The position numbers and the translations under genes were made by a program. This document shows, piece by piece, positions 1-64,000 of a stretch of 64,000 nucleotides of DNA. The stretch comes from Chiloscyllium plagiosum (Eukaryota), in contig NC_057718.1 in assembly GCF_004010195.1 (NCBI RefSeq), forward strand, positions 81,416,864 to 81,480,863. Reading direction: 5' to 3'. The notes beneath the pieces are model-generated. The model searched no databases. It was not told where the DNA came from and saw only the letters and a program-made list of their open reading frames with translations. Position 1 is the first letter of the stretch. Each line of letters starts with the position of its first letter.

Positions 1-13
1 CCAAACCCCCCAG

Positions 14-17
<4 letters not shown>

Positions 18-53
<36 letters not shown>

Positions 54-90
54 TACACACACATATACATACATCCCTCATATATACATA
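18..90. repeat. (TA)n/(CA)n microsatellite downstream of L1 ORF1
   Basis: Direct reading: tatatata... followed by acacacatacac. Confidence 0.9.
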
Positions 91-250
91 AAATAATAAA
101 AGAAAACAACCCTAAGGGAGGGGAGAAAATCAAATCCCTCTCCCCACCCCCCCCATGATAATATTAAACAGTAAGATAAGAGAAAAAAAAGGGGAGGATA
201 TAAACCAAAGCCGGGGGAAAGGCAAACCAACATCCATTATGTCTTACAGT

Positions 251-1099
251 TTATCTAAGAGAGTCCAAGAATTCCTTCGCCTTTTCTGGCCATCCGAAGT
301 TATATACGGATCCTTCATGGTTAAAGCGTAGCGTCGCTGGGTAGCGTAAGGAGTACTGAATATTTAAGTCCCTTAAACGCTTCTTCGCCTCGTTGAATGC
401 CTTCCTCTTTCGGACCAGAGCTGGGTAAAAGTCCTGGAATAATATGATCTTGGATCCTTTATAGATCATAGCTTGGGGGTCTTTTCCAAGATTTCTAGAG
501 GCTTCTAGGAGTCTCTGCCTCTCCTTGTAGCTCTGCAGCCGGAACAGGACCAGGCGTTGGCATTGGTTCGAGCCGGGCCCGCGTATTGCGACCTGGTAGG
601 CCCATTCTACCCTTACCTGGCCTGATCTAGCTTCCAAATTTTAAAGCTGTGGCAGCCACTGCTCGAGAAAGACTGTAAGCTGGCCTTCCTCTTCCCGTTC
701 GGGAAGGCCCAGCAAACGAATATATTTTCGGCAACCTCGATTTTCGAGGTCATCAGTGTGATTCCCTAAGGTCCGGACTCGCTGTTCGAGAGTCCGGACG
801 TGATCCACGGCCAATTGAGCTGTAGTTTCGGAGGTCGCGGCCTTTAACTCCGCCCCTCCGACTCGGCGCTTGATTTCTTGGATGTCTCGGTCGTGCTTCT
901 GCAGCGCGGCAGAGAGTGAGTCCCATCGATTTCGGGATTCTTCGATGAAATCGTCGATCTTCGCGCCCATCATTTCTACAAGGCTTGTCACCATAGGTAA
1001 GTCCCCCGCGGCAGCTGTGGATGCCTCGGCTGCAGCTGGAGAGGGTGGGGGAGGGGTTCCTGCATGTTGAGAGCTGCGGGCTCCCTTCCCTTTAGTCAT
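251..1099 (-). pseudogene. L1 ORF1p (~280 codons) with a single in-frame stop
   Basis: CAG CTT TAA AAT TTG GAA at 641-643 on the - strand; frame otherwise open. Confidence 0.85.
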
Positions 1100-1997
1100 T
1101 TTTACTAAAGATTAGATTGTTTAAATTTGATATTAAACAACTAATTAAATTAAACAGCTATTATAAATAATTTGGTAAGTGTGGTGGGGGTGGGTGACCC
1201 ACTTTACCCAAGTCTTGGGAGGAGCACTGTAGACTCAGACTTGCTGGGTCGCCGCCATCTTGGATCTCCACATGGATCAGTCTTGGAGAGACCAGCTCAG
1301 CAATCACATTCTGGGTGGCAAGGCATTTGGGTAATCTTCCTAATCAAGTACCAGTAAGGGCCCTTAAGTGGTCAATTAACAATCACATATCAGCCTTAGA
1401 GAGAGATCCACCTATTCCGGCCAGCTCAGCAACCTGTGCCTGGGTCTCCACTTGATCTGACACATAAGATGGAGAATACACCAGCACCAGTGAACACCTC
1501 CATGATGGTGCTGTTGAGTACAGATGATCTGCCAGCCTCTGAAACTATCTGAACCTCTTGACTTCATGAATGATCTGCAATTAAATGGGCAATTTTCCTT
1601 GTTCTTCATTTCTGGTAATTCTCAATGGATGGGATGTCAGCCCACAGGGCCCTTGATCCTGTGCAGAGGATCAGCCACTGCCTTGCCAAGTGGTTAATAA
1701 CGCAGCAGGATATCTCGCCAGACTCTTAGCAGTTCTCCAGCTGTTGCTGAAGACCTCCATCATCGCTACAAGATTCTGCCAATGTTATCTCCACCTGATT
1801 ATCTATATGGATCATCTGTCTAACATTTCACTTGGAAACAGGAATTTGACAGTTGTAACTTATTAATTTTAATAATAAAAAGAAAATAAAGTATTTTGGA
1901 TCAAGTTTCTGTCATTCATATATTTATAAACAATTTATACATCTGAAGTCTTCAATATGGTTCAACATTAATTATTTTTCAAAATTGTGTCTTCCAG

Positions 1998-2085
1998 GCA
2001 GAAGGAGAAGATAACCTTAAGAAAATGCAGCTAATGGAATTAGCAATACTGAACGGCACTTATAGAGATGCCAACATCAAATCAC
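1998..2085 (+). CDS. QKI: QKI exon 5 (QUA2 region): [29 protein letters not shown](P)
   Basis: Acceptor cttccag at 1997, donor GTAAG at 2086, 88 bp. Translation matches the STAR-family QUA2 motif [18 protein letters not shown]. Confidence 0.97.
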
Positions 2086-3339
2086 GTAAGGATATGTTGG
2101 GTTTCTCGTCCCTCGTATGACCATTCTACAAATTGTAGAATATTTAACTTTGAGACAAACCCAGCAAGATGTTGAGGCTGGTGATTTCTGTAATGAATAT
2201 CTAGAGGGGATGAAAACCTGTAGAAAGTTAAATATGTTACAACATATGCTTTAACTCAACAGAAACAGCCAAATGCAGATTTCTCTGACTTCAAATAAAT
2301 TGCTAGGTTTAAACATAGAAGGTCCAGCCTTCCCTCCCACCCCCTTCTCACCACCCCTTTACAGGGAATGCTCAGGAAGGTGATGAATCTCAATGCAAAA
2401 ATGAAGCTACAGTAGACGAGTCGACAAAAAAGTTATTTGCTTCTTGAAATAAGTAACTAACTGGCAAATGTAATTCCAAATAAAATGTGGTGCTCAATCA
2501 CAGAAATTCAAAGTTATTTTCTGCCAATTTGATCAACTTCCAAAATGAACAAGCAAAGATTATGGATAGCATGAAGTAACACTGAGCACCTATTTGTACT
2601 ATATATATATATAATTCTTTTGCTTGGCTGTCACACAAAAAAAATTAACATGCAAATATTTAAGAAAACATTCTATAATTAAGGGGGCTGGTTAGCTCCG
2701 TTCACTGGATGGTTCAGAAGAATGCCAACAGCACCAATTTGATTCCTGCTCCAACTGAGATTGTCCAGGCCTGCTTGCTGTGCCTCTTGAGAGTTGAAAG
2801 CAATTTCAAAGCACAAAAGAAATTGCAAAATAATGGGCTCAATTTGAAGTAGCAGCACGCAGTGAGCCAAGGACCTACCTTTGGACAGAGCACTCATGGC
2901 ATGACATTGCATAACTCTCCTACCAATGTGAATTTTTATTGTTTTCTGCAGGAATTCACTTGTTGATTTTTGGCCTGATAGTTGATGAAAAAAGGCTCAC
3001 TATTAAATTGCTGTTTAATGGGCAAATGATGCTCATTGATAGGTTATAATATGTGCCAGTCCAGTGCTTTACTTCCCTTTAAATGGCGTTAAATATCAAA
3101 GAGGAGGGTGCCCAGCTGTCTTCCATTTAAAATTGCCATAAGCTCAAAGACCAAAAGTAGAAGGACATCTCCACATAAAATTGAAAGAATATGGTATAAG
3201 CAAGTGTTTGGAGGCTCAGTAAAGTGAACACCTGGGATTCAAATTTTTAGGGTATTTTTGTTGCATTTTAATTTCATATCAGATGATTGATAGGATTGTT
3301 ACTTTATGATCACTTCCAAATATTCATATTAATTAGAGC

Positions 3340-3550
3340 TAGAGTGGCTCAATGGTTAGCACTGCTACCTCACAATGCCAGGAATCTGGGTTCGATTGCA
3401 GCCTTGGGCAACTGTCTTTGTGGAGTTTGACCGTTCTCCCTGTGACTGCGTGGGTTTCCTGCAAGTGCTCCGTTTTAATTTCTGAGTCCAAAGATGTGCA
3501 GGTTAGGTGAATTGACCATGCTAAATTGCCTATAGAGTTCAGGGATGTGT
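3340..3550 (+). mobile_element. tRNA-derived SINE (HE1-like), 3'-truncated
   Basis: A/B-box-like gtggctcaatggttagc...gggttcgattgc; body matches the copies at 7585, 17615, 20952 and 50115. Confidence 0.8.
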
Positions 3551-4200
3551 CCTATATCTGTCCTATATATATCACCCCTCAATTTAAAACTATGTCCCCT
3601 CTTGCTAGCCATCACCATTCAAGAAAAAAGACTCTCACTGTCCACCCTATCTAACCCTCTGATCATCTTATAAAAATGACCAACAGCAGTGGACCCAAAA
3701 CAGATTTTTGCGGTCTACCACTGGTAACTCAACTCCAGGACGAACATTTCCCATCAACCACCACCCTCTGTCTTCTTTCAACTAGCCAATTTCTGACCCA
3801 AACAGTTAAATCATCCTCAATCCCATGCCTCTGTATTTTGTGCAATAGCCTACTATGGGGAACCTTATCAAATGCCTTATCGAAATCCACATACACCACA
3901 TCAATCACTTTACCCTCCTCCACCTATTTGGTCAGCCTCTCGAATAACTCAATAAGATTTGTGAGGCACGACCTACTCTTCACAAAACTGGGTTGACTAT
4001 CCCTAACCAACATATTACTTTCTAGATGATGATAAATCCTATCTCTTATAACCTTTTCCAACACTTTACCCACATCAGAAGTAAAGCTCACTGGTCTTTA
4101 ATTACCAGGGTTTTCTCTACTCCCCTTCTTGACCAAGGGGACAACATTTGCTATCCTCCAGTCTTCTGGCACTATTCCTGTAGAAAAGACAACAAAGATC
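3551..4200 (-). mobile_element. CR1 LINE fragment (RT) with an internal deletion
   Basis: ORF 3729..3923 DVVYVDFDKAFDKVPHSRLL. A 3'-terminal piece is fused directly to the RT piece at ~3672. Confidence 0.85.
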
Positions 4201-5319
4201 AAAGGCTCAGCATTAGCACATCTCTCCTCCCACCCCCAGGATATTGGTACCCCTCTAGTCCAGATATGGACCATCCTGTTTGTACAGGTCCCACCTACAG
4301 CAGAATAAGCCCCAATCCTTTCTAGCAGATCTGTTTTTCGGGATTTTCAAACTGTCTGAACCTCTTGACTTCATGACTGACCTGCAATTACATGGGCAGT
4401 TTTCCTTGTTCTTCATTTCTATGGCTGGAATTTTTTCATTAAAGTTCCCATGTTTGGAAACCTTTTCCAAAATATACAATCCTAACATTTGTTATTTGCC
4501 ATGTAAATAAAATATCACAGTTGGAAATTAACAACTTTTTTGCTTGTCATCTTCCACACCCCAATGCCCATACACATATCCATGCCTCCCCCACTCCCAC
4601 ACATAATTTGTCTCTTGCATTTCAATGCTTTCAATCAGTAGTGTATAGCACGTAGAGGTCATATGGTCTGAATGTTAGGTATTGCTGAAGTGCAATGCTC
4701 CATAGAGTACCATTTATTCACTGGCTTTAAAAGGATCTTGCAATATAATTAGGTTAAGTCATTGACAGTTTGATTCACTTTTATCTGGTCACTAGTGACA
4801 ATAAAAGATATTCTAGTCATAAAAATATACTGTTTGAATAAAATCCATGTGTTTAGGAATTTGACATTTGATGGAAAATGCAGTCAGATACCTTTACAAT
4901 CATTTCTGATAAGTAGCTGACCTATCTCAGGTAGAGTGTGCTACATTTCAATTGTCATAGCGCTGCTTGCATTATTAAGCATCTTTACTATAGCAGATTA
5001 CAGAACCAGAGATGCTTGCAAAACAAAATGGGGGCTATTTGGGCCATTGTGTGTGTACTGGCTCTTTGCTGGATGGAATCAAATCCTATACCATGTCTGA
5101 TTCACTAAGCAGTCACTCCAATGATATTTTGAATATTTTGCCACAACACCAAAAATATGGATATTAATGGAAAATGCGTTGGGCAATTACGTCCTTGCAT
5201 ACTACCCAATTTAAAAACATGCAATGAAGGTCTATCACAATGTCAGGACTTCCTAAATCACATTGCAGCCAATTAGGCACTTGTTTCATCACTGTTAGTA
5301 ATGTGGCAACATTAATTCT

Positions 5320-6548
5320 TTGAAGAGGTAACAAGTAGGTGAGATCAGGGAAACCCTGTGGATGTTATCTACCTAGACTTCCAAAAGGCCTTTGATAAGG
5401 TGCCTCACAGGAGGCTGCTGAGTAAGGTGAGGGCCCATGGTGTTCGAAGTGAGCTACTAGAATGGATTGAGGCTTGACTGTCTGACAGAAGACAGAGTTG
5501 GGATAAAAGGTTCTTTTTCAGAATGTAAGCTGGTGACAAGTGGTATCCCACAGGGTTCAGTGTTGGGGCTGTAACTGTTCACTTTATAAATGATCTGGAT
5601 GAAGGGACTGGGGCCATTCTGGTGAAGTTTGCCAATGATACGAAGTTAGGTGGACAGACAAGTAGTTCTGAGGAGATGGAGAGGCTGCAAAAACATTTAG
5701 ACAGTTTAGGAAAGTGGTGCAAGAAATGGCTGATGAAGTTCAATGTGAGCAAATGCAAGGTCCTGCACTTTGGAACAAAAGATTACAGGCATGGACTATT
5801 TTCTAAACAGTGAAAAAATTCATAAAGCCAAAGTACAAAGGGATCTGGGAGTGCTAGTCCAGGATTCTCTAAAGGTTGACTTGCAGGTTGAGTCCGTGGT
5901 TAAGAAAACAAATGTAATGTTATAATTTATCTTGGGGGTTGGAATATAAAAGCAGTGATGTGCTACTGAGACTTTATAAAGCTCTGGTTAGGCCCCATTT
6001 AGAATACTGTGTCCAGTTTTGGGCCCCACACCTCAGGAAGGACATACTGGCACTGGAGCGTGTCCAACGGAGATTCACATGGATGATCCCTGGAATGGTA
6101 GGCCTAACATATGATGATTGGCTGAGGATCCTGGGATTGTATTCATTTGAGTTTAGAAGGCTAAGGGGAGATCTAATAGAAACTTACAAGATAATGCATG
6201 GCTTAGAAAGGGTCGATGCTGGGAATTTGTTTCGTCAGACAGGGATACTAGGATCCATGGGCACGGCCTTAGAATTAGAGGGGGTCAACTTGAAACGAAA
6301 ATGAGGAGATATTTCTTCAGTCAGAGAGTGGTGGGCCTTTGGAATTCATTGCCATGAGCGCACTGGAGGCCGGGACGTTAAATGTCTTCAAAACAGAGGT
6401 TGACAAATTCTTAATCTCGCAAGGAATTAAGGGATATGAGGAGAGTGCAGGCAAGTGGTGTTGAAATGTCCATCAGCCATGATTGAATGGCAGAGTGGAC
6501 TCGATGGGCTGAATGGCCTTACTTCCACTCCTATGTCTTATGGTTTTA
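5320..6548 (+). mobile_element. 5'-truncated CR1 LINE (RT to 3' UTR)
   Basis: YLDFQKAFDKVPH, KFANDTKLGG and LYKALVRPHLEYCVQFW motifs; ends in a (tcttatgg)-like tail. Confidence 0.92.
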
Positions 6549-6914
6549 TGGTCTAGCCATTTTACATTAAGGTTAAGGGGTAAATATCTGCTGGTGCAGC
6601 ACAAAGAGCTCATATAACTTGAGGATGGGATGGGATGGGTAGTGAGGCAGACAATGTACATTTGTAAAAGTACTGTTAATGAAATCTTGGCTTTTGACTT
6701 CTGAATTACGAAAAACCTTGATAGTTTACATGGAGAAAATGAGAATTTCCATTTAGATAGTTTCAACCAACCTGTTTAAAACCTGTTATATCACACTTCT
6801 GAAGCCGATGGGACTGGAACCTAGGTCCTCTGGCCCAGAGCCGTGGACTTTACCACTGTGCCACGGAAACCTTTAGAGAATTGCTTAATAAGATGAACTT
6901 CATCATACATTATT

Positions 6915-8610
6915 TAAGGCTATAAAGAGAAGCCTGGGAGCTTCAGACCTGTGAGCCTGACATCGGTGGTGGGTAAGTTGTTGAAGGTGATTCTGAAAGA
7001 TAGGATTTATGTGCATTGCAGAGATGAGGAATGGTTAGGGGTAGTCAGCAGAGTTTTGCATGAGGGGAAATCATGTCTCACAAACTTAATTGAGTTTTTT
7101 GAGAAAGTAACCAAAAAGACTGATGGGGGCAGAGCGGTAGATGTTGTTTACTTGGTCTTTAGTAAAATCTTTGATAAGGTTCTGCATGGTAGACTATTTA
7201 CTTAGGTTAAATCACCAGGGATTCAAGGTGAGCTTGCTAATTAGATGTAAAATTGGCTTTTCAGTAGGAGAGAAAGGGTGATGGTTGAAGTTTGCTTTTC
7301 GGAGTGGAGGCCTGTGACCAGCAGTGTTCCACAGGAATGGGTACTGGGTCCACTTTTGTTTGACTTTTATGTAAATTGTTTGGATGAGAATATAGGAAGC
7401 ATGGTTATTAAGTTTCCTGATGACACCAAAATGTGTAACATAGATGACAGTGGAGAAGATTATCTAAGATTACAAAGAGATCTTGCTCAATTGGGTCAAT
7501 GGGCTGAGGAGTGGCAGGTGGAGTTTGATTTGAATAAATGCGAAGTAAAACAAGCAAGGGCAGGATTTATACAAATAATTAGAATCCGTGTGCAAACAGG
7601 CCCTTCGACCCAACAAGTCCACACTGACCCTCTGAAGAGTAACCCACCCAGACCCATTCTCCTACCTTATATTTACCCCTGACTAATGCACTTAACCTAC
7701 ATATCCCTATGGACAATTTAGCATGGCCAATTCACCTAACCTGCACATCTTTGGACTGTGGGAGGAAACTGGAGCTCCTGGAGGAAACCCACGCAGACAC
7801 AGAGAGATTGTGCAAACTCCACACAGACAGTCGCCCAAGGCTGGAATTGAACCCGGGTCCCTGGTGCCTCGAGGGAGCAGTGCTAACAACTGAGCCGACG
7901 TGCTGCCCTGGGTAATGTTGCAGAACAGAGAGACCGAGGGGTTCAGGTACATAATTCTTTGAAATCTGTATCACAGGTAGACAACATGGTTAAGAAGGTA
8001 TTTCGCTCATTTATTTTCATTGCTCAGACCATTGAATATAGTTGAGACAGTATGGTTGTACAGATCTTTGGTGAGGCCTCTTCTGGAATTCTCTGTGCAG
8101 TTCTGGTCGCCCTGTTGTAGGATAGATATTAAACAGGAGAGGGTTCAGAAAAGATTTACCAGGTTATTGCTAGGACTGGAAGTTTTGAGTTATAAGGAGA
8201 GACTGGTTAGGTACTTCTTTCACTGGAGTGTAGGAGGTTGAGGGGTGACCTTATAGAAATTTATAAAATCATGAGGGACATAGATAAGGTGAATAGCAAA
8301 GGTCTTTTACCCAAGGTTGGGGAGTTCAAAATTAGAAGGCATATTTTTAAGGTGAGAGGAAAAAAGGTATAAAGGGCATGAGGGGCAACCTTTTTTTACA
8401 CAGAGTAGTTAATATGTGGAATGAACTGCCAAAAGAAGTGGTGGATGCATTTAAAAAAAAAAAATTGGATAAGTTCATGAATAAGAAAGGTTTACAGGGC
8501 TACGGGCCAAACACAGGCAGGTTGGACTAGTTCGGTTTGGGAACATGGCTGATGTGAACTAATTGGACCGAAGGGTCTGTTTCCATGTTGTATGATTCTA
8601 TGACGCTATT
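6915..8610 (+). mobile_element. CR1 (HER1-like) LINE remnant interrupted by a SINE
   Basis: ORFs 6951, 7278 and 8020 carry KSCLTNLIEFFE, PVTSSVPQ..LGPLLF and LVRPLLE..VQFW; 3' end gaagggtctgtttccatg. Confidence 0.9.
7585..7909 (-). mobile_element. tRNA-derived SINE (HE1-like) nested in a CR1
   Basis: tRNA-like head on the - strand; the 3' tail (gaagggcctgttt) is shared with CR1 3' ends, as in the shark HE1/HER1 SINE-LINE pair. Confidence 0.88.
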
Positions 8611-8892
8611 ATAAGATATGACTCTAACGTGTTTATCTTTTGCTTATGTTTATGACCAACTGGATATTGAGTTTTCCCATTTTTAATTGAGTTTAATTGG
8701 AAGTTGGTTTACATTTTGGTTAAAGATGTGCTTTAGCATTGCAAGTTATCACCACTTGTACTAATTACTACTTCTTCATTTTTCTTTCATTCCACCTGCT
8801 TATTTGGCTTTTCTCCATTTCCAACTTTTCCTTTTCCTGATACACATTGTTCTATCCGCACCTTCACTATGAATTTCCTTCGCTTACTGTAG

Positions 8893-9189
8893 CTGCCCTT
8901 GCCTTTTCTCTTGCAGCAACAGCCCAAGCTCCACGGATCATTACAGGGCCCACGTCGGTTTTACCACCAGCTGCCTTGAGGGCCCCGACACCAGCTGGTC
9001 CAACTATTATGCCTCTAATTAGGCAAATACAAACAGCAACAGTAATGCCTAATGGATCACCTCACCCGACTACAATAGTGCCTCCTGCACCTGAAGCCAG
9101 TCTAATTTATACTCCTTACGACTATCCTTACACCCTGGCACCAGCTACTTCTATCCTGGAGTATCCCATTGAGCCTAGTGGTGTATTAG
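8893..9189 (+). CDS. QKI: QKI exon 6 (Pro/Tyr-rich region): (P)[18 protein letters not shown]...[27 protein letters not shown](G)
   Basis: Acceptor tgtag at 8892, donor GTAAG at 9190, 297 bp. Phase 1/1 is compatible with exon 5; near-identical to vertebrate QKI. Confidence 0.98.
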
Positions 9190-9779
9190 GTAAGGAATTT
9201 TTCAAGCATGATTATTCCACTTCATGTTTAACATCCTGGTACATTGTTTGAGCTGGTTAAGGCTCATTTAGTTTTACAGAAGCTTGACCTTTTTTCCATT
9301 GAGTTGTACAAGCCTATTTGAATTAACCATTTGTAATTACAGTGTAACATCTGATGAGAATCTTGAGTTCTTTACAGCACTCTCTGAAATTCCATAATTT
9401 AAACTTTAGAAGTATTTAAGCTTCTGCTGAAGTAAAACATCAATAATAAATAGTCTGTGTGCAACTATCTGTGCATTTAGCTGAGACCTAAGTAATCATA
9501 AGCCCATAATCATAACAAAAAATATTTTGACAGTTACATCTTCCTACAATTAATTAATTACAACAGACCTTAATGCCATTAGTTGCTAATACTGAATAAG
9601 GTATTGCCTTTTGAAAGCACTGGTAAGCTGAATACATCATGCTCTTTCAATTGTTTTTTGTACAGTTAACATTGCAAGTGAATTAGAACGTATGCTCCCC
9701 CAATGAAATTGCAAAAAAAAGGCAAGTGGCAAGTATGAGGAACATGCAAACTAACAAAAATAGATGACTTTTAAGGAAG

Positions 9780-9970
9780 GCAAAAGCAAAGTGCTGAGGA
9801 TGCGGGAGATCTGAAATAAATACAGAAGGTGCCTAGAGAAATTCAGCATACCTAGAGAACTGAAGTTTCAAAGAAGAGTCGTATTGAACTTGAAATGTTA
9901 ACATTATTCCTATCTCTCAAATGCTGCCAGATCTGCTGAGATTCTCTTGCACTATGTGTTTTTATTTTTG
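9780..9970. mobile_element. Degenerate PLE-derived inverted element with a decayed hammerhead motif
   Basis: Loosely complementary arms (gagaaattcagca / tgctgagattctc). The centre, ttcaaagaagagtcgtattgaacttgaaatgttaac, resembles ctgaaga...gaaacgt. Confidence 0.55.
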
Positions 9971-10119
9971 GGAAAAGTGATGGCACCACATTTTATTAAC
10001 CAGCACCTGTGGGACCAGGAATGTAACGGTTGATCAAATTTTCTGGATATTCAAGAGGTCCACATAAAAGTGTACGCTAAATAAGAGAAACATAATGCAG
10101 GGGGTGTACTCTTCACTGT

Positions 10120-10240
10120 TTCTCAGGGAGGGTAACTGGACCTGAAATGTTAATTCTGATTTCTGTCTATAAATGATACCAGAGCTGCTGAGCTTTTCCG
10201 GCAATCTATTTTTGTTTGATTTCCAGTATCCGCAATTCTT
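10120..10240 (+). mobile_element. Degenerate PLE terminal fragment
   Basis: gggtaactggacctgaaatgttaa...gctgctgagcttttcc...tttccagtatccgca resembles the PLE termini at 53113 and 63586. Confidence 0.5.
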
Positions 10241-11009
10241 TCAGATTTTATTTAGAAGTAATCTGAGCCTGGTATCTCGGACTGAGAGCCAAAGTGCTAA
10301 AACCAATGCAGGGCAAGAATGCTGTGAGCTTTCAGGTAGGCCCAGAATGACTGAGCATCATGACAGTGTGCAAAGAGTCCAGGGATGCAGCCTGGACAAG
10401 TACATGAGCTGGGTGCATGTACTTGCTGCAGCATTCTGGTGCAACATTAAATGCAGAAGTGTTCTGTAAGGGATTCAAAGATGGGCCATGAGAATTGTTA
10501 GAGCCTAGCACATTTCATATGTCAATGTCATTAGTCATGAGTGTGTGTCAGACCAGTGTCCATGGAACGTGCCCTGAAATGTTTATGCCCAGTGTCCAAC
10601 ATGGAGGTCCTTCAAAACAAGTGATCAACTGAATTCATCAGGCACTCCCTCCAGTTTTCATATCTCGCTTGGTAAGATAGGAAGCTGAATATTAATAAGG
10701 TGAGTTGGGTCATCAACAAGGTATTCAACAAACAATAACTCCCTTAACAGGCAATTCGCCACTGTCTAATAAACTTACTGTACCACTTCAAAAATTTGTC
10801 AAAGGTGGAATGAGATGCTTTTTGCAGTGGCAATAATCTGGAGGAAAAGTATTTTTGTTTATAATGACAAAGGATACCTGAATGTATTAATAAGCTTCAC
10901 AGAAGATTTTTAAAGATATAGAACAAAGCCAACAAGCTGCTCTATTAGCAGGAAAATGCTGAAAAAAATTGACCTCCGCCTATAGGTGTTGACTGTTTAT
11001 TTAACATTT

Positions 11010-12055
11010 TAGGGGAGGTGATGGCCTAGTGGTATAGTGTTGGGACTAGCAATCCAGAGACCCAGGTAATGTTTTCAGAACCTGGTTTCAAATCCCATCA
11101 TGGCAGATGGCTCACTGATACCCTTTAGGGAAGGAAGCGTCTGTTGTTCACATCACTTCTGACTCTTAGCAATGTGTTCGATTCTTAACTGCAAGTTTAC
11201 CAACGGCAAGTAAGGAGAAAAGGTATGAACCTGGACATGCACAGCCACTCCAAAGCATGCAATTGGTGTCCAGAAGTTTCTGCTGTGCATGTGTCTCAGA
11301 GATCTGTGCAATTGGTAGGAAAATGAGAGGCAACGCCACTGAATGCAATTGCCAAGGTTAGGAGAGTGTCCCTTTGAATAGTCAAGAGTAACTGACTGAC
11401 CGAGTCATAATCATGGAATTGTATATTGCACAGAAATGTTCCATTGGGTACATCCTGTTGAATCAGCAGGAAAAATCCAGCAGAGATGGTGGCAATTGAA
11501 CACGCAACTCTGGACAACCTGTCCCAGAACAGTTATAATACTCGCATCTACCAGATATCCTGTACACAAAAGCAGGACAAATCCAATGTGGTCATTTTAC
11601 TGTCCATCTGCCTATTCACAGTCATCAGTAAGGTGAAGAAAGGTGTTATCAACAGTGCCATTAAGCAGCTCTTGCTTAGCAGTTATCTACTTACGGATAC
11701 TCACTTTGGGGAGGTGATGGCCTACTGGTATTATTGCTGAACTGTTAATCCAAAGACCCAGATAATGTTCTGGAGACCTGGGTTCAAATGCTGCCACAGC
11801 AGATGGTAAAATTTTAATTCAATAAAAATCTGGAATTGATCATCTCATGATGACCATGAATCCATTGCCAATTGTTGGGAAAACCCATCTTGTCCACTGA
11901 TGTCCTTTTAGGGAAAGAAATCTGCCATCCTTACCTGTGACTCCAGACCCACAGTAACGTGGTTGACTCTCAACTGCCCTCTGGGCAATTAGGGATGGGC
12001 AATAAATGCTGACCTAGCCAGTGGTGCCATCATACCATGAATAAATAAAAAAAAT
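11010..12055 (+). mobile_element. SINE fragment, LINE RT fragment (~11200-11705) and a full tRNA-SINE of a second family (~11707-12055)
   Basis: The head gggaggtgatggccta.tggtat occurs twice. ORF 11486 (QDKSN...ISKV..GVINSAIKQ..L) is RT-like. The tail gggcaattagggatgggcaataaatgctg...aataaaaaa is shared with the LINE end at ~19480-19555. Confidence 0.75.
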
Positions 12056-12774
12056 TCTAGATCAAACAGAAAAATATAGCTCATTTTATTGTTCCACATT
12101 CAGTCTTTAGATCTCTTATTGGAAGCAAATACTTTCTCTTCAATTTATAGATCATATTTCTGACTGTTTAATGGGTAGTGTCATAGTGAAAATACCATGA
12201 CGTTTAGCACTGGTCCTGTTACTTCTGGTACATTGTTACATGTTTGCTGCATACCTAGCTAGAGTATTTAACTATTGGTCACTGAGAAACATTTATTGAT
12301 TTCTAGCCCCACATTGCTGTGTTTTTTTTAAACTGTTGAGCTCTCAATTGTTAATTCCTACACATTACTAATTCTTTCACATAAGATTTTGTGTATGGTG
12401 TTTTTAAAAACATAAACTTTTTATTTGCAAGATAGAGGAAAACATATTCACCTTTATGACTTATGTTAAGAGACTATATTGGTGAATGATGGGCTTTCAG
12501 TGACACATTTTGAGTAGAACCTGCCATATCGTAAGGGTAATATGAACACAGCCAGTCGGAGCAAGGTTGAAGGGCTGATTGGCCAACTCCTGTTCCTGCT
12601 TTCTGTATTTCGATGTTTGCATATTGGTTTATGTATTACAAAGGGAACAGAAATATTATCATCTCAAGAGTTTAACGTTTTGGAGAAAAATACAATTAGA
12701 TGCAAATATTCATTGCTGTATTTGACACCAATGCTTAGGAAACATTTCTTGAACAGTTTTTAATGATCCAAAAA

Positions 12775-13112
12775 GATGAGATAGGGTGAATAGCCAAGGT
12801 CTTTTTTTCTCAGGATATGGGAGTCCAAAACTGGAGGGCATGGGTTTGACGTGAGAGGGGAAAGATTTAAAATGGACCTGAGGAGATACATTTTCATGCA
12901 AAGAGGGTTGCGTGTATGAAATGAGCTGCCAGAGGAGGTATTGGAGGCTGGTACAATTATAACATTTCAAAGGCATCTGGATCGGTAAATGGCTTTAAAG
13001 GGATAGGGGCCGAATACTGGAAAATAGGACTGGGTCAGATTAGGACGTCTGTTCAGTGTGAACAAGTTGGACCATAGAGTCTGTTTCTATGTTATGTAAC
13101 TCTTGTGACTAT
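12775..13112 (+). mobile_element. CR1 3'-end fragment
   Basis: Similar to the CR1 3' ends at 8280-8610 and 62300-62700. Confidence 0.85.
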
Positions 13113-13789
13113 AAGACCGATCCTGACAAGATTCCTTATCTGAAAATGTTACAGTTTAGGACAGTGCCTTGTATGTTACTATTTTTAAAAATCAAGATAG
13201 CAGTTTGGATTGCAGATTTGCCTAAATGTCTGCTTTCTATTATTGTGCAGATGTTTGTTAAACTACTGTGTAAAACTGGAAATATCTCTCTTTTCTGATG
13301 TCCTTCTAGGTTTCATTTCTTTTCTATCTCCAAATGAGAGAGCAATCAAACATGATAATTGAGGAATTGGTTAATTTGAGCATAAAGATTGCAGAGTGAA
13401 CTAGATCTTCCAAACGCCTCAAGGAACTTGAAGCTGTTTTCTAAAATTCTCATCTTTGTTTTCGAATCTCTTTGTGACCTCATCCTTCCCGAGCTCAATA
13501 ACTTCTTCCAGCTGCACAACTGTCTGAAATATCTATTCTCGTCTAATTCTGGTCTCTTGAATATCCTGATTTTAATGCTTTCGGTAACCTCTAGTCCTAA
13601 GCTCTTAAGTATTCTCTCTACACCTCTCCACCTCACTTTCCTCATATTAATACACTCCTTGAAATGGTCTCTTTGACCAAGCTTTTGGTCATCTAACCTA
13701 ATATCATCTTATATGGCTTGGTGTTGTTTTCTATAAAGGTCCTATGAAGTGCCTTGATGCATTTAATACATAAAAGCATGATATCATTG

Positions 13790-14840
13790 AATTGTTATGG
13801 TACTGGAGTCCATTTGGTGCATCATGTCTGTATTGGTTGTCCAATAACCATTGTGACTTAATGACATTTATCTGCACTTTCTCTGTACTGATGCATGATG
13901 CTTCTATTCAAATAATGTCCATTTAAATACTGACTTGATTTTGCCTCTGCCACACTTTCAGTTATGCATTACAGACCCGAACCACTGGTTGTCTGAAAAA
14001 AAGTGTTTTCTCACAATATATTTGCATATTATTAAAAATCTTTGCCCTCCTGTTGATGAGCAGGAAAGATTGTTCCTTACCTACTATATCCAGACCCCTC
14101 CTGTTTTCTCAAAACGTTTATCCGATCTTGTTTAGCTGCTTTTTCTCCAAGGAGAACTGTTTCAGTTTTTCCAGCTTCCCCTTATAACTGAAATTTCTCA
14201 TTCCTGGAACTGTTTTTGCAAATCTCGTCTATGCTTTGTCCTTGCTATAGTGTAGTTCCCTTACCTGAACAGAATAATCCAGCTGAGATCCAAACTTAAA
14301 CAGCCTCGTATAAGTTCAGCATGACCTCCTAGTTCCTGTACCCTATGTCTCTAGAAGTAATGCACAGGAAACTGCATACTTTATTTGTGCTTTCTCCACC
14401 TGTCCTCTCACTTTCAATGATCTGTGCAAATATACACTCGGCCCCCATTGCTCCCGACCCCCTTAAATTTTGTAACTCCCTATTTTGTGGTCTGTAAATA
14501 TTCTTCTTATCAAAATGCCTCACAGTTCTGCACATGGAACTTCTACTGCTAACTATCTGCCCAATTTACCCACTTGTCTCTGTCCATTTGGAGATCTGTA
14601 CTGTCCTGCTGTTTCATATGCCTCCAAGCTTCGTATCATCTCCAAATTTTGAAATTGTCCTCTGCACACCAAGATCTAGCTCATCAATATATATCAGGAA
14701 GAGGCAAAGTCCCAATATCAATCCCAAGGAGTTTCGCCCAGCTTGAAAAATATCCATTGGCTTACTCTCTGTTTCCTTTTACTCAGCCAATTATTTATCC
14801 ACATTACAACTGTTCCTTTTATTCCATGAACTGTAAGTAT
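13790..14840 (-). mobile_element. Old, degraded CR1 fragment
   Basis: Reverse-strand similarity to CR1 RT C-terminus and 3' UTR (e.g. ..ITSRDIGYRN). Confidence 0.6.
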
Positions 14841-16263
14841 TAGTTGTTGCTAGTCCATATTGTTGAGTAGGGTGGGTGCAAAATTCTTTTTATACTACTA
14901 CTGCTGAAAAGGAATCTATGATGAAATGCAGTTAATAAAAGAAGTACTCTCTCCCTCTCTCTTAATTGATAAAATGAATCTCTTTTCTGAGTACATAATG
15001 AGCTAAGCAATTCAGAATGTTTTGAATCACATCACAGATTTTTGTTAATAATTTAGATTACTGAAAAATGTGTTACATTCTATTTGTTTATTGCTTGAGG
15101 AGCCATTACATGTATGGAAAATTCTCTTCTTTTTATCCATGATCCAGTGGGAATTGCAGATGGAAGCATTGAGAGAAAACGAGGGAGCAAAGTAGAATCA
15201 GGAAAAGAAAATCAATCTTTTCACTACTTGTATATATTTTCTCCTCTTAATTTTCCTTCCCACTGAAGGCAGTTACTGTAGTTTCTGACTATGTGACCAT
15301 GACATTGTTCTTCTATGTAATAGTTGAAATAGTGAATGTCAGAAAGCTTTTGATAAGGAGGACAAGGTTCATCAGAGTAGAGCCTTTTTTTTTGCTTCAA
15401 CTAGCTCCCCTCTCCTCTAAATGCAACTAATTCAGCACAGATTGTGTCTCTCAATAAAGAAATTTCTGGTCCACATGACTCAGTTGCATGTAACCTTTCT
15501 AAGGTGAACCATCAGGAGAGCGAGGTTTGACAAAGTCTAATATTAGATAAGTATGAATTTTCAAAAATTATTAGCTCATATGCATTTTGAGGTGTTTTAA
15601 TGACTACCCTGACATTAGATTCTAGGGATTTCTATTTTAATTATTCATTGTCAGGATGGTATTGATTTTGCATTTATTGTCTGTCCTTCGTTGTCCTAAG
15701 ATGATTCTAATGGTTACCAACTTTATAGCAATACGACTGAATGGTTTGCAAATACACTTGGAGTGACAGTCACCCACTTTGGCATGGATCTAGAGTTGCA
15801 CTGATACCAGATGAGGACAGGATGGCAAATTTCCTTCCCTGAAGGACACTATTGGATCAGTTTTGTATTGCAATGTACTTAAAGCTGCTTGACTATTTTT
15901 GAACTTTACCAATCTTTGTTTTCCAGGTTTAAAAAAGACTTCAGTTTTCAGATTTGAACTCTCATTTCTTGTATCTTTAGTTCAGGCTTGTTCCAAATTT
16001 TTCATTGTTCTGCAATCTTATAAGACAAAAGTTTCGTTTTATTATTTTTACATTGAACTATATATAGTCATCCTAACTGTCCAAAACACACATGAAGAAC
16101 TGAATCTAATTTTATGTTAGAAATCTTTTTGAATCTAATTGTATATTAGAAAGTCAGTTGATCTTTATTGCATTGCTGCTGTATGAAGCACATCTCTCTG
16201 TATATGTTTGTTCATGTAGATGATTTTAGCCCAAAGTTTATTTCTCAATCGTCAAATGCTTCA

Positions 16264-17229
16264 GTTCTGTCAGAAGACACCAGAGACACCAATATCCTCC
16301 TTTAACCAACATCTGTCCATAAAATGCACAATAGCAACAAAAATCCATTGTCTCTATGCACTTCAGAATATTATGTGTATCAACGAGTACCTCCTTGAGA
16401 ATTATTACCGATTTACTAGCTCCTGAACCAATTTTTAAAATTAGACTTCTATTCACACTAGCATTTTTGCAGCTGATATGGCTTAATTTGAACCAGGTAT
16501 TTCTTTTCTTAATTTTTTTTATTTAAATAAAAACACTGAAATGTTATGCCTGAAATTAACTTTCAAATATTCCTGAATAATATTCTGGCAACAAATATCA
16601 CTATAAACTAAAATGTTCTCCTGTAGCTATGGACAGGACTTGATATATTGAAAGTTAACAGTTAAACTGAGACAATACGATAGAATCTCATAAAGTGGAG
16701 AACAAGAACTAATTGATAGAAGTCTGTTGTTTTCAAATGTTTTTTTCCTGCTGGTGACAGAACCATCTTAGTGCACCTTAACAAAAGACTGCTTCACATT
16801 GAAGTATTATATTTTAAAATTAACCAGGCAATGTTAGACATTAAGACCTAGTGTAATATCTGGGTTACCACACAACTGAGCTCTCTTTCCCAACTCCTCC
16901 AATGCCCCCCTCCTCCTCCCACTGCCACCACCAAATTTGACTACGCTCCAAAACAAAACTATCTGACTATCTCCCGAAAATCTTCCTTGACTTGACAATC
17001 CGTCCTCTCCTGTCTCAGTAACTACTCTGGACCTAACTGCCCATTCCTAACTGATCTTAGCCCCATCCTGAATGCCAACATGAGTCAACCATACATCCCT
17101 CCTACACTTCTAACCACCTAACTACTCTCCACTGTCTGACTTCCCCTGCCACCCAACCTGCAGCGCTCATTCCACTGCTTTCGAGATTCAGGTTCCATTG
17201 TCTGCCATGCACATGAAATCTTTTGTTTT
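16264..17229 (+). repeat. Left arm (~966 bp) of a long inverted repeat
   Basis: Reverse complement of 20292-21583 once the SINE there is removed; roughly 90% identical by eye. Confidence 0.95.
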
Positions 17230-19075
17230 TATCAGGTGAAGTAACTACTGAGCTAAAGCGGATGTCAAAAGTTAATGATGGCATCAACAGAATAGTGAGG
17301 GATGGTCTTAGTTCAGGAAACCAAGTTAGGTGGAAATCAGAAATGATAAAAGGAGATACTTTAGTTGCAGGAGTGACATACAAGTCCTCTAACAGTAACC
17401 ATACATTAGGGTGGAGCATAAAGAAAGAAATAATCAGAGGTTGGCAAAAAGGAATGGTGATAATTTTTGGAGATTTTAAATCTACAAGTAGAATTGTGAA
17501 GGCAGATGGGCAAAATTAGCCTAGAAAAGGAAGTCATAGAATGTTTTCAGGATAGTTTCTTAGAACGGCATGCTCTGGAGCCAAGAAAGCAGGCTACACT
17601 AGCCTGATGCTGTGGATTAGATTAGATTACAGTGTGGAAACAGGCCCTTCGGACCAACAAGTCCACACCGACCCGCCGAAGCAAAACCCACCAATACCCC
17701 TACATTTGCCCCTTACCTAACACTACGGGCAATTTAGTATGGCCAATTCACCTGACCCTGCACATCTTTGTACTGTGGGAGGAAACCGGAGCACCCGGAG
17801 GAAACCCACGCAGACACGGGGAGAATGTGCAAACTCCACACAGTCGCCTGAGGCGGGAATTGAACCCGGGTCTCTGGCGCTGTGAGGCAGCAGTGCTAAC
17901 CACTGGGCCACCGTGCTGCCCACTAATTAGGATAGGATTAATTAACTATCTCATAGTAAAGAGCACTCCTAGGTTGCAGCAATGATATTATGTCTAAATT
18001 TTACATTTCGTTTGAAGGACAGAAGGGACTTTGAGACTATTTTTTTCAAAAAACTTAACTAAGGGCAATTATGGCTAGATTAACTTAGGATATCTAGTCT
18101 GCATGGACAAGTTGGACTGAAGGGTCTGTTTCTGTGCTATACATCTCTATACTGTATGACAACATAAAAGCACACATGAAGTGACTAGATAAATTTGAGT
18201 AAAAGATGAGTCAATGGAAATTTGATTGCAGATGTTTAAGGGGGTATTTCCTAATACACAAAATACATTCCTACAAGCAAAGAAAAAAAAGGGGATGGAT
18301 GCCCCCATCCATAGTTAACATGAAATGGTAAAGATGGCATCAAAATAAAAAAACAAGCACATAATTATGCAGGCAAGTGGCAGGTCAGAACAGTGGATGA
18401 AATTTAAAAAATAATAAAGAATGGCCAAAAAATTAGTAAGCAGAGAACATTTAGAGTTTGTGAGAAAGAGTTGGTCAGAAATATAAAAACAGATAGCAAG
18501 AGGTTCTGTAAACATTCAAAAGATTCAATGAAATGAGCAGCTGCCTTATAAAAGAGTAAAAATGAAGAATGAATAATGAAAAATATGAAACTGACAGATG
18601 AGTTGAACAAGTTTTGTCCTTGTTTTCACTATAGAGGATACAAGGTATATCATAGAAGCCGCGATAAATCAGGAAATGGAAGGAATGGAGGAACTCAGGA
18701 AAATCACAATCACCAGAGAAGTGGCACTAAGTAAATTGTTGGAACTGCAGGCTAACAAGTATCCATGTCCTGATGGACTTCAGTTCAGAGTTTCAAACGA
18801 AATGGCAAGAGGGAGAGTTAATGCCTTGGTTTTGATTTTCAGATACTCCCTTGATTTGGGACTGTTCAATTAGGTTGGAAGATAGTGAACATAATTCATT
18901 TTTTCAAAAAGTAAGGAATTCAGAAAGCAGGAAACTAGGAACTACAGGCAAGAGAGCTTAACATCTGTCATAGGGAAAATGTTAGAAGCTATTCTTAAAG
19001 AAATTATAGCAAGGCACTTGAATAGGTTCAATGTAATGAGGCAGAGTCAACATGAATTTGTGAAAGGATTTGATC
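17230..19075 (+). mobile_element. CR1 ORF2 remnant (endonuclease to start of RT), interrupted by a SINE
   Basis: GVTYKSSNS, IIFGDF and KYPCPDGL motifs. It begins abruptly at the arm boundary. Confidence 0.75.
17615..17922 (-). mobile_element. HE1-like SINE
   Basis: Full tRNA head (gggcagcacggtggcccagtggttagc) and (ctaat)n tail. Confidence 0.92.
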
Positions 19076-19082
19076 AGGTCTG

Positions 19083-19555
19083 TGATGGAATACTAACCAT
19101 ACCCCTGGATGCGTGCAGCTCCAACTACACTCAATAAGCTTGACATCATTCAGGACAAAGCAGCTTTCTTGATTGGCACTACATCCACATCTTTCATTCC
19201 CTCCACCATCGACGCACAGTAGCACCAGTGTGCATCATGTACAAGATGCACGGCAGAAATTTGACAAGGCTCCTTAGATTGCACTATCTAGGAGTATCTA
19301 TATTTGGGGACATCACCATCTGAGAGTTCCTTCCCAAGCTATACACCATCCAGACATTGCAAAATAATACTGTTTCTTAAGTGTCACCAGATCAAAATTC
19401 TGGAACTCCCTCCTTAACAGTATTCTGGGTATACTTACACCAATTGGACTGCTGCAGCTCAACCAGGCAGCTCATTCTTTCTCAAGGGCAATTGAGGATG
19501 GAGAATAAATGCTGGTCAGCCAGCAATGCCCACATCAGTTGAATAAATAAAAAAA
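19083..19555 (+). mobile_element. LINE 3'-end fragment (partner of the second SINE family)
   Basis: RT C-terminus-like text; tail shared with the SINE at 11707-12055. Confidence 0.65.
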
Positions 19556-20291
19556 CTCTTATCATATACTGTTTCTTTCTTGCAGCACACATTTGCAGTT
19601 GGGTATGGGCAGAGGAAGGAACGGATAACAGCATGGTGAGATTAAATGGCTGATTCAGAGTGCAAAGCACTGGGCAATGTGCCTGGGAAATGTAGAATTA
19701 GACATCAATAAGCAGATTTAGTACCACAGAGATTCCCAGAAAAGTATTCATAACGGATAAGTCATTTGATTCCAGAGCTTCTTTGGTAACATGATAGACA
19801 AATAAACATTGAGAGGTTGAGGCCTTGACTGATCGATACAAATGCTTAGGATGATCGTTTGTCAATTCCTGAGAGTAGTTATCTTTTTGGTATTGTCGAA
19901 ATTCAGTACAATCTAATACACACGCAAGAGAAAGGATGTACTCAGAATCTCAGACATTCTCATTCTTGTTAAAGGCTCACTGTGCTGTTCTGAGAAGAGG
20001 ATATTATTACAGTAATGTTTAAAGGCAACTGTGCATATGTATGAAGCAATAATTTAACTTTTATATACTTAAAGTGGAGCTGATGAACAGCTATTATTTA
20101 GGCCTGTGATTTTATGGTGTACATCTTTGAGTAATGTGGAAAATTCTAAGGAAACACTTGAGAGGAAATATTTTGCATAGTGTTTGAAGAACAGCAAAAA
20201 GCAAAATAAAACTTATTTAAAGATACAAGAACATAAGAGACCAAAACACTGAGCTAATAACAAAGAACATTTACCAACAATTCTATACCAC

Positions 20292-21583
20292 AAAACAAAA
20301 GATTTCATGTGCATGGCAGACGATGGAACCTGAATCTCGAAAGCAGTGAAATGAGCGCTGCAGGTTGGGTGGCAGGGGCAAGTCAGACAGTGGAGAGTAG
20401 TTAGGTGGTTAGAAGTGTGGGAGGGATGTATGGTTGACTCATGTTGGCATTCAGGGTGGGGCTAAGATCAGTTAGGAATGGGTAGTTAGGTCCAGAGTAG
20501 TTACTGAGACAGGAGAGGAGGGGTTATCAAGTCAAGGAAGATTTTCAGGAGATAGTCAGGTAGTTTTGTTTTGGAGCGTCGTCAAATTTGGTGGTGGCGG
20601 TGGGAGGAGGAGGGGGGCATTGGAGGAGTTGGGAAAGAACTGATGGTCATGAGGCATCAGTTGTGTGATAACCCAGACATTACACTAGGTCTTAATGTCT
20701 AACATTGCCTGGTTAATTTTCAAATATAATACTTCAATGTGAAGCAGTCTTTTGTTAAGGTGCACGAAATGGTTCTGTCACCAGCAGGAAAAAAAATTTG
20801 AAAACAACAGACTTCTATCAATTAGTTCTTCTTCTCCACTTTGAGATTCTATCGTATTGTTTCAGTTTAACTGCCAATTTTCAATATATCAAGTCCTGTC
20901 CATAGTTACAGGAGAACATATTAGTTTATAGTGATACTCGTTGCCAGAATATTAGATTAGATTAGTTACAGTGTGGAAGCAACAAGTCCACACTGACCTA
21001 CCGAAGCACAACACACCCAGATCCATTCCCTCACATTTACCCCTTCGCCTAACGCTACGGGCAATTTAGCATGGCCAATTCACCTAACCTGCACGTTTTT
21101 GGACTGTGGGAGGTAACCGGAGCACCCGGAGGAAACCCATGCAGACACGGGGAGAATGTGCAAACTCCACACAGTCAGTCGCCTGAGGTGGGAATTGAAC
21201 CCGGATCTCTGGCGCTGTGAGGCAGCAGTGCTAACCACTGTGCCGCCGTGACACCCTTTATTCAGGGGTGTTTGAAAGTTAATTTCAGGCATAACATTTC
21301 AGTGTTTTTATTTAAATAAAAAAAATTAAGAAAAGAAATACCAGGTTCAAATTAAGCCATATCAGCTGCAAAAATGCTGGAGCGAATAAAAATCTAATTT
21401 TTAAGTGGGCAGAATATTGATTCAGGAGCTGGTAATTCAGAAATAATTCTCAAGGAGGTACTCGCTGATACACATGACATTCTGAAGTGCATAGAGACAA
21501 TGGAGTTTTGTTGCTTTTGTGCATTTTATGGACAGATATTGGTAAAGGAGGATATTGGTGTCTCTGGTGTATTCTGACAGAAC
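20292..21583 (-). repeat. Right arm of the long inverted repeat (contains a SINE insertion)
   Basis: Reverse complement of 16264-17229. Confidence 0.95.
20952..21257 (-). mobile_element. HE1-like SINE present in only one arm of the inverted repeat
   Basis: The empty site ttgccagaata|ttattcagg is preserved (as reverse complement) in the left arm at ~16572-16592. Confidence 0.92.
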
Positions 21584-22800
21584 AAACCCACATTCCACTT
21601 CTTTCTAATTTCCTGTCATTCCTAAATGTCATGTATTCTTCTTAATTCAGGTCCCAATCCGTGTCATCCTGTAGACCTGTCTTTGTAATGGCTGCCAGCC
21701 ATTTCTTATTCTTTTCTAATTGCAATCTCTTTTGTTTCACATGCAATACACATTCAACAATGGAGTCTTTCATTTTATACTTTTACTGTCTTTAAATATT
21801 CAAGCTCATCTGTTGGTTGATTCATTACTCTATTGCTTCCCTGTCACAGCTTGATTATTATTTCCCATCTTAATCTGTTTCTCTTTGCCCTTGATTTCTA
21901 CTCTTCCTAAATTTGATCCCTTGCTCTCACTATTCAGTTTAAAATCCTTTTCATTTGCCTAATTATATGGTTGGCAAATATATCAGCCTTGACACTTGAG
22001 GTGGTGACTGTCCCATCGGTACAAATCCCACTTGCCTTATTACTGGTTCCAATGCTTCATGAACTCAAACTCCCATATCAGTCTTTTGAGCTACACATTC
22101 ATCTCTCTAATCTGATTTTCCCTTTGCCAATTTGCATGTGCTTCATGTTATACAGCAGAGATTATGACTGTTGAGGTTCTCCTCCTCATTTGGAATCTCC
22201 TTCCTCATACTGACTAAGCCAATCCTCCTCCTCTGTCATGCCAATTCCATTGGTTACTGCACAGACTATAATGACTGGATCCTCCCCCTTGGATGCAAGT
22301 TTCAGAGCAGGTGTTCCAAATCTTGGCAGTGAGCAGTTATCACTTTTATCTGGACTCATGCTGTTTGCAGCAGAGAACAGTGTCAATACCCTTCGCCACA
22401 ATTACCTCTCCTACAATTATGACAACTGCAAAATTCCATTTCATTCCCCTCTATTGAATGGTTTCCTGTGTCATGGTCAGTTAGCTCATCTACACCACAG
22501 CACTGTCTCTTAACCAAACAAGATGAACAAAATCTCAAAATAGCTGGACAATGAAAAAAGTTGTTGGTCCTGCCATCTGGGCTCCCTTACAGATCCTAGC
22601 TTTGCTAACAGTCAAATTTTCCTGACTCTGAATCCTGACCAAATCAGGCAACCTAGCCCTAATAGATGCCTGCTGGTATAAGGAATCTGATAATGTTTCC
22701 CCTCTCTGATGCATCACAATGTCTGTAATTCAGCTTCCAGCTCTCAAATTGAGATGAAGCGATTCAAACTTTCAATACTTGCTGCAAATGTATTTGTAAT
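21584..22800 (-). mobile_element. 5' part of a CR1 (ORF1 esterase-like domain and start of the ORF2 endonuclease)
   Basis: ORF 22186..22401 contains GEDPVIIVCAVTNGIG, resembling the CR1 ORF1 SGNH motif VHVGTND. ORF 21450..21632 begins MTFRNDRKLERSG, an endonuclease motif. Confidence 0.72.
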
Positions 22801-23942
22801 AAAGCCTTTCTGACTTATTTTATGAGAATCCAATTGCAGCTGTTTACATTTAAATCAGCTGTTCTTTCACTGGAAGACTTGCTAAAATCCTGCTTAAGGC
22901 TGGTAACTACAGAATTTAAACTGTAGATTTCAATTTTAAACTCTAACTCTCACCCTAACCAACTACAAACTAAATTAGATTTTTACAAAATGAGAAATTT
23001 AATTTTTATACTCAACAACTGCAGGCATTCAGTCCTCAATTATCAGCACAAAGGAGTGAGTAAATACTAAATAACTAGCAATACTTCAAAATGAACAGAC
23101 TACATGTACTGAAGTGATTTTGAAGTGTGGAAAACATATTGGACCACTACATCTCAATTGCAAGTTTTGCTATTTGTCTTCCTTCTGGGTGGCAGCTTGT
23201 GGAGCTTTCTTTCCGGCAAACGTCAACCAAAGTCGGTTTGTTATCCAATCAGCAATCTCTTATCTTCTTGTCTAAATTGTTGTGTTCATTTAAAATTCAA
23301 CAATTTTTTTCCATTTGTCTTCATGAATACAAGGTGAAGAACTCTTACAACATATCTCTCTTTTCACCATTATTCCACTTCAAGAAGTAATTACATTTTC
23401 CAGTCAGCATTATCATAATTGTTGAATATAAATACAACTCATGTCAAGGAAGCAAAATTACTTTACTTGCTATTAATCTCTTCATGCTTCCAATTCATAG
23501 GTCACATCTCTATGCAACTGAAGTAAAATGCAAAACTGCTGAAGTGTGATCACCACCATGAAAATTAATTTACCAGGGATAGACTCCGAATGAGGTAGCG
23601 ATGCATCCTAGTTTCTCTTTCACACTTAGGGAAATCAAAACAAATACCAGCTAGAGGCTGCCTCATGTGGGAGCCTTGCTTTCCTAAAATTTGACCCCAA
23701 ACATTTGAAGAGATATTCGGGTAGATGACCAAAGATCTGTCAAAGAGAGAGATTTTAAGTATCTAAGAGGAATAAAGGTAGCGTGGGTTTTGGAGGGAAT
23801 TCCTGAGCTTCAGGCTTTGAGATCTGAAGGCATAGCTTCGAAGGATGGTGAATTAAAATTATGATGTGGAAGATGCAAGACTTGGAGGAGTGCAGAAATC
23901 TTAAAGGAGCTGAAGGAAATTACAGAGATAGAAAAAGCAAAG

Positions 23943-26900
23943 TGAAATAACCCCACAGAGGCCGGTACCCCATCTCCAAGTCACCCTTTATTTACACATG
24001 AAAGTCCTTGATACTGGTATCCAACTCCCTCAGAGCCAGCTCTGAGTGTCAGAATGACATCCACTTGGCTGACCTTATTACAATCACTACATTCCTTCCC
24101 TCTGAGTCCGAGGACACAGGCCAGTCCTTTTTCCTGTAGCACGTCCTCAAGCTTTTCAGGTTCCTCCAAGTCTGTACCAGATGCAAGCAGCATGTAATGC
24201 ACAGGAGTTCATCTCTTTCACCTGGAACGTTGTGGCAGAAATTCATTTTCTTCTTCTCGTAGCAAAGGCATTGATGCTGGAGATCCACCAAGTCCATCTC
24301 AGATTCAGAGTGCACGTCAACACTTGACAGAGAGGGAGAATCGACAGATTCCTATAGCCTTTATAATGTTCTGAGGAGCAGGGCACATTTTGCTCCCGCA
24401 CTGTTTAAGAGTTTACAGCTTTCTTACAGTCCACATGCTTGTTCAGAGCCATCACTCTTAACCAAGCTTTATATGTCGCTGGTCCTGACCTTGCATTGGC
24501 CAACCCTCATATCCATGCAGGGCCATTTCCGTTTTCCAAATCAAACTTTGTCCGCTGTAGTAAGCTCTCTCTCTGTTACTTGGTGGAGTCTGGCATCTGG
24601 TGTTTCTGATGCTGTTTCACCCTTCCCTGGGAAGAACATATTTAACCTGGTACAGGGTCTTCTCCCCATTAGCAACTCTGCTGGGGCTATTTCTATACTT
24701 GCATGAGCAAGTATAGTATAGTCCTATAATCAAATAGGAACTGGGACAGTTTGGTATCGAGTGAGGCTGTAGGCTGTTTCTTCAAACCTGTCTTCAAAGC
24801 TTGGACTGCTCTGTTTTCCAACCCATTGGGTGATAGTATGGAGCTGTCCTTATATGTCAAATCTCATTTGACTTTAGGAAGTACTCAAATTCCCTCCTGG
24901 TAAACAATGGCTCATTATCTGTGACCAACGCTTCCAGGAGCCTTTGTATTGCAAACGATGCTCACAATTTTTCTGTTGTCGTTGTCATGTTTGATGAATG
25001 AACTCTATGCACATGTTGGCCTCGGTCATGACTTAAGAGCATTGAGCCCGTGAAAGGAACCTGCATGGTCGATGTGTATTTGAGTCCAGGATTTACTCGG
25101 CCATTCTCTCAAATGGGGAAATTCTGGCAGTAAATTTTGCCCTCATTGGCACTCTTGGCATTGTCCTACCAATGTGGCTATGTTTGCATCCAAGTCTGGC
25201 TACCAGGTACAACGTCTCACCAACATCTTCATTTTGGAAACCCCTAGATGAGCCTGGTGGAGTTCAGCCAGTATCTGGCAGTGACCTTTACTTGCAACAA
25301 TCACTGTTGCTCCCTGTCCTCAAATGTGATCTGGTCTCACCAGGTCCAAGATGGTTTCAATTCTGGTTGTGACAGCCCTTTGGTTTCCCCCATTACCATC
25401 AGCGTTTTCAGTTTGGCCCGACTGGATCTTTCTGCGCCCATAATCTGATATTGTCAGCTTGGACAGGAAATGTGTCCAGCAATATTTAAGACCATTATAG
25501 ACTTTTCCAGTGGCAGGTGCCACCAATGGGAATTTGCCTGAGCGAGGGAGCTCAATGCATCCGCATTTGCTTCCTGGCCTCCCGGACAGTATTCCAACTT
25601 GTAATTATATGTACTTCATATTAAGACCTATCACTGAATTTGTCCTGAATCTATAGCCTTGTCCTTTTTAAGTAGACCTAGCAAAGCTTGTGGTCTGTTA
25701 TTATTAGAAATTTATACCCATAAAGGTATTGGTGGAACTTTCTGACTCCAAATATGACTGCCAAACCTACCTTCTCTGTCTGGGTGAACTTATGCTCTGC
25801 ATTAGCCAAAGTCCTAGATGCATATGCTATTTGGCATTCCTATCCATTAGGCCATCAATGAGCTAATGCTATCTTGATGCTATATGGGGAGACAGCACAT
25901 GTTGTTACCAGATCTAGTTTGGGATCATAGTGTGCCAACACCTTGTATGATGATAACTGTGTCTTCACTTCCTTGAAAGCTATGGCTTGGCTATGCAACC
26001 ATTTCCAAGGCTGACCCTTTTTTAGGAATTGATGGAAAGGTGGGATGGAGGCTAAGTTATGTATGAACTTGCTGTAATAATTCATCAGCCAAAGAAAGAT
26101 CTAAACTCCAGTGCAGGCATGGGAGCCAGGGCATCTTTGATCACCCTCACTTCATCTTCCAATAGGTGCAACCCGGTCTTGTCAACTCTATAGCCCAAGT
26201 ATATGACTTGTGGGACTGATGCATGCATTTCTCCCATCTTAGGCCTACACCCGCCTGGGAGAAAAATGTAAGGACTATGTCCAAGTTCTCTAAGCGCTCC
26301 TTATTGGTTTTCCCTCTTATTAGCACATCACCAAAACAAATGGCAACCTAGGGTAGACCCTGTAACATGTTCTCCACTGTCTGCTGAAAAATTGCACAGG
26401 CTAACAATATCCCAAATGGCAGTCTCATAAATTGATACAAACTCTCATGAGTATTATAGCATACTTCTGGGAATTCTCATCTAACCGCAGTTACAAGTAC
26501 GCATAGCTCATGTCCAGCTTCGTGAAGGACTGTCCCCCACCAGCTTTGCATATAATCCTCAATGCGAGCTATTGGGTGTTTATTCAGGTGCAAAAAATGG
26601 TTTGCCATTCATTTAAAATCCCTACAAAGGCAAGCCGACCTTCAAAATGAGTACTACCGGTGCTGCCTATTCGCAACCTGAACTGGTTTGATGATTCCTT
26701 CACTTTCTAGCCTCCAGACTTCTGCTTCTACTTTCGCCTGGAAGACAAATAGTACTGTTCAGGTTTGCAGGAACATGGAATTACTTCCTGATCGACATGC
26801 AGGGTGGCCTTGGCTCCTTTGATAGTCTCTAGACCTTCCTGAAAGACTTCTGGACAGGTAATCAGACTTCACTCAGACAACTATTTTCTAATCGAAAAAT

Positions 26901-27010
26901 ATCAAGCCAATCCAGGTAAATCTCTCTTAACCAATATGGGACCGAGCCTTTTACTAGAACCAGTGGTAACTGAACTAGCTGCTTCTCATAAGAGACCAGT
27001 ACTGTAATTT
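23943..27010 (-). mobile_element. Gypsy LTR retrotransposon remnant (protease/RT/RNase H/integrase, PPT, 3' LTR 23943-24091)
   Basis: ORF 25855..26085 NYYSKFIHNLA...LKKGQPWKW...FKEVK...VLAHYDP. Integrase-like PWTQIHIDHAG near 25050-25090. PPT gagggaaggaa sits next to a TG...CA LTR. Many stops and frameshifts. Confidence 0.85.
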
Positions 27011-27800
27011 TCCTTCCTTATTAATCTTTTAGTAATTATTTAGAGTTTTTATATTCTATCAAAACCTCTGATTGTTGCCTATCTTTATCAAGTTATGTTT
27101 TTCTTTTGAGTTTGATACAGTCTTCAACCTTTTTTATTAACCACGGATAGTGGTTTCATCCCTGAGAATGTTCTTATTTGTTGGCATCTATCTATGCTTC
27201 TGAAATATCCCCTTAATCGCTTTCCACTGTATCTCTATTGACTAATCCTTTCACCAAAATTGCCAGTCCACTTTCATGTCCTCATAATTGCCGTGAGCAA
27301 AACACTATTCTTGGACCCACACTTCTCTCCCTTAAACTGTATGTAACATTCAGTCATATTATGTTTGCTGGTACCCAGCAATGCTTTCAGTAATTAATCC
27401 TATTTGGTTAAAATCAGGTTGAGTATAGATCAGTAGTCAGTCAGACCAGTAGTGCAGTCCAATATTACAGTGAGTCCAAAGGTGTGCAAGTTAGGTGGAT
27501 TAACCATACTAAATTGCCCAAAGTGTTCAAGGATGTGCAGGCTAGGTATGTTAGTCTTGGGTGATGCAAGGATAGGCTATGGGAATGGATCTGGGTGGGA
27601 TGCTGTGGACCAGTTGGGCCTAATGGTCTGTTTCCACACTGTAGGGATTCCATGATTCTATTGCATGCTGTCTGGTTGATACCATAATATGCTGATCTAA
27701 GAGGTTGTCCTGAAAATATGCAATGGATTCCTCCATGCAAAGACCTTTTCAACTTTATCATTTCGCAGAGTTAGACAACATCAGGGAAGTAGAAGTGGGC
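27010..27800 (-). mobile_element. CR1 fragment with a + strand SINE 3' half at ~27470-27660
   Basis: Similarity to CR1 endonuclease text elsewhere in the window; SINE tail ctgtttccacactgtagggattc. Confidence 0.6.
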
Positions 27801-27829
27801 AGTCTTGCTGACGGTACAGATTCTTTTTT

Positions 27830-28215
27830 CTTCTGTAATGGGATGTCAGTGTCACTGGCATAGCTTGCATTTGTTGCCCATCACTAATTGGCCTTGAACT
27901 GAGTGGCTTACTAGATCATTTGAGAAGACAGCTAAGAGTTAGCCACATTGCTCTCAGTTTAGAATTGCATATAAGCCAGACTAGACAACAATGGCAGATT
28001 TCCTTCCCTAAAGGATATTATGAACAAGATGGGATTTCACAACAATCAACTATAATTTTCCAGTCACCATCAATGAAAATAGCTTTCAATTCCAGATCTT
28101 TATGAATTTAAATTCCATCACCTATTGTAGGAGGATTTAAACCTATGTACCGCGAGCATTAGCCAGGGTTTCTGGATTACTTATCTGGTCACATTAACAC
28201 AGCACCAATATCTCT
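27830..28215 (-). mobile_element. tRNA-SINE of the second family, degraded
   Basis: Reverse-complement similarity to 11707-12055. Confidence 0.6.
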
Positions 28216-29264
28216 CTGTCATTCAGTGAAGGCTCATCTCAAAATGAAGTATGACACTAAGTTTGAGAACAGTCAGATTCTGTCTCATTCAGTAGTCAGG
28301 GAAAGGGTTGGAGTCATTTATTAGGTAACAAAGTTTCTCGTGGGGAAGCAAGACAGTCACTTTGTAATTCTCAGCATTTAATTAGAAGGGTTTCTGTTTC
28401 TCCAGTACTGGATGCCAAGCAACCAAACAGTCTCTCAGTAAAGAAATGATGGGAAGGTGAAGAATAGTGAGTTTGGGGATAAGTGAGAAGGCAAGCATAG
28501 ACACCTACTATTGAGTCAAGAAGATTCTTTTAGAAGTATATGTGGCATGGCCATTTGAAAAAGGAGGTCCATTTCTGAACAGAATGAATGTTTTTAAATT
28601 CACTTGGCCAAACCAACCAAGCTAAATCTCAGACAGAAAGTAGTGTTTGGATAAGTTTGAAGAGTTGGATCGTGCTGTCTAGAGTTCGTAGCAAAGTAAG
28701 TTATAACTCCTATTGAAGACCTTTTTCTGATAAATTTCATTGTTCCATACTTTGGCTCTGATCATTGATTTGTTCACAAATGTGATTTGTGGGATGAGCT
28801 GTAAAGAATGTTCCAGATAAACACAATTTTCATTGTTGTAGATTTCTTTAGAAGATAAGTAAATGCCAGAATTACATGTGGCTTCTCATTCACTAGGATA
28901 GAAGAACAATAGTCAGTAGTACATGTCAGAAAAAGAAGACTGGTTGAAAATCTGTTTCTACTCCTATGTAATTAGAATTGACACTTGTAATAAGGTTCAT
29001 AGTTTTGCAGTTCATACGCTTCGAAGAAAATACAAAAACTTCAATATTTTGTTTTATTAACTTCTGGGCAAAAAGTCAGATTACCATTTTTAACTGTTTT
29101 AATAAGGATGAATGCTGTTTTACTTTTATAAATGTTTTAATTCTGTGTAAGATATAGCAAAAAGACTTTGCTGGGAAAATAGAAACACTTCTTCAAATGA
29201 AGAAATCTGGTTTAGTCTTTCTGTCATTCTAGATGGGACTATGTGCCTGAAGCAGTGTGATATA

Positions 29265-30690
29265 GATAGTCATAGAAATGTACAGCACAGAAACAGACTC
29301 TTCAATCCAACTCATCCATGCCAACCAAATATCCTAACCTAATCTAGTCCCATTTGCCAGCACTTGGCCCATATCCATCTAAATCCTTCCTATTCATATG
29401 CCCATCCAGATGCCTTTTAAATGCTGTAATTGTACCAGCCTCCACCACTTCCTCTGGCAGCTCAATTCATACACACACCACCCTGTGTGTGAAAAAGTTG
29501 CCCTTTAGGTTCCTTTTATATCTTGCCTCTTTCATCCTAAACCTATGCCCCCTCATTCTCGACTCCCTACTCCAGGGAAAAAAACCTTGCCTATTTATCC
29601 TATCCATATCCCTCATGATTTTATAAACCTCGTGAGGTCACCCTCAGCCTCTGACGCTCCGGAGAAAATAGGCCAGCCTATTTAGCCTCTCCCTATAGCT
29701 CAAGTCCTCCAACCCTGGCAGCATCATTGTAAATCTTTTCTGAACCCTTTCAAGTTTCACAACATCCTTACAATAAGAAGGAGACCACAATTGCAAACAA
29801 TATTCTATCCTGTCACAATATGACCTCCCAACTCCTATACTCAATGCTCTGACTAATAAAGAAAGCATACCAAACACCGCCTTTACCATCCTATCTACCT
29901 GTCTCTACTTTCAAGGAACTATGAACCTGCACTCCAAGGTCTCTTTCTTCAGCAATACTCCCCAGGACCTTACCATTAAGTGTATAAGTCCTGCTTTGAT
30001 TTGCTTTTCCAAGATGTAGCACCTCGCATTTATTTAAATTAAACTCCATCTGCCACTCCTCAGTCCATTGGCCCATCTGATCAAGATCCCATTGTCCTCT
30101 GAGGTATCCTTCTTTGCCGTCCACTATATCTCCAATTTTGGTGTCATCTGCAAACTTACTAACTATAGCTCCTATGTTCACATCCAAATCATTTATATAA
30201 ATGACAAAAAGCAGTGGACCCAGCACCGATCCTTGTGGCACTCCACTGGTCACAGGCCTCCAGTCTGAAAAGCAACCCTCCACCCTTTGTCTTCAACTTT
30301 GAGACAGTTCTGTATCCAAATTGCTAGTTCTGCCTGTATCCCATCAGATCTAACCTTGCTAACCAGTCTCCCATGAGGAAACTTGTCAAACGCCTTACTG
30401 AAGTCCATATAGATCACGTCTACTGCTCTGCCCTCATGAATCCTCGTTGTTACTTCAAAAAACTCAATCAAGTTCGTGAGACATGATTTCCTACGCACAA
30501 AAACATGCTGAATAGCCCTAATCAGTCCGTGCCTTTCCAAATGTATGTAAATCCTGTCCCTCAAGATTTCTTCCAACAACTTGCCCGTCACCAATGTCAG
30601 GCTCACCAGTCTGTAGCTCACTGGCTTTTCCTTATCACCTTTCTTAAATAGTGGCACCACATTAGCCAACCTCCAGTCACCTGTGACTAT
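29265..30690 (-). mobile_element. CR1 (HER1-like) LINE, 5'-truncated
   Basis: ORFs 30250, 29891 and 29644 carry YMDFSKAFDK, SGVPQGSVLGPLLF and KFADDTK. Confidence 0.93.
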
Positions 30691-30829
30691 CGCTGATACA
30701 AATAATAAATCATCATGGCTGAATGCTATGTTGATGCACTGAAGCAATTATCCATGCCTGGTAAAGATAAAGATAAAATTTGTACAAGCTATCTTAAATG
30801 TTTCAGCTCCTTATATATTTTGTTTGGTA

Positions 30830-33800
30830 TAGACCATAAGATGTAGGAACAGAAGTAGGCCATTTGGCCCATCTTGTCTGCTCTCATTCAATGAGACCAT
30901 GGCTGATCTGATAATCCTCAACTCCACCTTCCCATTTTATCCCCAGAAAACTTGACACCCTTAATGATTAGAAATTTGTCTGTCTCAGCCTTGAATTTAT
31001 GTAATAACTCAACCTCGACAGCACTCTGTGCTACAGAATTCCACAGATTTACTAACCCTTGAGAAAAAGAATTCTCCTTCTCTCTAAGTAAAATGAGTGA
31101 CTTTTTACTGTGAGATTATATCCTTTGGTCATAGATTCTCCCACAAGGGGAAATAATCTCTCCACATTGTTATAGACCAGACCAAATCCCCTCAAAATAT
31201 ATTAAGATGATAGCCTGGTCCCTAATATTTTCTTACTCTAAAGTTAAATATAAGGTGTTGTGTTCCAAATGCAATTCAATTGGTCAAACTACTCAACTTT
31301 AAGAAAAGCACACTTAATTTTTATAATATAGTTAAAATAAAAACAAAATAAAAGAATTGGCTTAGCTATAAATCTGACAAAATGCTTAATACAATAATGA
31401 ATGTATTAACTACTACTAATTAACTGTTCCAATATAGTAATATCCCATTAACCCACCCTTGACAAAAGAAAATTCAGTAAAATAAATTGTCTCACGTGCA
31501 ATTCTAGGAGCAGAAAGAGAATCCCAGCTTTTAGCTGTAACAGAGAGGAATAAGAGCTTCCACATCAGCTTCAAAACTCCAACTGCTGAAAACTGAAACT
31601 AAAATGATTGGTTCTGTGAGAGATTGACCGCACTTATTCAGGCAATTTTAATTGTTTCAACTTAAAAAGGAAAAAAACCCCAAGCTGTTTACTTTATTGG
31701 GTTTAAGCAGACCACTCGCTCTTTCTGTATCAAGCTTTCTTCATTTAAAATATGCAGGGAAAAAATACACCTTTTAAAGCCCTAATTTCATCACAGCATC
31801 AACTCTGTCAAATTTCCTAAGAATCTAATATCTTGCAATAATTTCTCCGCTCATTTACCCAAACTGCAATAAGCACAAATACATCCTACTTAACCTTTCG
31901 TCATAAGAATATCTCTCCTGAAATGGAATCAACCAAGTGGACCTTCTATGAACTGCCATCAATACCATTATCTTTCCCTAGATAAGAGGCCCAGAATTGT
32001 TAACAGTACTCTGGCTGTGGTCTGACTTTTAGCAAGATCTCCCGTATTTTATACTGTGGTCCCTTTGAAGTAAAGACCAATGTTCCATTTGCTTTCCCAA
32101 TGATTCACTGAATTTGAATGCCAGATTATTGTGATTCATGCACTGAGACTCCCAGTTTTCTGCAGTCTTTCACCATTTAAGTAGTTCACCTTTTCTATTC
32201 ATTCTGCAAAAGTGCATAACCTCACATTTTCCCACATTATATTTCACCTGCCAAATTCTTACTCACTGATTTCACCTGTCTGTATCTCTCTGTCAACTCC
32301 TGTGTCATCCTCACTAGTGTCTTCCCATCTGTTTTTGTCATATTCAAACTCAGCTATAGTACATTTGCTTTCATCATCCAAGTCGTTCATATACATGTTA
32401 AATAATAGTTGCCCCAGCACTGACCCCTGTGGTACTCATCTCAGTACAGGTTGTCATTCTGGAAATGCCCTTTATCCCAACTCTCTTCTATTAGTTAACC
32501 AATCCTCTACCTCTACTTATATACTACCCCAAACACCATTGGCTCTTAGCTTATTCAGTAACCTTATGTGTGGTGCTTTATCAATAGTCTTTTGGAAATC
32601 CAAATATATTACATCAGTCGTCATTCTTTATCTATCCTGCATGTTACCTCCTTAAAGAACAGTAATAAATTTTTGAGGCATGATTTCCTTTCATGAAGTC
32701 TTGAGGACTCTGCTTGATTATATTGTCTGTTTCCAAATGCTCTGCTGTTACTTTCTTTATAATAGACTCCATAACATTTTCTCTATGACAGCTAACTGGC
32801 CGATATCTATCTGCTTTTGTCTCCTTCCACTTTTTACATAAAGGTGTTACATTAGCAGTTTTCCAATTCTCCAGGACTTTTCCAGAATGAGTCTATTCTT
32901 AGAAGATTACTGACAGTGCGTTCCATAGTTATACAGTTATTTTCTTTAAAATTCTAGAATAAAACTCATAACGTCCAGGGGATTGATCAGCCTTTGATCT
33001 CATTAGTCTCCCTAATACTATTTTGCTAGTGGTAGCTATTATGTTTATTTCCTCCTCCACTTTAGCCTCTTGATTATTTAGTATTTTGGTAATGCTATTA
33101 GTATCCTGCTCCATGAAGACTGGTGCAAGTATTTGTTCAACTCCGCTGCAATTTCCTGATTCTTATTATTTCCCTAGCCTCATTCTCTCAGGCTATGTTT
33201 CTATTGTCCCTTTCTTCCTCTATTAAAGAAGCTCATATTATCCTTCTTTATGTTACTTGCTCATTTGCACTTTGTTCACTTTCTCCCTTTTTTATCATTT
33301 TTTTGTTTGGTCATTTTTTGTTGGCTTTCAAAACTTTCCCAATCCTCTAATTTAACACCATCTTTGTCACATTGAATTTTTTTCTTTCAATTTGGTACTA
33401 TCCTCAACTTCCTTGGGTTTATCATGGTCACTTTATCTCCTTCCTAGAATCCTGCTTACTCACTGGGATATATGTTTTCTGTGAGTCATGAACTATTTTT
33501 TTAAATGTCTGCAATTGTTCATCAACTGTATTTACCTGATAAATTCCTTTCCCAGTTCAAGCAAACTCTGCTTTCCTTCCCACATAATTACTCTTATTTA
33601 AGTTTAGCACTGTTGTTTCTGACCCAGGTTTCTTACTCTGAAATTGAAAGCTAAGTTCTACCACATTATGGTTACTGTCTCTAGGGGATCTAATATTCTG
33701 AGATCATTTGTTAAATCTGCTTCATTGCACATTACCAGATCCAAAATACCCTGTTGGTTCCACAACATAGTCTTCTCAGAAGCTATACCAATGCACTGTA
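30830..33800 (-). mobile_element. Degraded CR1 (endonuclease to 3' UTR) interrupted by a solo LTR
   Basis: ILDLVMCNE and DQSPGRYEFYSRILK motifs; CR1 3' UTR at ~30830-30900. Confidence 0.75.
31168..31795 (-). mobile_element. Solo LTR (628 bp)
   Basis: TGT...ACA termini, 4-bp TSD acat/gcat; the flanking CR1 text is continuous across it. Homologous to 51828-52473. Strand inferred from the poly(A) signal in the other copy. Confidence 0.75.
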
Positions 33801-34196
33801 TGAATTCCTTACACGGGGAGAACATGCCATCTCTACACATCACCTAAGGATAGATTCGAACCCAGGTCCCTGAGGCTGACTGGCAGCAGTGCAGACCACT
33901 GTGCCATCATCAACAAATCTTATCATGTGCAATACAAAGCTAATCTAATGTCCTAATTTTTGTTTATGGCCTGTTTCTTTCCTTTGTCAAATATTTATTA
34001 CTTTTTTTCTTAATAATTGCAATGGCTACCATCTCAGTTCCTCCATGTTACAAATGCTGTGACTGCTTCATACATAGAAAAAAATTGTCTTGACTCCATT
34101 TGAATCACTATTCGTGATCTCTGCCTTTGTCTCTCTTCCTCCTTCTTCAGGTGCCATTATTCTGATTATTTTTTCCCTAAAGTTCCAAAGCAATGG

Positions 34197-34735
34197 AGGA
34201 GTCCAGGACTAGAGGGCATAGGTTTAGGGTGAGTAGGGAAAGATTTAAAGGAACCTAAGGGGTAACTTTTTCACACAGAGGATGGTGTGTGTCTGGAATG
34301 AGCCGTCAGAGGAAGTTGTGGAGACTAGTTCAATTACAACATTTAAAAGGCACCTGGATGGGTATATGAATAGGAAGGGTTTAGGAGGATATGAGCCAAG
34401 TGCTGAGAAATGGGACTAGATTAGGTTAGGATATCTGGTTTGCAAGGATGGCTTGGATTGAAGGGTCTGTTTCCATGCTGTACGGCGCTATGACTCTGAG
34501 TGGTGAGAGTGAGGAGTTGAAAGAAATTAACATTGATAAGAAGGTTGTTCTGGAGAAATTAGTGAGGCTAAAAGTTGATAAGTCCCCAGGACCTGATAGT
34601 ATTCATCCCAGACGTTTAAGTATGTGGCCGTGGAGATAGTCAGTGCATTAGTGGTCATCTTCTAAAACTCTATAGATTCTGAAATGATTTCTGCAAATTG
34701 GAAGCTGAGCCCAGTATTTAAGACAGGAAGAAGAG
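34197..34735 (+). repeat. Chimeric CR1-3'-end/CR1-internal segment, paralogous to 56538-57075
   Basis: Same junction tatgactc..agtggtgaga.tgaggagttgaaagaaatta and shared diagnostic variants. Confidence 0.8.
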
Positions 34736-36054
34736 ACCAAATATCTTGGAGGGTTATGAGGCTGGAAGGGTTACAGAGATGGGGAGGTGAGGTCATGTGG
34801 TTAATTGAATACCAAGATATGAAATTTAAAATCAAGATATTGCATGTCCAGCAGCCATCATGGATTAGTGAATGCAGTTTTGATAATGGAGCTTTATTTA
34901 AGTTGAGATGCAGATAGCAGAGCTTTAAATTAATTCAATTTTACAGCATATAGAATATGGGAAATCAGCCTTTGTTTGAATAGTCCGATCTGAAAGTAGA
35001 ACCATGACTGAAAATTTCAGCAGTGGATGAGCTGAGACAGGGTGAAATCCAGTAAATCAGGTGATGTTATGGAAGTGGAAATAGGTGATCTCAGTGCAAC
35101 TACATTGTCGGGTCAACTTGGGCTTCAAGGCTGTGAACAAGCTAGTTTAATCTCAGTCTTTGTCAAATAATAGTAACAATGGAACAGGATGTAAAATGAA
35201 TGGACGTGGCCTTTGCAATGTTTAAATGGTGAAAAATTCTTCTTAGTTGTTAAGAAATATCAGATAAGCAGCCTGACAATTTACCAACGAAGAAGTGGTG
35301 ATAAGATCGAGCTATGTTGCATTAGCAGAATATATAAGATCATGTAAAAGACAAGTTTCTATGTCTAAAGTCTTTTTCAACAAATAGGGGATCAACCTTT
35401 ATGTGTGTCATATATTTGGGAAAGTTTGAATCCACTCCCTGCCATTACTGTGCTATAGCAGCTACCACATCGAAGAGTATATGCACCAAACCTGCCCACA
35501 AAAGTTGCAAAAAAAGCGGTGCCAGTAATAACTGCATACTAAATTCCCTACAGTTCTAAATGCAAATCAAATAGAAAAGCCATATACAAACTTATTTAAT
35601 CTCATTCAGTTTTTTTCACAATGCAGAAAAAGTCTACTTGGCAGAAGAGCATACAGTGAATGTATGTCAAAATCCATAGAAATCAACTGCCTGTTGAACT
35701 ACAGAACCAAATAACTCACTCCAGTCTGCTTTTTGAATGACACAAATTGTATATGATAATTACAAAACTGGAAAATTCCTTAGCACTCTTGTGTTTTTGC
35801 ATGATTTTCTCTAACATCTGGGCATTTCAGCACCAAAAGAAATCTTCAAACTTTACAAATGGTGAGTTTGGCAGTTTTTCTTCACACCTATCCCAGAAGT
35901 GTTTTCTGTTCTGGTATTTATATCCTGGGTGAGTGATTTTCAGTAACACTTCTTTGTGGGTGATGTTGGAAAATCATGGCACAATGTTTTGAAAAGAGTT
36001 AAGATGACAATTGCAGAACATTTTTCTTCATGTCATGTTAAGAATAGGCCTCCG

Positions 36055-36066
36055 ACTAATTCTAAT
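36055..36066 (+). promoter_or_regulatory. Bipartite QKI response element (ACTAAT-N2-TAAT) overlapping the likely branch point of the QKI-6 acceptor
   Basis: gACTAATtcTAATtccc, about 20-30 nt upstream of the AG; matches the QRE consensus ACUAAY-N1-20-UAAY. Confidence 0.65.
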
Positions 36067-36084
36067 TCCCTTCTCTATCTTTAG

Positions 36085-36110
36085 GTATGGCTTTCCCAAC
36101 GAAAGGCTAA
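36085..36110 (+). CDS. QKI: QKI-6 terminal coding segment (G)MAFPTKG*
   Basis: Acceptor ctctatctttag; G|GT ATG GCT TTC CCA ACG AAA GGC TAA is the known QKI-6 C-terminus. Confidence 0.97.
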
Positions 36111-36903
36111 GAATTCAAGGACCATGTTACTGAACCCTCGTCAGATCCGAACTTTAACAAATGCTTAGTTTCACAGCAGCCTTGGATAAATGAGCCCACC
36201 CTGACTGTCAGTGAAATACTAGCATTGTGTGCGTGTGCACATATTTGGAAACCAGCTGGGTCAATTAGTTACAATTCTGACCTAGTGTTCCTCCTATCAT
36301 TTTGTTACATCTATCCCAGAGGAATCACATGTAAAGTATTTCATTGTCTGTTTGGTGTGGGGTTCATCCAATACTGTGTTTGCTTTACAAATCACCTAAT
36401 TCTTTGCCATTTGTAGCTCGCAGCTTCTGAGCTAAGTGTGCATTTTGTAGGTCAATTGCTGAAGAACTTTTAAAATCTGTAGAGGTTTTATTTTTTAAAA
36501 ATCGATCTCAGTATTGATTCAGTGTTATGATGAATTAAAACTTGTTCGTCCGCAAGAAGCACTCCACTGATTATGTGACTATTAAAACTTAATTGTGTTT
36601 GGATCTAATTGAATTATCTCATACAGTGGGATTTTTAACAAATAGATAATAATTGTTTAAGACTGTCTTTTAAAACGGAATGCAATATTAACATGCACAG
36701 TTGTACTCTCTTTAGTAGTTTCTGCGTAAAATGTTCAAATTATAAAGGTGCTGTGCCTTAAACTGTTTTTAACTGATTATCATGTAGTAATTTCTAATGT
36801 AAACCCATCATTGATCTAATGTTAAGATGCTATTGATAAGTTAATCAATCACTTCTTAGGAAATTCCTCTAATCATGTGTTGGAAATGTTGCAATTTAAC
36901 TAG

Positions 36904-36978
36904 GTGCAGTGGCTACTAAAGTTCGAAGGCACGATATGCGGGTCCATCCTTACCAAAGGATTGTGACCGCAGACCGAG
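36904..36978 (+). CDS. QKI: QKI-5 exon 7c: (G)AVATKVRRHDMRVHPYQRIVTADR, including the RVHPYQR nuclear localisation signal
   Basis: Acceptor tttaactag, donor GTTAGT, 75 bp; peptide matches vertebrate QKI-5. Confidence 0.98.
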
Positions 36979-39889
36979 GTTAGTTTAGTACTGGAGTTCT
37001 TGTTTTTTGTTGAACATGTTGACTGAAAGGCTGCTGCTTTGCAACATCACATCGGGTGGAGTTAACTGATGGCCTAATTTCTGAGGACCAGTCATGTCCA
37101 TTTTTGTTCTGCCAAATATCATTGTGCCCACCAACTCTTCAAGATTTTTTGTTGCAAAGCTTTTTGAGAACTTTAAAGTGTAAGTTCTCCACATAAGACA
37201 AAGGAGATGGAAAGATATACTAAGCTGGAGAAAGGGAACATTGATGTTCCTGTTCCCTGTCTGGTAAAATTGTGAACATTGGGGTGCATATTCTAACTGT
37301 CAACCTGTGTTTCATATTCGGGGAAGGGAGGGAAATGTTTTCACATATGTGAAAAAGTTATTATTGACAAATCCAAAAAGGCTTTTTTAAACTATACTTC
37401 ATACAGGACCAATTTCTTTTCCTTGAAGAGAAGTCGTCCTAATTGTGCCTTTATAATGTTCAATGAAATGTTACACACGAAAATGAATTTATATAATATG
37501 TACTTGATTTTTATTGTTGCTTGTTGAGGGGTCCATGAACTTTTAAAAACTGCATTTGGATGTATTATGCTTCAGGTAAAGTTAGGATTTTATCAGACTG
37601 TTTCTTATTTTCCCTTTTTTTCCAGTAGTTTACACATAGGTCTTAACAGGAAATTGAATGTTCATTTTCCCAACTGTTGTTATAGTTTAACACTCTTAGA
37701 CATACAAGTGGAAAAACATAGTGTGAAATTAATGTACTTTAGGCTTGCTTAAGCACCATAAATTTGACAGCTAAGATCCTTATTACCTAATCAATCTTCA
37801 AAATGACTATTACATCCAAACTATATAAATCTTTGTAAGTTAAATTTCCCATTATATTTTAATGAAAAGATATAACTGTGGTGAAATACCACTTTTTCTC
37901 CACTTCTTGATAATAAGTGGAACTGCACCAATAGCCCAGTTTCCCTTAGCTACTTTGTTTTCCATGTCCATTTTGTCACATATCCAAATTGTGTTCATTA
38001 TCAGGAGAACCAATTTTATGTAAAGAAATGTACTATATTTTAAGCGCACTTTACATTTTACGTGAAATTGCATCTTATAGCGAGAAGAAAATGAACTCTT
38101 GTGGAAGACCCTAGTACATTACAGATCTAGTACTTGCCACAAACAAAATAAAAGCCAGCTTTCCTTCGCGTGCTTTGTTCCAATGCTTTTATGCCCCACT
38201 ATCATTCCTAACACTAAATATTTGCATTCAGATGATAGTTTAATATCTACATGCTGTGTTGGAAGCCTGAATTACTACTAGGTATTCCAGCAATATGTTT
38301 GGACCTTTATTTATTCGAAAACAGACACTGTTTAAAGGCAGTGTCTCCCAACTAGTCTGAGGAACTTCTGTATTCAATATATTAGCTTCCACAGGCAATC
38401 TTAATTACTGCTGTTGATGGGTTATTTAGATAGATGGTTCTCTTTCTTTGCATAGGATTGAGCTTCTTAAACATTTTGCAACAGTAAAAACTATTTTCCG
38501 ATTAATTTAGATGTAATAATTTTAATTAAGTATTTAGAATTGGTGATGGGTTAATGAGTGCATAGTTCCTTACTGCTAAGAAAATGACCCTTCAGTGTAA
38601 CTTTACAGAATTGTATTTGGTACAGATAACAAGATAGACAGACTGACTGAAGTAATTGGAATAAACTCCACATTGTGTTGCACAGTTTCTGAACCTGTGT
38701 GTACTGTTGAAAGCCTGGACTGAACAGAGGATCTGTAGCAGGTGTATTGGTTGATTAAATACATTATAGCCACTTTGTTGGCCCTTAAAGGCTGTATATT
38801 TTAAAAGATAAAAAAGTGTTTAGTTTACTGTGAGCATATTGCAGCTTTTTAAAAAAAACCTCAAATTTTTAGCAGGGTAAAATATTATTTTTCTTTTTGT
38901 TTCAAGAATTTGCAGTAAATGAGCCCTAGAATGTAAACAATAATTTCCAAGACATCAGTTTTCTCTTCATTTTTTTTTTAACAGGTACACTGAAAAAATT
39001 GTCATCACAGAATTAGATATTCTAGCGTCGTGATTTTGGTTGCTGAGGCACCTGGAAATTGTTTAACCAGTGCCTGATTCATGCAGTACAAATTCATGGC
39101 CTTGCAATAGCCGTCAGTGGGTGATGCACTCCTATTTTAGCCCACTAATGTAACATGAAAAAGATGTGCTGTTCTTCTTTTTCCCCCCTAAGGAGGATGA
39201 GGTCCATAAATATGTACATAAAATGGTGAACAAATACAGCCTTATGTATAGGCCACCAAAAGGGATGCTATTGTTAAGAATAACACTGACCTTACCTTGC
39301 TGAAATGGCACAAATTTGACTTTGCACTGAATAATTTATTTCATTTCCTCTGTTTTAGTCTTGTGGCCAACAGTACAATATTTTGAAACCTCAGAATTTT
39401 GATACATGTTAAGCTGTTGAACAAAAGTCTTATTTTACATTTAAGTGGACCAAGTTGGGTGGAGGAAATGGGAGAACGAAAGAGAGTGAGATACAGAGAT
39501 TCCAGAACGCTGTGACTTATCACTTTCCACTTGAGAACTTATGTTTTACTGTAATCATCTCCATTTTAAATTTTTTTTTGCAAAGAAAATAGTATTACAG
39601 GTGGCTTCTTTTTAAAAAGTATAAAAATATAAAGCAGGAATGTATATGAAAATGTCAGATTTTATTGTATTTGCAGAGTATTAGCATTGAAATTCAAAAA
39701 GAGGGCTATTTGTAGTTTAAAATGTGCATTATAGTGTCAAGTAGAAATTCATCTATTTTTGGATATATTTTAGGGCTTTATAAATGTAGACTTTTAAACG
39801 GCAGGAGTTCTATTGTGTTTACATGCGAATGCATTTTATACAAGACTGTCCTCTAAGTGTACAATAGTACTCTCAACTGGAATTTGTTG

Positions 39890-40024
39890 AATAAAGTAAA
39901 ATACTCGGCCTCTTCCAAGTTCCCATGATGTAGCCAACACTGCAAGTCCTATAATTTAGAATTGCTTGTATTTGAGGCCAAGAATTTCATATTGTTGTAA
40001 ATAGAAGAATTGAAAGGCAATAAA
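39890..40024 (+). terminator. Candidate poly(A) signals for QKI-6 transcripts (AATAAA at 39890 and 40019)
   Basis: Two hexamers upstream of the exon 8 acceptor; the second is followed by U-rich sequence. Confidence 0.45.
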
Positions 40025-40168
40025 ATTTTATTGAACAACTTTGTTTTGCCCCATAGTTTTTTTAAGTTTGTCCTGTGAACTCTTTAAAAGAAATTCTACT
40101 TAATTAATAACCAGTTAATCGCATTCATTGTTAATTGTTGGCTTTTTTGTGCTTATACTTGGGAAACT

Positions 40169-40355
40169 ACTAATGTTTAACAGCAGTCAGCTACTGACAA
40201 TTGTGTACTAACTGAGGAATGCCAGACTTTGCAGTACAGATGCAAGCACTTTTTTCTTGATTCCTGATGACTGATACGATCACTGTTTCTCAAACTCTTC
40301 CATTGACTGCTACTAATCATTAGTCATTATTAGTTTCTTTCTCCTGTTAACTAAT
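40169..40355 (+). promoter_or_regulatory. Cluster of four ACTAAY QKI-binding cores
   Basis: ACTAAT 40169 (with TAAC at 40178), ACTAAC 40207, ACTAAT 40312, ACTAAT 40350. Confidence 0.6.
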
Positions 40356-40570
40356 ACTGGAATAGGGTTCCTTTTCATGCTTTGAATCATGGTTTAGTAC
40401 TGTCATGATTGAATGCATTCTGTAGATAGTGTTGATCAATGTGTCAGAATTTCAGTGTTTGTTTTAATAGTTGTGGTTAGTTTTTCATATTGTCATCCAG
40501 TTGGCACCAGCTGACAATAATCTCTTCTCTATCTTTTTTCTTTTCTCCTTTTTTGTTTCTAACCACCCAG

Positions 40571-40587
40571 CCGCCACTGGCAACTAA
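40571..40587 (+). CDS. QKI: QKI-5 exon 8 coding segment (A)ATGN*
   Basis: Long pyrimidine tract plus ctaaccacccag acceptor; G|CC GCC ACT GGC AAC TAA completes the QKI-5 ending ...TADRAATGN. Confidence 0.97.
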
Positions 40588-43500
40588 CCCATGACCTTCT
40601 GACCTCTGAACTCTTCACCCAATGATGACCTGACCATGCCTGCCTGCTGATCAATTTACTGGTGATCGCCTTTGCTTGTCTGTCTTCAGTGCAGCGAGCT
40701 GAGGCACTGTCTGTTCGTCTTACTGCCTAATAATGAAAACAAACAAAAAACAAAACACACAAACAAAATTATCCAACCTCTCAGATTTTATGGTTGGGTG
40801 AATCATGAGGTCCTAAAACTGCACTGAATAGTACTAAAGCAATAAAGTTCAATTCACCCCCTCAGAACCGTTCATCAGTGATCATCATTGAGTGACTCTC
40901 CCTAATGAACGGTAAGAAGTCTTCACCTAGGAGATAGGAGATGGATGTGTATGAATAGCTATTAACAAAAGCAGTGACTGTGGGAGTTTGAAGAATTTTT
41001 TTTCTCATGGTGAAGTCACAGGTTCCCTGAATGTATTTTGTTGTGATGATACATCATGCATGAACCTTTGGTCACTGATGTCATTGGTGAAGGGTTTTTG
41101 AATGAAATTCAATGTTCAAAATACGGCCAATTTATTTTTGTTTTGTAAGTCCATTTGTGCTCCTCAAGAGCACAGATGCCAACTCAAAGTTTTTCATGAC
41201 TTCAACCTGCCAGTTCAGAATTTTCCGAAATGAATGCTTCTGCTGTTGAGACGACCATTGAGAAAACAGTGATGGGTAAAGACAACTGAATTAGAAGTAA
41301 TGAGTAATAAGATTGAAGAGTATCCATCAGATGTTAAGATTCTTTTGGTAACAAGGTCCATGCATTGTGTGTCATGATCCTGGGCAAATTGTTGAATCCT
41401 ATTTTTCTTCCTTGTGTAGAAATGTTTTCTCAAGGATGTAAAGCCATGCTTGCCTATTTACTATATACATGTAATTAAATTGTAGATAAGCATAATGCAT
41501 TGAACAGACCACAAAAAGAATAGTAGATACTTTTACTATTACAAGGGTGCTGGTAAGAAGAAATATATTTTTGACAGTAGTTTTTTATACTTTCAAGTAT
41601 TAAACAGAATCTGAACAAAGAAACACTTTATTTCATTAAAATATTTCCTAGTAGTTGTGAATGAAGCAAAACAGGAGACCAAAACAGCCTCTTTGTTTTT
41701 TCTTTATTTTTTCATTTTTTGTTACATTGTAAAGATTGGAAAATGTTTAAAGAGAGAAGTGCCTTATTTTATTCATAGTCATTTTGTCTAGTATCTCAGA
41801 AATTAATCACCATGCTGAATGCAAGGTCTCAAATGCATGCAAACTTAGCTGCCCAGTTCCTACATGAAAGGATCCACAAGTGAATAAAAATGAGCTAGCA
41901 GTTGTTGCTTGATTAATGTCACGTCACTGAACCCATGGCTTTCTATGACTATAGCTGTGACATCGATTTGTACAGTCTCCTGGTTTTATAGTGAATTGTT
42001 TAAAGCTATCGTTCCCTGTGGGTTTTCACGTCTTAAAGAGCCAGTTTATCTTTTGTTGTTAATCGTAGGATGACGTAAGAATGAAAGAAACTGAAAGATA
42101 AACAGAAAAATCTATTTGGAGCATTCACTTGTACCTCAATCTGAATATAAAATTTGATGCTCATGAACAGCTTCCAAACTTTTGTTGTCTTCACTGTGTA
42201 ATTAATTGCCCTTGAAACGTCTGAGCATGTTATGTTGAAAGATATCCCAGGCAGACCAGTGTAGGAGAAAGGTTTCCTGTTGGTAATGTCAGAGAGCTTA
42301 CATGATCAAAAATGGCCAAATTTTCTAACTGACAGAAGCTTATTTTGATTATGTTTAGCCAGTAAAGAATATCAAACATGTCCTTTTCTTGAATTTACAG
42401 CAAGGAGGCCATCAGCAAGGTTCTCAGAATGAGCAAATCATTGATATTCTCTTAAGTGGAACTGAATTTCAGTTATGGGAATTTTGAGATTTCTAAAACA
42501 TCAACTTCAGATGCGTTGGTAGTAGAATTTTACAGCCGGTTCCTTTAGCCGTGTTCTCCCTGCTGTCATGTGGATTGTCTGCTCAGCAGAGATTTGTAAG
42601 GTGGCTGAGGGTGAGCATAGATTTACTTTGTAACATGACTGTCTTTCCACTGACATAGGTTCTAGTTAATTCAACTGCTGCCTTCATACTGATTGACCTC
42701 AGGAAAGAGGTAAGATGATGAGGCAGGAGAATCAGTTCGAATGGATAGTTGTAGCCAGAATTGAAGTTCAGTCATTTCCAGATATCTTTCTTAATATGGT
42801 TTTTTTGGACTGGAACTCAATAATTTCAATTTTTTTATGCATTTACCATTTTTTGCATCATTAGAAATTATAAGTTCTTAGGTAATTATTTGCAGCACCT
42901 TGATCATTTTAAAAGAAAACTTTTTAAAGACTCCACCGTGAAACCTGCAATACTGATGACTGTTACAACTTGATTCACATGTCATATACAAATGACCAGA
43001 AACAATATTGCTTAAGTATGTAATGTCCTAATGTGGTTCTCAGTTAGCTTTGATGTACCCTTCAGTATTTAAGTAACCTTTTTGAACTCGAAAAGATGCA
43101 AGTAGTATGACAATTTATTCTTAACTAAATCTGCTCAGTTTTCAATTGGTGATGAAAAGGGGTATGCATCTTTTCTTGTGACCTTCCAGCTCACTATATA
43201 TCAAACTGGCCATTTCTCTATCATTTGTAAGCAGAGGACTTGTACACTACAATTTATGTTGAATGATTGAACTGATGGCTCATTCATATCCACTTAGGGA
43301 TCCTTTTTAATAAACACTCCTGCCTTTGGCAAGGCAGAGACTAGGAAGGGTTGCTATAAAACACTTGCATGGTAAATTCACCCAAAATCTGTCATTTGAT
43401 AGGGGAAGAAAATGATTTACTATGCAACAAGTGTGAAACTACTGATGCCCATCCAGCCAGCTTTAAACATTGTACCACCATCTTTGTCTTCCTGATTGTT

Positions 43501-45050
43501 GACACTCAGCGGATGGTTCCTTGATTCTTTGATCATACACATTTTTTATCAAGTGGCATTTTTGACATTTCAGTTTGAACAAAATTTGTGACGCTCAAAC
43601 GATAGCCATGATAGTGACTACAGAATGTGGGCAATTCAAAATAAAAGCAGTTTTACTTTTGATTTTGTAACAGTTATTTGTCATTGGACTTTTGGGAAAG
43701 AAAGGTTGGATATTAAAAATGTGACACGTCTTTAAAAATGTTTCATTGCTAACATTATGATTCCTGACCAAATGTGACAACTTTTTAGAAATTGTGTATG
43801 CCCTTAACCTCAATATTACTATTGTTTGAGTGTCTTAGATATTCAAAGGTAGTTTAAAAAAAAACTTTGTACTGTACATTTTCCTGGCAGTATTATGTAT
43901 TTCTATGGAGTGATTAAATGGGAGTGTCACTAGTAGTTATGTAGTTGACAGGATGAGTCAACTATTTGCAAAGCAAGAGGTAGATCCATGTTGTCTGTAC
44001 CATAACCAATTTATTGCCTAAAAACATGTAAGATAATGTATTTACAGCCATTGTTACAAGTTTATAATGTATTTTTCTATAATCTTGTTTTTGTATGTTA
44101 TATATAACATTCAAGAAATTTTCCTGATAAATTACAAAAATATAGAATATCCAACATTTTGATAACCGATCTATACCAACCCTTTTGCAGTTAGTACTGA
44201 CTGTGATCTTTCTTTTGCTTTCTGTTAGCAACTTGATGACTTAAATAGACAAGTTGGTTTTCTGCTTTTTTTAAATGTGCTTAATTTTATTTAATTGTTT
44301 CTTTGCTGTTTCTATTAACCCTTGCATTATTTTAATAAATGTTATATAAAACTTCTAACACTGGACTGTCTGTTTTAACCATTTTGCCACATTTTCTAGA
44401 ATAAGCATTAAGATTAATGTATGTTGCACGGTTTGTCAGACTAACCTGAGGAAAGTGACCAAATATAACCACTTTAATCCCAGTATGTTGGTTGACAGTG
44501 CCTGTATATGAGTTAACAGTGCCAAACATTTTGGTTGATTGATCTTTTTACCTGTTAAGAAGGCTGCTGTTAGAAAGGAAACAAAAACGTAACACCTCTT
44601 TTCGTATTGTTGGAGTCTTAATAGCTTCCTTCCAGAAACAAGTTTTGCACTAATTTTGAAGTTGTCCATTCAGAGCACTGCACAGCAAAAATGAAAAGAA
44701 AATGCAGGCAATTATTTGTTTGTAGTAATAGTTGTCCAAATTCAAGTAAAACTAGTTTTGATTCATGTAGTTTTAAGAAGTACATATATGCGGAGCCAAC
44801 TCTTCACCGGTCACATCTTGTCATCCAAGTAGTAAGTATTGGATCACCTCTGATAGTTAATATTATATTTTTAACATAATTTATTTGAAAAATAAAGCCT
44901 CTTTTCTCTCAGAATATCTTCTTTTATCAGTTTATTGTGAGATAGAATGTGGAGTTGGAATAGTCTGGTCACCCTGAATTCAGAGTTCCAAAAGTTGTTA
45001 TTGCGTTACATACCACAAAGTCACAAAATAAAGAAACGTCTGTACAGTTA
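40588..45050 (+). other. QKI: QKI-5 3' UTR (end uncertain; AATAAA at ~40841, 41882, 44334, 44892, 45027)
   Basis: AT-rich, no recognisable transposons, follows the stop codon. The true end cannot be fixed without transcript data. Confidence 0.55.
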
Positions 45051-45875
45051 TAGATAACAGTGGATATGTTGAAATGTGGTCAATCACTGGCAGTTGGTGT
45101 TACAGGTTATTATGCTATAACGTGAATTTCATTAACATGAATTTGCTGTAATGCAAATGACAAATTTGGGACACTTTCTAAAGCACAAACCTTTAAAGCT
45201 GTAACGCGATTACATCACCAACACCTAAAGTGCTGTTTCTAAAATGTGATTTTTCTATATTATGAGGTTGCACAAGAATGCAATCATCGTGTTATTGAAA
45301 AATGACCTGTACCTTTATTTCAAGCCTTTGTAAAATTGTAAGTATAAAACAGGCACAGACATTAATAACTGCTTTGCAGTAAATTGTTGCACAACTCAAT
45401 AAGATTGATTTCTTTTACAGACTTTTCTCAAAACTACTTTTACATAGAAATATCATAATGAATTTATCACCTATTCTTTTGTACGTTTTGTCAAGCATTT
45501 GAATTTAACCACAAGCCTAGACAATCCCAAAGTACTTGGCATGCACACTCAAAGGGTTCATGTTATTAGCCTTCACAAGTGGATGTGATATGGATCAGAA
45601 GCATAATACAATGAATACCAGAAGGGTAAAATAGCAACAGAAAATACTAAATCTATACAGTAAGTCAGGCAGTATCTATGTAGACCCAAAACAGTTTCAA
45701 GTGAATGTTCTTTATTTGAACTGGGAATATTTTAACATATGACAGGTTTGAGCAAAAGGGTGGATATGCAAAGGACAAAATAAGGCCGATGATAGGATGA
45801 TTGATTGAACAGTTAGTTTTACAAGACCAAAGGTAATAGTTGTAGGGCAAGAAAAGAGATGCTTAAGCAAAGATG

Positions 45876-46454
45876 AAAATCACGCAACACCAGGTTATAG
45901 TCCAACAGGTTTAATTGGAAGCACACTAGCTTTCGGAGCGTCGCTCCTTCATCAGGTGATGGACTATAAGTAGGATGTTAACCCACCAAACTTGTCCAAG
46001 AGTCTCCATGAATTAACACAGATCTCCTGACCGCTCCTGGAATAAGACAAAAGGAAAATCTTTAAAACAAAAGCTAAACAATTAAACAAAATGTGATTCT
46101 TTTTTGTTTCCTTTGAATATCTTTAAGTGTTAGTCATAAAAATAATGGTAATGTGTTGAGAAAACACTGGGTAAGATTGCTGGATATGAAGAATCCTCCA
46201 GGAATACTTCCAATGAAAATTGTCAAGTTTAGTGATATCAAGTTAATCTCAACACATTAGAAATGCCAGTACTACACTTACAATTTCTCAGTAACATGGA
46301 GAATGATGCTAGTGTAGCTGTTGGACTATAACCTGGTGTTGTGTGATTTTTAACTTTGTACACCCCAGTCCAACACCGGCATCTCCAGATCTTAACCTGG
46401 TGTTGTGTGATTTTTAACTTTGTACACCCCAGTCCAACACCAGCATCTCCAGAT
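45876..46454. mobile_element. Young PLE terminal-repeat insertion: inverted pLTR pieces, captured DNA, 64-bp tandem duplication, 14-bp TSD
   Basis: TSD cttaagcaaagatg at 45862-45875 and 46455-46468. aaaatcacgcaacaccaggttatagtccaacag is inverted relative to ctgttggactataacctggtgttgtgtgatttt. Confidence 0.88.
45924..45958 (-). ncRNA. Minimal hammerhead ribozyme motif (PLE type)
   Basis: CAC-CUGAUGA-A-GGAGC(gac)GCUCC-GAAA-GC-UA-GUG: intact core, 5-bp stem II, palindromic AGCU in place of stem III, 3-bp stem I. Confidence 0.8.
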
Positions 46455-47157
46455 CTTAAGCAAAGATGTGCCTAGAACAAATGTGTTGCATTCTAAAAGC
46501 AAAATAGGACAAAAATTGCAACAAAGAAAAGAAACAAATTTGAAATACTTTATAGTCTGAAGCCTTTGAATTCTATTGAGCCTAGAAGGTGTAAAGTGCC
46601 TAAAAAGAACTATAAGATGCCATTCCTCAAGCTATTGTTGAGTACAGCAAGCTAGGGATAGAGATGTCAGTGTGAGAGCAATGTGGAGAATTAAAACTAT
46701 AGGCCATCATAAGGTCATGTTAACAAACTGATTAGAGGTGCTTTGCAAAATGGTCACCGAGGCTGCGTTTGGTCTCTGCCTATGTCTAGTAGATAACATT
46801 TTGAGCAAAGAATACAATATACTGAATTAAAAGAAGGATCTGTAAATTGCTGCTTTAATTGGGCAGTGAGTTTAGGGCTTGAGATGGTGAGAGATAAAAG
46901 GGATAGATTTTACAACTGCATTTTCATGGAGAAAATCTGTGGGAGGAAAGCAAGCAGATGGTTTGATTGAAGAGTGGGCCAGAGTATCATGGAGGAAGTA
47001 GTTTCTTTGAAATGTTGAAAGTGGAGGGCAAGGTGAGTTAGGTTATGATACTAGAGGTGATGGAAGTAGTGAAAAACAATCTGTTACAAGTTCAGATCAA
47101 AATGATTTTAAACTGCCTAAACAAACTTATCCAAATATTTCAGTGTTGACTACGTTG

Positions 47158-47510
47158 AGCTACACTAGCATCATTCTCCATGTTACTGAGAAATTGTAAG
47201 TGTAGCACTGGCATTTCTAATGTGTTGAGATTAACTTGATATCACTAAACTTGACAATTTTCATTGTAAGTATTCCTGAAGGATTCTTCATATCCAGCAA
47301 TCTTACCCAGTGTTTTCTCAACACATTACCATTATTTTTATGACTAACAATTGAAGATATTCAAAGGAAACAAAAAAGAATCACATTTTGTTTAATTGTT
47401 TAGCTTTTGTTTTAAAGATTTTCCTTTTGTCTTATTCCAGGAGTGGTCAGGAGATCTGTTAATTCATGGAGACTCTTGGACAAGTTTGGTGGGTTAACAT
47501 CCTACTTATA
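47158..47510 (+). repeat. 353-bp genomic segment whose inverted copy lies at 45965-46319
   Basis: Reverse-complement match with a few substitutions and one 2-bp indel. Confidence 0.95.
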
Positions 47511-48929
47511 ATATGAAGTCAAACTGGCAGTGATGGTGTTCCTTATTATTATAAGGTATAACAAAGTACAGATGTTTTTAAAGTAAGAAGTAGTTTCATT
47601 GTTATGGGATTGTAATTGAAAAAAATTGAGATGATGTTCATTAATCTAACTGCGAACAATTACGTTGTTGCTGGGCACCAGCTGCTAGCTATGTTCCCGT
47701 CCTGACCACCCCAAAGAAAAGTTAAACTAATGAAAGTGTGGTGATTTGAAGAAAGGGCTTTCTACTTAAATGGTTTGGAATGCAGATCATATTCTAAATA
47801 AACCTGGATTGGCAAATTTTCATGTTTAAGCTATATGATGAAGTCCAGAGCTAACGTTCCAGGCCTGTTGTTGGACTTAGCCATCTTTAATCAGTTGAAT
47901 ATATTCACAGCTTAGTAATGAAGCACACAGAGCAGGTGTAACTGTTGTGCAGGCTGTTTATCTTGCGTAATAACATTATTTTTGGCATACTAATAGATTT
48001 GTTTGATCAAGTTAGGACCATAGGGTTTTAAATCCCATTCAAAAGTAGAAGCACCCTGTTTGCCAGCAGTGAAACCCATTATTAACTTTGTAATTTTGAT
48101 CATAGTCACAGTGGAGCCTAAGATCTGATAACATTGTAACAGACAGATTGATTCAAATTGACTACCACTGGACAAATTGTAGGGCCTGTTTGAAAACATT
48201 TGGCACAATAATGCAAGAAGCTTAGCTATGAATCTGGTAGTTATTACTACCCAAGATCTATTTTGAGAATACTGGAACTAAACACTGAAAATAAACTAAT
48301 TTCCCTATTCTACTTTTCAATTTTAATGCATAAGCATTGTCTTCTCTCCCTTTCCTTATTTTCTTTCCTCGAAGTCATTAGTATTTGACATCTGTGTGTG
48401 TTGATAGCTCTATGAGAATTCTTATTGTGTAGTGGTAGCATTCCTGCTTCTGGATCAGAAGTCCCACTTCAGGACTTGATGCACATGAGAAATGTATTTC
48501 TATCATGGCCAAACAAGTTGATTAACAGCCTGCACCTGATGGTAGGCAGTAAGAGTGAGGTAATTCTCTCATTAGTTGTACTATGGAAGGCAATAACAAA
48601 CCACTGCAGTACTTTGCCAAGAACAATTATGGACCTATCCAATGGAAGTCATGATTGTCAATGCTCTCTTAAGGTATGGTACCTGAAGAGGTTGAGTAAA
48701 TTTCCATCATTTCATTGAAGTGGTCGTTGGATGCCCACTAGATACCAAACAAAGGACCCTCATGCCAAACTCTGATTTTACTCCCTTCTTCGCACTTGTG
48801 CATTTTCTTCAGATATGGATCATGCCCAGGACTCTGACTTGAATTCCTCCCATCCTTACTTCTTCCTCCTATCTTAAACCATAATCACTAAGGATATGTA
48901 TGCCTCAGAATACTAATAGTAATCTAACT

Positions 48930-50830
48930 GATACTCTTTTTTTTTAAACAGTACTTGCCAAAGTAAACAGCTTTGTATTTTCCCTTGATGTTATCATTTT
49001 CTGACGTAGATACCTTTGAAAACTCATCTGATATATTTTTTTACGTTGCTAGCTAGCTTCCTTTTGTGCTCTAATTTATTTGCCCTGATTAACCTATTTG
49101 TCATTCTCTGCTATTCTATATAGTTTGACAAGTCATCTGACCTGCCACTGATCTTTGTTTAATTATATGCTTTCTTTGTTATGTTTAATATTTTATTTAA
49201 GTTTTTTTACAAATGGTAGTTCATCCCACTGGAATGTTTCTTCATGTAGAGCTGTACTTATTTTGAATATACTGAAATATCCCTCTGCCTCTGGTTCTCT
49301 ACAGATCTGTTGGCTTAATATCCCAGTTTACTTTAGTTCCTCTTTCATAGCCACAGAATTGCCCTAATTAATGTTTAGAATATTGGTCTTAGACCCACTC
49401 TTCTCCCTTTCAAACCGGTTGTAAAATTCAAGCATATTATGATTGTTGCGACCAAGAGGTGCCTTTACTCTGAGGTTGTTAATTGAGCCTGTCACATGTA
49501 ATATCAAGTCTAGTATATCATGCTCTCTGGTCAGTCCCAGAAAGTTTCTTATGTTCAAAAGCATTCTATCAATTCCTGGTAAATACCACTATTGACAATA
49601 TTTATTTTTCATGTATATTTGTAGATAGACATCACTCATAATTATTGCTATTACATTATTACAAGCACCTAACATTCCTCCTTGTACACTTCTGACATTG
49701 CTGTTGCTGTTTAGAGGTCTGTAGATCACTCCCACTTGAGTTTTCTTTCCTATTCTGTTCCATGTTCTACTCAAACTGATTCTGCATCCCGATGTTCTGA
49801 GCCAAGTCGTCTCTAAGTATTGGATCAATGCCAATTTTGATTTGGAGTGCTACCTCTCTGGATTTATCTCACTTCCTATTCCTCTTGAATATCCTATAAC
49901 CCTTATCATTCAGACCCCAATCCTTGTCATCTTGCAGTCACATCTCTGTAATGGTAATCAAATTATATTTTTTCACTTCGATATGTGGAATCAGTTCATT
50001 TACATTGTTATGGATGTTTCACATTCAGATGCTGAGCCTTTAGCTTTGTGCTTTTTTCAATCTTCCCTGTCCTGCCATTCTCTGATTCTCATTTTCCACA
50101 TTTGTATTTTGGTTTTAGATTTAGATTAGATTAGATTCCCTACAGTGTGGAAACAGGCCCTTCAGCCCAACAAATCCACACCGACCCTCTGAAGAGTAAC
50201 CCACCCAGACCCATTTCCCTCTGACTAATGCACCAAATGCTATGGGCAATTTAGTATGGCCAATTCACCTGATCTGCACATCTTTGCACTGTGGGAGGAA
50301 ACCGGAGTACCCGGAGGAAACCCATGCAGACACTGGGAGAATGTGCAAACTCCACACAGACGGTTGCCTGAGGCTGGAATTGAAACGTGGGACCCTGGTG
50401 CTGTGAGGCAGCAGTGCTAACCACTGAGCCACCATGCCAGAGTGTTCTATGTCAACACTGTCCCTTGACTTGTAACATTTATATTATCTTGATCTGACTG
50501 TCCCTTATCCAACATAATTCAGGTTAGACCATCTCAATTGTACAGATCCCACCTTCCTTGGTATTGGTGCCAATAGTCCACGAGCAGGAAACCACTTCTC
50601 CTACACAATTCTTTCAGCCGCGCATTCACTTCTCTAATTCACTTTAATCCACTTTGCGAATGGCTCAGATAGTAATCAGAGATTATTACCTTTTGAGATT
50701 TGCTTTTAATTTAGCATCTATTTTCTCACATTTCCTTCACAGTGCCTCTTTCCTAATATCAATGTGGACTACAACCAATGGGTCCTCCTCTTCCCACTGC
50801 AAGTTTTTCTCCAGCCCAAAACAAAGATCC
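48930..50830 (-). mobile_element. Degraded CR1 (endonuclease region) with a nested SINE
   Basis: ORFs 49364 and 49589 carry ILDLIL, PLGRNNHNMLEF and VGVIYRPLNS. Confidence 0.75.
50115..50438 (-). mobile_element. HE1-like SINE
   Basis: tRNA head and (ctaat)n tail; same family as 17615. Confidence 0.92.
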
Positions 50831-51827
50831 CCCGGCACCTGGCTCCCCAAAGAATTGAAAATTCAGCCCTATGTCATGTTTATTACAATTTTTAGCAAAA
50901 CTGAAAAATAAGCTTTAGCTGTTAATGAATGCTGTATGAGCTAAAGTTTGATTGCAACACATTAAATAACATGACAGTGAACTGTTTACAATAATCTCAA
51001 TGCCATTTTACCGTTAATACTTTGAATTCTTCAGTCACATTCTCATTCACTGTTTGGAATTAGGACAATAGCACAGGTTTTCCACAATGCTTTCAATTTA
51101 ATGAAACATCCCAAAGCACTTCACATGAGTGGCATAACATTTTACACCAAGCCACATCAAGTGATATTAAGACAGATGACTAAAATCTTGATTTGTTAAA
51201 TTGTTTTTAATGTTTTCTTAAGTAAGGAATGGGGTCCAAGCTGCTAAGAGGAGAATTCTAGAGCTTGGGGCCGAAGAAACTAAAAGCTGCTAATACTGTT
51301 AGAACGATTAACCTTGCAGAATAGCATGGCTGGGGCAGAATAAAGAAAAAAGGAGAGAGCATTGAAAGTTGGCATGAACATTTTAACAGTTAATCTTGTT
51401 TGATTGAGAGCCAAAATTGGTCAGTGAGGGGTAGAATAAAGTGTGAATAAAAATTGGTGAAGATCAAGGTACAGACTCGATTTCAGATGAACTCAGTTTC
51501 TGGAAGTTGGAAGGTCAGCTGGGGTGTGTTGGCATCGATATCATTTGAAGTTCGATATAAGCTGGGTCATGTAACATAAACCACAATGAGTTAGGTTCAT
51601 GTGATACCAATATTTTGAAATGTATTTATAATAATAGCTATTTAAAAGGTGATGATAGCACAGACTTGTGCACATAGTCTGTGTTCTGTGCTTACTGATA
51701 TTACTGTACATTTCATATAACTGACTGCACCAGTTCTATTACACAGAGTGGCAGAAGGTGAGGCGGTTACTTTTATACCTGTAAAGTCCTATGTTGTGAT
51801 GTCATATAATGGTCTTAAAGATACAGG

Positions 51828-52473
51828 TGGTATGGACCAGACCAAACTTCCCTCAAAATATATTAAAAAGGTAGCCGAGACCCTAATGTTTCCTTATTTT
51901 AAAGGCAAGTGCCAGGCATTTCATTCCTGATGGAATTCAGCTGGTCAGACTATCAATGTTGAAACAAAAAAACACTTTATTCACACACTATAGTTAAAAT
52001 ATAACAAAAGAAAGAAGAAATTGGAATGACTTCGCTCTATTTGAAAATTTCACAGAATAATAGATTACTGAACAGTAACTGTTCTAATAGAGTAACATCC
52101 CATAAACACATCCTTGACAAAAAGTAAATTTAGTAAAACAGTTTGTTTCACATGCAATTCTCGCAACAGTAGGAAAAACATAAAGAGAAAACTCTGCATG
52201 AGACAGAGTGAGTAGCATGGAGAGATGTACTGCAGCTTCCACCCAGCTTCAAGACCCAGCACCATTGACTAAAAACTAAAACTAAAAGTCCTGGTTCTTG
52301 GGAGCTTGACCCCAACCATTCAGACTGCCTTTATTGTTCCAACTTTGTTCCCAAGGCCTCCCAATCTGTTAGTTTATTGGATCTAAAATAGATAGCTTGT
52401 CACCTGTGTCTTAAAACCTCTTTTCAAAACAAAAAAGACAAAATATACCTCTTAAAGTCATAGTATTGTCACA
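51828..52473 (-). mobile_element. Solo LTR (same family as 31168-31795)
   Basis: TG...ACA termini, TSD cagg/tagg, colinear with the other copy; AATAAA on the - strand near 51975. Confidence 0.75.
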
Positions 52474-53112
52474 TAGGCTTGTCTCATTGTAATATACTTT
52501 CTCTTCACTTTCTCTTTAAGAACCTTTTATCTAATAAATGTGTAAAGTAACGCACGTAGCTCGTTTCTATATATTTAGGTATCACCTTGGTAGATGTACA
52601 AGATGATCAAATCTGGTTTTTAATGCAGTAATCACGACTTGGTGTTGCAGCTTCATTCTGCATTGTACTATTAGTCAACGCAGATGGATATATATCATTT
52701 GTTGCAGACATGTGGTAATTCTTTGTCGTGATCTCTTCAGAAACTGAGTTGTCATGCTGTGTGACAGGAGGTTAATGATGAGCTGTTCAGATAAGTTGAA
52801 ACAAATAAGAATGCAAGAGAAACTCAGCAGGCTGAGTAGCATCTGTGGAAATAGAAGCAGAATTAACAGTTAGGTATCCTTCTTCAGACCTGAAAGGAGC
52901 TCAAAAATGGTGGCTGTTATGCTGTTGACAAAATGAGAAAGAGGGTTGAGATGAACAAATGGTGGGCTGTCCACAGCAAAAGACAAAGGGAGTTCTAATG
53001 GTGGTAACTAAGAGATTTTGTAAATGATAGGTGTGGAAAGGGGAAAAATGGGTCAGCAAAGCCAACAAGACACAAATAGGACACCAAATAAGCAGGGGTG
53101 AAGAAGGGTAGG

Positions 53113-53240
53113 AGAAAGTGAGGACTGCAGATGCTGGAGACCAGAGTTGAAAAGTGTGGTGCTGGAAAAGTGCAGCAGGTCAGTCAGCATCCGAGGAGCA
53201 GGAAAATCGACGTTTCGGGCATAAGCCTTTCTTCAGGAAG
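53113..53240 (-). mobile_element. PLE terminal fragment with a minimal hammerhead motif (53207-53238)
   Basis: UC-CUGAAGA-A-aGGC(uuau)GCCc-GAAA-CG-UC-GA; same family as 63586-63815. Confidence 0.75.
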
Positions 53241-53504
53241 GGTAGTTTGTCATCCCAGTGGAGGACAGAGGTCAGGCTCTGCTTTAGCTGAACTAAATGT
53301 TGAGTCCCGAAGGCTATAAAATGCCTAAGAGAAGATGAGGTGGTGTTTCCCCAGCTTCCACTGAGCTTTGCTGAAACACAGCTATAGGCCCAGGATGAAA
53401 ATGTTAACATGAAAACAAAATGGTTCATTGAAATGACAAGAAACTGGAAGGTTACGGTCATTCTTACAGACAAGTGGCGGTATTCCACAATCATCTGGTC
53501 TGCA

Positions 53505-54108
53505 TTTGGAGAAAAACTACTAAAACATGCAACACAAAGGGACTTGGCGGTACTTGTGCACAAAACGTAAAAAGCTAGCACACAGATGCAGCAGGTAATC
53601 AAGAAGGCTAATGGAATGCTGGCCCTTATTTCAAGGGGGCTAGAATATAGAAGTAGGGAAGTCTTACTGAAACAGTACAAGGTGCTGGTGAGACCATATC
53701 TGAAATAATGAGAGTGTTTTGGTACTCTTCCTTAAGGAAAGATATTTCATCGGAGGCAGTTCAGAAAAGGTTCATTAGGATGATCCCCGGTATGGAGGGC
53801 TTGTTTTATAAGCAAAGACTAAACAGGTTGGGATGGTACTCATTGGAGTTTAGAAGAATGAGAAGTGATCTTATTGGGATGGTTAGGATTCTTAAGGGCT
53901 TGACATGGTAAATGCGGAGAGGATGTTTCCCTTTATGCATCGTCACGGGGAGTTTTGGAGGCACAGTCTTTATATGTATTTAAAGCTGAGATAGATTCTT
54001 GGCCAGTAGGGGAATCGAAGATTATCAGGTATCAGATCCACCATGATCCTATTGAATAGTGTAGCAAGCGTGAGGAATGATGTAAATTACTCCTGTTCAT
54101 ATTTCTTA
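53505..54108 (+). mobile_element. CR1 3' fragment
   Basis: ORF 53708 AVQKRFIRMIPGMEGL...LEFRRMRSDLI. Confidence 0.85.
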
Positions 54109-54469
54109 TTATATAATCTTATTATGATTTCGCCAGCATAAAGGAAACCACATTGAGTGGCAAATGCAATCGACTGAATTGTAAGAAGTACAAGTAAGCC
54201 ACTGCTTCACTTGGTATTTGCAATTTTGGGCCTTGGATAAGGAGAAGGTGAAGGTACATGTTACACCTACTGTGATTAAATGGAAAGGTGCCATAGGGAT
54301 GGAGGGTCAGGAAGTGTAAAGAGTGATGGAGGAATAGACCAGTCCCTCCACAATGTTAACAGTGGAAGGAAGGCAAAGATATGTTTGGTGGTAGTACCCT
54401 GCTGGATCTTCTGTCACCTGCAGCAATTGTATATGAAAAATGTGTCTAATCCAAATGGGGATCTATGCA

Positions 54470-57400
54470 AAATCTAGTCGGGGGAATTTGTAATTCAGAA
54501 TAAAGAAATGGAAGAAAGCTAAACAATCACGTTGTGTCTGTTTCACTGAGGAACACACCAGAAATCTCCCAGATCCAAGTGATTCAGTATGTGGATGTTC
54601 TTACGAGAGAGCAAAACTTGACCTACTCTTGGGGAATGAGGCAGGGCAGGTGACTGAAGTGTCAGTGAGAGAGCACTTTGGGGCCAGTGACCATAATTCC
54701 ATTAGTTTTAAAATATTGATGGAAAAGGATAGAAAGGATCTAAAAGTTAAGGAAATTGGAGAAAGGCCAATTTTGACAGTATTAGGCAAGAACTTTCAAA
54801 AGTTGATTGGAGGCAGATGTTCGCAGGTAAAAGGACGGCTGGAAAATGGGAAGCCTTCAGAAATGAGATAAATGAGAGTCCAGAGACAGTATATTCCTGT
54901 TAAGGTGAAGGGCAAGGCTGGTAGGTGTAGGGAATGCTGGATGACTAAAGAAATTGAGGGTTTGGTCAAGAAAAAGGAGGAAGCATATATCAGGAATGGA
55001 CAGCAGGGATTGAATGAATCCTTCGAAGAGTATACTTAAGAGGGAAGTCGGGGGGCAAAAAGGGGACATGAGATAGCTTTGGCAAATTGGGTTAAGGAGA
55101 ATCCAAAGGGATTCTACAAATACATTAAGAACAAAAGAGGAACAAGGGAGGGAGTAAGGACCCTTAAAGATCAGCAAGGCTGCCTATGTGCGGAACCGCA
55201 GGATTTGAGAGAGATACTAAATGAGTATTTTCAATTAGTGTTTACTGTGGAGAAGGATATGGAAGATAGAGAACTTGGGGGAAATAAACAGTGACATTTT
55301 GAAAAATGTCCATATTACAGAGGAGGAGCTGTTGCATGTTTTAAAATGCATAAAGGTGGATAAATCCCCAGGACCTGATCAGGTGTACCCTAGAAATCTG
55401 TGGAAAGCTCGGAATGTGATTTCTGGGCCCCTTGCTGAGATGTTTGTATCATCGGTATTCAGAGGTGAGGTGCCAGAAGCCTGGAGGTTGGCTAACATGT
55501 CATTATTCAAGAAAGGTGGTAAGGAAGAGCCAGTGAACTATAGACCCTGACATCGGTGGTGAGCAGGTTGTTGGAGGAGATCCTGAGGAACAGGGTTTAC
55601 ATATATTTGGAAAGGCAAGGAGTGATTAGCAATGATAAACATGGCTTTGTGTATGGGAAATCATGTCTCACTAACTTCATTGAGATTTTAGAAGATGTAA
55701 TGAAGAGGATTGATTAGGGCAGAATAGTGGTCATGATCTACATGGATTTTAATAAGGCATTTGACAAGATTCTGCATTAAAAGTTGGTTAGCAAGGTTAC
55801 AAAGAATACAGGGAGAACTAGCCATTTGGATAAAGAACTGGTTCGAAGGTAGTGGTGATGGAGGGTTGCTTTTCAGATGGGAAGCCTGTGACCAGTGGTG
55901 TGTCACATGGATCAGTGCTGGGTCCACTGCTTTTTGTTATTTGTATAAATGATTTGGATGTGAACATAAAAGAAAGTTACCTCGGAGGACATCGTGACTT
56001 TGATCAGATTGGCCAATGAGCTGAGAAGTGGCAGATGGAGTTTAATTTTGATAAATGTGAGTTGCTGCATTCTGGAAAGGCAAATCAGAGCAGGACTTAT
56101 CCATTTAATGGTAAGATTCTGGGAAGTGTTGCTGAACAAAGTGACCTTGGAGTGTAGATCCTTGAAAGTGGAGTGTCCTGTAGATAGTATAGTGAAGAAG
56201 ACATTTGGTATGCTTGCCTTTATTCATCAGTGCTTTGAATATAGGAGTTGGGAGGTCATGTTGTGGCCTTACAGGACATTGGTTAGACCACTTTTAGAAT
56301 ACTGTGTGCAATTCTGTTCTCCCTGCAATAGGAAGAATGTTGTGAAACTTGAAAGGGTTCAGAAAAGATTTACAAGGATGTTGCCAGGGCTGGAGGATCT
56401 GAGCTATAGAGAGAGGCCTGAATAGACTGGGGCCATTTTTCCTGGCGTGTCAGAGGCTGAGGAGTGACTTTATAGAGATTTGTAAACTCACGAGGGGCAT
56501 GGATAGGGTAAATAATCAAGGTCTTTCCCCCAAGGTAGGGGTGTCCAAAACTAAAGGGTATGGTTTAAGATGAGAGGGGAAAAATTTGAAAGGCACCTAA
56601 GGGGCAACTATTTCACACAAAGAGTGGTGCGTATATGGAATGGGCTGCCAGAGGAAGTGGTAGAGGCTGGTACAATTATAACATTTAAAAGGCATCTGGA
56701 TGGGTACATGAATAGGAAATGTTTGGAGGTATATGGACCAAATTCTGGCGAATGGAACTAAATTAATTTAAGATATTTGGTTTGCAAGGATATATTGGAC
56801 CGAAGGGTCTGTTTCCATGCTGTACAGCACTATGACTCCAAGTGGTGAGATTGAGGAGTTGAAAGAAATTAGCATTGGTAAGAAGGTTGTTCTGGAGAAA
56901 TTAATGGGGCTAAAAGTTGGTAAGTCCCCAAGACCTGATGGTGTCCATCCCAGATGTTGAAGCATGTAGCCGTGGAGACAGTAAATTATCTTCTCAATCT
57001 CTATAGATTCTGAAATGATTCCTGCAAATTGGAAGCTAGCAAATGTCAGCCCAGTATTTAAGACAGGAAGAAGGGAACTACAGACTTAATAGTAAGGACA
57101 TTGCGAGATCTACAATAAAAGCCATGATGAATGTATATTTGGATAAAAATGATATGATTAGGCATAGTCAGCCTGGATTTGAAAATAGAAAATTGAATTT
57201 GATAAATTTGTTCGAGATTTTTGCTGATGTTATTAACAGTATTGATTAAGGGGATTTGATAGATGTAGTATATTTGGATTTTTCGAAGACTTGTAGTTAG
57301 GAAAAATTGAAGCACGTGGTAGAGGTGGTCATGTACTGGCCTGGATTACTGATTAGCTAACAGGCAGAAAAGAGAGAGTAGGATTAAATGGACCATGCTC

Positions 57401-58350
57401 TCAATAGACTGTGACTATTGACGTACTGCAAGAATGAGTACTTGGTTCCCAACTTTTCACAATAATTTGGGTGTGTGGACCAAATGTGAATGTTCATAAT
57501 TTGCAGATGATGAAAAGCAAAGCAGAAATGTGTGTACTGTGGAAAATGTAACAAGTTTTCAGGAGGATTTGGATAGGCTTATTGATTGGACAAGGATATG
57601 TCAGATGGAATATCATGTGGACAAATGTGAAGTTATCTATTTAGGGAGGACTGTTTCTTAAATAATGAGGGGTTTCAAAGTGAAGAAATACAAAGGGTTT
57701 TGGGTGTCCTTGTCAATACTCTGAAAGCTTGATGCATCTGTGTGTTAGCAATTAGGAAGGCTAATGGAATGTTAGCCTTTATTTCAAGAGGACCTCAATC
57801 CAGGATTAGTGAAGACTTGCTTCAGTTTTATTGGAGCTTGGTTAGATTGCACCTGAAATACTGTGTGCAGTTTTTGTCTCTTTATCTCAGGAAAGATATT
57901 ATTGCCACAGAAGACGGCAATGAATGTTCACCAGACTTGTTCCAAGATTATGGGTGCTATCCTCTGAAGAGAGGGTGGGCAAACTGAGCCTTTATTCTCT
58001 GGAATTTCAAAGAGTGAGAGATGATCTCATCAAAACCTATAAAATGCTTAAAGGGATAGTTAAACTTGATGCAGGTAAGATGTTTCCCCTCATTTAGAAG
58101 TCAAGAGCCATGGAACACTGTTTAAAATTAATAGGAATGTTACTTGCACCGAAGTGAGCATAATTGTTTTTACTCAGAGGGTAGCCCTCTGCCCTCTGGG
58201 AATTCAGTTTTTGAGTATATTTAGAGGTTGATAGTTTTCACACTGCTGGTGGCATAAAGTTTATGGGGATGGTGTCGGCGAAAAGTATTTAAGTGTTTAA
58301 TCAGCTATGATTGTAATAAATGGTGGAGCAGACTTGATGGGCTGAGTGAC
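54470..58350 (+). mobile_element. Older CR1 host element (54470-54581 and 56837-58350)
   Basis: Text is continuous across the TSD; degraded RT motifs (LVRLHLKYCVQF). Confidence 0.75.
54582..56836 (+). mobile_element. CR1 (HER1-like) nested in an older CR1
   Basis: HFGASDHNSISF, DKSPGPDQVYPR and LVRPLLEYCVQF motifs; 8-bp TSD tccaagtg at ~54574 and ~56837. Confidence 0.9.
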
Positions 58351-58909
58351 CTACACTTCCATTTCTGCCACCTATTGTAAGTCTTTCACTCAAACTAACT
58401 TGTGAAATCATATCCTGTACCTTTGTATCAATATCTACCTATGAATTCGGTGATTGAATCGCCTGACATTTTTATATTTTCAAGCCAACTCAAAAAGTCC
58501 ATATAAAAGCCATCCAATGGGATAGTGGCTACCCTGATCACATCATCTCTCACTGTATCTCCTGCAAACTGAGGAAATGGCCCTAAGGCTGTCACTTTGG
58601 TCCGAAAAAGTTCAGATTACTTTGAAAGGATTATTTTTTAAGTGCAAACAGTAGGCAAAGGTAGATACACAAATGACTAATGTAATTTTTGAGTTTAAAT
58701 GCTGGTGGGTGCCAAGTATGTAGGCCGAACATCCCAAAGACTGGCTAAATGTTTTTAAGACTGAGGTGCATAGATTCTTGTTCAGTAAAGGAATCAAAGG
58801 ATATCAGGAACAGCTGGGAATGTGGAATTTGAATCAGTTGTGATCTTATCGAATGGTGGAGGAGGTTTAGGGAGTCAAATGGTCTATTTCTGCTCCTGTT
58901 TCATATGAG

Positions 58910-60385
58910 TAAGGATTGTATCAAACGGCATATCCCATCAGCTATTCGCAATAAAAATGGTACTAACCGTGTCAATCAGTCTGCACTTGCATTGCTCACA
59001 ATACAGTGCCTGACATGAGATATGGTTCTGCAATTGGACAAATTTGCTGGATAATCGTGAGTATGCAACGAATCATGAGACAACTAATTTGAGAGTCAAG
59101 TCCTCAGTGTGGTGCTCTCGTACATACTGGAAGTTACATATTAATACACAGAGCCCTACTCTTTGCAAGTAGAAACCACATGTACAAAATGTACAACATG
59201 TACCTGTTTTAACCCAAGAAAATAGGTGACAGCAATTTTTGCTCTTAGGGTATTGCCTTTACCAAGTAGAAACAACTTGCCTCGTTTGAAGTTTAAGCAA
59301 AACTTGGCAGTTAATTATCAGTGATTATTAACTGGTGCATTCTCCATGACATCACCTCTACAAATCAAAGTCCACTTGTCAGCCAATCAGCATTCTTCTC
59401 AAACAGTTTGCGATACAATATGTTGATTTTTCCCTTTAAATGAGTGCTCTTTCAAATTATCCTGATGAGTGCAAGATGAGGAGGCATGGGATTCAGGGAA
59501 ATTTGGCTGTCTGGATACAGAATTGACTGGTCTATAGAGGACAGAGGGTGGTAGTAGATGGAATGTATTCAGCCTGGAGTTTGGTGACCAGTGGTGTTCC
59601 GCAGGGATCTGTTCTGAGACATCTGCTTTTTGTGATTTTTATAAATGACTTGGATGAGGAAGTGAAAGGGTGGGTTAGTAAGTTTGCTGATGACACAGCT
59701 AGTGGAGTAGTGGACAGTGTGGAGGGCCGTTGTAGGTTGCAACGGGACATTGACAGGATGCAGAGCTAGGCTGGTAAGTGGCAGATGAAGTTCAACCTGG
59801 AAAAGTGTGAAGTGATCCATTTTGTAAAGTCGATTTTGAATGCAGAATACAAGGTTAACAGCAGGATTCTTGGCAGTGTGGAGGAACAGAGGGATCTTGG
59901 GGTCCATGTCCATAGATTCCTCAAAGTTGCCACCCAAGTTGATCTGGTCTGGATGGCATGTCTTTTGAAGAAAGGTTGAGGAAGCTAAGACTTTTTTCAT
60001 TGGAACAAAGAAGGGTGAGAGATGACTTGATAAAGGCATAGATAGAGTGAATAGTCAGAGACTTTTTCCCAGGGCAAAGATGGCAATCACAAGAGGGTAT
60101 AATTTTTTAGGTGATTTGTGGAAGGTTTAGGGGAGATATCAGAGGTCTGTTCTTTACACAGAGAGTAATTGGTGCATGGAATGCTCTGCCAGTGGTGGTG
60201 GTAGAGTCGTTTTACATTAGGGACTTTTAAATGACTCTTGGATAAGCACGTGGATCATAGTAAGATGAAGGGTATGGGGGTTAGTTTGGTCTTCGAGTAG
60301 GATAAAAGGTCGGCACAATATCGAGGGCCGAAGGGTCCGTATTATGCCATACTGTTCAATGTTCTATGTAAAGCTTTGACAAAAA
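58910..60385 (+). mobile_element. Penelope-like 3' remnant (endonuclease C-terminus, UTR, hammerhead) split by a CR1
   Basis: IKRHIPSAIR...SAIGQ/LLDNREYA...LEVTY/NTQSPTLCK*K; cctgatgagtgcaagatga | CR1 | aaagctttgac. Confidence 0.68.
59480..60369 (+). mobile_element. 5'-truncated CR1
   Basis: SGVPQGSVL, KFADDT and MKFNLEKCEVIHF motifs; (ttctatg)-type tail. Confidence 0.9.
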
Positions 60386-60494
60386 TGTTTTTCAACTGTG
60401 CGCAAAAAAATAAATGGCAGGATCGACCAACATCTGGACTCAGGAATGCTCCTTTAAGAGAGAATTTATTTCAATATTTTACAGGAATGCTAAT

Positions 60495-62700
60495 GTTGAC
60501 TGTATTAGGCAAGAACTTTCAAAAGTTGATTGGTGCATATGTTTGCAGGTAAAGGGACGGCTGTTAAATGGGAAGCCTTCAGAAATGAGATAATGAGAGT
60601 TCAGAGACAGTATATTCCTGTTAGGGTAAAAGGAAAGGTTGGTAGGTATAGGGAATGCTGGATGACTAAAGAAATTGAGGGTTTGGTTATGAAATAGAAG
60701 GAAGCATATGTCAGGTATAGACAGGATAGATCGAGAAAATCTTTAAAAGAGTATAAAGGCAGTAGGAGTATACTTAAGAGGGAAATCAGGAGGGCAAAAA
60801 GGGGACATAAGATAGCATTGGCAAATAAGTTAAGGAGAATCCAAAGAGTTTTTACAAATACATTAAGGACAAAAAGGGTAATGAGGGAGCAAATACGACC
60901 CCTCAAAGATCAGCAAAGCAGCCTATGTGTGGAGCCACAGGAGATGGGGGAGATATGAAACAAGTATTTTGCATCGGTTTGTACTGTGAAGGAGGGCATG
61001 GAAGATATAGAATGTGGGGTAATAGATGGTGACACCTTGAAAAATGTCCATATTACAGGGAAGGAAGTGCTGGATGTCTTCAAATGCATAAAAGTGGATA
61101 AATCCCCTAGACCTGATCAGGTGTATCCTAGAACTCTGAGAGAAGCTTGGAAAGTCATTGCTGAGCCTCTTGCTGAGATATTTGATAGTCACAGGTGAGA
61201 TGCCAAAACTGGAGGTTGGCAAACATGGTATCACTATTTAAGAAAGGCGGTAAGGACAAGGCAGGGAACTATAACCAGTGAGCCAGACGTCGGTGGTGGG
61301 CAAGTTGTTGGAGGGAATCCTGAGAGATGGGATTTACACATATTTGGAAAGGCAAGGACTGATTAGGAATAGTAAATATGGCTTTGTGTGCGGGAAAACA
61401 TGTCTGTCAAACTTGATTTGAGTTTTTTGAAAAAGTAACAAAGAGGATTGATGAGGCAGAGTAGTGGACGTGATCTATATGGACTTCAATAAGGCATTCG
61501 ACAAGGTTCCCCATGGGAGACTGGTTAGCAAAGTTAGATCTCATGGAAGACAGGGAGAACTAGCCATTTAGCTACAGAACTGGCTGAAAGGTAGAAGACG
61601 GAGGGTTGTTTTTTAGACTGGAGGCCTGTGACCAGTGGAGCGCCACAAGGATCGGTGCTGGGTCCACTACTTTTCTTCATTTATATAAATGATTTAGATA
61701 TGAAGATAAGAGGTATAATTAGTAAGTGTGCAGATTACACCAAAATTGGAGGTGTAGTGGACAGAAAAGGTGACCTCAGATTACAACAGGATCTTTTGAT
61801 CAGATGGGCCAATGGGCTGAGGAGTGGCAGATGGATTTTAATTTAGATAAATGCAAGGTGCTGCATTTTGGGAAAGCAAATCTTAGCAGGACCTATACAC
61901 TCAATGGTAAGGTCCTAGGGAGTGCTGCTGAACAAAAACACCTTGGAGTGCAGGTTCATAGTTCCTTGAAAGTGGAGTCGCAGGTAGATAGGATAGTGAA
62001 GAAGGCGTTTTGCATGCTTTCCTTTATTGGTCAGAACATTGAATATAGTAGTTGGGAGGTCATGTTGTGGCTGTATAGGACATTGATTAGGCCACCTTTG
62101 GAATATTGCGTGCAATTCTGGTCTCCATTCTTTTGGAAGGATGTTGTGAAACTTAAAAGGGTTCAGAAAAGATTTACAAGCATGTTGCCAGGGTTGGAGG
62201 ATTTGAGTTATTGGGAGAGGCTGAACAGGCTGAGGCTATTTTCCCTGTAGTGTCGGAGACTGAGGGGTCATCTTATAGAGGTTTACAAAATTATGAGGGG
62301 CAGGGATAGGGTAAATAGGCAAAGTCTTTTCCCTGGGGTCGGGGAGTCCAGAACTAGAGGGCATAGTTTAGGGTGAGAGAGGAAAGATATAAAAGAGACC
62401 TAAGGGGCAACTTTTTCGGGTACAGGTATGGAATGAGCTGCCAGAGGAAGTGGTAGAGGCTGGTATAATTGCAACATTTAAGAGGCATTTGGATGGGGAT
62501 ATGAATAAGAAGGGTTTGGAGGCTGGTATAATTGCAACATTTAAGAGGCATTTGGATGGGTATATGAATAGGAAGAGTTTGGAAGGATATGGGTCTGGTG
62601 CTGGCAGGTGGGACTAGATTGGGTTGGGATATCTGGTCGGCATGGACGGGTTGGACCGAAGGGTCTGTTTCCATGTTGTACATCTCTGTGGCTGTATGAT
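60495..62700 (+). mobile_element. CR1 (HER1-like), 5'-truncated, with a 63-bp tandem duplication at 62456-62581
   Basis: ORFs 60986, 61628 and 61804 carry RT motifs; same subfamily as 54582-56836. Confidence 0.92.
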
Positions 62701-63044
62701 GTTTTAAAGCTACATTTTCTTCCAAGATTGTTTTGTTCTGTCTTTTAGGATCATCTATATTTTTTTTTATTCTATAAATTTGATCAACAACCTCTCAAGT
62801 TTGCATTCCTTAAAGAGAGTGAGAGAGGTAGAGTCTTAACTGTCCATCACTGCAGGTTTAGCAGCCTTTAACCTTGTTTGTAGCTCTTTACTCTTGGTTG
62901 TAGTAACTTTAACTCTCAAATCAAACAGACTTATCGATGATTGTTTGGAAAAATAATTTTGACAGCTCTCCCACAGTGCTGTCACCTTTTTAGCTTTTAG
63001 CATCCACTTACTGTCACTATGAGCTTTTAGTTCCCACTTCAAAA

Positions 63045-64000
63045 GAGTCATGGGACGTGGTGAGTGCATGACCATCACGAAGGAGAAGCTGCTACAGAGG
63101 CTAAAATGTCTGAAAGTGGATAAACTACCCAGACTGGATAAACTACACCCCATGGTTCTGAAGGAGAGAGCCGAAGCAATTGTGGAGGCATTGGTGGTGA
63201 TCTTTAAGAATAACTGGAGTCAGGGAGGGTCCCAAAAGAATAAAAATTGGCTGATGTTTGTGAAGGGAGGGAGGCAGAAGATTATAGGCTGGTTAGCCTA
63301 ATCTTTGTTGGTAAGCATTTAGAGTCCATTATTAAGGATGACATTACAGAGTGCTTGAATTTGTATGGTAAAATGCAGCTGAGTCAGCATGGCTTCACTA
63401 AGGAGAGGTCCCGCCTGTTAAAATTCTTTGAGGAGGTAATGAGCAAGTTAGACAAAGGAGAGCCAGTAGACATGACCTATTTGAATTTCCAGAAGACCTT
63501 TGACAAGGTGCTGTACAGGTGACAGCTAAAATGAGATAAGAGCCCATGGTGTAAATGGCAAGGTATTGGCATGGATAGAGGATTAAGAGAAAGTGAGGAC
63601 TGCAGATGCTGGAGATCAGAATTGAAAGTGTGGTGCTGGAAAAGCACAGCAGGTCAGACAGCATCTGAGGATCAGGAGAATCAATGTTTCAGGCATAAGC
63701 CCTTCATCATCAATCAGGAAGCCCATTCCTGATGAAGGGCTTATGCCTGAAATGTCGATTCTCCTGTTTCTTGGATGCTGCCTGACCTGCTGTGCTTTTC
63801 CAGCACCACACTGTGACTTGGCAGAAGACCAGAAAGTGGGGATAAAGGGGTCTTTTTCACAATGGCAGCTGGTGTCTAGTGCAATGCAGAGGTCCATAGT
63901 GGGACCACTACTGTTCACATTATATGTTAATGATGTAGGTAAAGAAACTGAGGGTATTAATCAATTTGCAGATGGTAGGTGGTGTGACAGATCGTGTTGT
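63045..64000 (+). mobile_element. Degraded CR1 RT fragment interrupted by a PLE-derived hairpin element
   Basis: LKVDKLPRLDKLHPMVLKE and YLNFQKTFDKV motifs. Confidence 0.82.
63586..63815. mobile_element. PLE-derived palindromic element (~83-bp arms) with a hammerhead motif at 63727-63758 (+)
   Basis: Arms 63627-63708 and 63730-63812; UC-CUGAUGA-A-GGGC(uuau)GCCU-GAAA-UG-UC-GA. Confidence 0.82.

Follow-up and report, generated by a model that had tools for sequence, protein, structure and literature searches.

How did 355 bp of neighbouring chromosomal DNA come to lie, inverted, between the two arms of a Penelope-type insertion? The question arises at 45862-46468 of the window (the whole 64-kb stretch of DNA analysed), downstream of a + strand gene that we take to be QKI from its peptide motifs, read by eye; the QKI exon tested had no Pfam match. 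No ORF was found in this copy of a Penelope-like element (PLE). It is bounded by an exact 14-bp direct repeat, CTTAAGCAAAGATG, on the + strand at 45862-45875 and 46455-46468, the two copies found by a scan of the 64 kb. If a one-base gap is allowed, this target-site duplication (TSD) possibly spans 18-19 bp (45857-45875 against 46451-46468). Its final 8 bases equal the continuation of the Penelope-type terminal repeat (pLTR) at 6 of 8 positions.

Between the TSDs, the left pLTR arm (45876-45960, - strand) is antisense on the + strand and has no tail. It is followed by a sense-strand pLTR stub of 9-10 nt (45960-45969, + strand), whose last 5 nt are common to the next piece, the filler (45965-46319, - strand). 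By sequence match, the filler is an inverted copy of 47158-47510 (+ strand), a donor segment that starts 689 bases beyond the right TSD. The right pLTR arm (46318-46392, + strand) is sense, carries a tail of 30-37 nt and has its first 2 nt in common with the filler. The two arms are inverted and 93% complementary over 41 nt (45868-45908 against 46318-46358). Last comes a tandem copy, 64 bp long, of 46329-46392 (46393-46456, + strand), the units differing at one base. Filler and donor are 97.7% identical (E 3e-174), with six substitutions (46033, 46124, 46127, 46198, 46210 and 46271) and one 2-bp indel, the extra two bases being in the filler at 46016-17. An earlier note on this DNA had described this architecture, and all its coordinates hold on re-measurement: the 14-bp TSDs, the antisense and sense pLTR pieces with the 64-bp re-copy (reproduced by self-comparison of the sequence), the 355 bp as reverse complement of 47158-47510, and the donor about 0.7 kb past the right TSD.

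We assessed whether the arms belong to a Penelope-type element. A minimal type I hammerhead is predicted in the left arm at 45924-45958 on the - strand with all core nucleotides present, in keeping with the intact hammerhead that the earlier note had placed there. It parses into a 3-bp helix I, an extra A after position 9, a 5-bp helix II and a palindromic AGCU helix III, and cleavage would be expected after 45927. The extra base between 9 and 10.1, together with G10.1-C11.1, is among the features listed for metazoan Penelope-like elements in the accessible text of PMC4209133. According to the same text, Schistosoma motifs have helices I and II longer than the 3 and 5 bp here, and minimal motifs require a dimer and are weak in vitro; the insertion carries one motif only. 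Rfam gave 0 matches at gathering thresholds in the 64-kb window and 5 chance-level matches in 45700-46700. The fold was not recovered by single-strand folding (z -0.9 and -1.8), as expected because the motif is minimal. A non-LTR retrozyme was considered and rejected, there being one hammerhead here and none in the 64-bp tandem.

The remaining evidence comes from the family to which the arms belong. Four of the 24 available runs were aligned, including three DNA runs, with 69,453, 74,971 and 78,520 records on 44900-47150, and the RNA run X21. Summed depth of the DNA-run contigs, which we do not equate with copy number, was 5.9-8.0 million in the bin 45888-45963 and 3-8 million across the pLTR bins; the listed family contigs align up to 45954-45962. 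The pLTR is a very high-copy family. Its copies terminate at either of two places, 46354/46357 and 46387/46391, which lie 30-37 nt from each other. Of these ends, the left arm reaches only the inner and the right arm the outer one, and this extension of one arm accounts for the one-sided tail of PLEs, a tail of 30-40 bp at one end only being a PLE insertion feature in the available part of PMC8557442. Two initiation sites are reported in vitro (PMC11167929) and correspond to the two family 3' ends here. Inverted 5'-truncated arms, seen as joints between opposite arms, are common in the family, so the earlier note's remark that inverted pLTRs are usual for PLE insertions describes the norm in the DNA-run contigs. 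The hammerhead, the inverted truncated copy, the one-sided tail and the TSD together support the assignment of the insertion as a Penelope-type terminal repeat stub.

Two marine metagenome contigs may connect the pLTR to coding sequence. The hammerhead pattern matched 2 metagenome loci (L001 and L002), 0 viral and 0 prokaryote-genome loci, and a 24-nt pLTR pattern matched 0 metagenome loci. The hammerheads of L001 and L002 are identical to that of the window at 34 of 36 nt, and the two contigs have a PLE-like unit in common (L001 1-1050, L002 1-1470). L001 holds a reverse transcriptase (RT) fragment, inverted relative to the pLTR, with a Pfam RVT_1 match below cut-off (E 1.5e-5); its NCBIfam matches, at E about 0.03, were taken as noise. 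Inspection by eye gave CX4CxxC and GIY-YIG-like motifs in L002, where the end of the GIY-YIG-like ORF is followed by the pLTR and then by a 109-bp inverted repeat. The L002 ORF had no Pfam or NCBIfam match, and a PDB search returned nothing useful. Through these loci, with the hammerhead alone in common, the pLTR would be linked indirectly to an ORF with RT and GIY-YIG.

Separately, family reads of the RNA run X21 on the - strand have loose poly(T) ends before 45895 and 45898 (471 and 401 reads), with AATAAA just upstream in the family. These ends suggest that a poly(A) site in the pLTR is in use, strand or priming artefacts being possible. The putative position is the base at which the 9-nt sense stub ends, which may be coincidence.

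The junctions constrain how the pieces were joined. Neighbouring pieces overlap by 5 nt (TATAA), 2 nt (CT) and 3 nt (TAA), as the earlier note had reported for all three; TAA corresponds to TSD bases 3-5 rather than to the start that had been proposed. The antisense arm tracks the family to about 45960, and family RNA reads then diverge (behind 45958/45960). The same 10-mer stands on both sides of the filler, as the stub at 45960-45969 and at the start of the right arm, where it is preceded by 4 further pLTR bases, 2 of them common to the donor. In other family copies, antisense-sense joints at 45908-45960 have no filler (among the joints listed, 15 of 833), and some family joints hold short runs of letters which, by eye, are partly re-copied pLTR (12 of 604 runs listed). 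Both 64-bp units end in target-like letters, and family letters differ behind 46387 and 46391. Because the units include target letters, we consider the tandem to be a DNA-level re-copy of a finished junction. Serial microhomology-guided switching is the simplest account of the several template switches that had been suggested, with the exception that the 64-bp tandem is DNA-level and not necessarily an RNA switch.

The reading that we prefer, at a probability of roughly 60%, is that, during the joining of the two arms, a growing strand switched template to chromosomal DNA nearby, by a left-strand or a right fold-back route. The element endonuclease would make a staggered cut, and each 3' end would prime cDNA on pLTR RNA. 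The left end would begin at the inner start site, aided by the 6/8 match between target and pLTR, and the right end at the outer site; the difference in start site would leave the one-sided tail. The left strand would then pair briefly with the right cDNA and copy 9 nt, slip via the 5-nt match to the donor top strand at 47510, copy 355 nt of donor back toward the break, and be joined to the right cDNA end via 2 nt. Slippage at the 3-nt match, then or later, would re-copy 64 bp over the finished right junction. Alternatively, the right end could fold back on its own resected strand and give the same product. Folding back would offer an easier template, but a 2-nt primer over about 0.8 kb. The left-strand path is favoured because it leaves the distant jump to the longer match and accounts for the 9-nt stub with a single strand; it is weakened in that the donor top strand is the strand removed by resection, and sequence alone cannot separate the two routes.

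Arms of this kind are what priming from both ends would yield: read on the strand that grows out of its own cut, each is complementary to pLTR RNA. Purified Anolis PLE protein cuts and extends both strands (PMC11167929), and we infer priming from both ends in vivo. The in vitro priming of a Poseidon element without target homology (PMC11167929) weakens the suggestion that homology helped. That capture and insertion were a single event is indicated by the position of the filler, exactly at the inversion joint and within an intact TSD, and by the right arm, which appears to retain 4 pLTR bases that a finished simple joint would lose. The other family joints, which lack filler and in some cases hold short re-copied runs, point the same way, as do L1 precedents for templated insertion. 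The preferred reading is weakened by the dimensions of the capture, since 355 bp from a distance of 689 bp exceeds the published L1 and yeast cases.

Age provides a further test. In three organisms (A, B and C), the flank contigs end inside the pLTR on both sides, overlapping it by 28, 8 and 27 letters on the left and by 27, 32 and 27 letters on the right (A, B and C, respectively); one of these six contigs reaches the 31-letter bridging rule. No empty site was seen among the flank contigs of A, B and C, none of which reaches the opposite flank. The flanks differ by 43/1644 (2.6%) between A and B and by 3.8% between A and C. Because the pLTR outer junctions occur in all three organisms and no empty site was seen, the insertion most likely predates the A-B and A-C splits, and the description of the event as recent in the earlier note was not borne out. 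At the shark pedigree mutation rate of 7x10^-10 per generation, given for one species in the accessible text of PMC10587355, 6/353 substitutions would mean millions of generations.

It is conceivable, though rather improbable, that the filler arose in a second event: an inverted pLTR stub was inserted first, and a break or stalled fork at its palindrome was later repaired by template switching. At the A-C flank rate, 13.4 filler-donor substitutions would be expected in 353 bp, and at the A-B flank rate 9.2, against the 6 observed (Poisson P 0.021 and 0.19, respectively). The shortfall against A-C fits a later event and weakens the case for a single one, although the C segment is also unusually close: the A donor and the C segment are only 3-7 substitutions apart, which indicates a low local rate and makes the timing compatible with one event, without proving it. 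From the filler, the C segment differs by 7 substitutions, the B segment by 12 and the A donor by 6. Filler, window donor and C segment thus appear about equidistant, compatible with filler and insertion being of one age. Position 46271 reads G in the window donor and B, and A in the filler and C, so that on the simplest readings the filler would be older than the A-B split, which counts against a later event. B and C lack the 2-bp deletion of A's donor, and therefore the deletion arose on that donor.

Further points for two events are the 10-mer on both sides of the filler, which resembles a secondary duplication, and another local inverted duplication of ~1 kb in the window, without TSD, which suggests that such events may need no PLE. 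Moreover, no contig crosses either filler junction in any run, B and C included, among the contigs listed, a listing that leaves out 222,729 records; this also weakens the single-event reading and leaves the presence of the filler outside the window indirect. Two events would, however, have to explain the extra pLTR bases of the right arm by chance (~1 in 256 for 4 nt) or by a further switch onto the left arm.

We regard as unlikely the proposal that the element's RT jumped from pLTR RNA to a nascent read-through transcript of QKI, of which it reverse transcribed 355 nt. The polarity is suitable, as the left strand needs a + strand template, which is QKI sense, and read-through template jumps are proposed for rotifer PLEs in the available part of PMC3846280. 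No transcript over the donor was shown, however, and the 9-nt stub and the 64-bp tandem need DNA templates, so DNA-directed switching took place here anyway. The RNA run X21 (about 2/100 of the run) has depth in 8 of 30 bins, all on repeats, and none in the filler or in 44900-45127; this is a shallow sample and gives no evidence either way on read-through. In a + strand read-through RNA, filler and donor are predicted to form 349 pairs (-595.5 kcal/mol by folding). The hairpin is only a thermodynamic prediction, to be expected of any such inverted repeat, and an effect on QKI is speculative. AATAAA at 45027 is unreliable as an end marker of QKI, as a base differs in organism B. Inside the filler, the inversion has placed ATTAAA on the QKI sense strand at 46081-46086. 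Past the QKI 3' region but short of the insertion, at 45128-45355, depth of up to 16,348 indicates an element that is moderately repeated.

The chance that the filler is an assembly artefact is slight. The lack of a short-read contig over the junctions, among the contigs listed, is what speaks for it, against copies that differ from their donor at 7 places and ordered junction microhomologies. Three donor alleles also recur in organisms B and C, and three filler alleles occur in the donor contig of X1. This contig has the window-donor state at 3 substitutions and the indel and the filler state at the other 3, as if the assembler had merged two copies; mixed alleles are expected of merged copies, and we count them toward a single event. 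X1 may be the source of the window, and would then check the assembly rather than the population.

That the 355 bp belong to the interior of the element or to some other multicopy repeat, a reading with no supporting point, is largely refuted and has almost no probability left: filler bins have flank-like depth (15-87 in the three DNA runs) against 3-8 million on pLTR bins, one long contig in each DNA run (3/3) carries the segment in donor context, and the 64-kb window has no third match to it. The donor is at its native place in all three organisms. These observations support the filler as a local, non-repetitive segment outside the pLTR family, and they agree with the earlier note, which had set a multicopy or PLE-internal filler as the finding that would overturn its account.

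We compared the insertion, read as a template switch during joining, with published systems. In the accessible texts of PMC8557442 and PMC3846280, and in PMC11167929, endonuclease-positive PLE units are alike in their inverted 5'-truncated pLTRs, a tail at one end, a TSD, the pLTR hammerhead and two preferred 3' ends; the insertion here differs in that it lacks an ORF and contains 355 bp of local host DNA where the inverted arms meet. In the rotifer Adineta vaga (PMC3846280), unrelated host sequence also sits within a TSD, flanked by pLTRs. The rotifer cargo is an NRPS gene, which has two pLTRs in direct orientation around it and was relocated, with no local donor named in the available part of the paper, whereas here the cargo is inverted, the donor is 0.7 kb away and the arms are opposite. 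Trans-mobilisation of the Adineta type was therefore rejected, the cargo lying between opposite arms and coming from the adjacent flank.

L1 offers parallels in joining. As far as the available text goes, twin priming likewise joins two cut-end cDNAs by microhomology (10.1101/2024.08.27.596794), and templated insertions copy nearby genomic DNA into the insertion with junction microhomology. In a set of 3,598, the same preprint counts 22 templated insertions, whose templates as a rule measure <250 bp and come from no more than 15 bp away, and the accessible part of PMC11702581 has 3 insertions with nearby genomic DNA. Both sources concern another retroelement class and somatic or cell-line events, and the 355 bp from 689 bp away lie outside the L1 norm of size and distance. 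Pol theta stem-loop insertions (most 5-34 bp, in the accessible text of PMC11292364) and yeast fold-back inversions (2 to about 150 bp, in that of PMC11724301) share the inverted flank copy, the short microhomologies and the geometry of the right-end fold-back. They are short and primed beside the break, whereas here 355 bp, a ~0.8-kb loop and a 2-nt primer are involved; the 2-nt overlap has no imperfect extension. Because the capture is longer and more distant than either, we do not file it under the L1 or fold-back classes. No description of local DNA captured in inverted form where the arms of a PLE meet was found in the literature searched, most subscription papers being outside its scope. 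The event is a variant of published insertion-associated templating.

How a Penelope insertion is completed has yet to be validated (PMC11167929). The filler, lying at the joint, implies that the two halves were separate extendable ends, able to search about 1 kb of flank, and so supports two-ended priming followed by end joining. As a single case, it is an old repair-type scar whose function is not evident. Wider interest would follow only if local captures prove to be a regular class with the template fixed. It is doubtful that local capture is a regular Penelope outcome in this genome, arising by RT jumps to nascent host RNA or a transcription-displaced strand and seeding heritable inverted duplications near genes throughout the genome.

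Two further structures were observed in the window. The other local inverted duplication (16264-17229 and 20292-21583, ~1 kb) lies in a QKI intron, with 913 matches and 48 mismatches between its copies; a SINE at about 20955-21257 interrupts the second copy. No direct repeat of at least 7 bp was found at the ends of the copies, and the duplication may represent a repeat family. Another PLE-like family with a hammerhead is present at 53109-53242 and 63584-63812, as a solo stub flanked by a 9-bp repeat and as an inverted pair. The left arm of the pair bears the tail, and ~15 central nt look pLTR-derived.
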